Origin: a virus
Taxonomy: Duplodnaviria > Caudoviricetes
IMG/VR virus record: IMGVR_UViG_3300038406_000110
Span: 1 to 48,979 of that record
Direction: 5' to 3' (one strand)
Length of the DNA: 48,979 nucleotides
Shown here in pieces: positions 1 to 48,979 of this stretch (position 1 is its first letter; the number at the start of each line of letters is the position of its first letter). The notes under the pieces were generated by a model. That model was not told the DNA's origin. It was given only the letters and a program-made list of their open reading frames with translations, and did not search any database. A program made the position numbers and the translations under genes.

Positions 1-3
1 GAC

Positions 4-243
4 ATGGAATCCAAAAAATCAAGAAAATCATGTTCTTATACGAATCAGGATTACGCCATTGATATCCTGTCAACAATGAGGCAATGCGACCGAACGGGAT
101 GGATGGGGCCATACCTTGTCGCTTCCAGAGAAGTATCTAATTCCCTTTGGGAAAGAATACCAGACCTTGCCAAAAACAAGACCGCACAAGACTTAAGATC
201 CATGAGGCAAAAATTAAGAGTAGGGGGAATCAATGTCCGATGA
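4..243 (+). CDS. Hypothetical phage protein (possibly 5'-truncated at the window edge)
   Basis: 79-aa ORF that overlaps the next gene; the AGGGGGA RBS for that gene lies inside it. Confidence 0.5.
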   Translation: MESKKSRKSCSYTNQDYAIDILSTMRQCDRTGWMGPYLVASREVSNSLWERIPDLAKNKTAQDLRSMRQKLRVGGINVR

Positions 244-448
244 CGGCTGGTTGAGAGGTAGGAAGGAGATTGCCGCGTATTTAGGAGTCAATCCAAATTA
301 TATTAGGCAATACTTCCGGCGCAACTCTGGATTCCCCGCAATGTTTGATGGTCGACTAATGGTAGCCAAGAAAGACGCCATAGACGCATGGATACTTAAA
401 CGGTCCAAGAGAGCCTGTCCATATGACTGTACCCCCTGTGTTAAATGA
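233..448 (+). CDS. Small HTH DNA-binding protein (excisionase/AlpA/MerR-like), possible late regulator
   Basis: WLRGRKEIAAYLGVN HTH, then G-FPA and 'KDAIDAWI', the typical excisionase-family pattern; RBS present. Confidence 0.7.
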   Translation: MSDDGWLRGRKEIAAYLGVNPNYIRQYFRRNSGFPAMFDGRLMVAKKDAIDAWILKRSKRACPYDCTPCVK

Positions 449-529
449 GTAACTCGCGTACTCCAGTTCGTCCATTCCCTACCCCCCCTGTTTTATCGTA
501 TTCTGAAGGTATAAGAGAGATTTATCCTT

Positions 530-562
530 ATAGCCCCGCCCCTTGGCGGGGCTATTTGTTTT
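530..562 (+). terminator. Intrinsic terminator at the head of the late operon
   Basis: Perfect 11-bp stem ATAGCCCCGCC-cctt-GGCGGGGCTAT followed by TTGTTTT. Confidence 0.75.
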
Positions 563-582
563 AGGGCAATGAAATCAATCGG

Positions 583-864
583 TTGGGGAGAAACGGGTTG
601 AGGAAGAACGGATTTGATACCCCCTATGATGTCCATTATTGGGGGAACAGCGACAAGACCAGACCGTATGATTCCTATGATTACATCGCCGGTAGAGTCA
701 TGCGACACGAAAAGGCTTACGAGAAATTTATACCTAATCCGATTATACAAACAGATTGCTGTGAACGATGTGAACGCACCGTCCCTGCCAGGTTGGTCAA
801 CGATGACGGGATATGTGCTACGTGCCGAATAAGTGAACAAGAAAACATTCTTGAACTTGCTTAG
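583..864 (+). CDS. Hypothetical protein with CxxC pairs
   Basis: CERC...CATC motifs; start codon uncertain. Confidence 0.4.
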   Translation: MGRNGLRKNGFDTPYDVHYWGNSDKTRPYDSYDYIAGRVMRHEKAYEKFIPNPIIQTDCCERCERTVPARLVNDDGICATCRISEQENILELA

Positions 865-1018
865 AGAACATATTGCCGCCAACCCCAATAAATGCCCAAT
901 ATGCTCCAGGATAATTGGGCCACGGAGCACAATATGTCGACCGTGTAACATACTAAAGCAAAAGAAACTCATTAGACAACTGGGACTTAACCCAAAGGCC
1001 AAGCGGCCCGAGCGATAG
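833..1018 (+). CDS. Small Zn-finger hypothetical protein
   Basis: CPIC...CRPC motifs and a basic C-terminus. Confidence 0.5.
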   Translation: MNKKTFLNLLREHIAANPNKCPICSRIIGPRSTICRPCNILKQKKLIRQLGLNPKAKRPER

Positions 1019-1041
1019 CGAGTCACGGAGCGAATAAGACG

Positions 1042-1542
1042 ATGCCGACTGAAACGATACCGGAAACCACAGAGATGCAGCAAGGAATAACCACCGTGCC
1101 AGAAACGGCACAGAGAATGAGAAACAAGCCCGTAACGGACGATAAAGCAGCAGTAATCGCCATGCTTAGAACCGAAGGGATGAAGACAAAGGCAATCGCC
1201 GAAACACTCGGCATATCAGCATCGACAGTGTACCAGGCAGAACATTATCTAAAGAAGAGTGGGAAAAAGCCTCTTCTGTCTCCCAAGCGTATCAAAAACG
1301 CCGTGAGAGTGCTCGATACGTTCATGCAGGGGAAACCCATCGGAAGAGTAGAGGAAACCGACCCAGATACAGGTGATAAAAAGGTAGTAGAACCGGGAGT
1401 ATATCCAAAATGCAGCACGATAAAGGCGTGTGCGGACGCCGTGCTGGATCGTGAGTACCCCAAGGTCCAGGAGCAGCAGGGCGGCCCAAGCATCAGCTTC
1501 ACTAAGATAGATCTAACCGTGTATCAACAGGGGTCTAACTAG
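1042..1542 (+). CDS. Putative terminase small subunit (HTH)
   Basis: HTH 'GMKTKAIAETLGISASTVYQ', 'ADAVLDR' motif and a C-terminal beta-strand tail; lies upstream of TerL. Confidence 0.55.
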   Translation: MPTETIPETTEMQQGITTVPETAQRMRNKPVTDDKAAVIAMLRTEGMKTKAIAETLGISASTVYQAEHYLKKSGKKPLLSPKRIKNAVRVLDTFMQGKPIGRVEETDPDTGDKKVVEPGVYPKCSTIKACADAVLDREYPKVQEQQGGPSISFTKIDLTVYQQGSN

Positions 1543-1719
1543 TTGATATCATTGAGTGTCTATGTCTTATAGTAGGACATGGACCAATGGTTCGCGGTCC
1601 GGGACCGGGGGTGGGGGTCCCACAGGATCAGTCGATGTATTAATATTGGACTCCTTTTTGGGCGCGCGCAATATTTTCAAAACAGTACCCATGTAACACA
1701 GGTTTAGACAAAAGGAGGT

Positions 1720-1953
1720 TTGATGAAGGTTTTCGACAAGACTGAAGATTGTCCCAAGTGCGGCACCAAGATGTCTTATGGTTATTGGACTTACCGTGCG
1801 GAGGAAAAGAAGGAACTGTTGGATCTTAAGTATGTCCTTCCTGAGGCGTTGATTGTTAAATGCCTCTGTGGTTATCAGGTTGCCCGTGCCCCCTTGGATT
1901 CAGCGGTGAAGAGTTCAAATGATTTGAGAAAACAAGAAACGGGTTCCTCCTAA
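1720..1953 (+). CDS. Zn-ribbon hypothetical protein
   Basis: Strong RBS AAGGAGG; CPKC...CLCG motifs. Confidence 0.6.
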   Translation: MMKVFDKTEDCPKCGTKMSYGYWTYRAEEKKELLDLKYVLPEALIVKCLCGYQVARAPLDSAVKSSNDLRKQETGSS

Positions 1954-1979
1954 AATATATTTTTAGATAAAAAGGGGCC

Positions 1980-2291
1980 TTGATGAAGACCGTCTACATA
2001 GGTGGCAACAGGTGGTCTGTGGTCTACAAGCCATCCCTGAAGCACAAGGGGAAGGGAGTTTGGGGATTGTCCGACTCAAGGGGGAAGATGATCTCTATGA
2101 GGACGGGTTTAGGGCAAGACTCCAACCAGACGTTGTTCCACGAATTGGTTCATGCGGTTTGTCGTGAATATTCCGCCAATGGGACCGAAACTGCGGCTGT
2201 GTTGGGCAGGTTGTCGGACGATGACTTGGCGGTGGATATATTGGCCAAGGAGATTTGCGGTTCATTGTGGCAGTTGGGGATGGTGAAGTGA
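1980..2291 (+). CDS. Small zincin-like metallopeptidase-domain protein
   Basis: HExxH motif in 'QTLFHELVHA'. Confidence 0.6.
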   Translation: MMKTVYIGGNRWSVVYKPSLKHKGKGVWGLSDSRGKMISMRTGLGQDSNQTLFHELVHAVCREYSANGTETAAVLGRLSDDDLAVDILAKEICGSLWQLGMVK

Positions 2292-2614
2292 TGGCGAAGA
2301 CTCCTCTCCATAAGTCTCACCTTGCGTTGGCGCAGGAGTTTTACAGCCGGTATAGGACAAGAATTATCGAGGCCCTTCCGAAGTACGGCGAGTTTGATCC
2401 AGTGACCGACCCCAGGGTTATGTGCGACGAGGCAAACGAGGAGTTTTTGGACGGCGGCGGGTCGTACATGGAGATGCTGGAACAGACGTGGCCGGAGTTG
2501 TCTCCCGAAATTCAGGTGATTCGCGCCAAGGCAATCGTTATTTACGGGTTGGTGAAGAAATTACGAGTTAAGGAAGTTGCCTTGCGGGAGAGGCGCGACC
2601 GTGAAAAAGCATAG
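2291..2614 (+). CDS. Hypothetical protein
   Basis: TGATG coupling to the upstream stop; likely start is ATG 2291. Confidence 0.55.
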   Translation: MAKTPLHKSHLALAQEFYSRYRTRIIEALPKYGEFDPVTDPRVMCDEANEEFLDGGGSYMEMLEQTWPELSPEIQVIRAKAIVIYGLVKKLRVKEVALRERRDREKA

Positions 2615-2849
2615 AAAAGGACTTAAAGAAGAACAGGCCCTTATGGACTGGGCAGTTGATATGTTCGACCTTGATGTGCCGGGAGTGCACGCCAACGTGG
2701 TTATAAAGGATGACCTTCGGAGGCTGGCACATAATATTGCCACGGCGGCAAGGAAGAGCGAGCGGGAATACTACAGCAAGCTGGTAGATAACGCGCTTGA
2801 ATTGGGTGTTCTCATGCTGTCAATCCAGGGGAAAGAGAGGACAAAATAA
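2601..2849 (+). CDS. Hypothetical protein
   Basis: GGAGAGG RBS before GTG 2601. Confidence 0.5.
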   Translation: MKKHRKGLKEEQALMDWAVDMFDLDVPGVHANVVIKDDLRRLAHNIATAARKSEREYYSKLVDNALELGVLMLSIQGKERTK

Positions 2850-3715
2850 AGGTACTCGAACATAGGTTTAAGTACCGGGTAGGGGATCGGTTCCGGTTTG
2901 TGGTGTTCTCGGACCTGCATTTGGGGGCGAAGTTATCGGCGGTAAAGTTATTCAAGCGCAACCTGATCGACCGCTACAAGGGCGACAAGGACGCTTGGTT
3001 CATCGACCTCGGAGACGCCTGCGACATGATCGTATCTCAGGGGGGCGACAAGCGGCACCAGCCGGATATGCTGGACGAGAGTTACGCCACCTGTAAAGAC
3101 CCCATCGACCGTATGATCCGGGATTACTGCGAACTGGTGGACCCCATTAAGGACCGCATCATCTGCATGACGGATTCCAACCACCACCTGACGATTGAGC
3201 AGCGCACCGGCACGTCTCCCACGCGACGGATCGCCGAGAAGTTATGGGACAAAGAAGCGGACAAACGGGTGATGGGATACGCGGGGTTCCTGGTGACGCG
3301 GTTTTCAATGGCCGGGAATAACGGAACGGGTCGGGACAACCATACCCGGTCGCTGGTGTGGTCGCTGTGCCACGGGATCGGCACGGGCGGGAAGACCGAG
3401 GGTGGATTCAAGACCACCATCGGCAACGATGCCATCAACTACGATTGCGACGTGGCGTGTTACGGCCACAACCATCAACTGGACGGCTGGGACCGGATCG
3501 TTCTAGGCGTGGACCAGTACGCCAACAAGGTCATTTCGAAGAAGAAGGTACGGATTAATTCCGGCAGTTACCTGAAGGGTTTCTCCGACGATTGCAGCAC
3601 ATCGTACGTAGAGAAAAAGCGGATGAAGCCGAACGCTTTGGGCCACATGGAGTTCAACGTCCGGATTAACCGGGCGGGGTTGGAAACCTACTACGTAAAA
3701 CGGATGGTGTTGTAG
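2846..3715 (+). CDS. Calcineurin-like metallophosphoesterase (probable ATA start at 2846)
   Basis: Motifs SDLH, LGDxxD, SNHH, CHG and GHNH; frame is open upstream to ATA 2846 behind a GAGAGG RBS. Confidence 0.85.
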   Translation: MKVLEHRFKYRVGDRFRFVVFSDLHLGAKLSAVKLFKRNLIDRYKGDKDAWFIDLGDACDMIVSQGGDKRHQPDMLDESYATCKDPIDRMIRDYCELVDPIKDRIICMTDSNHHLTIEQRTGTSPTRRIAEKLWDKEADKRVMGYAGFLVTRFSMAGNNGTGRDNHTRSLVWSLCHGIGTGGKTEGGFKTTIGNDAINYDCDVACYGHNHQLDGWDRIVLGVDQYANKVISKKKVRINSGSYLKGFSDDCSTSYVEKKRMKPNALGHMEFNVRINRAGLETYYVKRMVL

Positions 3716-3725
3716 GGGGCATGAC

Positions 3726-4094
3726 ATGGCCGATGAGTGGAGCATAACGATCACGCCCGACCCCAAGTCGGAAGATTGCCGGATAGAGACGAGCGATGGG
3801 CAGTCTTTCGTCGTCAAGGGGTTGGCCCTCTTCGCGGACAATGAGGGCGAGGGGAATTTATTCAGCTTTTATTGGCGCGATCCGAAGGTGGCCGCCTGCG
3901 GCTTGGTGCGCTCCTGCGCGGAGTCCATCCGCCGTGAGGATCCGTTCGCCCTGAAGTTCTACCAGACCATGTTCTACCAGTTCGCCAAGATCACCGGGGC
4001 GCAGAACACGGTGCTTACGCCGGAGGACGCGCTGAAGATGTTCGAGGCGAAAGAGGTCTACGACGCAATGAAGACCCCCATGAAGTTCAACTAA
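3726..4094 (+). CDS. Hypothetical protein
   Basis: 122-aa ORF with AGGGGG RBS and operon-like spacing. Confidence 0.65.
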   Translation: MADEWSITITPDPKSEDCRIETSDGQSFVVKGLALFADNEGEGNLFSFYWRDPKVAACGLVRSCAESIRREDPFALKFYQTMFYQFAKITGAQNTVLTPEDALKMFEAKEVYDAMKTPMKFN

Positions 4095-4247
4095 ATGCAT
4101 TGGGTATGGGCGTTGCTGGCCCGCCTATGCCCGGAGCCGTCGTTGTACGAGTCGTGTTTGCTGATTGATCCGGAAGAGGCACTGTGGGTTTTCCTGGGCC
4201 TTGCGATGGTGGGCCTGTTCGTGGCGTTGTTCCTCCGGAGGCCCTGA
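4095..4247 (+). CDS. Small membrane protein, 50 aa (not in the ORF track)
   Basis: ATG directly after the upstream TAA; TM segment 'LWVFLGLAMVGLFVALFL'; TGATG coupling to the next gene. Confidence 0.55.
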   Translation: MHWVWALLARLCPEPSLYESCLLIDPEEALWVFLGLAMVGLFVALFLRRP

Positions 4248-4456
4248 TGCAGATCCAGATGGTCGCTTACCGCGCAGCCCATATAACCTGCGACACCCCG
4301 TGGCGATGCGTACTGTGCGACAAACTGGCCCCCATTGCCGATGAAGTGGTCCGCCTTCACATGGCGGGGGAACACGGTCTGGAAGCGGAACTGCTGCGGC
4401 AGGAGGGCGATGCGCTGTTCCTGTATCCGATTAGCGAGCCTACGAGGTTAAATTAA
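4247..4456 (+). CDS. Small protein with a C2H2-like zinc finger
   Basis: W-R-C-x2-C-x13-H-x4-H (CVLCDK...RLHMAGEH); GGAGG RBS. Confidence 0.55.
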   Translation: MQIQMVAYRAAHITCDTPWRCVLCDKLAPIADEVVRLHMAGEHGLEAELLRQEGDALFLYPISEPTRLN

Positions 4457-5349
4457 TGCCTGTTCCCCGTTATTCGGAATACGACGCATACTTCGCAAAG
4501 ACCATCGCTGATGCGATTGAAGATCAGCGGAAGGCGAAACGTCCCCGCGATGGGTTCAACGGCTCTCCGGTGCAGGTCATGGGCATCAGTCCGAATCCCC
4601 CAGAACCGGGTAGGAACCTTCTGAATCCGCACCTGCCGGGTACCAGAGAGTTCACCGCTCGCGTTGACGCTTGGCAACCGCCGAACCCGCTTACTACGAA
4701 GCCAAGCGAGAATGATTTACTGATGGGCGCAGCGGTTGGCTTGACGTCACCCATTGCCAAAATAACTCCCTGGCAATTACTAAAAACAGGGAAAGAGGCA
4801 ACATTTTACGGATTCAGGGGCGAGGGTGGCCGTTCTCGTTCTTTGTTATCGCAAAAGTGGTCGAACCGGATGGGCCGCGACACCCTGTTGGGGGAGGGGG
4901 TGTACATTGCCCCCACCAAGACCATAGCGGCCAACTACGGGGAACCGATAAGCCACCGAGTCACCCTGAAAAACCCTTATGTTATCGAATCTGCAACGGG
5001 GACGGACGTATGGAAAAACCTAAATGTGGGAGAAATTAAGGCTGCGGGGCACGACGGGATAGTTATTAAGTCTGGCAGGGGTGAAGGTGGCGAGGCGATG
5101 GCGCAGGCCATTGTATTTCCAGAGCATTCAGGACAAGCGGTGAAGGCGAAACCGCAACCGGGTGAGATGGTCGTTGGCGTCAAGGTTAAATCCGTCAAGG
5201 AAATTAAATACGGAGGAGAAACATACCCCCCTGGACTAGAGGGGAAGTTGGCAGGATTCTCCCCGTGGGGCCATCCCTATATAAAAACAGCGGATGGAAA
5301 GAAGATTGCCGCACTAAACCCAGACGACATTGAGACTATAATTAAATGA
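4456..5349 (+). CDS. Putative ADP-ribosyltransferase-fold protein (ART-PolyVal-like)
   Basis: Motif series FRG...GEGVYIA...AANYG...LKNPY...GHDGIVI...QAIVF. Confidence 0.55.
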   Translation: MPVPRYSEYDAYFAKTIADAIEDQRKAKRPRDGFNGSPVQVMGISPNPPEPGRNLLNPHLPGTREFTARVDAWQPPNPLTTKPSENDLLMGAAVGLTSPIAKITPWQLLKTGKEATFYGFRGEGGRSRSLLSQKWSNRMGRDTLLGEGVYIAPTKTIAANYGEPISHRVTLKNPYVIESATGTDVWKNLNVGEIKAAGHDGIVIKSGRGEGGEAMAQAIVFPEHSGQAVKAKPQPGEMVVGVKVKSVKEIKYGGETYPPGLEGKLAGFSPWGHPYIKTADGKKIAALNPDDIETIIK

Positions 5350-5525
5350 TAAGCCTGGACCAGTTAATTTGTAAGGATTTCATTAAAAACGTAAGGACGG
5401 CATATTCAAAAAAGGTATTACAAAAAGAAGAGTGGGTTATTGGAAAAGGACAACTTCGCACGTTTATAAATGTGGACAATGAATTCAACAGGATAAGGAT
5501 TAGTTCTATTACTAAAATACCATGA
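5346..5525 (+). CDS. Small AT-rich hypothetical protein, 59 aa (not in the ORF track)
   Basis: ATGA overlap with the ART-like gene; reads MISLDQLICKDF...ITKIP. Confidence 0.5.
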   Translation: MISLDQLICKDFIKNVRTAYSKKVLQKEEWVIGKGQLRTFINVDNEFNRIRISSITKIP

Positions 5526-5619
5526 ATAATAAGAAGCATAAATTAGCAATAAGGACTACACCGACGCACTTGCCGCCCTGCATAATGCGTGGATGTTCAA
5601 CTGACATTGCGAGGCATAA

Positions 5620-7197
5620 GTGATCGAAATAAACGGGGTTAAATATGAACCGCTGGATGGCGTAAGTTACAAGCACGATTACGCAAAGATAGTATCAGAC
5701 ATCGCCGAAAAGAAGGTGGACGAGTTAAGCGTCTACCGGGCGCTTATATTAAACGACCTATGGTTTGTTGTTAATTTTGTAATGAAGATCCCGAACGCCA
5801 ATCACCCGTTTGTCGTGAAGGCCTGCCGGGAGGTGGAAAGCGGCCCACTGGATTACACGCTGGATATATGGGCAAGGGAGCATTTCAAATCCACCATCAT
5901 CACGATTGGCGAGACGGTTCAATGGGTGCTGGCGAATCCCAATTCGGCAACCGGCATATTTTCCTATGCGCGGCCCGAGGCGAAGAAGTTCCTGGGTGCG
6001 CTGAAAAGCCTGTTCCATTCCGAGCCGATGCTTCATACATGCTTCCCGGATATCGTGTGGAAGAATTGCGAGAGGGACGCGCCCCTGTGGAGCCTGGATG
6101 ACGGGTTGATCCTGAAAAGGCAGACCAACAGGCCGGAGGCGACTATCTCGGCATTCGGCCTGATCGAAGGTATGCCGGTCGGCAGGCACTTTGAGCGTAG
6201 GGTTTACGACGATATCGTGACGGAGGATATGGCGGAGTCTGTAGATATGCTGGAGAAGGTTAAGACGAAGTACGACTCCAGCCAGAACCTCGGTAAAGAA
6301 GGCGGCCACCACCGGGTCATCGGCACCTATTACCACTACAACGATCCGCTGATCTATATCCGGGACAAGAGGTATCCGGACGGCAAGAGGGCATACGCGC
6401 TCCGCTACAAACCCGGATCGCATGACGGCACGGCGATGGGTAAGCCGGTGCTGGTATCGCAGGAGCGATGGGACCAATTAAAACTTACAAGGACATTCAA
6501 CTGTCAGCAGTTGCTTGATCCGTCGCCTATCGCAGAGCAGAGATTGAACCCGGACTTCATGGTGCTGGTTGAAAAGGCCAATGTTCCACCGGGCCTTTGC
6601 CGTGTGATGTTGGTGGATCAGGCCGGGGACATGACAACCAATAAGGGTGGCGCGGGGGATTCATGGGCGGTCGGCGTTATCGGCATCGACCCGTCTACAG
6701 ACGGCATCGGCCAGAGTGATATCTACATTGAGGATCTGTGGATTACGCCATCGTCCGAATCCGAGGCCATCGATCAGATCGTGAGGATGTATATCAAGGG
6801 CGGCATAATCCAGAAACTCGGGGTGGAAAAAGTAGGGCAGACGACTACGCATTTGCATATCTCGGCTGCGTTGAAAGCTCGCGGTCGGCAAGTGGACTTC
6901 GAGGAGAAAGACGGCGTGGGGGTCCTGCTGCGGCCCGCAGGCCGCACGAAAAAGAAGATGATCGAGTCGGCCCTGGCGTGGCCGTTGAACAACGGTAAGA
7001 TTCACTATGTATCCGGCATACCGAACGCCTACCTGGAGCGATTGAGATTGGAGATGTCCAATTTCCCGTTCTGGCACGACGATGGGATCAACATGCTGGC
7101 ATATCTTTATGACGTGATAAACGACATGGTGTTTCCCGTTTGGGACATCGGAGATAGCGATATCGAACTTCCAACCTGCTCGATGTTAATCAATTAG
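5620..7197 (+). CDS. terL: Terminase large subunit
   Basis: Walker A-like AREHFKST, Walker B VYDD, coupling motif IGT, RNase H-like nuclease VDQAG...DSWA...HDDG. Confidence 0.9.
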   Translation: MIEINGVKYEPLDGVSYKHDYAKIVSDIAEKKVDELSVYRALILNDLWFVVNFVMKIPNANHPFVVKACREVESGPLDYTLDIWAREHFKSTIITIGETVQWVLANPNSATGIFSYARPEAKKFLGALKSLFHSEPMLHTCFPDIVWKNCERDAPLWSLDDGLILKRQTNRPEATISAFGLIEGMPVGRHFERRVYDDIVTEDMAESVDMLEKVKTKYDSSQNLGKEGGHHRVIGTYYHYNDPLIYIRDKRYPDGKRAYALRYKPGSHDGTAMGKPVLVSQERWDQLKLTRTFNCQQLLDPSPIAEQRLNPDFMVLVEKANVPPGLCRVMLVDQAGDMTTNKGGAGDSWAVGVIGIDPSTDGIGQSDIYIEDLWITPSSESEAIDQIVRMYIKGGIIQKLGVEKVGQTTTHLHISAALKARGRQVDFEEKDGVGVLLRPAGRTKKKMIESALAWPLNNGKIHYVSGIPNAYLERLRLEMSNFPFWHDDGINMLAYLYDVINDMVFPVWDIGDSDIELPTCSMLIN

Positions 7198-7210
7198 GTG
7201 GGTGCGATCT

Positions 7211-9961
7211 ATGCGTAGACTGCTCATTGCGATAACCATTCTCCTCCTCTCCTCGCAGGCGTGGGCGGCGACGTATTGGGTACGAACGGATGGCGCTGAT
7301 GACAACTGTACTGGTCTTTCCGATGCCGCTTATCCCGGAACCGGCGTTGCACAAGCATGTGCGAAGAAAACCATTAAGGTCGGCATTGATCTATTTGCTT
7401 CGGCTGGCAACACCTTATATATTCGTTCCGGCACCTATGCTGAAACCGTTGCCTCTGCTGTGGATAGGGCGGGCAGCGACGGCAGTTACAACAAGGTAAT
7501 AGGAGGGATCGGAGGAGAAACAATATTAAACGGTACGGCCATTGCTGCTACTAACATGGCGATCACGGCAGACTACAACTGGATTGAGGGGATCACATTC
7601 ACAGGAACGGACGGCACATCCGCCAGAATAACCATAGATGTTTCTACTACTCCCGCCCATACCGTAATAACGGGGAACAAATTTAAAGATATATCGGTTG
7701 GAATACGATACAGGGCTGGCGGGGGAAGCATATATAACAACGTATTTGAAGGCACGAAGGAAACAACTGAAGCCGTAGATGCGATATGGTTGTACCCTAA
7801 TGCCGGGACTGCCGTAATATCCTACAATATCTTTCGTCCCTCTGAGAATTATTACATACGCCCGATCTATGCAGATTCAACACTTGGCGGAAGTATCCTG
7901 AATAATGTATTTACGGGGATGCAAAGATCCGGGGTAATACTTGGAGCCGCACAAGTATTAACTGTAAGCAACAATATATTTATGGCTTCGGGCCAAGTTG
8001 GTTCAGCGGATAGTTGGCCCATTGCGAATTATGGAACAGCCGGGAACGGGTCTACCCTCGTAGGCGGGAGCAATATGTACCTGCCGAATGGCCTTAATGG
8101 TCTGGTTATTGTTGAGTCATCCATCACAGACAATACAACGAGCAATCTGTATGATTCCCCAAGGTTTATCCATCCCCCAAGGGAATCATATACATTTATG
8201 ACGATTGATGATGCGGCGGCGCTTAATGATTCACTTTACCTAGCGCAGACGTACTACAACCCTAGCGGCCTACGGTTAATAAACGCCATCCAATATTGGG
8301 CTGTTGAGAATGGAGATGTATCCCACGATAACGCAGTTGCGTTAATAAACGCCGGGAACGATATAGCCAGTCACGGATATTCCCACACGCAGTTGAATAG
8401 TTTGGTTGCACTGACGATTGACGGCCCGACGGCAAACTCCAAGATCACGATAACCACCACGACAACCGACCCCGACAGCGACAACTGGACGGGGACCCTT
8501 GAGGTTCTAGAGGGAGCGACATCACAGGATAATGTAAATCTCGTTGGTACTTATGGAAACATCGCCGCACTAATCACCTACCTTAACGATAGAGACTACG
8601 GGGATGGGGCGTGGTCATGTACGGCTAAGACCGGGATCACTCAACCGAGAGACGATGCAAAAAGCGTTGGACTTGATCCACAGTCGGCGACGGACGTTTC
8701 CTCTGCCACAGACATCAGTTTCAATCAAACGAATTTCTATGCCATTGAGGTCACGGAAGCGGCAAGTAAACTCCAATCGTGGGTTCGCACAGGAGCCACC
8801 GGCAGAGCCGCAACATATACGGTCGAGTTTTTCATCGCAGGTGGGAACCTGCTAGACAACAATGTTAGGGATGTGGTTGCATCGGCTGGATTAAGGGGGG
8901 CCAGAAGCGATAGTTATGTATCTAACGCAGCCCCCAACTCAGCCAATCTATCGGTATTCTATCCATTCAGCGCGGAGTTTTGGGATGTTACAAATATCAG
9001 GCTTAACGGAGCGGGATATAAAGGATCTTCCAATGTATCCTTCTCGTCTGCCGCAAAGACGATCACAGTAGTAGGTGCAACATTAATCACAACCAACGGC
9101 CTTGCCGTTGGGGATGTCCTCACCGTAGTAAATACCACATCAAACGATAAGGAAGTAACGATAAGCGACATAGAGGAGGCGGCGGGAGACACCACAATAA
9201 CCGTAACAGAAGATCTCACCGATGAGAGCAATTCTTCCGCTGTTCTTACTTGCGAAGTAAAGTTCAAGCGTAATGTCAAGGCGTTCATGGCAGGGCAGGA
9301 AGCTGGCGGGAACTTCAGGGAGTTGATGAATCATTCACTATCATCCCTAATTGGGTTAGTGGAGATTGAGCACCAATGGTTCGCAGAGGCAGCAAGCACG
9401 GGAACCAACACCTTCCGGCATAGCATTAACGATGTACTGGACACTATATGGGATGGCACGGGCGAGGACGGAAACGCATGGACTGAGGGAGTAGGAAGCA
9501 AGGAAGAACCAGACCATACGTTGCGGTTGGATCATGTATATGTAGATATGTCCGACTACCGCCTCCGAATCTCCTCCCCCGCTATCAACGCAGGCGTTGA
9601 TGTATCGCTGACTACGGACTATGCGGGGAACACCGTTCCTACCGGCAGTGCGCCCGAGATCGGGTCGTATGAGTATGTCGTTACCTCGTCGAACTATGTA
9701 AACAGCGACATGGGTGTATTCTTTGAGAAGACGGCCACCGAATCACTATGGGATGCACAGAACCGATGGTTTAGTGCCAAGGGGTTCACAGAGGGCGGCA
9801 TAAACCAGCGATGGGCGGAATACCTGCTTAGTTTGGGGTACACACAGAACTTCCCTGAATCGCAACGGTTGTACTTCGAGGCATATACCGGAGTAAGCGG
9901 ATACGAGGCGGCGACAAAGGAGTTTTATAAGAAGGCAATCGAAGATGGATACCTGAATTAG
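7211..9961 (+). CDS. Right-handed beta-helix protein with an inserted NodB-type polysaccharide deacetylase domain and an N-terminal signal peptide
   Basis: MRRLLIAITILLLSSQAWA|ATYWV; xNNxF beta-helix repeats; TIDD and DIASHGYSH deacetylase motifs; 'DYRLRISSPAINAG...PEIGSYEY' terminal motif. Confidence 0.7.
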   Translation: MRRLLIAITILLLSSQAWAATYWVRTDGADDNCTGLSDAAYPGTGVAQACAKKTIKVGIDLFASAGNTLYIRSGTYAETVASAVDRAGSDGSYNKVIGGIGGETILNGTAIAATNMAITADYNWIEGITFTGTDGTSARITIDVSTTPAHTVITGNKFKDISVGIRYRAGGGSIYNNVFEGTKETTEAVDAIWLYPNAGTAVISYNIFRPSENYYIRPIYADSTLGGSILNNVFTGMQRSGVILGAAQVLTVSNNIFMASGQVGSADSWPIANYGTAGNGSTLVGGSNMYLPNGLNGLVIVESSITDNTTSNLYDSPRFIHPPRESYTFMTIDDAAALNDSLYLAQTYYNPSGLRLINAIQYWAVENGDVSHDNAVALINAGNDIASHGYSHTQLNSLVALTIDGPTANSKITITTTTTDPDSDNWTGTLEVLEGATSQDNVNLVGTYGNIAALITYLNDRDYGDGAWSCTAKTGITQPRDDAKSVGLDPQSATDVSSATDISFNQTNFYAIEVTEAASKLQSWVRTGATGRAATYTVEFFIAGGNLLDNNVRDVVASAGLRGARSDSYVSNAAPNSANLSVFYPFSAEFWDVTNIRLNGAGYKGSSNVSFSSAAKTITVVGATLITTNGLAVGDVLTVVNTTSNDKEVTISDIEEAAGDTTITVTEDLTDESNSSAVLTCEVKFKRNVKAFMAGQEAGGNFRELMNHSLSSLIGLVEIEHQWFAEAASTGTNTFRHSINDVLDTIWDGTGEDGNAWTEGVGSKEEPDHTLRLDHVYVDMSDYRLRISSPAINAGVDVSLTTDYAGNTVPTGSAPEIGSYEYVVTSSNYVNSDMGVFFEKTATESLWDAQNRWFSAKGFTEGGINQRWAEYLLSLGYTQNFPESQRLYFEAYTGVSGYEAATKEFYKKAIEDGYLN

Positions 9962-9969
9962 GAGGACCG

Positions 9970-10155
9970 ATGGACCCGATTACCTGTGGCGGCTGCATGT
10001 TCTGGGTGCAGCTGGAAAAATGCATGAGGGATGGAACGCAGTTAGGCGAGTGTCGCCGGTACCCGTCTCCGCAAGTGGCGGAGCGGCCTAAGACTCATTG
10101 GTGCGGCGAGGCCATCGGCAGGGGGATTTCGCCGCAAGGCGGCAGGAATAAGTAG
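9970..10155 (+). CDS. Small Cys-rich phage protein
   Basis: AGGAGG RBS; CGGCMFW...GECRRYP...WCGE. Confidence 0.7.
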   Translation: MDPITCGGCMFWVQLEKCMRDGTQLGECRRYPSPQVAERPKTHWCGEAIGRGISPQGGRNK

Positions 10156-10195
10156 CAGACGATCCCAAGTAACACCAATTAAGTTAAAAGGCGGG

Positions 10196-12160
10196 ATGTT
10201 AATGAAGGACAAGGATAAACTTGCGCGGACTCTAAGCGACGAGGAACTGGCCCGCCTGACGGAAGGGGATATATCGTCCGCACGTTCTCATTCGGATACG
10301 ATGAGCAACTGGCGTCAGGAGTTGCTAAACGAGTATCGCGGGATGCCCTACGGGAACGAGCAGAACGGTCGGTCCAAGGTAGTCGCTTCCGACATGGCGG
10401 ACGCCGTTGAATGGATCATGCCTAGCCTCATGCGGATCTTCGCCGGTACGCAGTCGGCGGTGACGATCACCGGCGTCGGGCCTGAAGACGAGCAGAAGGC
10501 GCGGGCGGTATCCGGGCTTATCTATTACCAGATGCAGAAGAAGAATGCGTACTTCGAGATGGTCTATACATGGTTCAAGAACGCCCTAAGGTTCAAAACA
10601 TCCGTTACAAAGGCTACGTGGAAGTACGACTACAATTTGCAGGATACGAGTTACGAGAACGTGACGCTTGAAGAGTTCCAGACCATACAGAACGACCCGT
10701 TTCTGGAGATCATCGAGGCCGTTCCGGTAACGGAAAACACCCCGGACGAGGGTTGGATCATCCCGCCGCTGTTTGAATCCATCAAACTGCGGTCGAAAGA
10801 CGTGCTGTTCGACGGCCCGCTGGTCGAAAACGTCAAGCCGGAGACGTTTTACATCGACCCGGAAGCCACCAGCGTGGACGATGCCCTGTATTGCGGCCAA
10901 ATCCTGTCGCTTACGGCGTCGGAACTGAGGCTTCGTGCCAAATCCAGCAGGTTCAAGTCCGCGAGAGTCGAAGAAGCCATCGAAAAGGGTCCGGGCGCGC
11001 ACGAACTGGATGTATCCCAGGAGGAAATGTACAGACTTAGCGTATCCGACCTGGAACAGAAGAAGAATAACTTCGATGGAGATGATCCCCGCCAGAAATT
11101 CGAGGTGTTCGAGCATTACTGCAAGCTGGACGTGAACGGAGATGACATCGCCGAGGATTGGATCGTCTACAAATGCAACGGGATCATCCTCGAAGACCAT
11201 GAAAACGAGTACGGACGGTTCCCGTTTTTCACGCTATCGCCCATCATCGAGCCGCATTCGTTCTACGGCGTGTCCATCGCCGAACTGATGAGCGATATAC
11301 AGCGGATCAAGAGTTCCCTGCTCCGCCTGATGCTCGACAACATGGCCTTCATGGTCAATGGCCGGTACGCCGTCCGCGAAGGCATGGTGAAAGTGCAGGA
11401 TTTGATCCACAACAACGTACCCGGCGGCGTTGTGCGGATGTCGGCGGAGAACGCCGTAACTCCCCTTGCCACTCCCCAGCTTCCCCAGTCGGTATTCAAC
11501 CTATTGGAGTTCATCGAGTCCGCGAAAGAGAACCGTACTGGCGTTACCAAGTACAACCAGGGGCTTGATTCCGATACGCTAAATAAGACCGCCACTGGCA
11601 TCAAGACCATCTACAATGCCTCCCTACAGCGCATCGAACTGATCGCCCGTATCTTCGCCGAGACGGGCTTTATGAAACTCGTCCGGGCGTTGATCGACTA
11701 CAACCGCCGGTTTATGACCCGCCCGCTGATGGTGAGGCTCGGGAACGAATCGTTCCCGGTGTATCCCGAGGACGTGAACGGCGAGTTCGATTTGGACGTG
11801 TCGGTTGGCGTTGGGAACATCGATCAGGCGCAGCGTGCGGCGTCCCTTGCGATGGGGTTGCAGATGACGATGCAACTGTTCGGCCCAGCGGCGGTGCCGC
11901 AGGCGTCCGCCATCATGCGCGAGTGGTGGGCGGCCAGCGGGTTCAAGAACAGCGAGGCGTTCGTTCCCAACCCACAACAGACGCAGCAATCACAGATGAT
12001 GCAAATGCAGCAATTACAGCAGGGGGGTGGGGATGGATCAGGAGCAGGAATGGCTGAAGGAAGTGCAATCGGGAATGGAAGCGAAGTCCCTTCTGGACAG
12101 CCCGCTGCTCCAGCGAGTTTTGAGGGATTTGCGGGAGCAAACAATTTCAACGTGGCGTAG
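10196..12160 (+). CDS. Portal protein (P22/SU10-like podoviral type)
   Basis: 'SKVVASDMADAVEWIMPSLMRIF', 'FYIDP', 'HSFYGVS', 'TATG...ELIARIFAETG'; Q-rich C-terminus; gene position. Confidence 0.9.
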   Translation: MLMKDKDKLARTLSDEELARLTEGDISSARSHSDTMSNWRQELLNEYRGMPYGNEQNGRSKVVASDMADAVEWIMPSLMRIFAGTQSAVTITGVGPEDEQKARAVSGLIYYQMQKKNAYFEMVYTWFKNALRFKTSVTKATWKYDYNLQDTSYENVTLEEFQTIQNDPFLEIIEAVPVTENTPDEGWIIPPLFESIKLRSKDVLFDGPLVENVKPETFYIDPEATSVDDALYCGQILSLTASELRLRAKSSRFKSARVEEAIEKGPGAHELDVSQEEMYRLSVSDLEQKKNNFDGDDPRQKFEVFEHYCKLDVNGDDIAEDWIVYKCNGIILEDHENEYGRFPFFTLSPIIEPHSFYGVSIAELMSDIQRIKSSLLRLMLDNMAFMVNGRYAVREGMVKVQDLIHNNVPGGVVRMSAENAVTPLATPQLPQSVFNLLEFIESAKENRTGVTKYNQGLDSDTLNKTATGIKTIYNASLQRIELIARIFAETGFMKLVRALIDYNRRFMTRPLMVRLGNESFPVYPEDVNGEFDLDVSVGVGNIDQAQRAASLAMGLQMTMQLFGPAAVPQASAIMREWWAASGFKNSEAFVPNPQQTQQSQMMQMQQLQQGGGDGSGAGMAEGSAIGNGSEVPSGQPAAPASFEGFAGANNFNVA

Positions 12161-12332
12161 CACGAAGATGAGTCAGACGGCGGAGCGTGAGAACGCCTAT
12201 CACCTGATGCTGGCGACGGATTGCGTAGAGAACGCGCTTAACGCGGCAACTGATAGCGGCGAAGTTGCGAAAATCAGTTTGGCAACACTAAAAGAGAAGA
12301 GGCAATACAGACGCAAAACGAGGGAGGGGTAA
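12033..12332 (+). CDS. Portal-adjacent small helical protein
   Basis: 'AKSLLDSPLL...W...ERENAY' pattern typical of the gene following podoviral portals. Confidence 0.7.
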   Translation: MDQEQEWLKEVQSGMEAKSLLDSPLLQRVLRDLREQTISTWRSTKMSQTAERENAYHLMLATDCVENALNAATDSGEVAKISLATLKEKRQYRRKTREG

Positions 12333-12341
12333 AGAAATAAT

Positions 12342-12371
12342 TTGACACGAACCCGTCGGCGGGTGTATGCT
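12342..12371 (+). promoter_or_regulatory. Sigma70-type promoter for the RAMP gene/array cassette
   Basis: TTGACA (12342-47), 18-nt spacer, TATGCT (12366-71); A/T-rich upstream. Confidence 0.7.
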
Positions 12372-12517
12372 ATGTTCATTCTTGGTCGGGAAGGGGCCAA
12401 TGGATCTTCCGAACATAGACGGAACCGCCGGTGGGAAACGGAACGCAAGTTCCGGGTGTCCCTTTGTCTGCGTTGCCTTCCCCAGCGCAGGACGGCGGTA
12501 GCCATCGGGGGCACGAA

Positions 12518-13186
12518 ATGGCAAGACAGGTAGCAGAAAGTGTTGGGGAACAAGTAGAAACCGGCAAGGTTTTTAGCATCAAGTATCACGAAATTGATGT
12601 GGTGATTGAAACAACGACTCGGATGTATGGGGGAATCCCGCAATCAGAAGATCTTCTCCGGGCATGGATAGAGGCGAAGGGTCCAATGCCCGAGGAATCA
12701 TTGGATGAGAAGATCGAGGCGATGACTCCGGGGGAAATCGACGAGAAGGTTGAGTTGTCCTCAACTGGATTCCGTGCTGATGCAGACGGGATCTACATGC
12801 GGGATTTTATGGTCAAACAGATGATGAAGGAGTCAGCGACCGCGGTTGGGATGCTGGCGAAGAAGATCGGCACGAAAACGAACCTCACCATCGGGCTTGT
12901 CGTGAAGCCGGAGCGGATTCACGTAGGCAAGGAGGGTCCGGACGGGTATGAGGAGTTCCAAGGCCGGGTGAAGACGATGCAGGGACCGCGCTCCATCATG
13001 TCGCGCAAGGCGTACTTCGAGCCTGGATTGCAGATCACGTTCGGTATCAAGATGTTGGCCGGTGGGAAATTGACGCCAAATGATGTCCGCGCATTGTTGG
13101 ATCATGCGGGAGAGTTCGTCGGTTTCGGGTCTGCCCGATCAAGGGAGGCGGGCAAATTCAAGGTGGTGAAGTACGAGGCGAGATAG
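12518..13186 (+). CDS. Stand-alone RAMP-superfamily (Cas7/Csm3-like) RNA-binding protein
   Basis: N-terminal strand 'EIDVVIETTTRMYGG', helix 'DFMVKQMMKES', 'YFEPGLQITFGI', C-terminal G-rich loop 'AGEFVGFGSARSREAGKFKV'; no other cas genes nearby. Confidence 0.75.
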   Translation: MARQVAESVGEQVETGKVFSIKYHEIDVVIETTTRMYGGIPQSEDLLRAWIEAKGPMPEESLDEKIEAMTPGEIDEKVELSSTGFRADADGIYMRDFMVKQMMKESATAVGMLAKKIGTKTNLTIGLVVKPERIHVGKEGPDGYEEFQGRVKTMQGPRSIMSRKAYFEPGLQITFGIKMLAGGKLTPNDVRALLDHAGEFVGFGSARSREAGKFKVVKYEAR

Positions 13187-13187
13187 G

Positions 13188-13920
13188 GCGGCACGATGAG
13201 ACGACACATTGCTACCCGAGGCGCGACGCAGTGGCTACACGACACGTGACCCGGCCTGACATTGACGTGACGCGACAAGGCGGCTACACAGTACGGGACA
13301 CGATGATATGTTGCAATGCGGCAAAACCTGACAACGCGTCACTATGCGGCGTAACAGCACGAGATAGGACGTGATCTTGCGGCAAGACTTTATGAGACAA
13401 GATGATACTTTGCGGCTGGACGAGACGCGGCGTGGCTACACCTTATGACGCAACGCGGCTTTACTTTGTTTGACGGGGCGTGGCCGGACATGACCATGCG
13501 GCATAATGGGACACGGCAAGACAATGCTTTGCTTTTCTTTGCGGGACTTTGCGGGGCATGACCGTGCGGCCATACTTGACTGCTTGAAACGGGACCGGAT
13601 GACGCGGCAGGACCTTACTAGGCACGACTAGACGAGATGACGCGGCTACACGTCACAAGGCTCGACGAGGCATTGAGGCTATATTGCACATCGTAGTACA
13701 AGACGGGGCGGCTACACGCGACGTGACGGCGACAAGACACAGCCTTACCCGGCGGCATCATTATACAGAACTCTATTATATCCAGCGGCATTATTGGACG
13801 GAACCCGACTGGACGCGACTATGCGGCAGAACCTTACGAGGCACTACTGAATGACGCGGCATGACACTACGGAACTGGACAGATAACGACGCGGCATAAT
13901 TAAACAGGCTGGTATTCGGT
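13188..13920 (+). ncRNA. Non-coding pentamer-periodic array of 18 units, GGC-(NN-NRY)5-13; putative guide-RNA array
   Basis: Manual parse gives about 129 pentamers, nearly all ending in RY, with units delimited by NGC|GGC; no ORF of 60 aa or more in any frame; starts right after the RAMP stop. Confidence 0.8.
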
Positions 13921-13923
13921 AGC

Positions 13924-13954
13924 AAAAGGGCTGTCCTTCGGGACGGCCCTTTTT
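13924..13954 (+). terminator. Intrinsic terminator closing the RAMP/array cassette
   Basis: AAAAGGGCTGTCC-TTCG-GGACGGCCCTTTTT. Confidence 0.9.
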
Positions 13955-13982
13955 ATTTCAACCAAAAAAAGGAGAGCAACAA

Positions 13983-15149
13983 ATGGGTGACGACAGACAG
14001 GGAGCGGGCACGCCTCAAGCCCCCGCCAACCCGGACGAGACTTTCGGAATGAACGACGAGGATTTCTACGTGGACGAAGAAACCGGCGCGGTGTTCATCG
14101 GAGACACAAACGTAGAAGGGCGCGGAAGGCGACCGCAGGCGGAACCTTCCCTGCTGAAACAGCAACCTCCACCGCCGGACGAGGGTATTGGGTATGACGA
14201 TGATATCAACATGGATGAAGAAGGCAACGTAGACATCGGGGGCATCCGAGTACAGGAAAACAGGATCGACAACACCGATCCCGTGGAAACGGAGTTCCAG
14301 CGAGGAAAGTTGACCGCCGACGAGAAAGACGAGCAATTAGCGGAGAAGGAAGAGAAATACAGGGCGCAGGAGGCTGCAAAGACCCCGCCGCCCCCGCCTC
14401 CGCAGGAAGAATACAGGCTGAAGATCCTCGACGAAGAGCACGTAATCAAGGACAAAAACGAACTGCTTAACCTCGCACAGAAGGGATTGCGGGCCGACCA
14501 GAAGTTTCAGGAACTGGCCGAGATGAGGAAGGAGATCGAACCCTTCTATCAGGTATCCCTCCGCATGAAGGACGATCCGGCGTTTCTGGAGCATGTGAAA
14601 CAGTTCGGGCAGCCTAGTTATCAGGTGGATGGCCCGGAACCCATGACGGTTGCGCCCGATCAATTCCAGAAACTCGTCGATGAACGTGTCACCAATCAGA
14701 TGATGGCGCAGAAAATCTATTGGTCGCATGACCAGAAATTCAAGGAGTTCAACGGATATCCGAAATCGGATGAAGTACGGCAGAAGCTTCTAAGCGACTC
14801 TCTGCATTGGGACAAGTTCACAAGGGACTGGGTAGACAAGAACCCAGTAGCCTACGCGGACAAGTTCCATCAGACAGCGCAGAAGATCATCCGCGAGAGG
14901 ATGCTTGACCCGGAACCCGCGCGACCGATCCCGCCAAGAGTGATCGAGAAGCAGAAAGTAATTCTCGAACAACTGCGGGCAAAAGAAGTCGCCAAGGAGA
15001 GGGCCAAGGTGGAATCCGCCAGATCGAACGCCGATGTACAGGCTCAGGATGGCCGACTGGCATTGAACCGGGCCAGAAAACGTGCCACTGAAACCGGATC
15101 GGTAGCGGATTGGGCGGATGTAATCGAGAAGATGGGGTTCGCCGACTAA
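13983..15149 (+). CDS. Capsid scaffolding protein
   Basis: Acidic, Pro-rich N-terminus and coiled-coil 'ELLNLAQKG..ADQKFQELAE'; C-terminus 'ATETGSVADWA'; directly before the MCP. Confidence 0.8.
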   Translation: MGDDRQGAGTPQAPANPDETFGMNDEDFYVDEETGAVFIGDTNVEGRGRRPQAEPSLLKQQPPPPDEGIGYDDDINMDEEGNVDIGGIRVQENRIDNTDPVETEFQRGKLTADEKDEQLAEKEEKYRAQEAAKTPPPPPPQEEYRLKILDEEHVIKDKNELLNLAQKGLRADQKFQELAEMRKEIEPFYQVSLRMKDDPAFLEHVKQFGQPSYQVDGPEPMTVAPDQFQKLVDERVTNQMMAQKIYWSHDQKFKEFNGYPKSDEVRQKLLSDSLHWDKFTRDWVDKNPVAYADKFHQTAQKIIRERMLDPEPARPIPPRVIEKQKVILEQLRAKEVAKERAKVESARSNADVQAQDGRLALNRARKRATETGSVADWADVIEKMGFAD

Positions 15150-15180
15150 CCACTAAAATCAACCAAAAGAGGACAAAGAA

Positions 15181-16140
15181 ATGACAGTATTAACGAACGT
15201 CTATGCGACCTACGGCCAGGGTGCTTCCGGCGTCGTAGGCGGCGGGAAACTTAAGGAATCCCTCGACAATGTGATCGCCAATATATCACCAAGCGAGACG
15301 ATTTTCCTTAATCGTTTCAAGAAGGGCAAGGCACATGCCCGGTACGAAGAGTGGATGTTGGACACTCTCGCTCAGTATTCCGACAACGCACAGCTTGAAG
15401 GCGATGCGGTTACGGGAGATGCGGTAACTGCTGCTGACCGCACGGGGAACTACACGCAGATTGTCAGGAAAGCCTTCACCATCTCTGACACAAACGAAGC
15501 TGTCGATAAGGCAGGAAAAAAATCAGAGGTGGCATATCAGACCGCCAAGCAGCTGAAAGAATTGGCGAAAGACATAGAATTTGCGTTGTCCTATGGTACG
15601 GGTGGTTCCGGCAACATCGGAGCCAAAAGGCGCATGAAGGGCCTCCTCGGCACCAGCGGCGGGTCTGCTCAGCAGGGATGGATCACCACCAACCAGCTGT
15701 GCGCTTCTGGGTCGGCGGTTTCTGAAGGGGATTTCAACACGCTTCTTCAGACGATCTGGGCTGCTGGTGGGAAACCTCAGTCGGCGTTCGTTTCCGGGGC
15801 GAACAAGCGGGTTATCTCCGCTTATAGCGGCAACGCTACCCGGTACATTGATACAGTTTCCAAGGAAGCGGTCAACGTGGTTGACATATACCGCTCCGAC
15901 TTCGGCCCGATCCGCATCTTCCTTCAGAGGTTGTATGAAACCTCCGTTACTGCGGCGACGGCGGCGGTCAGCGCGTTCCCGATCATACAGGAAGACCTGT
16001 GGGAGATCAGGACGCTTCGCCCGACCAAGATCGTGCCTCTCGCCAAGACGGGTGACGGTGAAACCCGGATGATCGTATGGGAGGGGACATTGGTCAGCCG
16101 TGCGGAGACTGGCAACGGTGTGGTGACGGGGACCACGTAA
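15181..16140 (+). CDS. Major capsid protein (SU10/DUF5309-like, HK97 fold)
   Basis: 'ESLDNVIANISPSET', 'NYTQIVRK', 'KELAKDIEFAL', 'YRSDFG', 'LAKTGD'. Confidence 0.9.
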   Translation: MTVLTNVYATYGQGASGVVGGGKLKESLDNVIANISPSETIFLNRFKKGKAHARYEEWMLDTLAQYSDNAQLEGDAVTGDAVTAADRTGNYTQIVRKAFTISDTNEAVDKAGKKSEVAYQTAKQLKELAKDIEFALSYGTGGSGNIGAKRRMKGLLGTSGGSAQQGWITTNQLCASGSAVSEGDFNTLLQTIWAAGGKPQSAFVSGANKRVISAYSGNATRYIDTVSKEAVNVVDIYRSDFGPIRIFLQRLYETSVTAATAAVSAFPIIQEDLWEIRTLRPTKIVPLAKTGDGETRMIVWEGTLVSRAETGNGVVTGTT

Positions 16141-16164
16141 TCGTCAACTAAACTAACCGGGCCT

Positions 16165-16205
16165 TGCGGCGGGTGGATTCCGGGTCCATCCGCCGCATTG
16201 TATTT
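16165..16205 (+). terminator. Hairpin after the MCP gene (terminator or stabiliser)
   Basis: TGCGGCGGGTGGAT-tccgg-GTCCATCCGCCGCA followed by TTGTATTT. Confidence 0.55.
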
Positions 16206-16219
16206 GGGGGATATCGTTT

Positions 16220-16564
16220 ATGGGTTGGATTCGTGATGCAGAAGGCGTTTGGGTAGCCGACGACGGTCATCGCGTGAGCGATATAGCCGACATCGTAGGT
16301 ACCGATGGCGAGGTATACCACATCCAGAACGTCGGCAGGATAGCCGCTCATTGCGCCGAGATGCAGAAGTCTCCTGGATGGAGCAAGACCCGCACGATGA
16401 AGCGGTTAGCCAGTATCCCGCTGCTTGAGTTCCTGAAGCATCCCGAAATATCCGAATTGGATACAAACGAAAAAGTGGCGGCGTATGTAAGAAAGTATCT
16501 GCCTCAATACCGAACTGAAGAGGATTCCAGAGGCGTGGCGTCCGCAAACGTGGTGGTCAAATGA
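16220..16564 (+). CDS. Hypothetical protein following the MCP
   Basis: 'MKRLASIP' motif; GGGGG RBS; ATGA coupling to the next gene. Confidence 0.7.
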   Translation: MGWIRDAEGVWVADDGHRVSDIADIVGTDGEVYHIQNVGRIAAHCAEMQKSPGWSKTRTMKRLASIPLLEFLKHPEISELDTNEKVAAYVRKYLPQYRTEEDSRGVASANVVVK

Positions 16565-17109
16565 AGCTTAACTTGGGGTGCGGAGTTCATCGACTTCCCG
16601 GATTCACTAACATCGACGTTTCTGGTTACTGCGACCCGGACGTGATCGCAAACGTACTTGAACTTCCATACGAGAAAAACAGCGCAAGCATTATCTACGC
16701 AGGACACCTTATAGAGCACCTTGAACCAAGTGAATTATACGGTGCGATAAAGCATTGGTTCGACATCCTAAAGCCTGGGGGGAAACTATATCTTACATTC
16801 CCCGATTTCGAGAAGGTTTTCGAGATGTGGGACAACGGTTGGGCGAACTGGAAGGAAGTCAACGGAGTATTGTTCGGTCTCGACCGCCCGGAGGGTGCCG
16901 GGGTGTATGTGTATCACCGGCAGTTAGTGTCTATAAACACCATCAAACCGTTTCTGGAAAACATATTCGGCAGCTTCGAGGTTGAGGTTGACTGCGAATA
17001 CACGCCCGCCCGCGTGTATTGGCAATCCACCGTAACTGCGGTGAAGAAGGAACCTGAAACGGTCATATCGGAAGTGGAACCTCCTGCGGCGGAGGTGTCG
17101 GTTGCTTAA
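16561..17109 (+). CDS. Class I SAM-dependent methyltransferase
   Basis: LNLGCG motif I, 'HLIEHL', 'LKPGG'. Confidence 0.85.
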   Translation: MKLNLGCGVHRLPGFTNIDVSGYCDPDVIANVLELPYEKNSASIIYAGHLIEHLEPSELYGAIKHWFDILKPGGKLYLTFPDFEKVFEMWDNGWANWKEVNGVLFGLDRPEGAGVYVYHRQLVSINTIKPFLENIFGSFEVEVDCEYTPARVYWQSTVTAVKKEPETVISEVEPPAAEVSVA

Positions 17110-18220
17110 ATTACTGTCCATCACCCGCGATCCCGGAGCCTGTACACACATACGCCTACGGCAGATAGTAAATGAAATCGAAAAGAAAAACCTGGCAAAA
17201 GTATGGCAGTTCGATGTTAAGGACAATATACCGGAAGCGGAAAAGATATTCAACGATGGCGCGTATCACGCCGACATTATATGGTTCGGCAGGAACATTT
17301 CGGAAAATATAATCAATAGCGCTGAAGAATTACAGAAATTGGGCAAGAAAATTATATTAGATTTAGACGACAATGTATTCGATATATCTCCGTGGTCGGC
17401 ACATTACGAGACGTTCGGTACGGAAGAAGTGTCAATAGACGGGAAGGCGGTTTGGAAGGATAAGATAAATATCAACATACCTGCGAACAGGGCAAGACAA
17501 GAGCAGTACAAGAAATTCCTTTCCATTGCAAGCGCTGTATCGGTAACAACTCCCGTACTTATGGATCAATACAAGCCATACGCTAAAAAGATATTCGTAT
17601 TTCCAAACGCCATCGATATGAAGGCGTGGGATTGCAAGCAAACCCTTCAGCGAGATCCGAATAAAATACGTATTTTCTGGCAGGGAGGGGTTTCCCATTA
17701 CGAGGATTTTTGGGAGATCATAGAGGTCATCCCGGAGATCACCAAGAAATACCCTCAAGTCCAATGGGTGATGATGGGAGCTTCTTGGGAGCATTTCTGG
17801 AAGGATATACCGAAGGATCGTTACGAATACTTGGATTGGGTGCATATCGAGGGATACCCGTATCGGATGCAACTTGTAGGGGCAGACATAGGAATCTGTC
17901 CACTTAGGGATACAAGTTTCAACCGCTGCAAATCGTCCATCAAATACTACGAACATGCGGCGTTAGGAATACCGACAGTTGCAAGCAACATGTCTCCGTA
18001 TGCGGACGATATCGAAGACGGGAAAACGGGATACCTGGCGTCCTCTAAGGACGAATGGATAGAGAAGTTATCCCGGTTGATCGAAGATCCCGTGGAACGC
18101 AACCGGATTGGTGGGGAAGCCAAGCGATACGTGGAACGGGAAAGGTCCGTGGAGGTGGTCGCACCTCTCATCGCCAAGGCTATGGATGCTCACGTAAACG
18201 GAAAGGGGTTGACGACATAG
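17102..18220 (+). CDS. Glycosyltransferase (GT-B, GT4-like)
   Basis: 'DLDD', 'PNAID', 'DIGICPL..FNRCKSSIKYYE..ALGIPTVAS..PY', 'GKTGYL'. Confidence 0.85.
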   Translation: MLKLLSITRDPGACTHIRLRQIVNEIEKKNLAKVWQFDVKDNIPEAEKIFNDGAYHADIIWFGRNISENIINSAEELQKLGKKIILDLDDNVFDISPWSAHYETFGTEEVSIDGKAVWKDKININIPANRARQEQYKKFLSIASAVSVTTPVLMDQYKPYAKKIFVFPNAIDMKAWDCKQTLQRDPNKIRIFWQGGVSHYEDFWEIIEVIPEITKKYPQVQWVMMGASWEHFWKDIPKDRYEYLDWVHIEGYPYRMQLVGADIGICPLRDTSFNRCKSSIKYYEHAALGIPTVASNMSPYADDIEDGKTGYLASSKDEWIEKLSRLIEDPVERNRIGGEAKRYVERERSVEVVAPLIAKAMDAHVNGKGLTT

Positions 18221-19518
18221 CCTCCCAAGCCCGCATTACGTTCGTACAGGCAAGAAGGCCCACGGATGTGAATTGGTATCCAACCCTGTCGTATGGATAC
18301 CTGAAGGCGTACATGGCGCAGCGGATAGGCGACCAAGCGCAGATCCGAAGGGCTGTAAGTATAGACGACTTCCAGGATTGCGATGTTCTCGCCATATCAT
18401 CCACATCTCAGGATTACGGGGTGGCGCAGAAGATCGCCTTAGCGGCAAAGAAGGATAATCCAAAGGTCATCACCGTACTTGGCGGGCATCATGTCTCCTA
18501 CCTGCCGGAATCCATGTCGGAGCAATTCGACATAGGGGTTATCGGCGAGGGGGAGGAGACGTTTTCCGAACTCGTTCCGGCTTTATTGAACGGGTCCGAT
18601 ATCGGGCAGATACCGGGGTTGGCATTCCACCACGAAGGGCGAGTAATAGTTACCACGCCCAGGGGATACATCAATCCTATAAACACCATCCCGATGCCGT
18701 ACAGGGACTACTACGGAAGAGTCTATATGATGTCTTCCAGAGGGTGTCCGTACAATTGTTCTTTCTGCACGGCGAAAGTGTTTTGGGGTAAGACGCGGTT
18801 CTTCAGCGCACCTTATGTCGTTGCGGAAATTGAGCACCTTGTATTCCACATGGGAGCAAATCCACATATCGAAATTTACGACGATCTATTCGTCGCCGAC
18901 CGCAAACGGTTCGAGGAGATCATCTGCCTGCTTGAAAAGAAGGGGTATACGGATAAGGCGTCTTACAGTTTTACCGTTAGGGCGAACATGGTGGACGACG
19001 ACCTATGCCGTCAGATTAACAGGTTTAGTTCGGTGGGTGTGTGCTTCGGCGCGGAGTCGGGATCAGACCGTGTGCTGAAACTTATGAACAAAGGTTCAAC
19101 CGTTGCGATAAACCAACGTGCTTTAGACCTACTGCATAAGTACGACATCAAAACCGCCTGCTCGTTCATCGTTGGTTGGCCCACGGAGACGGAAGAGGAA
19201 GTACGCAACACTTACGAATTTATAAGTAGAAACACCGCAGAGGGCAAACACCCCCCGCAGGCGGTGGTCAACATCCTCATGCCTATGCCGGGTACGGGCG
19301 TATGGGAGCAAGCGGTAAAAACAGGCGTCATCCCGAAGCATGGATTCGATTGGGACCGCTTGGGGATCTTCGCCTCCTACCATCATTCAACCGCCTCATC
19401 GTTCGACGATTGGGTGTGTTCACGCCGCGAGAACAACAGCGTCTACATGAACGAGGCAACTGTACCGCAGGAGAGGTTGTATCAGATCATGGCTGAATAC
19501 GAACAGGCGAGGTTGTAA
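18217..19518 (+). CDS. Cobalamin-binding radical SAM enzyme (class B methyltransferase-like); probable ATA start
   Basis: B12-binding domain (LGGHH, GEGE), 'SRGCPYNCSFC' CxxxCxxC, 'GAESGS', 'FIVGWPTET'. Confidence 0.85.
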   Translation: MASQARITFVQARRPTDVNWYPTLSYGYLKAYMAQRIGDQAQIRRAVSIDDFQDCDVLAISSTSQDYGVAQKIALAAKKDNPKVITVLGGHHVSYLPESMSEQFDIGVIGEGEETFSELVPALLNGSDIGQIPGLAFHHEGRVIVTTPRGYINPINTIPMPYRDYYGRVYMMSSRGCPYNCSFCTAKVFWGKTRFFSAPYVVAEIEHLVFHMGANPHIEIYDDLFVADRKRFEEIICLLEKKGYTDKASYSFTVRANMVDDDLCRQINRFSSVGVCFGAESGSDRVLKLMNKGSTVAINQRALDLLHKYDIKTACSFIVGWPTETEEEVRNTYEFISRNTAEGKHPPQAVVNILMPMPGTGVWEQAVKTGVIPKHGFDWDRLGIFASYHHSTASSFDDWVCSRRENNSVYMNEATVPQERLYQIMAEYEQARL

Positions 19519-20163
19519 ATGAAGACTCTGGAGCAGATCCGGGCGAAGACAAGGTATTACATAGACGAAACGGACGATACCACCCCCACGACTTGGCAGA
19601 ACGCGGAACTAAACGAATACATCAACGACGCCCAGATATTCGTCCTGTCGGAGATGGTGAAGGTCAATCCCGATTACGGCTTAACCCGCGCAACGGCCTC
19701 TACGGTGGCGGCTACAAGCACCTACGTCATGCCTGCGGATCTGTTCGGCAACAAGTTCCGGGGAGCGTGGCGGTACTCCTCAACGACCGGAAACCGTGTT
19801 GAATTGCAGTACAAATCCAACGACACCATCATGGCTGGACAGCACCTTCAAGGACCGCCGATCTATTACACATTCATCGATCCTTCCCTGGTTCTGGCAC
19901 CGATTCCAGACGGCGTTTATACGCTGGAAATGTGGTACACGGCCCGCCCCACAACGCTGTCATCCGACAGCGATAACTGCTGGTTCAAGGATGAGGAGGT
20001 GGAGGCTCTTGCGGCATGGGCCGCGATAAAGGCGTTGAACCGCATCGATAGAGATCCAACGAAGGTAGCAAAGACCCTGGATGTACTGATGTCCCAGATC
20101 AAGGCGAACATAACGCCCGACGATAACCTGGTGATCGAGTACGCACCGCTGGACATGACGTAG
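19519..20163 (+). CDS. Head-tail adaptor (tail tubular A/gp4-like)
   Basis: 'TLEQIRAKTR', 'ELNEYINDA', 'GPPIYY', 'LAPIPD..YTL'. Confidence 0.75.
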   Translation: MKTLEQIRAKTRYYIDETDDTTPTTWQNAELNEYINDAQIFVLSEMVKVNPDYGLTRATASTVAATSTYVMPADLFGNKFRGAWRYSSTTGNRVELQYKSNDTIMAGQHLQGPPIYYTFIDPSLVLAPIPDGVYTLEMWYTARPTTLSSDSDNCWFKDEEVEALAAWAAIKALNRIDRDPTKVAKTLDVLMSQIKANITPDDNLVIEYAPLDMT

Positions 20164-20198
20164 GCAGTTAACCCAAACCCCAACAAGGAGAGAAAGAA

Positions 20199-20720
20199 AT
20201 GGCACGAAAAGTCGGCAAGAGAAGCAAGACCCCTAGCGATGCACCCGGATTCTACGGCTTCTGCCGGGTGAACATCGTCAACCCGGACGGTTCTCTCGCG
20301 GGGGATTCGGGATGGCACAAGAACCGCATCACCAACGTAGGCTTGCAGGACTATCTCCTGAAGACCTTCCTGCGGGTCGCAGGATCGGCCTCAGTCGCCT
20401 ACATGGCGGTCGGCAAGGGTACGGACACCCTCGCTACCAACGGGACGGCTATGACCAGCCAGTGCGCCGGATCGCACATGGTCACGGTGTCCTCGTCCTC
20501 TTCCAGTCGCGCTTCCTCGACGGACGGAGCGTTGGCCCGCCACCTTGCGACGTTCGCAAGCAACGGGTTCGCGGCGGCTACCACCATCGGTCAGGCCGGT
20601 CTGCATTCGGCGACGGATGGATCGATAATGTGTGCGGCGACGTTCGCTACAAGCGCGGTTGCCACCAACCAGGCCGTTAATTGTACCTACGATTTATCCT
20701 TCGTGAGCACTACCGTATAG
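20199..20720 (+). CDS. Putative virion structural protein
   Basis: 'NRITNVG', 'YMAVGKG', 'IGQAGL' pattern of tail-associated proteins; AAGGAG RBS. Confidence 0.6.
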   Translation: MARKVGKRSKTPSDAPGFYGFCRVNIVNPDGSLAGDSGWHKNRITNVGLQDYLLKTFLRVAGSASVAYMAVGKGTDTLATNGTAMTSQCAGSHMVTVSSSSSSRASSTDGALARHLATFASNGFAAATTIGQAGLHSATDGSIMCAATFATSAVATNQAVNCTYDLSFVSTTV

Positions 20721-20759
20721 TTAGCGGGTTTTAGAACAATACAATAAACAGGGGGTTTT

Positions 20760-21809
20760 GTGAAGGCCGAACAAACTGGAACGTTATTGGATGTCGGCTG
20801 TCGTGACCGTAAGGAAGATAATTGGACGGGAATAGATACCCGGAAACGGCCAGGGGTGGATATCGTTCACAACCTGGAAAAGTTCCCCTATCCAATTAAA
20901 ACTTCCTCCGTATTCACCATCAAGGCCGCGCATATAGCGGAGCATATCCCGCCGAACCTAATTCTCAAATGGTTCGACGAGATGTGGCGGATGCTCAAAC
21001 CTGGCGGGCAGATGGCGTTGGCGACTCCTTACGCCGGTTCGCAGGCGTATTGGAACGACCCGACGCATGTAACTGGTTTCACCGAAGTATCGTTCCAGAT
21101 GCTCGACCCGAATTACCCTCTCTATCATCAGTACGAGCCGAAGCCGTGGAAGGTGGAGCACTCTGTTTGGAAGCCGCAGGGGAATTTGGAGATCATCCTG
21201 CGGAAGATCGACACGGACTACTGCTTCCTACTGACGATGGAATCGCTCAAAAAGATGGCGATGCAGAAGGTATCGGAACTTCATTCCCTGTACGCCTTAT
21301 TGAAGGGCATGGACCTGTCTGTAGTCGTTGAGATTGGGAGCGCGCACGGCGGCGTGTTCTACGGGTTGTGTCAGGTGGCACGGTCGAACGCCACGCTTGT
21401 ATCCATCGATCTACCCGGTGGCAAGTTCGGCGGGGAAGCTGTGCCGATGGATGAATCGATCCTCCGGGCTTACGGGCGGAAGGGGCAGAACATCCATCTG
21501 ATCCGCAGGGATTCCCACCTTAAATCCACGCTGGACGAACTCAAGCAAGTCCTGAAAGGCAGGAAGATCGACTTCCTGCTGATCGATGGGGATCACACCT
21601 ACGAAGGAGCCAAGCAGGACTATATGACGTATTCGCCGTTGGTGCGAAAGGGAGGCGCGATAGCGCTCCACGATATCTGTACCCACCCGTTTGTCCCTGA
21701 ATGCAAGGTGGATAAGTTCTGGGGAGAAGTGAAGAAGGGCAAGAAGCACATCGAGATGATCGACCACGATATCCAGTCGTGGGGCGGCATCGGGGTGGTG
21801 CTGCCATGA
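20760..21809 (+). CDS. Tandem double SAM-dependent methyltransferase
   Basis: Domain 1 has LDVGC, HIAEH and LKPGG; domain 2 has VEIGS..GG, IDGDHTY and HDI (Methyltransf_24-like). Confidence 0.85.
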   Translation: MKAEQTGTLLDVGCRDRKEDNWTGIDTRKRPGVDIVHNLEKFPYPIKTSSVFTIKAAHIAEHIPPNLILKWFDEMWRMLKPGGQMALATPYAGSQAYWNDPTHVTGFTEVSFQMLDPNYPLYHQYEPKPWKVEHSVWKPQGNLEIILRKIDTDYCFLLTMESLKKMAMQKVSELHSLYALLKGMDLSVVVEIGSAHGGVFYGLCQVARSNATLVSIDLPGGKFGGEAVPMDESILRAYGRKGQNIHLIRRDSHLKSTLDELKQVLKGRKIDFLLIDGDHTYEGAKQDYMTYSPLVRKGGAIALHDICTHPFVPECKVDKFWGEVKKGKKHIEMIDHDIQSWGGIGVVLP

Positions 21810-22648
21810 ACAACAAACCATTCCCTCCGAAGTACGGGAAGATCGTCCGCTCCAACATCGCGCCGGGGAAGAGGGTATTCATCTCCATCCCCATGACGGG
21901 CTTGATCCGTTCCGAGTTCCTTATGGCCCGGTACGGGCAGAACATCCCGCCGAATTGGACGCATACGGAATACATCACGTGGTTGGATAACATCGCGCCG
22001 TTGGGATTCCTCGTAGCGGACGCCAGGAACGTATCCGTCATGGAGTTCCTGAAAGGCGGCTGGGAGTGGCTGTTCTTCATCGACCATGACGTTATCCTGC
22101 CTCCGCAGACGTTCCAGTTATGGAACGAGCGTATCCTCCGGGCGGATAACCCAATTTGGGGCGGGCTGTACTTCATCAAATCCGTTCCTTCCGAGCCGCT
22201 ACTGTACGCGGAAGTCGGCAACGGGTACATGACCGACTGGAAGATGGGCGACGAGGTGTGGGTGCGGTACATGGGGTTAGGCTGCAACGTCATCCACCGG
22301 TCCATTCTTGAGGAAATCTGGAAGGTTTCTCCCGAGTACATGGTCGGCGGGCAGAAGACGCGGAAGGTGTTCGAGACGCCGAACAAGGCGTACTTCGATC
22401 CTGAAACAAACATGTGGAACGTGACGGGCGGCACCGAGGATTTCTTCTTCTACAACCGGCTGATACAGGAAGGGTTGCTGGCGAAGGCCGGTTGGAAAAA
22501 GCATCAGAAGATGGATCGCCCCTACTTATGCGATACGCGGGTCTTTTGCCGCCACATTGATTGGAACGGCATTCAGTATCCAAGCCAAGGCGAAGAGATG
22601 CGGTTCATGCCGCCTCCGAAGAAAGGTAAAAAGAATGTCCGAGCCTGA
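21806..22648 (+). CDS. Glycosyltransferase (GT-A/GT2-like)
   Basis: 'ARN', DxD in 'WLFFIDHD', 'GLGCNVIHR', 'TEDFFF', 'CRH'. Confidence 0.75.
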   Translation: MNNKPFPPKYGKIVRSNIAPGKRVFISIPMTGLIRSEFLMARYGQNIPPNWTHTEYITWLDNIAPLGFLVADARNVSVMEFLKGGWEWLFFIDHDVILPPQTFQLWNERILRADNPIWGGLYFIKSVPSEPLLYAEVGNGYMTDWKMGDEVWVRYMGLGCNVIHRSILEEIWKVSPEYMVGGQKTRKVFETPNKAYFDPETNMWNVTGGTEDFFFYNRLIQEGLLAKAGWKKHQKMDRPYLCDTRVFCRHIDWNGIQYPSQGEEMRFMPPPKKGKKNVRA

Positions 22649-22808
22649 CATCGTTCCTCCGAACATTCTCATATGTACTTCCTATTACTGCACGGAATGC
22701 AAGGTGCCGTTGGAGAAGCCATTGTGCCCGAAGTGCAACGCGCCAGCGCAGGATTTATCCGTCCACGTATCCGAGGTTATGGGTTCCAAATGCAGGATTG
22801 GAGGATAG
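22635..22808 (+). CDS. Small Zn-ribbon protein
   Basis: CTEC...CPKC motifs. Confidence 0.55.
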   Translation: MSEPDIVPPNILICTSYYCTECKVPLEKPLCPKCNAPAQDLSVHVSEVMGSKCRIGG

Positions 22809-22811
22809 TAG

Positions 22812-23549
22812 ATGGCGACCTGTGCGACTACCGGCACCGGGGCCACCGGGCTGAATGAAACCGCCGTCAAGGCCGATGGCACGAAGACCATTATCCTTAC
22901 TTTGACCGGCGATACGTGGATCGCGGGGGGGGCATGGTCCCCCGAAGCCAACCAAGTTCTCGAAATGCACTTCGAGAATAACGACGATATAACGCAAGGT
23001 ACTCCCGTTGGCGGCAGCACTAACGCCACCAAGACGCTTACTCGCTTTAATAGCATGGCGTACAGTTCCACGCAGAAGTCGGACGGCACCTACAGTCTTT
23101 ACAAGACCCTCGCAGGGACCACCGAATACGCCACGATCCCGACAGATGTAGATCAACTACAAGGGACACTAGTATTTGATCTTTATGTGGCAACAGGGAA
23201 TGTGTCATCGTCATTCGTAAGATTCAACATAGACGCCAACAACTATATCTTGGTCTATGCGGGGGTTACGGGTGCAGACATAAAGGCCAGATATCGCGGC
23301 GGCGGCGGGAATAGCGATACGACAACGGTATCTATGACAACTGGTACTTTGCACACCATTACATTCAAATGGAGGACAGGCGGTGGTCCTCCTTATCTGT
23401 CGATTCAAGTGGATTCGGATACGGCAGGAGTCTACAACTCCACCCTAAACACAATCTCCGGTACGGCTTCTGTAATGGAAATCGGTGTATCGGGCGATAC
23501 AGCGAACTTCTACATAGACAACCTTAAACTTTACGACGTGTGGTTGTGA
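22812..23549 (+). CDS. Thr/Gly-rich putative virion protein with a LamG/ConA-like domain
   Basis: Beta-sandwich-like sequence; 'HTITFKW...IQVD...IG...FYIDNLKLY'. Confidence 0.55.
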   Translation: MATCATTGTGATGLNETAVKADGTKTIILTLTGDTWIAGGAWSPEANQVLEMHFENNDDITQGTPVGGSTNATKTLTRFNSMAYSSTQKSDGTYSLYKTLAGTTEYATIPTDVDQLQGTLVFDLYVATGNVSSSFVRFNIDANNYILVYAGVTGADIKARYRGGGGNSDTTTVSMTTGTLHTITFKWRTGGGPPYLSIQVDSDTAGVYNSTLNTISGTASVMEIGVSGDTANFYIDNLKLYDVWL

Positions 23550-23554
23550 GGGTC

Positions 23555-23935
23555 ATGAATATGAGGAACATATCCAGAAGGGCGTTTATCTTCTCCCTTT
23601 GCACTATCGGGACGCTGCTTGAAAGCCTTGCTCGGCCCAAACAGGCCGGTGCCTGTGACTACGTTGATAAGGTGAACGTAAGGATTGATTGGCGCGAAGT
23701 AGAAATAGATTCGTGTATTTCCAAGATGGTGGACGCGCTAAATAAAGGCGGGGTGAAGACAATAACCTCCTGCTGTGGGCATGGCGTAACAGACGGCTAT
23801 ATCCTTTGCGAAGATTATCTTCTCGTTGTGTCAAAAGAAAGAAATAAAGAGGCCAGAAATAGATACCTGCGGGATTGGGAACGGATCGGAGCACACAACA
23901 AGAACGTGACGGAAGAAATGAGATCTACCCGATGA
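23555..23935 (+). CDS. Hypothetical protein with an SCCGHG motif and Tat-like N-terminus
   Basis: 'ISRRAFIF' and 'IDSCI..MVDALN..GVKTITSCCGHG'. Confidence 0.6.
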   Translation: MNMRNISRRAFIFSLCTIGTLLESLARPKQAGACDYVDKVNVRIDWREVEIDSCISKMVDALNKGGVKTITSCCGHGVTDGYILCEDYLLVVSKERNKEARNRYLRDWERIGAHNKNVTEEMRSTR

Positions 23936-25752
23936 AAAAATTAATCCTTGCCTTCCTGATCCTGACACTCTCCACCTTTGCAGACGCCGCGTCGAATTGG
24001 TATGTCCGACCTTCGGGCGGTTCCAACACCGGTACTAGTTGGACGGCCGCATGGAACGAATTGAACGGCATCAACTGGTCTACGGTCCAGTGCGGCGACA
24101 CCATTTGGGTTGCCGGTGGAACTTACGAACAGGATCTCGTTACGAATAAAGTTTGCACAAGCGGAACACGTATTTATGTTCGTAGAGCGAGAACGGACGC
24201 CACCGAATGTACTGGTGCCGCCGGATGGAGTTCATCTTATGCCAGCACGGTACATAATACTGCTGGGATCACCGTAGATTATAACAGTGCCTATATAACC
24301 GTTTCCGGTCGGACAACCGCTTCGGGCGGAAGTTACGGGTGGTGGATAGACCTGTCAGCGACAACGGGCGGGGCTGGAATAGGATACTCGGATGTAGGTG
24401 CCAACTATCTAACCTTTGAGTACATGGATATTCAAGGACCCGGATATATAACATATACAAATGATGGGCGGGCGGTAGACTTAACTGCGTTTGGAGCGGC
24501 GACTCAAGATGGGAATGTCTTTTCCCATCTGAAGATATGGGATTGGGAATCGGGGATATACGCCGTATCGTGCGGCAGTCCGACGTTTGAATACATAGAG
24601 ATGTACGATATTGCCCCGGTAAACTCTGGAACATATCATCCCAACGGAATTATCACTTGGAATTGCCCCAATGGCATCCTTCGGTATAGTCATTTTTATA
24701 GGGGTCCGAGCGGTCATGGCGTGGGTGAGGGGATGTTTTTCGAGCAGACGGGTGGCTCCACGGCATGGCAGATATACGGGAATGTATTCGCCCATTTGGA
24801 TTCTACGGGGCTTAAAGCCATAGAAATAACAAGTGCCGTTGGAGCGATAAAGGTTTTCAACAATACCTTTGCGGATATATTGGCCGGATCACTATTTACA
24901 TCGGATAGCCCGAGTTGCGTTGGCGGGGAGTGGAGGAACAACCTAAACTACGAATCCTCGAACGATACATGCGGCACGGCAAGCAACAACATCGTCGCCG
25001 CCGGGACGAATGCATTTGTAGATTACGCCGGGGATGATTTCCACATAACTTCAACAACCGGTACTAATTACCCCCGCAACGCCGGTACAAACCTGTCCTC
25101 GTACTTCACCGTGGACATGGATGGCAATACCTTCGGCGCGGACGGTACGTGGGACATAGGGGCGTATGAGTACGCATCTGGTGGTTCCGATACAACGCCT
25201 GACACCTTCTCATTCACGGACAATACGAATGCACCTCGATCCACGGTAATCTATTCCGATCCGATAACCGTTGCAGGGATCAACGCCGCATCGGAGATCA
25301 GTATCAGCGGAACCGGATGCGAGTTCAAGATCAATGCTGGGGCGTGCAGTTCCACTTCTAGTACTGTCGTTCTAAACGACGTGGTTAGATATTGCGGCAC
25401 GTCGTCCGCATCCGCCGGTACGACTTACCCTTCCTGTACCTTGACCATCGGCGGGGTGCCCGATTCGGGGGCCCCTTGGACGGCTACCACTACCTTTGCC
25501 CCCGTCACGCTAACGCCCTCCGGTGGCGCCCCCGTGGGATGGCCCGTATCGTTCACGTGGAACGCGGTTACTGGGGCGTCACTGTATCAGATCCAGGTTG
25601 ACGACAACTCCGATTTTTCATCGCCTGAAGTAGACGATGCGACCATTGATCCTGCGACCGCCTGCACTTCGGTTTGCACGTACAACGTTCAGTCCGGGGG
25701 GGCACTCCAGCCGGAGACTCGTTACTATTGGAGAGTAAGGACGCTTCACTGA
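23932..25752 (+). CDS. Beta-helix (pectin-lyase-like) protein with a signal peptide and an incomplete C-terminal Fn3 domain
   Basis: MKKLILAFLILTLSTFADA|ASNWYV; 'GTSWTAAW', 'GDTIWVAGGTY', 'WDIGAYEY'; ends in 'SFTWNAV..YQIQV...PETRYYWRVRTLH'. Confidence 0.7.
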   Translation: MKKLILAFLILTLSTFADAASNWYVRPSGGSNTGTSWTAAWNELNGINWSTVQCGDTIWVAGGTYEQDLVTNKVCTSGTRIYVRRARTDATECTGAAGWSSSYASTVHNTAGITVDYNSAYITVSGRTTASGGSYGWWIDLSATTGGAGIGYSDVGANYLTFEYMDIQGPGYITYTNDGRAVDLTAFGAATQDGNVFSHLKIWDWESGIYAVSCGSPTFEYIEMYDIAPVNSGTYHPNGIITWNCPNGILRYSHFYRGPSGHGVGEGMFFEQTGGSTAWQIYGNVFAHLDSTGLKAIEITSAVGAIKVFNNTFADILAGSLFTSDSPSCVGGEWRNNLNYESSNDTCGTASNNIVAAGTNAFVDYAGDDFHITSTTGTNYPRNAGTNLSSYFTVDMDGNTFGADGTWDIGAYEYASGGSDTTPDTFSFTDNTNAPRSTVIYSDPITVAGINAASEISISGTGCEFKINAGACSSTSSTVVLNDVVRYCGTSSASAGTTYPSCTLTIGGVPDSGAPWTATTTFAPVTLTPSGGAPVGWPVSFTWNAVTGASLYQIQVDDNSDFSSPEVDDATIDPATACTSVCTYNVQSGGALQPETRYYWRVRTLH

Positions 25753-26024
25753 TGCCGGGGTTTCCCCCGAAGTACGCAACAGTCGAAATCTATACAAGAC
25801 AGGTGGTTTCCATTGACGGCAAGGTGCGTCAAGGGGAATGCCTGCGTTGTGGGAAGTGCTGTTACGACACGCGTGGCAATCCCTGCGAGTTCCTTGGAAG
25901 CGGCAACACCTGCCGGATACAGAACATGAAGCCATTGATATGCCTTCTGTACCCGGTTCCTGGCGGGCCAAGGAAAGCGGGATGCGACGGTTGCGGACTC
26001 TGGTACGAAGGGGAGCAGAGATAG
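25752..26024 (+). CDS. YkgJ-like CxxCxxCC cysteine-cluster protein
   Basis: CLRCGKCC...CEFL...CRIQ..KPLICLLYP. Confidence 0.75.
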   Translation: MPGFPPKYATVEIYTRQVVSIDGKVRQGECLRCGKCCYDTRGNPCEFLGSGNTCRIQNMKPLICLLYPVPGGPRKAGCDGCGLWYEGEQR

Positions 26025-26025
26025 C

Positions 26026-28638
26026 ATGGCGACTTACACTCCCGTACAAAAAAATTGGCGATGGGTTGCTAACGACTCTTCCACAGCGCCGACTCCGCTT
26101 GCCAACGAGAACGCACAGCCGACGCTTGCCAATAACGATGACATAATTCATCTTCGGTTTACGTTCGCCGAGTTGGGGGCCAAGGCCGATACATCCGTTG
26201 CGGTGGCAATGCAATACTCCACCAATTCTGATATGTCCTCCCCCACGGCGTTCGGGGCCGCACCCGCCCATTGGAACTACGCCAACGGAGTCGGCACCGA
26301 AGGCAGCGCAGTATCCGGCACAAGCCAACTGTCCGATGACACGTCGTTCGGCGAGTATTGCGAGTCCGGTACCAACAGTCTAAGCGTCGGCGCAAGCGCG
26401 GCGATGGAAGTGGACTTCGCCCTCCAGGCGACCGCTTCCGTTACCGGCAGCACGACCTACTATTTCCAGTGCGTACAGCAGGGATCCGCGCTAGCCTTGG
26501 ATGCGGGCGAGTCGTACCCGACCCTGATAACGGCGGCGGCATCGCCCGCACCGGCGTCCGGAACCGATACGGCCTCCGTAAACGATGGAACAACGACTCA
26601 ATTGGCATGGTTCAATGTCTCTCTGTCCGAATCCACATCGGCGAGTGAGACGCAACCGACCGCAACTGTGGAGGGCGGAGAAGCCGCCCCACGGGAAGTA
26701 AACGCAACCGATACCTTGTCCGCAGAAGACACGGATACGGTAGCGGTCAAGTACCCCGACTTCGATACTTCCCGTGCGGCCATCATCAACGGACTGGTAT
26801 CCGCCCAATCCGAAGCGGCGGGTTGGAACGCGGAAGTAATCGCGGCGATGTTGGCGGATCTTACGTGCTGCGTCCGGACGAGCGATACAGTTGTAACGAT
26901 CACGATCCCTACGGTGGCCGGATACGAGATAACGGAACCGGAGACGATCACAGCTACCGTTCCTTCCGCTTGCCTCACGTCCAGTTCGGCGGATGTCGTA
27001 TCCTCGCCGACGCTCTCCGTTGACGTCGATCCCGAACCATCTCACGTGGAAGCCGCCACATTCGAGGATGCAACAACTGTGGCGGTACAGTATGCGCTAT
27101 CCGTGGCGGACGAAATCTCCGCAGGCGAGGCGGAACCGGCACTTGAAGTACAGGAAGGCCAAGCATCCCCCGCTGAGATAAACGTCTTAGATTCCGTATA
27201 CGAGGATGACGGTGATACCGTAGCAGTTCAATACTCCCTATCCGTTTCGGACTCGTTAGAAGCAAGGGATGCAACCACCGATGTTCTGGATTTCCTTACC
27301 GTATCGAAATCGGACTCGGTAAGCGCGTCCGATTCGGGCGAAGTCAGTGGGGTATCCCCAGATTTATCGATCAATAACACAGATTCCGTTTCCGTAGATG
27401 AACTGGTCGATATAGCAGTTATCAACTTCGGCGATTTCGACGCCATCAGGTCGAATATCATCAATGGCCTTGTATCGGCACAGAACGAACCGCTTGGCTG
27501 GAACGCGGAAGTTATCGCAATCATGCTGGCGAATCCTTCCTGCGTGGTGCGGACGAGCGATACCGTTGTAACTATTACCATCCCCGCCGTTCCGAACTAT
27601 ACGATCTCTGCGGACGAGGTAATAACAGCGAACGTGCCGGCTACGGCGCTATCCTCGGGCGTTGGGCCGGTTGTATCTTCGCCGACGTTCGGTGTTTCGG
27701 ACGACGGCACCCCGTATTCCTTGGATAGAACGTCCATTGCGGATGGAGCATCGGCGTCGCTGTTCGGGTCTTTAACCTTGAATGTAAAAGACGCGATCAG
27801 CAACCAGGATCGGGCGCTGACGTGGAGCGAATGGAGCGAAACCGGGGAGTTCGACACCAGCCAGTTATCGCACGATACGGCAAGTATCGCCGATGGGGCT
27901 TCGGTTGTAATTAGCAACTTGATCGTCAGTCTCACCGATGTCCTTTCGAGTCTGGATAGTACCACCGATATCCTTCAACCCTTACTGGTGAATCTATCCG
28001 ACAACGCCGAATCGAACGACGCAGACTCCTTAAACCTTAATCCTCTGTTCGTGTCCATCGAGGATACGATTGAGTCTCTTGAGTATGCCAGTTCTCTTGT
28101 CGGTGTGATCGAACCAACCCCGTTCTTTACTGATACGTTCGGAGTTGGAGACTCCATCGCCGTACAACTAAATGAATTAAACATCGAAGTTGCGGAGCTG
28201 GTATCCGCCATAGATGCGCTATCGGCGCAGGCGGATCGTATGGTGTCGGCGTCCGACACTTTGGACGCCAGCGATTCTGTGGCGGCAATCAAGCAGTATC
28301 TTGAAGTAGAGGCAAGCGACAGCGTATCAGCGTCGGACTCTATCAGCGCGTTCAAGGATGCTCGAACCTTCGCCATCACGCAAGCGGCGGAGGTATCCGA
28401 TGCGGTGTACGCGATCATCGGAGGCACTTCATGGGTAGAGGTTGAGAAAACAGCCGCCACGTGGACGGAAATCGCCAAACCGACATACGGAACCATATCG
28501 GACGGGTTCATCGATGACGACGGAGGCGACGGGTTCGAATCGAGACTGCGGACGGACGGGTTCCTTGCATCGGACGGTACGTGGACTCCCATAACGGAAA
28601 ATCTCACCACCTGGACGACCATCCCCAAGGGTTCGTAA
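26026..28638 (+). CDS. Long acidic Ser/Thr/Ala-rich virion (fibre/decoration) protein with internal repeats
   Basis: Many 'VSDSxSAxD' repeats and a duplicated domain of about 88 aa. Confidence 0.65.
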   Translation: MATYTPVQKNWRWVANDSSTAPTPLANENAQPTLANNDDIIHLRFTFAELGAKADTSVAVAMQYSTNSDMSSPTAFGAAPAHWNYANGVGTEGSAVSGTSQLSDDTSFGEYCESGTNSLSVGASAAMEVDFALQATASVTGSTTYYFQCVQQGSALALDAGESYPTLITAAASPAPASGTDTASVNDGTTTQLAWFNVSLSESTSASETQPTATVEGGEAAPREVNATDTLSAEDTDTVAVKYPDFDTSRAAIINGLVSAQSEAAGWNAEVIAAMLADLTCCVRTSDTVVTITIPTVAGYEITEPETITATVPSACLTSSSADVVSSPTLSVDVDPEPSHVEAATFEDATTVAVQYALSVADEISAGEAEPALEVQEGQASPAEINVLDSVYEDDGDTVAVQYSLSVSDSLEARDATTDVLDFLTVSKSDSVSASDSGEVSGVSPDLSINNTDSVSVDELVDIAVINFGDFDAIRSNIINGLVSAQNEPLGWNAEVIAIMLANPSCVVRTSDTVVTITIPAVPNYTISADEVITANVPATALSSGVGPVVSSPTFGVSDDGTPYSLDRTSIADGASASLFGSLTLNVKDAISNQDRALTWSEWSETGEFDTSQLSHDTASIADGASVVISNLIVSLTDVLSSLDSTTDILQPLLVNLSDNAESNDADSLNLNPLFVSIEDTIESLEYASSLVGVIEPTPFFTDTFGVGDSIAVQLNELNIEVAELVSAIDALSAQADRMVSASDTLDASDSVAAIKQYLEVEASDSVSASDSISAFKDARTFAITQAAEVSDAVYAIIGGTSWVEVEKTAATWTEIAKPTYGTISDGFIDDDGGDGFESRLRTDGFLASDGTWTPITENLTTWTTIPKGS
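26758..27696 (+). repeat. Intragenic duplicated domain (about 26758-27021 and 27433-27696)
   Basis: DFD..R..IINGLVSAQ.E..GWNAEVIA.MLA...C.VRTSDTVVTITIP...Y.I...E.ITA.VP...L.S....VVSSPT occurs twice. Confidence 0.85.
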
Positions 28639-28649
28639 AAGGTAATTAA

Positions 28650-31600
28650 ATGCCTTCTAAATCGGATAGATTCCGAGCGCGAGAGATCGCGGTCGGCAAG
28701 GGACGATTGCGCACTGCCGACGACCCGGCGACAATCGGCCCGGAGGACGTGTCTGTAGCGATCAACCTGCGGCCTTCGGATCAGTACCACCGTGGGATCG
28801 CCGGGATGACGGAGATCAACACAACCGCCCTGTCATCCACCGGCATCCGCAATATGTACCACTTCCGCAAGAGTCTTCCGGTCGAATCGCACGTCATGGC
28901 GTGGACTTCGGACGGCAAAGTGTGGGTGAACGATACCACCATACCGAATCAAGGTGCGTTCGACGCAACGGCACTGTTCACCGATACGTTGGGGGGGACT
29001 ACGGGCCGGTTCGCTCACGCGCCTGGAGGCGCACTGGCTTACGCCAACGGCAAGGAAGCGTGTCTATGGGGTGGAGACGAGCATAGGTGTTCGGGGTTCA
29101 TCGATATTCCGGAGACGGGTAAGGTCTATGATTACGGCGACCTGATAACGAACACGAAGACGGACGCCAACAACCTTGCGACCATCCATACGGCCCAAGG
29201 GACTGACACCGATACGGCATTACTTCTTCATCTTGACAATAACGTTACGGATTCTTCCGCTACGACACCCCATACCGTAACAAACTCCAACGTCTCTTTC
29301 ACTGCTCCGGCTAAATTCGGCACTCATGCGGCAGAATTTAACGGCACATCGGCGAGGCTGACAATACCAGACGATGCCGATTTTAATTTCTCTGCCGGAA
29401 CATGGACGATAGACTTCTGGGCGTTCCTTAATAGCACCCCATCTAGCACAAACGAACCAATATATTATCACGGTACAAACGCTAGTAATTACATGAGGAT
29501 TTATTTCACCACCAACGGATACGGGTATGGGACGCTTAATCTCGAAATAAAAGCAACTACAACAGTCGTTACACTTACATCGTCCTCCATATATACATAC
29601 GCCTACGCTCATTATGAGATAGTCGAATCAGGCGACAATTATTATATGTTCCGCAACGGGACATTGATTGGATCAACCACGGATACAGATCGTCCTGTGG
29701 ATTACTCCGGCACTATATACATCGGGAATGACGGAAGCACGAATTGGTTCAAGGGATGGATCGATGAATACCGTGTTTCTACCGTCGCCCGCCACACATC
29801 GTCTTTTTCCCCCCCGTCCGTGGCTTATGGTGCTGGTTATTCCTCCACCACCTACATCGGCTCCATCATGCCATTGGATGGCGTCAAGTTCACGGTGGCT
29901 ACTGGCAACCCACTGTCATCCGGAACGGCGACGATGCAGATGTCCGAGTGGGACGGGTCGGCGTGGTCCGAACTTACGATCACCGACAACACGGCGGCAT
30001 CTAGCAGGGCGTTGGAGCAGACCGGCACGGTAACGTGGGCCTCAACAGCGGCCACCTCCATCCCGACCGTCGTGGAAAAAGCCTACCTGTATTGGTACAA
30101 GATGGTCATTACCGGGGCTGCTGATTTCGGCGGGATAACTCTCAGTCAAGTCACCGTATCCATTCCCTTCCAGGCCCTGAAGGATCTGTGGGACGGCGAG
30201 GAAAGACCCCTTAATTCCGTGATGGGGTACAAGTCCTCCGTCTACTACGATTTCACGTCGAACGTGCTGGAAAACGGTTATTCGTCCACGGGTACGGAGG
30301 CGGACGCAGCCACATACGCAAAACTGGACGGATACACGTCCTCCGACTACCTGTTCGTCGGGTGCATGGAGCGTCTGTCTGGATTGATCTTCAACCTGAT
30401 CGACAAGAACGTGAACGTGCTCGATTCGTTAATGTCGGTATCGTACTGGAACGGCGACGAGTGGACTGCATTAACGATATCAGACGGCACATTGAACGGC
30501 AGTAAGACTCTTGGAAGAAGCGGTTGGGTAACGTGGGGGGCGCAGGACCGGGCGGACGAGCAGAAGAAAAGCGACCTTGGCTCTACGTCGGTAAAAGGGC
30601 AGTTGGGGTTTCAACCCTACAATATGGCAACGTTCATCGCTACAGGCGAACCCGGATATATTGGGCGCGGCCCTGATACGGCTGGAGTGAAGACCGCCAA
30701 TACCATGTATTACTATCGGGTCGGTTTTTCGGCCACTATTACCAATCCAACCAACATATATCACATTGCGGGCATCCCCGTACCAAGGGATATTCGCGGA
30801 TACTCCTTCCCGGCGTTTCATCAGAACAGGGTTGTGCTTGTAAGCAATACGGACGGCGCGAAGAACACCATCCTGATGAGCGCGTTCAACCATCCAAATA
30901 CGTTCAACGGACTGGATGCCTATGAGTTCGCATTGGGGCAGGAGGAGGAGATAAACGCAGGGGCTTCCCTGTTCCTTCGGTTCGGCTCCGCCGTGCAGGA
31001 CATGCTGTTGCTTACCAAGCCAGGGGAGATTCATTTACTGGAAGGCAATGGTTCGGATTCGGATGTCTATCGAACGCGCCTGTTAAGTTCGGCGGTGGGA
31101 TGCCGCGCCCCCCTTACGATGGCGACGATCCCGGTGGGAGATCTTGGTGGTGGGGTGCGTCGTCAGATAGTCGTGTGGGAATCCCAGAGGGGCATCGAGG
31201 TATTCGACGGGTCGGCCCTACTGGACCCGCTCCTGTCTCACGACATCCGCGATAAGTTCGATCCAAACCATGAAAACTATGCGGGTTCGTCCTCGAACAC
31301 GGGGTTCTACGATCCGGTGTACGACGAATACCACTGGTGCCCGGTGGGAACCGCAGAGTGGGTGTTCTCGTTCAAGTACAAGAAATGGTATCAGGTCGTC
31401 CGGGGAGAGGGGAAGTATCTGTACGGCGGAACGTCCGTCATGGATACAAGCGGCAATTCGTACATCTACGGTTTCGATACCGCAGGATATGTCTACCGAC
31501 TGGAAAACGGCACGGATTTTGACGGGAACGATATCATCCACACGATTAAGACCGGCGACATCGCCCTCAATCAGAACCAGATATCCGAGGAAACCACCCT

Positions 31601-31877
31601 ACGCATGGTCAAGGTGGTGCAGGTGTCGAAGAACACCACCGCCAACAGCATGGCCGTTACACACTACGGGGATACGGATACCATCGGCAATTCCCTCGGG
31701 TCGTTCTCCCCTGCGGACAGTAAGCGGTTGAAGACCCGCATCCTTAACGCAGGGTCGAAAGGCCCGCATGTTCACCATGAGTTCCAATTATCGCTTACCA
31801 CGGATGATGAGACTTGCGGCTGCGAACCCATCTACATCGTCGCCTACTACGACGGTGAACGTCAGGACGTGAGGTAA
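28650..31877 (+). CDS. Tail nozzle/stabilisation protein (P22 gp10/T7 gp12-like) with an inserted LamG domain
   Basis: Size and position before the ejection genes; beta-propeller-like C-terminal half; LamG motifs 'LLLHLD..AKFG..WTIDFW..GWIDEYRVS'. Confidence 0.7.
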   Translation: MPSKSDRFRAREIAVGKGRLRTADDPATIGPEDVSVAINLRPSDQYHRGIAGMTEINTTALSSTGIRNMYHFRKSLPVESHVMAWTSDGKVWVNDTTIPNQGAFDATALFTDTLGGTTGRFAHAPGGALAYANGKEACLWGGDEHRCSGFIDIPETGKVYDYGDLITNTKTDANNLATIHTAQGTDTDTALLLHLDNNVTDSSATTPHTVTNSNVSFTAPAKFGTHAAEFNGTSARLTIPDDADFNFSAGTWTIDFWAFLNSTPSSTNEPIYYHGTNASNYMRIYFTTNGYGYGTLNLEIKATTTVVTLTSSSIYTYAYAHYEIVESGDNYYMFRNGTLIGSTTDTDRPVDYSGTIYIGNDGSTNWFKGWIDEYRVSTVARHTSSFSPPSVAYGAGYSSTTYIGSIMPLDGVKFTVATGNPLSSGTATMQMSEWDGSAWSELTITDNTAASSRALEQTGTVTWASTAATSIPTVVEKAYLYWYKMVITGAADFGGITLSQVTVSIPFQALKDLWDGEERPLNSVMGYKSSVYYDFTSNVLENGYSSTGTEADAATYAKLDGYTSSDYLFVGCMERLSGLIFNLIDKNVNVLDSLMSVSYWNGDEWTALTISDGTLNGSKTLGRSGWVTWGAQDRADEQKKSDLGSTSVKGQLGFQPYNMATFIATGEPGYIGRGPDTAGVKTANTMYYYRVGFSATITNPTNIYHIAGIPVPRDIRGYSFPAFHQNRVVLVSNTDGAKNTILMSAFNHPNTFNGLDAYEFALGQEEEINAGASLFLRFGSAVQDMLLLTKPGEIHLLEGNGSDSDVYRTRLLSSAVGCRAPLTMATIPVGDLGGGVRRQIVVWESQRGIEVFDGSALLDPLLSHDIRDKFDPNHENYAGSSSNTGFYDPVYDEYHWCPVGTAEWVFSFKYKKWYQVVRGEGKYLYGGTSVMDTSGNSYIYGFDTAGYVYRLENGTDFDGNDIIHTIKTGDIALNQNQISEETTLRMVKVVQVSKNTTANSMAVTHYGDTDTIGNSLGSFSPADSKRLKTRILNAGSKGPHVHHEFQLSLTTDDETCGCEPIYIVAYYDGERQDVR

Positions 31878-31881
31878 AGAG

Positions 31882-33072
31882 ATGCCCTATCTACTCGGTC
31901 AGCAGAACGATTACTGGAGACGGTTGAACCAACGGAGGGCGTTGACCGGCCTCCCGGCGGGCTACCAGGAGACGCGAGGGGCGATGGATTCCATGTTGGG
32001 CATTGCGGCAGATAGGGACGCCCAGGAAGCCCGCATCCGAGAACAGGCCCGCCAAGCAGAGCAGGCCCGTAAGGACGCGAAAAGCGCGTCTACAATCTCC
32101 GGTGTGGCCGGGTTGGGGCAGACGGCCCTGAGCGGGTATCTGGGGTACAAGTACCTAACCAAGCCGCCAAGTGCGCTTGAAACGGCACAGGCGAATTGGT
32201 TCAAGTCGCAGACTCCGGGGATGTTGAGTACCACGGGTGCCACAGGCGCACCTCTCGGGACAAATGTCCCTTCCCTTATGGCCGCACCATACGGCGGTGC
32301 GGCTTCTACCGTACCTTCCTCTGTTACCGCTGGCATGTCAGGTATCGAATACGGGTCTGCGATAGGCGCAACGGGCGCGGCTGGAGCGGGTAGTGGCGGT
32401 GCGGGACTTCTTACCGGCGTCGGGTCTGGTGCGGGCGCGGGAGAGGTCGGCGGCATGGCCGCTTACGATGCCTCCCTTGCCGCTGGCGCGGCGGAGGGAG
32501 TCGGAAGCACGGCAGGTACGGCGGCGGGCTTGGGTGCCACCTCGTTGCTTGGCCCTGCGGCTGCTGGATTCGTCGGTGGATCGTTGCTTGGCAAGACATT
32601 CGACAAGATCCTCCCCGGCGGGGGTAAGACAGGAGCGGCAGTCGGCGGTGCGGCTGGCGGTGCGTTGGCGGGGGCCGCTATGGGGTCCGTGGTGCCGGGT
32701 GTAGGCACCGCCATCGGTGCCGTGGTCGGCGGCGTCGTAGGCGCGGTGGGCGAGATGTCTGTAATTTGTAGCGAGCTGGTGAGGCAGGGTTGGATAACAG
32801 AGAAGGACAGGACAAAGTGTGTCATCTATCGCTTCAACAATATACCAGACGATCTCTTCATGGCGTACCTGGAGTGGGCCGAACCCATCGTTAAGATCAT
32901 GCGGCGGGAGGGCATCGGGAACTACCTGCTGCTTCCGTTCGCCAAGGCATTCGTAGGATACATGATATTCCGTGATCCTACGTTCTTTCAGCGCATGGTG
33001 TGGAAATTCGCATGGTGGCGGTGCACAAAGATTGCCAAACGCTATGAGCAATCCGCCGTGGGGAGGAAGTAG
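31882..33072 (+). CDS. Putative DNA ejection/pilot protein
   Basis: Gly/Ala-rich hydrophobic glycine-zipper segments; C-terminal 'VICSELVRQG' domain. Confidence 0.6.
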   Translation: MPYLLGQQNDYWRRLNQRRALTGLPAGYQETRGAMDSMLGIAADRDAQEARIREQARQAEQARKDAKSASTISGVAGLGQTALSGYLGYKYLTKPPSALETAQANWFKSQTPGMLSTTGATGAPLGTNVPSLMAAPYGGAASTVPSSVTAGMSGIEYGSAIGATGAAGAGSGGAGLLTGVGSGAGAGEVGGMAAYDASLAAGAAEGVGSTAGTAAGLGATSLLGPAAAGFVGGSLLGKTFDKILPGGGKTGAAVGGAAGGALAGAAMGSVVPGVGTAIGAVVGGVVGAVGEMSVICSELVRQGWITEKDRTKCVIYRFNNIPDDLFMAYLEWAEPIVKIMRREGIGNYLLLPFAKAFVGYMIFRDPTFFQRMVWKFAWWRCTKIAKRYEQSAVGRK

Positions 33073-33074
33073 TC

Positions 33075-34397
33075 ATGGGATTTTTGGCTAATTTCGGAAA
33101 TAGCAACGCAGGTCAGGCCAGCCGGTCGATGCTTGGCGATGTAATGCAGTACAAGCAGATGGAGCGGCAGGACGAGCGCAACACGATGGCCGGAATAGCT
33201 CAGATGCAGCAGATGGCGAATCAGGAGAAGCATATCGCCCTACAGGAAGCGCAGGTCATGCGGCAAATGAAGGCGGACGCGGAGTTGGAAGCGAAGAACA
33301 ACCGAATGGTAGACATGACGATACATCCCGCCTTCCTGTCACTTCCAGACGAACAGAAGCAAGCCGCCCTCAAATACTTCGCAGAGAACGGATACACCGA
33401 CAAGGCCGGTAAGGGCAGGGCGATTGATATCCAGACAGGAGTAGCCACTATCGAGGGGTCCAAGAATCTGTTCTCTCAGTTCATGTGGCCGACAGTACAG
33501 GCGAAGAAGCAAGCTGCCGTGGACGCCTGGGGAGCGGTGCAGAAGGCGCAGGAATCCGGAGACAAGGACAAGATCGCAAAGGCGATGGCTACCTTCAACA
33601 CCGCGAAGATGTCATACGAGGCGTCGGACGAGAAGTATAGCGGGCACTTGATGAAGTTAGACGAACAATCCCAAAAAGATGAAATCGCAGAGCGAAGACT
33701 TGCGGAAACCGAACGAGCCAACCGCGCCAGAGAAGATGCGAGGGACCGGCAGATTGGCGTCATGGCAAAGAACGCAGAGACTACCGCAAGGAAGGCGGTA
33801 TCTTCCGGAAAAGAATTGAGTTTTGGGGATAAAGAAGCCCTTCGGTCCATGGGTAAGCAGTTGCCGAAATCCAAGATAGCCGCACAAACAGCCGTTAAGA
33901 ACATACAGAACATTGACAGCATGATTAAACTTATTGACCAAGGGGCTGGCGGGGTCAGGGGCGAGATAATTTCTAAAATCAACAAGGTGGTTGATGTTAT
34001 GAGGACTACCCCGCCCGAGGATGCCAAATATAATACGTTAAAGGCAAAACTTAGGGGATTTGCTGGAACGTTACGATTGCAGTTGGGACTTATCGGACAA
34101 ACGTCTGATAGAGACGTAGCGATCATGTACGAGGCCGCAGGCGGTATGTCTCCCGCTGAATCGCAAAAGGCAATCCTCCAGGGGTACAGACAAGCGTATG
34201 AACAGGACGTAACCAATTACAATTCTGACGCACAAGCATATTCAGAATACTCAAAGGCAAGCGGCTCGTTATATAAGCCAATTAGCATTCAGGGCGGATC
34301 TTCGACCGGCGGGGCCACCGTTGTCGAGCGCAGGAAGACTAAGGATGGCCGAATCCTTGAGAAGTTATCCGATGGGAGCATTAGGGAGGCGAAATAA
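33075..34397 (+). CDS. Putative ejection protein
   Basis: Helical, Q/A/K-rich; 'GQTSDRD' motif; gene position. Confidence 0.6.
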   Translation: MGFLANFGNSNAGQASRSMLGDVMQYKQMERQDERNTMAGIAQMQQMANQEKHIALQEAQVMRQMKADAELEAKNNRMVDMTIHPAFLSLPDEQKQAALKYFAENGYTDKAGKGRAIDIQTGVATIEGSKNLFSQFMWPTVQAKKQAAVDAWGAVQKAQESGDKDKIAKAMATFNTAKMSYEASDEKYSGHLMKLDEQSQKDEIAERRLAETERANRAREDARDRQIGVMAKNAETTARKAVSSGKELSFGDKEALRSMGKQLPKSKIAAQTAVKNIQNIDSMIKLIDQGAGGVRGEIISKINKVVDVMRTTPPEDAKYNTLKAKLRGFAGTLRLQLGLIGQTSDRDVAIMYEAAGGMSPAESQKAILQGYRQAYEQDVTNYNSDAQAYSEYSKASGSLYKPISIQGGSSTGGATVVERRKTKDGRILEKLSDGSIREAK

Positions 34398-36103
34398 TGC
34401 CAAACCTTGCTAAAGAGTGGAATAAGGCGGCTCCCTTATCGGAGTGGGATGAGGCGGAACCGATAGGCGTGTCGGCTCCGTCAATTTCCCCGCCGCAGGA
34501 ACCATATCCCATGTCTGACATAATGGGGGCGTCTCCTTGGCCGGTTGGACAAGTCCCGCCTGCCGGTGTATTTGCAAGGAAGGCCGCCCCTATCGTCGCT
34601 GGTATTGGGCTTGGAACTCTGGTCCCCGGCGTTGGCGGTCTTATTGCGGGATCCCTTGGGGCCACAGTTACCGACATGGCGGTAAATCCGAAAGATGCCA
34701 CAACGGGCCAGCGCGAAACATCATTCCTTACGGATATAGGTGCGGGATTACTTCCTGGCGCGGCGAAGGGCGCGTTTAGTATAGCCAAGAAACTTGTCCC
34801 TGCCCCGTTGGAGAGCAGATTAACCAATATCATTAAGGAAGGATTCAACAAGGGTATTCGGCCAACGATAGTAGGTAAAAGCAATGCTGCACAGGCGGCA
34901 AAGTATTACGACAAGGCACAGACGGCAGTAGAATCCATTGTTAAGAACAAACAGAATCTTTCGTTTTATGATGATGCTGGCAATGCCGTAAAGGGCAAAC
35001 TTCCCGGCACCCTTACAGAGTTTGCTCAATCAATAGACCAGACAAAGCGCAGTACATTCAATCAATATGATGCCATGTTGCGAGCATCAAACGATGTAGG
35101 CAGGACGGTTGACCTTAATCCGGTAGCAAGTGAAATGTCGGCATTCTCATCCGACCAAATTAACTTGATGACTGGCGGTAGTGGTATAACAAGGGCGAAA
35201 GAATTAGAAGCTGTTATGTCTGGAAAGAAACTTACTCTCGTACAGGCGCAGGATCTTCTTGCCAACTTAAACAATAGGACGAAAGCATACCTAAGGAATC
35301 CTTCGCCCGATCAGGTTAGTGGATATGCTGTGGACTTGTTGGCCGCGAATAACCTCCGCAGGGCATTAGACACCGCAGTTGAAAATTCAGGATATATGGG
35401 ATTGCGGCGAGATTATGGCGCGTTGCGGGAAATCGAGAAGGAAGTAAGTAATCGTGCATTGGTAGACGCAAGGAAGAATACAAAGGGATTGCTAGACTTC
35501 ACCGATATTTACACCGCCGCTGAAATGGCGCGGGCCATCGGTACAATGAGCCCGGGCGGGGCGGCAACGGCAGGATTGATGCGAGGAATTAAGGAGTATT
35601 ACAAATATCTAAATAATCCGAACCGTGCTGTAAAAAATATGTTCTCGCAAGCGGATATATTGATCGGCCGAAGACCCGTAAGACCGCCCATGAAGGCATT
35701 GCCTCCCGGCCCTCGTCCAATGGGGCCTAGTGTTTCCGATAAATCTGGAATAACTGTGACAACGGGGAAACCATTTGACGTTACGCCATCAAAAGATGTC
35801 GTACAAGAACCCACAGTTGGCTTTCTTGGAATGCCTAGAATGGCAAAACCAAGAAGCAAGACAACCAGCAAGGCACTAATCGGCAACCCGGTATATCTTA
35901 ACGATAAAGAATGGGCAATGGTTAAACCTTTCGAGAATGGACTTGGATCGTTTTTCACAAGAGATCCAAAAGCGACACGATGGGATGTAAGATTGCAGGA
36001 ACTAGTTCAGGAGGGTAAAGTACAAGAAGCTCATAACATTGACGATTTAATAGAATATTTAGAGCGTCACAAAAGATACCTTTGGAACAAAAATAAATTT
36101 TAA
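34397..36103 (+). CDS. Putative ejection/DNA transfer protein
   Basis: TM-like Gly-rich segment then a long helical region; third gene of the ejection block. Confidence 0.6.
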   Translation: MPNLAKEWNKAAPLSEWDEAEPIGVSAPSISPPQEPYPMSDIMGASPWPVGQVPPAGVFARKAAPIVAGIGLGTLVPGVGGLIAGSLGATVTDMAVNPKDATTGQRETSFLTDIGAGLLPGAAKGAFSIAKKLVPAPLESRLTNIIKEGFNKGIRPTIVGKSNAAQAAKYYDKAQTAVESIVKNKQNLSFYDDAGNAVKGKLPGTLTEFAQSIDQTKRSTFNQYDAMLRASNDVGRTVDLNPVASEMSAFSSDQINLMTGGSGITRAKELEAVMSGKKLTLVQAQDLLANLNNRTKAYLRNPSPDQVSGYAVDLLAANNLRRALDTAVENSGYMGLRRDYGALREIEKEVSNRALVDARKNTKGLLDFTDIYTAAEMARAIGTMSPGGAATAGLMRGIKEYYKYLNNPNRAVKNMFSQADILIGRRPVRPPMKALPPGPRPMGPSVSDKSGITVTTGKPFDVTPSKDVVQEPTVGFLGMPRMAKPRSKTTSKALIGNPVYLNDKEWAMVKPFENGLGSFFTRDPKATRWDVRLQELVQEGKVQEAHNIDDLIEYLERHKRYLWNKNKF

Positions 36104-36104
36104 T

Positions 36105-36191
36105 TCAGGTAAGCCCAATATGATCCTTAATTAGTCTGATTATCGCTTTGGCAATCAGTATCGCAATTACGATCTGAATTATTAGCCACAT
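36105..36191 (-). CDS. 28-aa hydrophobic peptide antisense to the late operon (possible superinfection exclusion; not in the ORF track)
   Basis: AGGAGGT RBS, then MWLIIQIVIAILIAKAIIRLIKDHIGLT*; fills the intergenic gap. Confidence 0.6.
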   Translation of the reverse strand: MWLIIQIVIAILIAKAIIRLIKDHIGLT

Positions 36192-36240
36192 AATGCACCT
36201 CCTGTAACCCTTTTACGCTTATTCTCCAAAGGAGTCAACT

Positions 36241-37710
36241 ATGTTCCGCAAGCATTGGCTTGTCTATGCCGTCGTGTGTTCATTTTTCTTCGCCTCCCTT
36301 GGGTTTGCCGAAGTGCGTAAAGTCACAAGGGAAGATATCGAGATTGGCAATCCTGATAACACCGTTACTAGTGCGGGCGGGCATGTAGGGCACAAGATCA
36401 GTTACTCCGCCCTGCAACCGACTGTTATTGACGTGCGCGACTTCGGAGCCACGGGCGATGACGCCACTGACGATACAGAGGCGATTCAAGATGCGATAGA
36501 CGCGGCATATGACGCCGGGGGTGGGGTTGTTTACTTCCCTCATGCAACGTATGTCTGCATAAATCTTGAGATAAAAGACGGCGTGGTGCTAGTCGGATCT
36601 CCCGGCGGCATCGGTTATCTTCCAAGCAGCATTCAAAGGTCGAAATTACTTGCCTCGGGAACCGGAATAGTCATCGACACCCCTGCTGGAGGTGCAACGG
36701 GAGCGGGAGTCATCGGCATAGACATTCAGGGACTGGGGGCGGATACGCCTGTAAAAGGCATACGGATACAGGCCGGATCGTGGAATCACATAAAGAACGT
36801 GATGATTAACAACGTCTCCGACGAGGGGATCGTTATTCTCGCAGGGAAGGCCGATGTAATCGAGGACGTGCTTGTGGTGAACGCCGTATTGGACCGCTCT
36901 CAGTCGGCGGTTATCGGTGCGGTAGACATAAGCGGAACTGACCATTACCTCCACCGTGTCGAGGCGACCGTTTCAGGAAGCCTTGAAGGCACGGTACAGT
37001 CTGCCAACCTGTACCACGTTGCAATCGCAATGAGGGGCACTAACTGTTTCGTAACGGATTGTGTAGGTGAGATCTCGGACATTGGAGTATACGTTTCCGG
37101 GCATTCCAATAGATTCACTGGAGTAAGGGCTGACAAGAATTACGGGCATGGATTCTATGTAACCGGTGGCAGCAACCAGTTTTCAAACTGCATGGGCATG
37201 AGCAATTCACAGGATACAGACAATACATACGATAACTTCCACGTAACTTCAGGCTCTGCAAACAACATATTCAGTAATTGCTATGCGAGATCACAACTAA
37301 CAAACGATACAAGATATGGATTCTACGATGAAGTTGCAAGCTCGGTTAATAAAAACCAATACTTAAACTGTAAAAGCATTGAATCTGTGACAAGGCAATA
37401 TATTAACGTTGACGATGGATCTATATTTTCGTTGCCGGATGGTCCATCCATTCAATTTACGGATGGTGATACAACGCCAAACGTAGAAGGATATATAAAT
37501 TGGGAGGCAACCTATACAAACAACACCACAATAACAAACTTCGATAATGCTTTGTACGGACAAAAGATCGTATTAAAGGCTGGAGTACCAGGCACAATAA
37601 CCATCGAACATGGTACGAACATTTGGACAAATACGGGTGCCAATAAGGATTTAGATCCGAACATGATGTATATGTTCATAAAGAGCGGTAATTTCTGGTT
37701 CGAGTTATAG
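36241..37710 (+). CDS. Tailspike/depolymerase-like beta-helix protein (Pectate_lyase_3 N-terminus)
   Basis: 'DVRDFGATGDDATDDTEAIQDAIDAA..GGGVVYFP..TY' followed by beta-helix repeats; hydrophobic signal-like N-terminus. Confidence 0.8.
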   Translation: MFRKHWLVYAVVCSFFFASLGFAEVRKVTREDIEIGNPDNTVTSAGGHVGHKISYSALQPTVIDVRDFGATGDDATDDTEAIQDAIDAAYDAGGGVVYFPHATYVCINLEIKDGVVLVGSPGGIGYLPSSIQRSKLLASGTGIVIDTPAGGATGAGVIGIDIQGLGADTPVKGIRIQAGSWNHIKNVMINNVSDEGIVILAGKADVIEDVLVVNAVLDRSQSAVIGAVDISGTDHYLHRVEATVSGSLEGTVQSANLYHVAIAMRGTNCFVTDCVGEISDIGVYVSGHSNRFTGVRADKNYGHGFYVTGGSNQFSNCMGMSNSQDTDNTYDNFHVTSGSANNIFSNCYARSQLTNDTRYGFYDEVASSVNKNQYLNCKSIESVTRQYINVDDGSIFSLPDGPSIQFTDGDTTPNVEGYINWEATYTNNTTITNFDNALYGQKIVLKAGVPGTITIEHGTNIWTNTGANKDLDPNMMYMFIKSGNFWFEL

Positions 37711-37743
37711 ATATACGCCTAGTATCCTACGATCTTTAATCCA

Positions 37744-37770
37744 GCGGCCCTTCGGGGCCGTTTGTCATTT
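37744..37770 (+). terminator. Hairpin terminator after the tailspike gene
   Basis: GCGGCCC-TTCG-GGGCCGT followed by TTGTCATTT. Confidence 0.6.
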
Positions 37771-37779
37771 GGAGGGATT

Positions 37780-37863
37780 ATGCCGTCCCGGAAGCTTGAA
37801 GACCTCGTTCCAGCGATGCAACTCCGCGCCCTTCGGTTCGCCGAAGCGATGGCGGAGGCAGGG
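37780..37863 (+). pseudogene. Orphaned original 5' end of the endolysin gene
   Basis: GGAGGG RBS, then MPSRKLEDLVPAMQLRALRFAEAMAEAG, 16/28 identical to the N-terminus of 38595..38996. Confidence 0.8.
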
Positions 37864-37865
37864 GG

Positions 37866-38531
37866 TCATCCTTTGATCATCTTACTGAATTTATTGTGGC
37901 TTCCTATTGATAAACCATAATGCCTACAAATAGCAGATACGTTCATCCCGGAGTTAAAAAGATCCCTAACCTCCAGCCTGTCGTATTTTGGCGGGCGAGA
38001 ATTATATTTATTGAAACCGCACAGGCTGTCTCTTCGGGGTATCTTGTATCTATCAAAAACCCGCTTAATACTGTTTCCGCTTTTAGATTTAAGTCCAAAA
38101 TGATCGCTAATCTCTCTAAAGGACATTCCATCTTCCCAGTACATTTTTTTAAGAATTTCTCTATCATATTTGCATCTATCTCTAAGTATATACTCAACAG
38201 TATCTTTAAGTTTTTCTTTCTTCTCCTTAGAAATAAACCCAACAAGGTTGTAGAATTTAACTACAGATTCACCCCTGTATATAAATATAAAGTACGACTG
38301 TTTCCAGTGGGGTTTACCCATCCTGCCCCTCTTATGAAATATATGGTGTATTCCAAGTCTATTAAGAAACTCACTGCATTTATTGAGCATATCAAGATCC
38401 GTGTTTACTACGGAAAGATGTTGGGATCTATGTTTCCCGTTTTTTGCAAATGGGGTAAGAATTGTTCCCTCACCATCAAAGAATCCAGAAAGCCAACCGC
38501 ATATGAATTCTTCGCCATGGTCCATTTTCAT
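37866..38531 (-). mobile_element. Free-standing LAGLIDADG homing endonuclease with C-terminal HTH domain(s)
   Basis: 'GWLSGFFDGEG' LAGLIDADG motif, 'VVNTDLDML', HTH 'GMSFREISDHFGL'; strongly AT-rich; GGAGG RBS. Confidence 0.85.
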
Positions 38532-38572
38532 CCTCCCGTATTCTTATCATTAGTATGCACTTGACATTGTTA

Positions 38573-38601
38573 ATTATACGACCATGGAGGAACAATGGCA
38601 A
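38573..38601 (-). promoter_or_regulatory. Sigma70 promoter for the homing endonuclease
   Basis: TTGCCA, 17-nt spacer, TATAAT on the - strand; the -35 overlaps the endolysin start codon. Confidence 0.7.
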
Positions 38602-38996
38602 GCAGAAAAATTGAGGACCTTACTCCTCTTATGCAGGAAAAGATCAAAGAATTTGCTGCACGCATGGCCGAGACTGGTATCCCCTGGATGATTACTTGTA
38701 CTTTTCGAAGCCCCGAAGAACAACTTGAACTATGGTCCCGTGGTCGCAACGGTGACACCCGCCCGAAGGTGACATGGACGAAGAAAAGCATGCACACGAA
38801 ACGGACGGCCTTCGATATCGCCATCCTTAGCGACGGCAGCCCGACGTGGGATCTGAAGGCAAACGTCAACGCGAATGACGTTCCCGACTACACGGAGGCC
38901 GGGCAGATCGGGGAATCTCTCGGGTTGACTTGGGGCGGTCGATGGCGGTCCCCCGACTTCGCTCACTTTGAACTGAAGGAGTCGGAGCCGGAATGA
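38595..38996 (+). CDS. Endolysin, peptidase M15 family (L-Ala-D-Glu peptidase-like)
   Basis: 'TFRSPEEQLEL...GR', 'SMH...AFDI', 'LTWGGRW..PDFAHFE'. Confidence 0.9.
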   Translation: MASRKIEDLTPLMQEKIKEFAARMAETGIPWMITCTFRSPEEQLELWSRGRNGDTRPKVTWTKKSMHTKRTAFDIAILSDGSPTWDLKANVNANDVPDYTEAGQIGESLGLTWGGRWRSPDFAHFELKESEPE

Positions 38997-39376
38997 AACG
39001 TTCATTTGCGCCCGTCCTGATCGCCATCCTGTTCTTGTGTGCGCAGGGATGCGGCGGCACGGAACAGGCGGTAGAGGTATCGAAATCACCGCAGATGCTG
39101 GCAAGCGTATCGCCAACGTGGGGGCCGTGGTCGGAAGTGCGGTCGTTCACCACCGCACCTGCCACCGTTACCGAGCCGCCCCCACCGGAGTTATGCACCT
39201 ATACCTACTCCGGATGGTCGGAGTGTCAGTCGGATGGCACTCAGACTCGAATCTTCTTATCAAGCAGCCCCTCGGGGTGCGTTGGTACTCCAGTGCTGAC
39301 GCAATCGTGTGTTTATACGCCGCCGCCTACCGTAATCCACGGTAAAGGGTGGGGCAAGGGAGGAAGACCGAAATGA
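38993..39376 (+). CDS. Putative lipoprotein carrying an Fn3-like terminal strand and a TSP1-like repeat
   Basis: Signal peptide ending AQG-C; 'WGPWSEVRSFTT'; 'CTYTYSGWSECQSDGTQTR...C'. Confidence 0.6.
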   Translation: MKRSFAPVLIAILFLCAQGCGGTEQAVEVSKSPQMLASVSPTWGPWSEVRSFTTAPATVTEPPPPELCTYTYSGWSECQSDGTQTRIFLSSSPSGCVGTPVLTQSCVYTPPPTVIHGKGWGKGGRPK

Positions 39377-39723
39377 ATCGCAAGCGAATTGTAGCACTCG
39401 GCATCCTGGTCCTGTTTATCGCCGGATGCGCGTCGTTAAGTTTCAACGCAAAGCCGTGGGCTAAGCAGACGCCAAAGGAGCGGGCGAACTTCATGTTGGG
39501 CATCTACAACGCACAGTACGATGACACCATGCGGATGGCGACGGACCCGACCTCCACGGACGCGCAGAAGTCCATCGTCGTGAAGAAGAAAGCCGTCCTG
39601 AAGAAGATCCGCCCGCTGCTGTCCGCGTATCTCCTGTACGTCGATCAGGGGATGGCCCCTTCTGCGGATGACGAGGCAATGTTACTAAACTTAATTAATC
39701 AGCTTGCAACGATAGGAGGGTGA
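39373..39723 (+). CDS. Lipoprotein in the lysis region
   Basis: MNRKR, a hydrophobic core and lipobox IAG-C. Confidence 0.7.
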   Translation: MNRKRIVALGILVLFIAGCASLSFNAKPWAKQTPKERANFMLGIYNAQYDDTMRMATDPTSTDAQKSIVVKKKAVLKKIRPLLSAYLLYVDQGMAPSADDEAMLLNLINQLATIGG

Positions 39724-40001
39724 TTGTGGAAAAAATTACCGGTACCACAACGACAAGCAATTTTACACTCCATGACCAATCTTCCTGCTGCGTTGCGAAT
39801 TGTTCGTTTTGCCGTCCGGTGGATGTTTGCCCGTGTTGCGGACAGGAAGTGCCGAAATGCCCTTCTTGCGGGCAACCGAAGCGGCTTGCGCCGTACTACC
39901 CTACAGCCCCGTACTATCCGAATCCGTACATCCCCTACCCGTGGCAACCATATAACCCTTGGACAGTAACTTACGGAACCACAACTGGAGGCACCACATG
40001 A
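39720..40001 (+). CDS. Cys-, Pro- and Tyr-rich hypothetical protein
   Basis: AGGAGG RBS; CPCCG...CPSCG and PYYP repeats. Confidence 0.5.
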   Translation: MIVEKITGTTTTSNFTLHDQSSCCVANCSFCRPVDVCPCCGQEVPKCPSCGQPKRLAPYYPTAPYYPNPYIPYPWQPYNPWTVTYGTTTGGTT

Positions 40002-40174
40002 GCGCATCGGCAGGCGTGGTACTGGCAGGCGAGTTGGCGAAACTACTGCTCGTAATGTATTTCGAGCAGGCTAGGCTGGCAGGAATGACACAGGAGCAGA
40101 TTGACACCCTGTATCTCAAGCGGCGGGACGAGTTCCGGCTCAAGGATCCGGACAAGATCCCGGACCCGGCGTAG
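39998..40174 (+). CDS. Hypothetical protein
   Basis: GGAGG RBS; ATGA overlap. Confidence 0.55.
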   Translation: MSASAGVVLAGELAKLLLVMYFEQARLAGMTQEQIDTLYLKRRDEFRLKDPDKIPDPA

Positions 40175-40184
40175 GGAGGATGTG

Positions 40185-40475
40185 ATGGCTGACAAGAACA
40201 CCGTTGGCGCGGCAATCGCCCTGATTTATACGGCTGGATTCTTCATTGTACTGGCGTCCCTGTTTTACACCGGAGTACCGGCAGCGAACGAGAAATACGT
40301 CCTGCTGATGATCGGGTACATGGTCGGTGCCGCTGGTACTGCCGTATCGTTCTACTTGGGCTCTTCTCTCGGCAGTTCTAAAAAGGACGACGCCATTGCC
40401 AACCTTGCCCCCACGAAAGCGGACACCACGACCACCACCACAGTTACCACCGACACCGCCGCCCCCAAAGTGTGA
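40185..40475 (+). CDS. Holin-like membrane protein with 2 TM segments
   Basis: Two TM segments and 'VSFYLGSSLGSSKKD', typical of phage holin-like proteins. Confidence 0.7.
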   Translation: MADKNTVGAAIALIYTAGFFIVLASLFYTGVPAANEKYVLLMIGYMVGAAGTAVSFYLGSSLGSSKKDDAIANLAPTKADTTTTTTVTTDTAAPKV

Positions 40476-40692
40476 GGGATGCCCCGTCCTCTCCTGCCCG
40501 GTGGTGGGGGAGGACGGTCGGCGTCTCTGTAAGATCATTGGGGATGGGCTTGGACACCCCAAAATTCCATAAGCGGCGGGGGGTAGGCGGCGTTCAAGTA
40601 CCGAAAATGTACTCGGGTAGGGGTGGATTCAGCACAGAGGCGGCGAAAAACGTAAGTATTTGATTTTATTGAATACACGAATAGGGGCAACC

Positions 40693-40980
40693 ATGTCAAA
40701 CGGTGATGAATGGGGCGTTATTAACACAATCCGTAAGGATGTCGCTGACTTAAACGCCTACGGGTGCGCACATAAGCAGTCACAGGACCGGGACATGGCA
40801 GAACTGAGGACTGAGCTACGGCAGGCGAAGACTGATATCTGGTCGGCCATCGACCGTGAGCGCGAGGCCCGCGAGGGCCTGTTAAAGCAAATCGTTATAA
40901 ACGTACTTGCAATCGTAGTTGGGGGCGTCATCCTTAATATTATCGCCCTGAGTTACCTGTTGCCGACCGTGCTCAAGTAA
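40693..40980 (+). CDS. Coiled-coil protein with a C-terminal TM segment (lysis-associated)
   Basis: Coiled coil, then hydrophobic 'IVINVLAIVVGGVILNIIALSYLL'. Confidence 0.6.
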   Translation: MSNGDEWGVINTIRKDVADLNAYGCAHKQSQDRDMAELRTELRQAKTDIWSAIDREREAREGLLKQIVINVLAIVVGGVILNIIALSYLLPTVLK

Positions 40981-41193
40981 TTATCTTACCCTCTTCCGTA
41001 TGGCGGCGGCTATATCTGACGCGTACCCGCCGAAGCCCTTAATCGACGTGAAGTTATCTACTAACTGGGCATCGTCCTCCCGGACGGCGCGGACGAGGGC
41101 GGTGATATGTCGGGTTACTCGGGGCCAATCCGATTGTTTAATGGTACACGGGTACATTATCAGATCCCGCAAAGCCTTCTCTTCCTTAATCAT
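40981..41193 (-). CDS. Hypothetical phage protein
   Basis: GGAGAG RBS; ends in 'IAAAIR', common in phage accessory proteins. Confidence 0.6.
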   Translation of the reverse strand: MIKEEKALRDLIMYPCTIKQSDWPRVTRHITALVRAVREDDAQLVDNFTSIKGFGGYASDIAAAIRKRVR

Positions 41194-41194
41194 C

Positions 41195-41476
41195 TTACTC
41201 TCCCTCCAGGTAGCGGATCAGGGCGTCGGCGTAATTAAACCACAACCATCTGTCCTCATCCGACATCTCTTCCCATCCGGTAGTAGACCAATTTGGGCAA
41301 GCGTCATAGACCACCTTCGCCACCTTCTCCCGGTCGAGCTTCTCGCGGAAGGAGGCGAGTTCGGAAAGAGCGGCCAGTTCAAGGCATTCTTTGTCAGAGA
41401 GCATGGAATCCGGGCCGGTACATGCCAGCAAGATGCGCCTTCGCTGTTCAACAGCCTTCCACTCCTCTTCCGTCAT
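41195..41476 (-). CDS. Hypothetical phage protein
   Basis: AGGGAAG RBS; 'EKVAKVVY...WEEMSDEDR...ADAL'. Confidence 0.65.
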   Translation of the reverse strand: MTEEEWKAVEQRRRILLACTGPDSMLSDKECLELAALSELASFREKLDREKVAKVVYDACPNWSTTGWEEMSDEDRWLWFNYADALIRYLEGE

Positions 41477-41515
41477 AATCTTCCCTCCCTTTCCCCTCGC
41501 CCTTGGCGAGGGCGG

Positions 41516-42265
41516 CTATTTCGACATAGCAACTATGACTGTGTTGACCATGGTGCCCGACTCCTTGAAAGTCCCGTCAGGATTGCGCTCAATGGTCCCA
41601 TGATCCTTTATGCGTTCGCGGAGGGCTACCGTTTTTCGGTTCTCTCGGAACACTATCCCTGCGCTCATAATCGACACTAATTTCCCGCCAGGACGGAGGC
41701 ATTCCCATGCCTTGTTTACGTGGTCGATGTCCGCTTGTCGTGCGAAGGGAGGATTCATAACAACGCGGTCGAATAGGGCTGGAGGAGTCCACTCGAGGAA
41801 ATCTGCCTGCTCGACCTTGTACCCTTTCTTGGATAGAATAGCGCAGTTCTCGGGCAACAACTCTACGCAGGAGAGGAGGGCATTCCTAGAGCAAGCGCGG
41901 ACTATTTCGTCTACGATGGCTCCGTCCCCGGCGGAAGGTTCCAAGATCGAATGGCCTGGGGAGATGTCGGCGAGTCCTACAATGCGTTGCGCCAAGGAGG
42001 GCGGCGTGGGGAAGAAACCGAAGTCCTCGGGGCGGTCGATTTCTCCAGTTAGAAGCACCATTTCTAGTTTGCCGGTTGGGTCGCTTGTGAAATTATGCCC
42101 CTTCGCCTTTCGGTTCCACTTCCCGCCCATACTTTCCAGTACAGAATTGACGGCGATGTACTGTTTCCGGTCCAATTGCCCGCAGGTGAGCAGCACCGTG
42201 TTTCCTTCCACTTGGCATTTGCTCAACACGGCCAACACGTTCTCGTCTATTGTATTCGGCCCCAT
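41516..42265 (-). CDS. Orphan DNA N6-adenine methyltransferase
   Basis: 'FFPTP', motif I 'LEPSAGDG', motif IV 'MNPPF', 'FKESGT'. Confidence 0.9.
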   Translation of the reverse strand: MGPNTIDENVLAVLSKCQVEGNTVLLTCGQLDRKQYIAVNSVLESMGGKWNRKAKGHNFTSDPTGKLEMVLLTGEIDRPEDFGFFPTPPSLAQRIVGLADISPGHSILEPSAGDGAIVDEIVRACSRNALLSCVELLPENCAILSKKGYKVEQADFLEWTPPALFDRVVMNPPFARQADIDHVNKAWECLRPGGKLVSIMSAGIVFRENRKTVALRERIKDHGTIERNPDGTFKESGTMVNTVIVAMSK

Positions 42266-42480
42266 CCTTACTCCTCTCCCATTGTCGTTCCATGGCGTTC
42301 AGTATTGTAATTCCCGTTTGTCCATGCTATTGATTTTGTTCAATTCACACATTGAATCGGAGCCTCGCTATGTCCGGACACAATAAATGGACGTATTGTA
42401 TTGACCCGTAAATAAAGGGCAATTCGTCCCGCTGAAAATCTGTCGTCGCGCTATGGCGGTCGTAAACATTATCATTAGTC

Positions 42481-42699
42481 CTACAGTGAGCCGGGCAGCA
42501 GGGGCATCTGTTCCCCACACCGGCATCTCTTGAGATTGGTTCGCGCAAATGCCGTTGTAGTGCGCTCCACGTCTAGCCCATTCTTTATGAAATCCGCGAC
42601 ATCCTTTGCCGTCTCATTCGTCCATGCCGGATCTATAACCGTAGCGGCAACAACACACCCGCATTTTTTTACTCCGATATAGCATTCTTTCTCTCTCAT
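42481..42699 (-). CDS. Hypothetical protein
   Basis: AAGGAGG RBS; CGC...CRC motifs. Confidence 0.6.
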   Translation of the reverse strand: MREKECYIGVKKCGCVVAATVIDPAWTNETAKDVADFIKNGLDVERTTTAFARTNLKRCRCGEQMPLLPGSL

Positions 42700-42729
42700 C
42701 CCCCCTCCTTCCCCTTCAGCGCGTCACGG

Positions 42730-42954
42730 CTAGCTCCGAATGTTCCATGCCGCAAGTGCCTTTTGGTAAGTGGCATCCTCATCGAATTCGTTGTTATCGT
42801 CATCTTCTGCGTCCACCACTGGGCCTGATGCTCTGCAACTTTTCCCTAGACAAAATATCGCCGCATATTCCCCATCCTCATCAAATTGTAAAAGTTCAAT
42901 GTCCATTCCCCCACAATACGGGCAAGATATTACGGTATTCTCAGCCATCATCAA
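42730..42954 (-). CDS. Lar-family restriction-alleviation-like Zn-ribbon protein
   Basis: CPYCGG...C...CRASGP...ALAAWNIR. Confidence 0.7.
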   Translation of the reverse strand: MMMAENTVISCPYCGGMDIELLQFDEDGEYAAIFCLGKSCRASGPVVDAEDDDNNEFDEDATYQKALAAWNIRS

Positions 42955-42963
42955 TCCTCCTCC

Positions 42964-44142
42964 CTACCTTCCCAAATCATAATGTGACGCTAAGATCCTC
43001 CTGGTAACTCCCACTGTTTTCGCAGCACGATCCTTGCGGTCCTCCGCTTCTCCCCGCGCAACTCTCGACGCCAAGCTGTGTTTCGAATAGGTGTAGTACG
43101 TAACGCCGTCGATATCGCAAATGTCCTTGAACCGATCGGAAACGCGGTTCTGGTTCCACGGCTTGCCGTCCTCTTTCACGAACAGGTGTCCCTTTCCGAT
43201 CACCGGCAGGGCGCGAAGTTCGGCCAGCAGCACATCGGGCAGGGGATCGGGCGTGGTGCGGGCGTCCTTCGTCTTGCGCGGCCCGTACACTCCGGTCACG
43301 GGGTCGATGGCCCCCTGGATCTTCACCTTGCCGTCCTCGAGGATGTCTTCGCGCCTTAAACCGTGCGCTTCTCCGGGTCTACATCCGAGGGCGGTATACG
43401 TTTTCTGTAGGAGCAGCATCATCTTCCGGACGGCCTTCGGATACGCCATCACCAGTCGCGCCATCAGGTGCCGCTGTTCCTTCACCGTCACTTCGTGGCG
43501 TTCGACGAACACCGCCGCGCTCCATCCCTCCGGGAAAGCAGGGAGGCGGTCGATAACGTGCTTGCGTTCGTGGTATCGCTTCAGGAGGGTGCGTAAGTTC
43601 TGCAAGCACGACTTCACGGCGTTCTCGCCCATGCCTCCCTTCCTCAAAAGTTCACGCTGCAATCGTTCGATGTCGTCTTCCGTTATTTCCCGGACATCGA
43701 GATCGGTTAGGATCGGCAGGATGTGGAGGCGGAAATTCAGTTCGACATGGGCGATGGTGGAATCCTTCTTCCCGCGCTCCTTCAAATTGATCTGCCATTC
43801 GCGGGCGCACTCGGAGAGTTTGTAGGTTTCGCGGCCTTGCAACGAATACTTGGTAGGGTCGAACCGCTCCCGAAGATCCTTCCACGCGACCCTGATCGCC
43901 TGTAGATCCTGCATCGCCGGGTGGAAGGCGTAGTACAGGTCGCCGTCCTTGCTTCGAAACAGCCTCCCGACTGATCCGCGCCGATTCTTGAACGACCTTC
44001 CGTCGATGGCAAACCGTATCGGCGCACGGAAGCATCGTTCGCAGATGATGTTGATGCAATCGCCTGTAACGCCGTCCTTGATGTCCCGCCATGCTCCGCC
44101 GCAAGGACACGGCGGGCCGTAGGCAAACACCCGTCCACGCAT
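42964..44142 (-). CDS. Tyrosine recombinase/integrase family protein with an N-terminal Zn-finger
   Basis: Core-binding domain 'HILPIL..LDVREIT..DI', catalytic R in 'GCRPGEAHGLRREDI', K in 'KTK', 'KHS' and terminal 'SHY'; ATG 44142 has a GGAGG RBS. Confidence 0.8.
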   Translation of the reverse strand: MRGRVFAYGPPCPCGGAWRDIKDGVTGDCINIICERCFRAPIRFAIDGRSFKNRRGSVGRLFRSKDGDLYYAFHPAMQDLQAIRVAWKDLRERFDPTKYSLQGRETYKLSECAREWQINLKERGKKDSTIAHVELNFRLHILPILTDLDVREITEDDIERLQRELLRKGGMGENAVKSCLQNLRTLLKRYHERKHVIDRLPAFPEGWSAAVFVERHEVTVKEQRHLMARLVMAYPKAVRKMMLLLQKTYTALGCRPGEAHGLRREDILEDGKVKIQGAIDPVTGVYGPRKTKDARTTPDPLPDVLLAELRALPVIGKGHLFVKEDGKPWNQNRVSDRFKDICDIDGVTYYTYSKHSLASRVARGEAEDRKDRAAKTVGVTRRILASHYDLGR

Positions 44143-44202
44143 TTGGTACCCCCCTCCGAGGTTTTGCGGAGAAGGATACATTATCTCGGAGGGGGAAGTC
44201 AT

Positions 44203-44571
44203 CTAGAACGGGATATCGTCGTCCGGAGGCGCAGCTTCCGCGGGCGTTGCCGTGGAAGGCTTCACCTTCCCGAACACGCATTGATTAGCGATGATCTTCA
44301 CTCGCTGATATTTCGTCCCGTCTTTCTCCCATCGGTCCTGCTGTAATCTGCCGATCACGGTGACGTTGGCCCCCTTCACCGCGAAGTCTGTGATGTACTC
44401 CGCGTGCTTGCCGAACGCCACCACGTCGAAGAAGGACACTTCCTCCTTCTCCTTGATCTTCGTGTTATGGGCGATGGACAGTTTCAGGACGGCAACGCCG
44501 CCCTCGGAGAACTTGAACTCTCCGTCTTTCGTGAGATTCCCGTCGATTGCCACCTGGTTTGTGAAACTCAT
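44203..44571 (-). CDS. ssb: Single-stranded DNA-binding protein
   Basis: 'NQVAIDGNLTKD', 'FFDVVAFG', 'GRLQQDRWE', C-terminal DDDIPF. Confidence 0.95.
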   Translation of the reverse strand: MSFTNQVAIDGNLTKDGEFKFSEGGVAVLKLSIAHNTKIKEKEEVSFFDVVAFGKHAEYITDFAVKGANVTVIGRLQQDRWEKDGTKYQRVKIIANQCVFGKVKPSTATPAEAAPPDDDIPF

Positions 44572-45509
44572 GCCGCTGCTCCCTTCTTCGATTCCTCATC
44601 TTCGAGGGCAGAAATAAGATTGGACGCTTCGTGCTTCTTCAGGTTCTTGATGGAGTCCAGTTTCTCCAACTTCAGGGCCTTGATGACCCATGCTCTCTTT
44701 TCCTCGCGGTCCGTGATCCCGAGGGAACCGAACGTGGCCTGGATCTTCGCTATCTGTGCGGGGGTGATCGCATCGGGATCTTCCTCTGGCGGAGTGGATT
44801 CGCCCTCCGCCGGAGGCGGCACATCCGCGCCCGAGTTGAGCCACGCCAGCATTTTCTCCCCCGTTTCCCTCACGGGCTTGAAATACACACCGTCGAATTG
44901 AGAGGTGCGATCCTTCGACGTGGACGCGGTATGGTCTATCGAAAGGTCGAAGAACACCGTGAACTCGTACTCCATCCCCTCGCGCTGAATCGGAGCCATC
45001 CCAACCTTGCGCGGGGCATCCTTCCCCTTGTCGTTCTTCTCGATGACGTACTCCGTCTTCGACCGCACCGTGGCGATGATGTGACACCCGCTCTGCAGCA
45101 TCGCCTCCACAAGCGCGTTGTGCTTCGGGGTAATCGTCCGCCACGCCGTGTAGGAGTTGCCCCTCCCGCTGTCGGCGATCTTCCCCTGCTGGTCGAGGAG
45201 TCCACCTTCCCCGGACCATGCGTGAGACAGGGAGTCGATGATGATGGTCGAGTACCCCGCCTTCTCCGCCGCCTTGATCCCTTCGATGTACTTGTCCGTG
45301 GTGAAGGGGGATTTGATCGGGAGAACGTCATACTCCCCGAGATCCGCATACAGATCGGCGGAGCCGTTCTCCGTGTCGATCACCGCAACCCCTCCCCCGA
45401 GGCCGAACGCCAGCAGGAGGGCGGAATACGTCTTCCCCGATCCCGATGGGCCGGAGATTCCGCATCGCAACTTCGCTTTCTTCCGTTCCGCTTTCCGAAA
45501 CTCCACCAT
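44568..45509 (-). CDS. Sak4-like AAA ATPase (phage recombination protein)
   Basis: 'GPSGSGKT', 'IDTENGS', 'IIDSLSHAW', 'QREGMEYEF'; adjacent to ssb. Confidence 0.85.
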   Translation of the reverse strand: MVEFRKAERKKAKLRCGISGPSGSGKTYSALLLAFGLGGGVAVIDTENGSADLYADLGEYDVLPIKSPFTTDKYIEGIKAAEKAGYSTIIIDSLSHAWSGEGGLLDQQGKIADSGRGNSYTAWRTITPKHNALVEAMLQSGCHIIATVRSKTEYVIEKNDKGKDAPRKVGMAPIQREGMEYEFTVFFDLSIDHTASTSKDRTSQFDGVYFKPVRETGEKMLAWLNSGADVPPPAEGESTPPEEDPDAITPAQIAKIQATFGSLGITDREEKRAWVIKALKLEKLDSIKNLKKHEASNLISALEDEESKKGAAA

Positions 45510-45703
45510 CACCAGCACCTCCCGTTTATCCGGCACCATTGGTCCCGGTCATATCTGCGTGACGCCGCCCGCCTGTTCCAGTCCTTATCCTCTTCATCGC
45601 GTAAGAACTCCGCCCACGTCACCCTGTACTCGGAGCACTTGGAACAACCGCACTCATCGCGGTCATCGCCCGTATCAGGGCATTCAATGACGGGCTTGCT
45701 CAT
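45509..45703 (-). CDS. Small Cys-containing hypothetical protein
   Basis: MSKPVIECP...CGCSKC; coupled to both neighbours. Confidence 0.5.
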   Translation of the reverse strand: MSKPVIECPDTGDDRDECGCSKCSEYRVTWAEFLRDEEDKDWNRRAASRRYDRDQWCRINGRCW

Positions 45704-45792
45704 GACGTGAACCAACCGACGAACGTCCACATGATGATTGCCGTGACGAACGCCGACACCACACAATCGATGATAAGGTCGCGGATCATCAT
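45700..45792 (-). CDS. 30-aa membrane peptide (not in the ORF track)
   Basis: MMIRDLIIDCVVSAFVTAIIMWTFVGWFTS*, with ATGA overlaps at both ends. Confidence 0.45.
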   Translation of the reverse strand: MMIRDLIIDCVVSAFVTAIIMWTFVGWFTS

Positions 45793-45986
45793 CGCCCCAC
45801 CACGATGGATCGCCGCGCGCGCCACCAGCTGGCAAGCATCGTCGGGTGCGGCCTCGGATTGTCCACGGCCTCCGCCAGCATTTCCTCCCGGCGCTTCTTC
45901 CGATGCGCGAGTATGCGGGCGTCGTCCTCTTCCTCGGTTGCGATCACTCGCAGGCGAACCATGCCGACGCCGATTCGGGATATCAT
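45789..45986 (-). CDS. Hypothetical protein, first gene of the early left operon
   Basis: AAGGAGG RBS before ATG 45986. Confidence 0.55.
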   Translation of the reverse strand: MISRIGVGMVRLRVIATEEEDDARILAHRKKRREEMLAEAVDNPRPHPTMLASWWRARRSIVVGR

Positions 45987-46231
45987 GTGGCCCTCCTTTA
46001 TTGGTCGATCGCCGGGGGTGATGGCTTGGCTCTTCCTCTTCGGCACTAGCGGCTATCTAATAAGCCGATCCGCCGAAGTCCTGTGGCCATCCTTTCCCTG
46101 ACCAGGGGGTTTGCGCCCCCGGCGACCAGCTCGCGTCGAGCTTTCGCAGCGCGAGGGTGTTTCAGCGGCGGCTCCGTCCTCGCCGGGAGCACGACGGCCC
46201 GTGGCCTACGGGCGGTAACGCCGCGGTACAA

Positions 46232-46416
46232 GATCGTTCAAAGGTGCGGCGGGTCGGATTCCCCACCCGACTCCTCGTAGCGCCTACGAATCACGCTTCA
46301 CGGGTACTTTCTGCCTAACAGGGCCGTACGCTCCCGTTCTCTCGGTCAGAGATAGTTCCCGGCATCCCCGCTACTCACCATGCGCTGACCCGCAACCGCC
46401 GCACCTTTCAAAGATC
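46232..46416 (-). ncRNA. Putative structured RNA in the early-left leader
   Basis: 21-nt inverted repeat with a 13-bp perfect core encloses several hairpins. Confidence 0.45.
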
Positions 46417-46622
46417 CGTGGAACTGCGGGGGCGGTCGCCAACACGCCCCCATCCTCCGGTTGGTAACTGCTGGCCTCTAGCGCATCGGCCATCCTACGG
46501 TGCTACCCCTCGGGCCGTGCCATGTGTCCGCTTGGTCCGGAGCCACTTACCGCGACCAGCAGGGCCGGTGCCTCGGTGTGCTTCCCCGCCTATATGACGG
46601 TTTAGGGCTCTATCTGAATGTG

Positions 46623-46673
46623 ACGGTATCACGTGCAGGAATATCGTGTCAAGGAAAATCGATAGGAGTGATA
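46623..46673 (-). promoter_or_regulatory. Leftward early promoter (PL-like) with two 17-bp operators
   Basis: TTGACA, 18-nt spacer, TACCGT with extended TG; operators at 46627-46643 and 46657-46673. Confidence 0.7.
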
Positions 46674-46693
46674 CAAAAAGTTAAAAAAAATTT

Positions 46694-47017
46694 CTATTCG
46701 CCCTTCACGACCGTTGCATCCACGTAGCCGTGAATTAAAATCTTCACCTTTCCGCCAACGGTGATCGCGGGGGGAGTACCCTCTACGCCCTCGGGGTGGA
46801 TGTTCTCTACTGACATGGGGGGCGGTTTAAGCCCCGCCAATGCGTTAAGGTCTATCTTCGTCTCTTTGGCAAGGGCCACTACGTTATCCCAACTTAAACC
46901 TTTCTTTCCCGCAAGGAAATCCGATAGATGGCTCTGTTTAATCCCCGTCATGCGGGCAAGTGTGATCTGATCCACCTGGTTTTCCGTCATCCAGTCTTTA
47001 ATCAGGCCGCGTTCCAT
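46694..47017 (-). CDS. CI-like XRE-family HTH repressor (short, no S24 peptidase domain)
   Basis: 'QITLARMTGIKQSHLSDFLAGKK' HTH; GAGGAGG RBS; divergent from the Cro-like gene. Confidence 0.8.
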   Translation of the reverse strand: MERGLIKDWMTENQVDQITLARMTGIKQSHLSDFLAGKKGLSWDNVVALAKETKIDLNALAGLKPPPMSVENIHPEGVEGTPPAITVGGKVKILIHGYVDATVVKGE

Positions 47018-47058
47018 TGGTTGCCTCCTCGCCAGACAAGATCAACCTTTGCCAATGG

Positions 47059-47148
47059 ATTATATCACGTTTGGGGATAATGGCAAGTGTTATTTCATAT
47101 CGCCCCGGTAGATTTCCCTTGACGCCGTATTCCTATGCGTGATATGTA
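47059..47148. promoter_or_regulatory. Divergent PRM-like and PR-like promoters with three 17-bp operators
   Basis: TTGCCA-16-TATAAT on the - strand (47086-47059); TTGACG on the + strand at 47119; operators at 47063-79, 47098-114 and 47128-144. Confidence 0.7.
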
Positions 47149-47172
47149 ATATCTAAAACACGGGAGTTTCGA

Positions 47173-47373
47173 ATGAGGTTGGGTGATTGGATGAAATCGA
47201 ATTGTGTCAAGCAGGTGCAATTATCAGTAATGGCGGGGGTTGGACAACCACATATATCCGACTTCCTCAATGGCAAAAAAGGATTCGGCAAACACAACGC
47301 CGCCAGGATCGTTGCCGTCACGAAGGGAAAGGTGAAACTGGAAGAATTGCTATTTCCTGAGAAGCAGGACTAA
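47173..47373 (+). CDS. Cro-like HTH regulator
   Basis: 'QVQLSVMAGVGQPHISDFLNGKK...IVAVTKGKV..EEL'. Confidence 0.8.
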   Translation: MRLGDWMKSNCVKQVQLSVMAGVGQPHISDFLNGKKGFGKHNAARIVAVTKGKVKLEELLFPEKQD

Positions 47374-47772
47374 TTGTCCTGCCCTTTATCCAGCCTGCCC
47401 GATAAGTGCCTCGAATTGAAGCGCTTACGCAATATCCGTCGTAAATATCCAATGGAATCAATTCCGTGTGACTACTGTCCGCACGCCCGATACAACGCCA
47501 TGTGCGCCTTTGTGCCCGAACCGGATGAGGCAAGGGAAGGATGGCACTACCAACCGAAGATAGATCCACACGATTTCGAGGACGCCACGGAACAAACGAC
47601 GCCCGTAAAGAGGGGCAGGAAATCGACCGGAGCGACCGGGACATGCGCCAGGGGCCACACACGCGACAAACACGGCTACCCGAGGCCGGGCGGCGGCGGA
47701 TGGAAGTGCCGGTTGTGTGAGGCGGCGTCTGAGCGGAAGCGATACCACGCCAGGAAGGAGACTACAGCATGA
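47374..47772 (+). CDS. Hypothetical Cys-rich protein
   Basis: CDYC and a C-terminal 'CARGH...WKCRLC' Zn motif; start codon uncertain. Confidence 0.5.
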   Translation: MSCPLSSLPDKCLELKRLRNIRRKYPMESIPCDYCPHARYNAMCAFVPEPDEAREGWHYQPKIDPHDFEDATEQTTPVKRGRKSTGATGTCARGHTRDKHGYPRPGGGGWKCRLCEAASERKRYHARKETTA

Positions 47773-47987
47773 AGTGCTCGTGTGGTCGACCGAGGCCATT
47801 GAACCCGTCAATCATCGGAATCCAGGCGGATTATCAGAACACACCCGCGTTAATCCTTTGGAATTGCCAATGTGGTTCGACGAGGGCGATCAAGTGGGGC
47901 GAAGCGACGGAGCCACAGCGGGCCGAAGGGCGGTTGGCGGAACTGTCGAGGATGAGTCAATGCGAGATGGCTGTGTGGCCGAATTGA
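47769..47987 (+). CDS. Small Zn-binding hypothetical protein
   Basis: AAGGAG RBS; CSCG...NCQCGST. Confidence 0.6.
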   Translation: MKCSCGRPRPLNPSIIGIQADYQNTPALILWNCQCGSTRAIKWGEATEPQRAEGRLAELSRMSQCEMAVWPN

Positions 47988-48184
47988 CCATCCCCCTCAT
48001 TTCCTACTGGACCGTCTCCGGTTGGGTGATGGGTTGGGGCGGCTACCCGTGGGTATGGAGGGAAGACATGAACCCCTGTTAACGATGCCCCTGGTATCGC
48101 CGCTGGCTGTGCTTCGTCGCCTGCGATGAACTCAGCGACATTCTATCTAGGATCGACCGGGAGTTGAGGGAGAGAGGGGAGTAA

Positions 48185-48460
48185 ATGATTGATATAAACG
48201 CATCGAGGAAAAGTAACGGTGTGGGACGACACGACCAGATAATCCATTTTATCAATGGATCCAAGCGGCTCATCCAAGGAGTTGAGTATATTTGGGAAAA
48301 CGAAATGACACACATTGTTGATTATTTGGGCGTCGAGTACATCGTCAACAAATCAAACGTGCTCTTTGTTGAGCGAATCTCCAGAGGAGGAGAAGGAAAT
48401 GGAAAAACTGATGACCGCCGTCGCCGTAAGGGAGCCGGAAACAGTAGAAGGCGTTCTTGA
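48185..48460 (+). CDS. Hypothetical protein
   Basis: GGGAG RBS; beta-rich N-terminal part; 3' end overlaps the next gene. Confidence 0.45.
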   Translation: MIDINASRKSNGVGRHDQIIHFINGSKRLIQGVEYIWENEMTHIVDYLGVEYIVNKSNVLFVERISRGGEGNGKTDDRRRRKGAGNSRRRS

Positions 48461-48899
48461 TGCCCCGAACCAGTTGGTCGAGATGAGGGATACGCTCACC
48501 CGATTGGGATTCAAGGTGGCGACGAAGAAACTGGAAACGGCGCAGAAACTCGCCATTGCCTACGCGAAGTATGGGTTCATCGGGCAGGACAAGGTGGACA
48601 AGTTCAACGACAAACTGCGGGAAGAAACCCTCCGGGGGGACACAAGGGCGCGGGAATACAAAAGGCTCCTGTTCACGCCCATTGACGGATACCCGAAGAT
48701 CCCGCCGCAAGAAGTATTACAACGACTGGAGCAAGCGATGAATGACAACATCTTCGACACCTACGAGGTGGCAACGATCCAATGGATCAAGGAAGTAATC
48801 GACCCTATCATCTTCGGTCGAATAGACGGTTGTCCGGACAGGTTCTTTATAGCCCAATGGGATGACGACGTGAGGATTGAGGATATTGTCGGGGCGTAA
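48399..48899 (+). CDS. Conserved phage hypothetical protein
   Basis: GGAGGAG RBS; 'Y...PP.EVL' and 'DPIIFG...FFIAQWD' pattern. Confidence 0.7.
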   Translation: MEKLMTAVAVREPETVEGVLDAPNQLVEMRDTLTRLGFKVATKKLETAQKLAIAYAKYGFIGQDKVDKFNDKLREETLRGDTRAREYKRLLFTPIDGYPKIPPQEVLQRLEQAMNDNIFDTYEVATIQWIKEVIDPIIFGRIDGCPDRFFIAQWDDDVRIEDIVGA

Positions 48900-48979
48900 G
48901 GGGATCAAAACAGAAAGAGGGCTTCTTCCGAAGGATTTATTGAACGACCTTGCGCGGGAGGACAACGTAAAGAAGAGGA

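Follow-up and report, generated by a model that had tools for sequence, protein, structure and literature searches.

A RAMP gene and its pentamer array in a phage head module: a probable divergent VIPR system

What does a lone 222-aa gene do that is followed directly by patterned non-coding DNA in the middle of a phage head operon? The locus lies in a 49-kb virus record from IMG/VR, of which the whole stretch (48,979 nt) was analysed and is referred to as the window. A preliminary description read it as a RAMP gene with an RNA guide array. Our analysis indicates that the two together probably work as a divergent form of VIPR: the RNA units would lead the protein to DNA, where it would shut off genes, in all likelihood mostly genes of competing phages. 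Directly found were the fold, the array grammar, the coupling of gene and array among relatives and, in one of these, a perfect match under a one-base skip.

Organisation of the cassette

All elements of the cassette are on the plus strand. It is placed between a 101-aa ORF (12027-12332), which follows an SU10-type portal gene (10196-12160), and a likely scaffold gene (13983-15149; assigned by position, with no family match) in front of the SU10 major capsid protein gene (15181-16140). A putative sigma-70-like promoter (12342-12371; TTGACA, 18 nt, TATGCT) with 10 of 12 consensus matches begins 10 bp past the stop of the 101-aa ORF. Two promoter-like sites were detected in the scan, compared to 1.1 +/- 1.1 in shuffled sequences, and the promoter call is therefore carried by its position. 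It is followed by a 5' leader with a G-rich ribosome site (12378-12517), the Vipr-family RAMP gene (12518-13186), 18 complete array units (13190-13892), a decaying 19th unit that merges into the terminator (13893-13925) and an intrinsic terminator hairpin with T-run (13928-13958). Gene, array, terminator and, by position, the putative promoter were thus found where the preliminary description had placed them. The terminator is strong, as described: its hairpin proper (13928-13949, followed by the T-run) gave a folding z of -5.05 and was as stable in 0/200 shuffles, though a simple terminator scanner left it unlisted. The leader had been called structured, which its folding does not bear out (z -0.97 against shuffles), and it revealed no Rfam match near the gathering score. 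An upstream GTG start (251 aa) of the RAMP gene was ruled out by homologue alignment; close homologues begin near the same methionine as the 222-aa ORF.

A comparison of 38 window ORFs with PHROGs, a part of the ORFs in a record that may be incomplete, revealed no cas genes, in agreement with the earlier reading. The same holds for a repeat-spacer CRISPR array: no family of direct repeats of at least 20 nt had more than two copies, and the Rfam search returned no match at gathering score. No vap gene is present from promoter to terminator. The GC content gave no sign of recent transfer, no RNA datasets were listed as containing the stretch, and the single sequencing run that contains it, which may be its source, showed no variants. 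The record encodes an integrase, so the phage is likely temperate.

Among 12 loci with related head modules, seven are distinct (34-44% capsid identity). Their portal, scaffold and capsid genes are closely spaced, six have a small ORF that separates the portal gene from the scaffold gene, and the vipr gene is absent from all seven. As judged from these distant relatives, the cassette is therefore likely an insertion, in line with its earlier description as a moron in the head operon. The window contains other genes of note. A 919-aa beta-helix protein (7202-9961) is encoded by another insertion-like head-module gene between the terminase and portal genes, methyltransferase, glycosyltransferase and radical-SAM-like genes (16561-22648) are found among the virion genes, and an ORF with weak endonuclease family matches (37866-38531, minus strand) lies between tail and endolysin genes.

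The RAMP protein and the grammar of its array

The 222-aa protein matched no Pfam, PHROG or PADLOC family; 7 of 126 relatives touched Cas6_C weakly. Homology searches returned 17 close homologues and 630 representatives at E values up to 0.001, and no close homologue in GTDB genomes. Structure models calculated from 18 and 126 sequences (pLDDT 75 and 88.4, respectively) display an RRM core, a thumb hairpin (about residues 143-167) and a glycine-rich loop (202-212). The model aligned with Csm3 (6ae2) at Z 12.8 (rmsd 2.7, 146 residues aligned) and with type VII Cas7 at Z 12.1-12.3, and a RAMP match in Foldseek had an E value of 1.6e-5. Modelling hence confirmed a Cas7/Csm3-like RAMP fold; the preliminary description had made its proposal stand or fall with this fold, and the comparison came out in its favour.

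SUSP1 Vipr is missing from these fold lists, the Foldseek library ending in April 2026. A profile of the family (126 rows) matched SUSP1 Vipr (PDB 36pp) with an E value of 0.013 in the PDB over profile positions 79-209 (~130 positions) and with 8.4e-8 in a pairwise comparison. Csm4 G-loops outscored SUSP1 Vipr in the PDB search, yet over ~40 positions. The likeness is weak (hhalign 66% over 44 columns; long branch), and homology to the described Vipr proteins was judged against this one weakly matching member. According to the accessible text of 10.64898/2026.04.26.720927, residues D177, W178 and R179 in the G-loop of SUSP1 Vipr read G1, G2 and Y3 of the triplet. They align with S205, A206 and R207 of the window protein; R207, the sole one of the three reading residues that is retained, is kept in 123/126 relatives. 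Judged from this alignment, the loop would fit a scaffold in which the pyrimidine was retained but not GG.

The array (13187-13926) shows periodicity at 5 nt and at 28, 33 and 38 nt, with identity z scores of 6.3, 7.6 and 6.7 at lags of 5, 10 and 15 and of 9.9 at lag 33. It contains 18 copies of GCGGC, compared to 2.5 +/- 1.5 in dinucleotide shuffles, and 13 strict delimiter-flanked units, compared to a maximum of 1 across 2000 shuffles; such units were found nowhere else in the window. Both the pentamer pattern right after the stop codon and the GCGGC delimiters had been noticed earlier and hold up in these counts. Each unit (GGC-nn-(NRY-nn)x-NGY, 28-68 nt) starts with GGC, alternates two variable bases (nn) with an NRY triplet and closes with a triplet (mostly NGC) joined directly to the following GGC, with no nn between them. 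The resulting unit length of 5n+3 applies to 15 of the 18 units, most of which have 6-8 pentamers; those at 13233 and 13710 carry a 1-nt insertion and the one at 13858 a 2-nt irregularity. The array RNA is predicted to be unstructured (z +1.1) and has no structured 3' tail. The last codon and stop of the RAMP gene are in register with the first delimiter (13181-13192; in the relative L001 at 4621-4636).

Pooling 207 distinct clean units from 12 loci, with irregular units left out and a filter that favours NRY, gave an internal pentamer of N(G 45%)-A(85%)-C(82%)-n-n and a modal length of 7 pentamers. The nn positions carry 0.03 and 0.00 bits and triplet positions 2-3 carry 1.2-1.3 bits, the latter partly by construction of the NRY filter. 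The first triplet base carries 0.14 bits and depends weakly on its neighbours (MI 0.06 vs 0.028).

L001 and L002, whose homologues have 78-81% identity and lie in different gene surroundings, carry the same array directly after the stop codon, as do the more distant homologues L007-L009. The cultured Microcystis phage Mae-JY09 (L005, PP395641.1) encodes a homologue at 27% identity; 33-nt (5n+3) units that begin with GAC and are C-rich in their internal scaffold, which makes a third type of scaffold, lie just past its stop (3190-3570). The array is present at six of seven distinct loci found by protein search, and at the seventh the contig breaks off shortly past the stop codon. A DNA-only scan of IMG/VR for the grammar, with a 7-pentamer unit as motif, detected 13 loci on 10 contigs, six of them new, i.e. 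not used for motif design. The family gene was found on the same strand at 13/13 loci and on 10/10 contigs, whereas none of 20 single motif matches in GTDB genomes, taken as control, was accompanied by the gene. The check for 5-nt periodic arrays at homologues proposed in the preliminary description was thus positive for proteins and DNA alike. Across the relatives the array may be upstream or downstream of the gene, on both sides or a few kb off, and the ORF lists of nine related loci revealed no shared neighbour gene by eye.

Some arrays of relatives are longer or rearranged. L009 has ~38 very regular units with the delimiter TGC-GAC (3185-4620); 33 of 61 units in its GAC-start group have AA as final dinucleotide, which may therefore not be informative. 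Near-identical units occur in different order in the related phages L009, L016 and L020, and L013 shows a tandem unit duplication with 5' divergence; units thus behave as exchangeable cassettes.

Target code and candidate targets

In the model that we propose, a single transcript would start from the cassette's own putative promoter. By analogy to SUSP1 VIPR, the protein would coat each unit with one subunit per pentamer and the NRY triplet buried, while nn would pair with DNA and leave out one target base in three, usually at the wobble position of a codon. DNA binding would, as for SUSP1, repress transcription without cutting; repression is the proposed outcome because there is no nuclease partner. 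The extra triplet (NGY directly followed by GGC) would break the 5-nt register, which suggests from the sequence that every unit acts as a guide of its own. It would be either excised or, on a shared transcript, coated into a filament of its own. Such guides are short, the main unexplained point of the model: units hold 10-16 informative bases, and a 6-pentamer guide is expected to have ~0.5 chance sites in a 4-Mb host.

Codes with skips of 0-3 bases were compared using 180 guides of at least six pentamers against 1.08 Mb of carrier records (13 records). The guide at 9954 of L011 (9 pentamers) matched the vipr gene of its own phage at 18/18 positions with a one-base skip; unit and site are at 9907-9954 and 9498-9524, the unit lying just upstream of vipr. 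The skipped bases are at codon position 3 and the site is in a conserved helix. The E value is 1.6e-5 in 1.08 Mb, or ~3e-3 corrected for 180 guides, and ~5000 order-shuffles of the unit reached 16/18 at best. The same helix in two other vipr genes matched the L011 unit at 16/18 and 15/18 positions. Nothing beyond this match exceeded shuffles among the 180 guides. Skip-0 and skip-2 codes gave no match below E 1e-3, and two skip-0 matches at ~4e-3 are as expected for 180 guides. Adding the units with 1-nt insertions (204 guides) revealed no new target, and the target of the L011 guide is not extended by the unit that precedes it. A codon-phase test that took in every guide was null (p 0.51), 14 pairs of related units showed an even substitution rate over the five positions, and a peptide-pattern search against 165 proteins stayed at shuffle level. 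The Mae-JY09 guides had no perfect self match. A unit of L009 (4384) matched degenerate arrays of related phages (L046 at 19000, L049 at 6212) at 13/14 positions, which is chance level. The significant target thus concerns one guide of a distant homologue, whose protein belongs to a subclade other than that of the window protein, and the code is extended to the window array from there.

Exact IMG/VR scans were run for four of the 18 window units (13190, 13414, 13233 and 13457). Unit 13190 gave 37 matches. Fifteen fall within a DUF2800 nuclease family, with Pfam checks on 6 of them, and two, wobble-skipped, within an SU10 capsid gene. Unit 13414 gave four. Unit 13233, with its insertion ignored, gave three, each lying in frame within a small ORF that follows a capsid gene at short distance. 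In one case the capsid gene is of SU10 type and related to that of the window, and the matched ORF beside it is not similar to the window's own; the capsid assignment in L128 was made by eye. Unit 13457 gave eight matches, none in window-like phages. No second guide converged on any matched locus in the four scans. The counts are compatible with chance and no target is therefore claimed for the window guides; the matches contain hints at rival podovirus head modules.

The same protein-RNA filament might instead target mRNA in the manner of Csm3/Cas7. The nearest folds are indeed backbone subunits of the RNA-targeting types III and VII, and the single firm target is oriented to pair with mRNA; being complementary to mRNA, the L011 guide fits either target. 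SUSP1 Vipr, with the same code, nevertheless binds dsDNA on either strand, and sense orientation is seen both in a further, weaker match of L011 to its vipr gene (unit 8247, 13/14) and in the suggestive matches of unit 13233. We regard mRNA targeting as unlikely and DNA silencing as the likely mode. Equally unlikely as the main role is regulation of the own phage or host, by autoregulation or in the lysis-lysogeny decision, rather than of rivals. It is favoured by the identity of the sole firm target as the system's own vipr gene, which makes negative autoregulation possible in L011, by the integrase of the window phage and by a 15/18 in-frame match of unit 13233. That match lies in a window HTH_17 (excisionase-like) ORF (233-448) and is not significant (E 0.03, uncorrected). 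Against it, the 49 kb of the window contain no significant match to any of its units, and a significant self match was found for 1/180 guides in the 13 carrier records to which this comparison is confined. We lean slightly towards rival phages as the main targets.

A different code, in which the first triplet base also pairs and three contiguous bases are read with two-base bulges in the guide, would cure the short guide length, and the low information and weak neighbour dependence of this base point in the same direction. In the L011 match, however, the first triplet base equals the skipped base in 3/10 cases, the chance level, so it likely does not pair, and among 41 exact matches of two window units its agreement was at best 5/9. 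We consider this reading quite improbable and the one-base-skip code well favoured. Several irregular units in the window might suggest that the array is no guide store at all and instead a repeat in decay, a set of DNA binding sites or a decoy aimed at CRISPR proteins of the host. This is highly improbable, given the 18/18 gapped match and the recurrence of the grammar in unrelated gene contexts, next to homologues with as little as 27% identity. We hold a VIPR-type guide system, with high confidence, to be the correct class.

Relation to VIPR and implications

Like VIPR (SUSP1 and P. fulva type II; 10.64898/2026.04.26.720920, 10.64898/2026.04.26.720927), the system has a stand-alone phage RAMP gene without cas genes, a pentamer array of fixed triplet and variable nn and, in a relative, a one-base-skip, wobble-aligned match. 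This resemblance, already pointed out in the preliminary description, agrees with the profile match to SUSP1 Vipr. In contrast to type II, the scaffold is NRY (mostly NAC) and not GGY, units are mostly shorter than the published vrRNAs with 9-16 repeats, and they follow each other head-to-tail, with a register break of 3 nt between them and without a structured tail. A vap gene, typical of VIPR though not universal, is missing, and the protein is distantly related. Class 1 CRISPR backbones (Cas7/Csm3 of types III and VII) share RAMP fold, glycine-rich loop and thumb; they differ in having a repeat-spacer array and partner cas genes, and in contiguous pairing with every sixth base flipped. The system is very likely a variant of the described VIPR, and neither canonical type II nor a new kind of system.

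The discovery paper (10.64898/2026.04.26.720920) describes the seed X1U2U4 and 670 proteins, and found no self-contig matches for the guides of P. fulva and of types III and V. Its accessible parts list NNNGG, YNNNG and NNNNG variants and 'staggered' vrRNA arrays (Figs S17-S18). Compared by description rather than by figure, our 5n+3 punctuation may be such a staggered array. The variant motifs listed there all keep G at triplet position 2, where our arrays have A in 74-85%. The available text of a competition paper (10.64898/2026.10.15.759431) reports orphan guides against the vipr genes of rivals. A language-model survey of October 2026 (10.64898/2026.10.21.760802) reports, in its accessible portion, GAC/NN and CAC/NN arrays beside Vipr-like folds in 21 clusters. 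With its dominant GAC triplet beside such a fold, the window system probably belongs to the same group; that portion models the arrays as plain pentamer runs and mentions no 5n+3 punctuation, target or code test. Literature searches returned no further paper on VIPR. The preliminary suggestion of a distinct variant with a constant NRY (mostly GAC) motif thus stands with respect to GGY, but such GAC/NN scaffolds are already in print. As far as the VIPR texts are accessible, they apparently describe neither a test of the code on an NAC scaffold nor a guide aimed at the vipr gene of its own system; the same applies to the 5n+3 punctuation, though their figures may show it.

We also consider, as a doubtful but possible extension, a one-gene, tail-less VIPR branch. 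Vipr itself would recognise the NGC-GRC punctuation, cut one transcript into 18-40 mini-guides (~35 nt) and keep the one-base-skip code on a NAC scaffold by means of a rewired G-loop, with some members throttling themselves by a guide against their own gene. If true, one RAMP would do the jobs of Cas6 and Cas7, and the branch would offer an orthogonal, multiplexed and very small DNA-targeting tool.

The findings raise the questions of how tail-less units are separated, how 12-16 informative bases provide specificity and how new units are written; the cultured phage Mae-JY09 shares the same architecture. For SUSP1 VIPR, the substitutions tested include GGY-to-GAY, and perturbing GGY reportedly abolished silencing. 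Our system would show that the gapped code of VIPR is independent of the GGY scaffold. Two G-loop residues may set the choice of scaffold, and the family offers testable orthogonal VIPR pairs and natural multiplex arrays.
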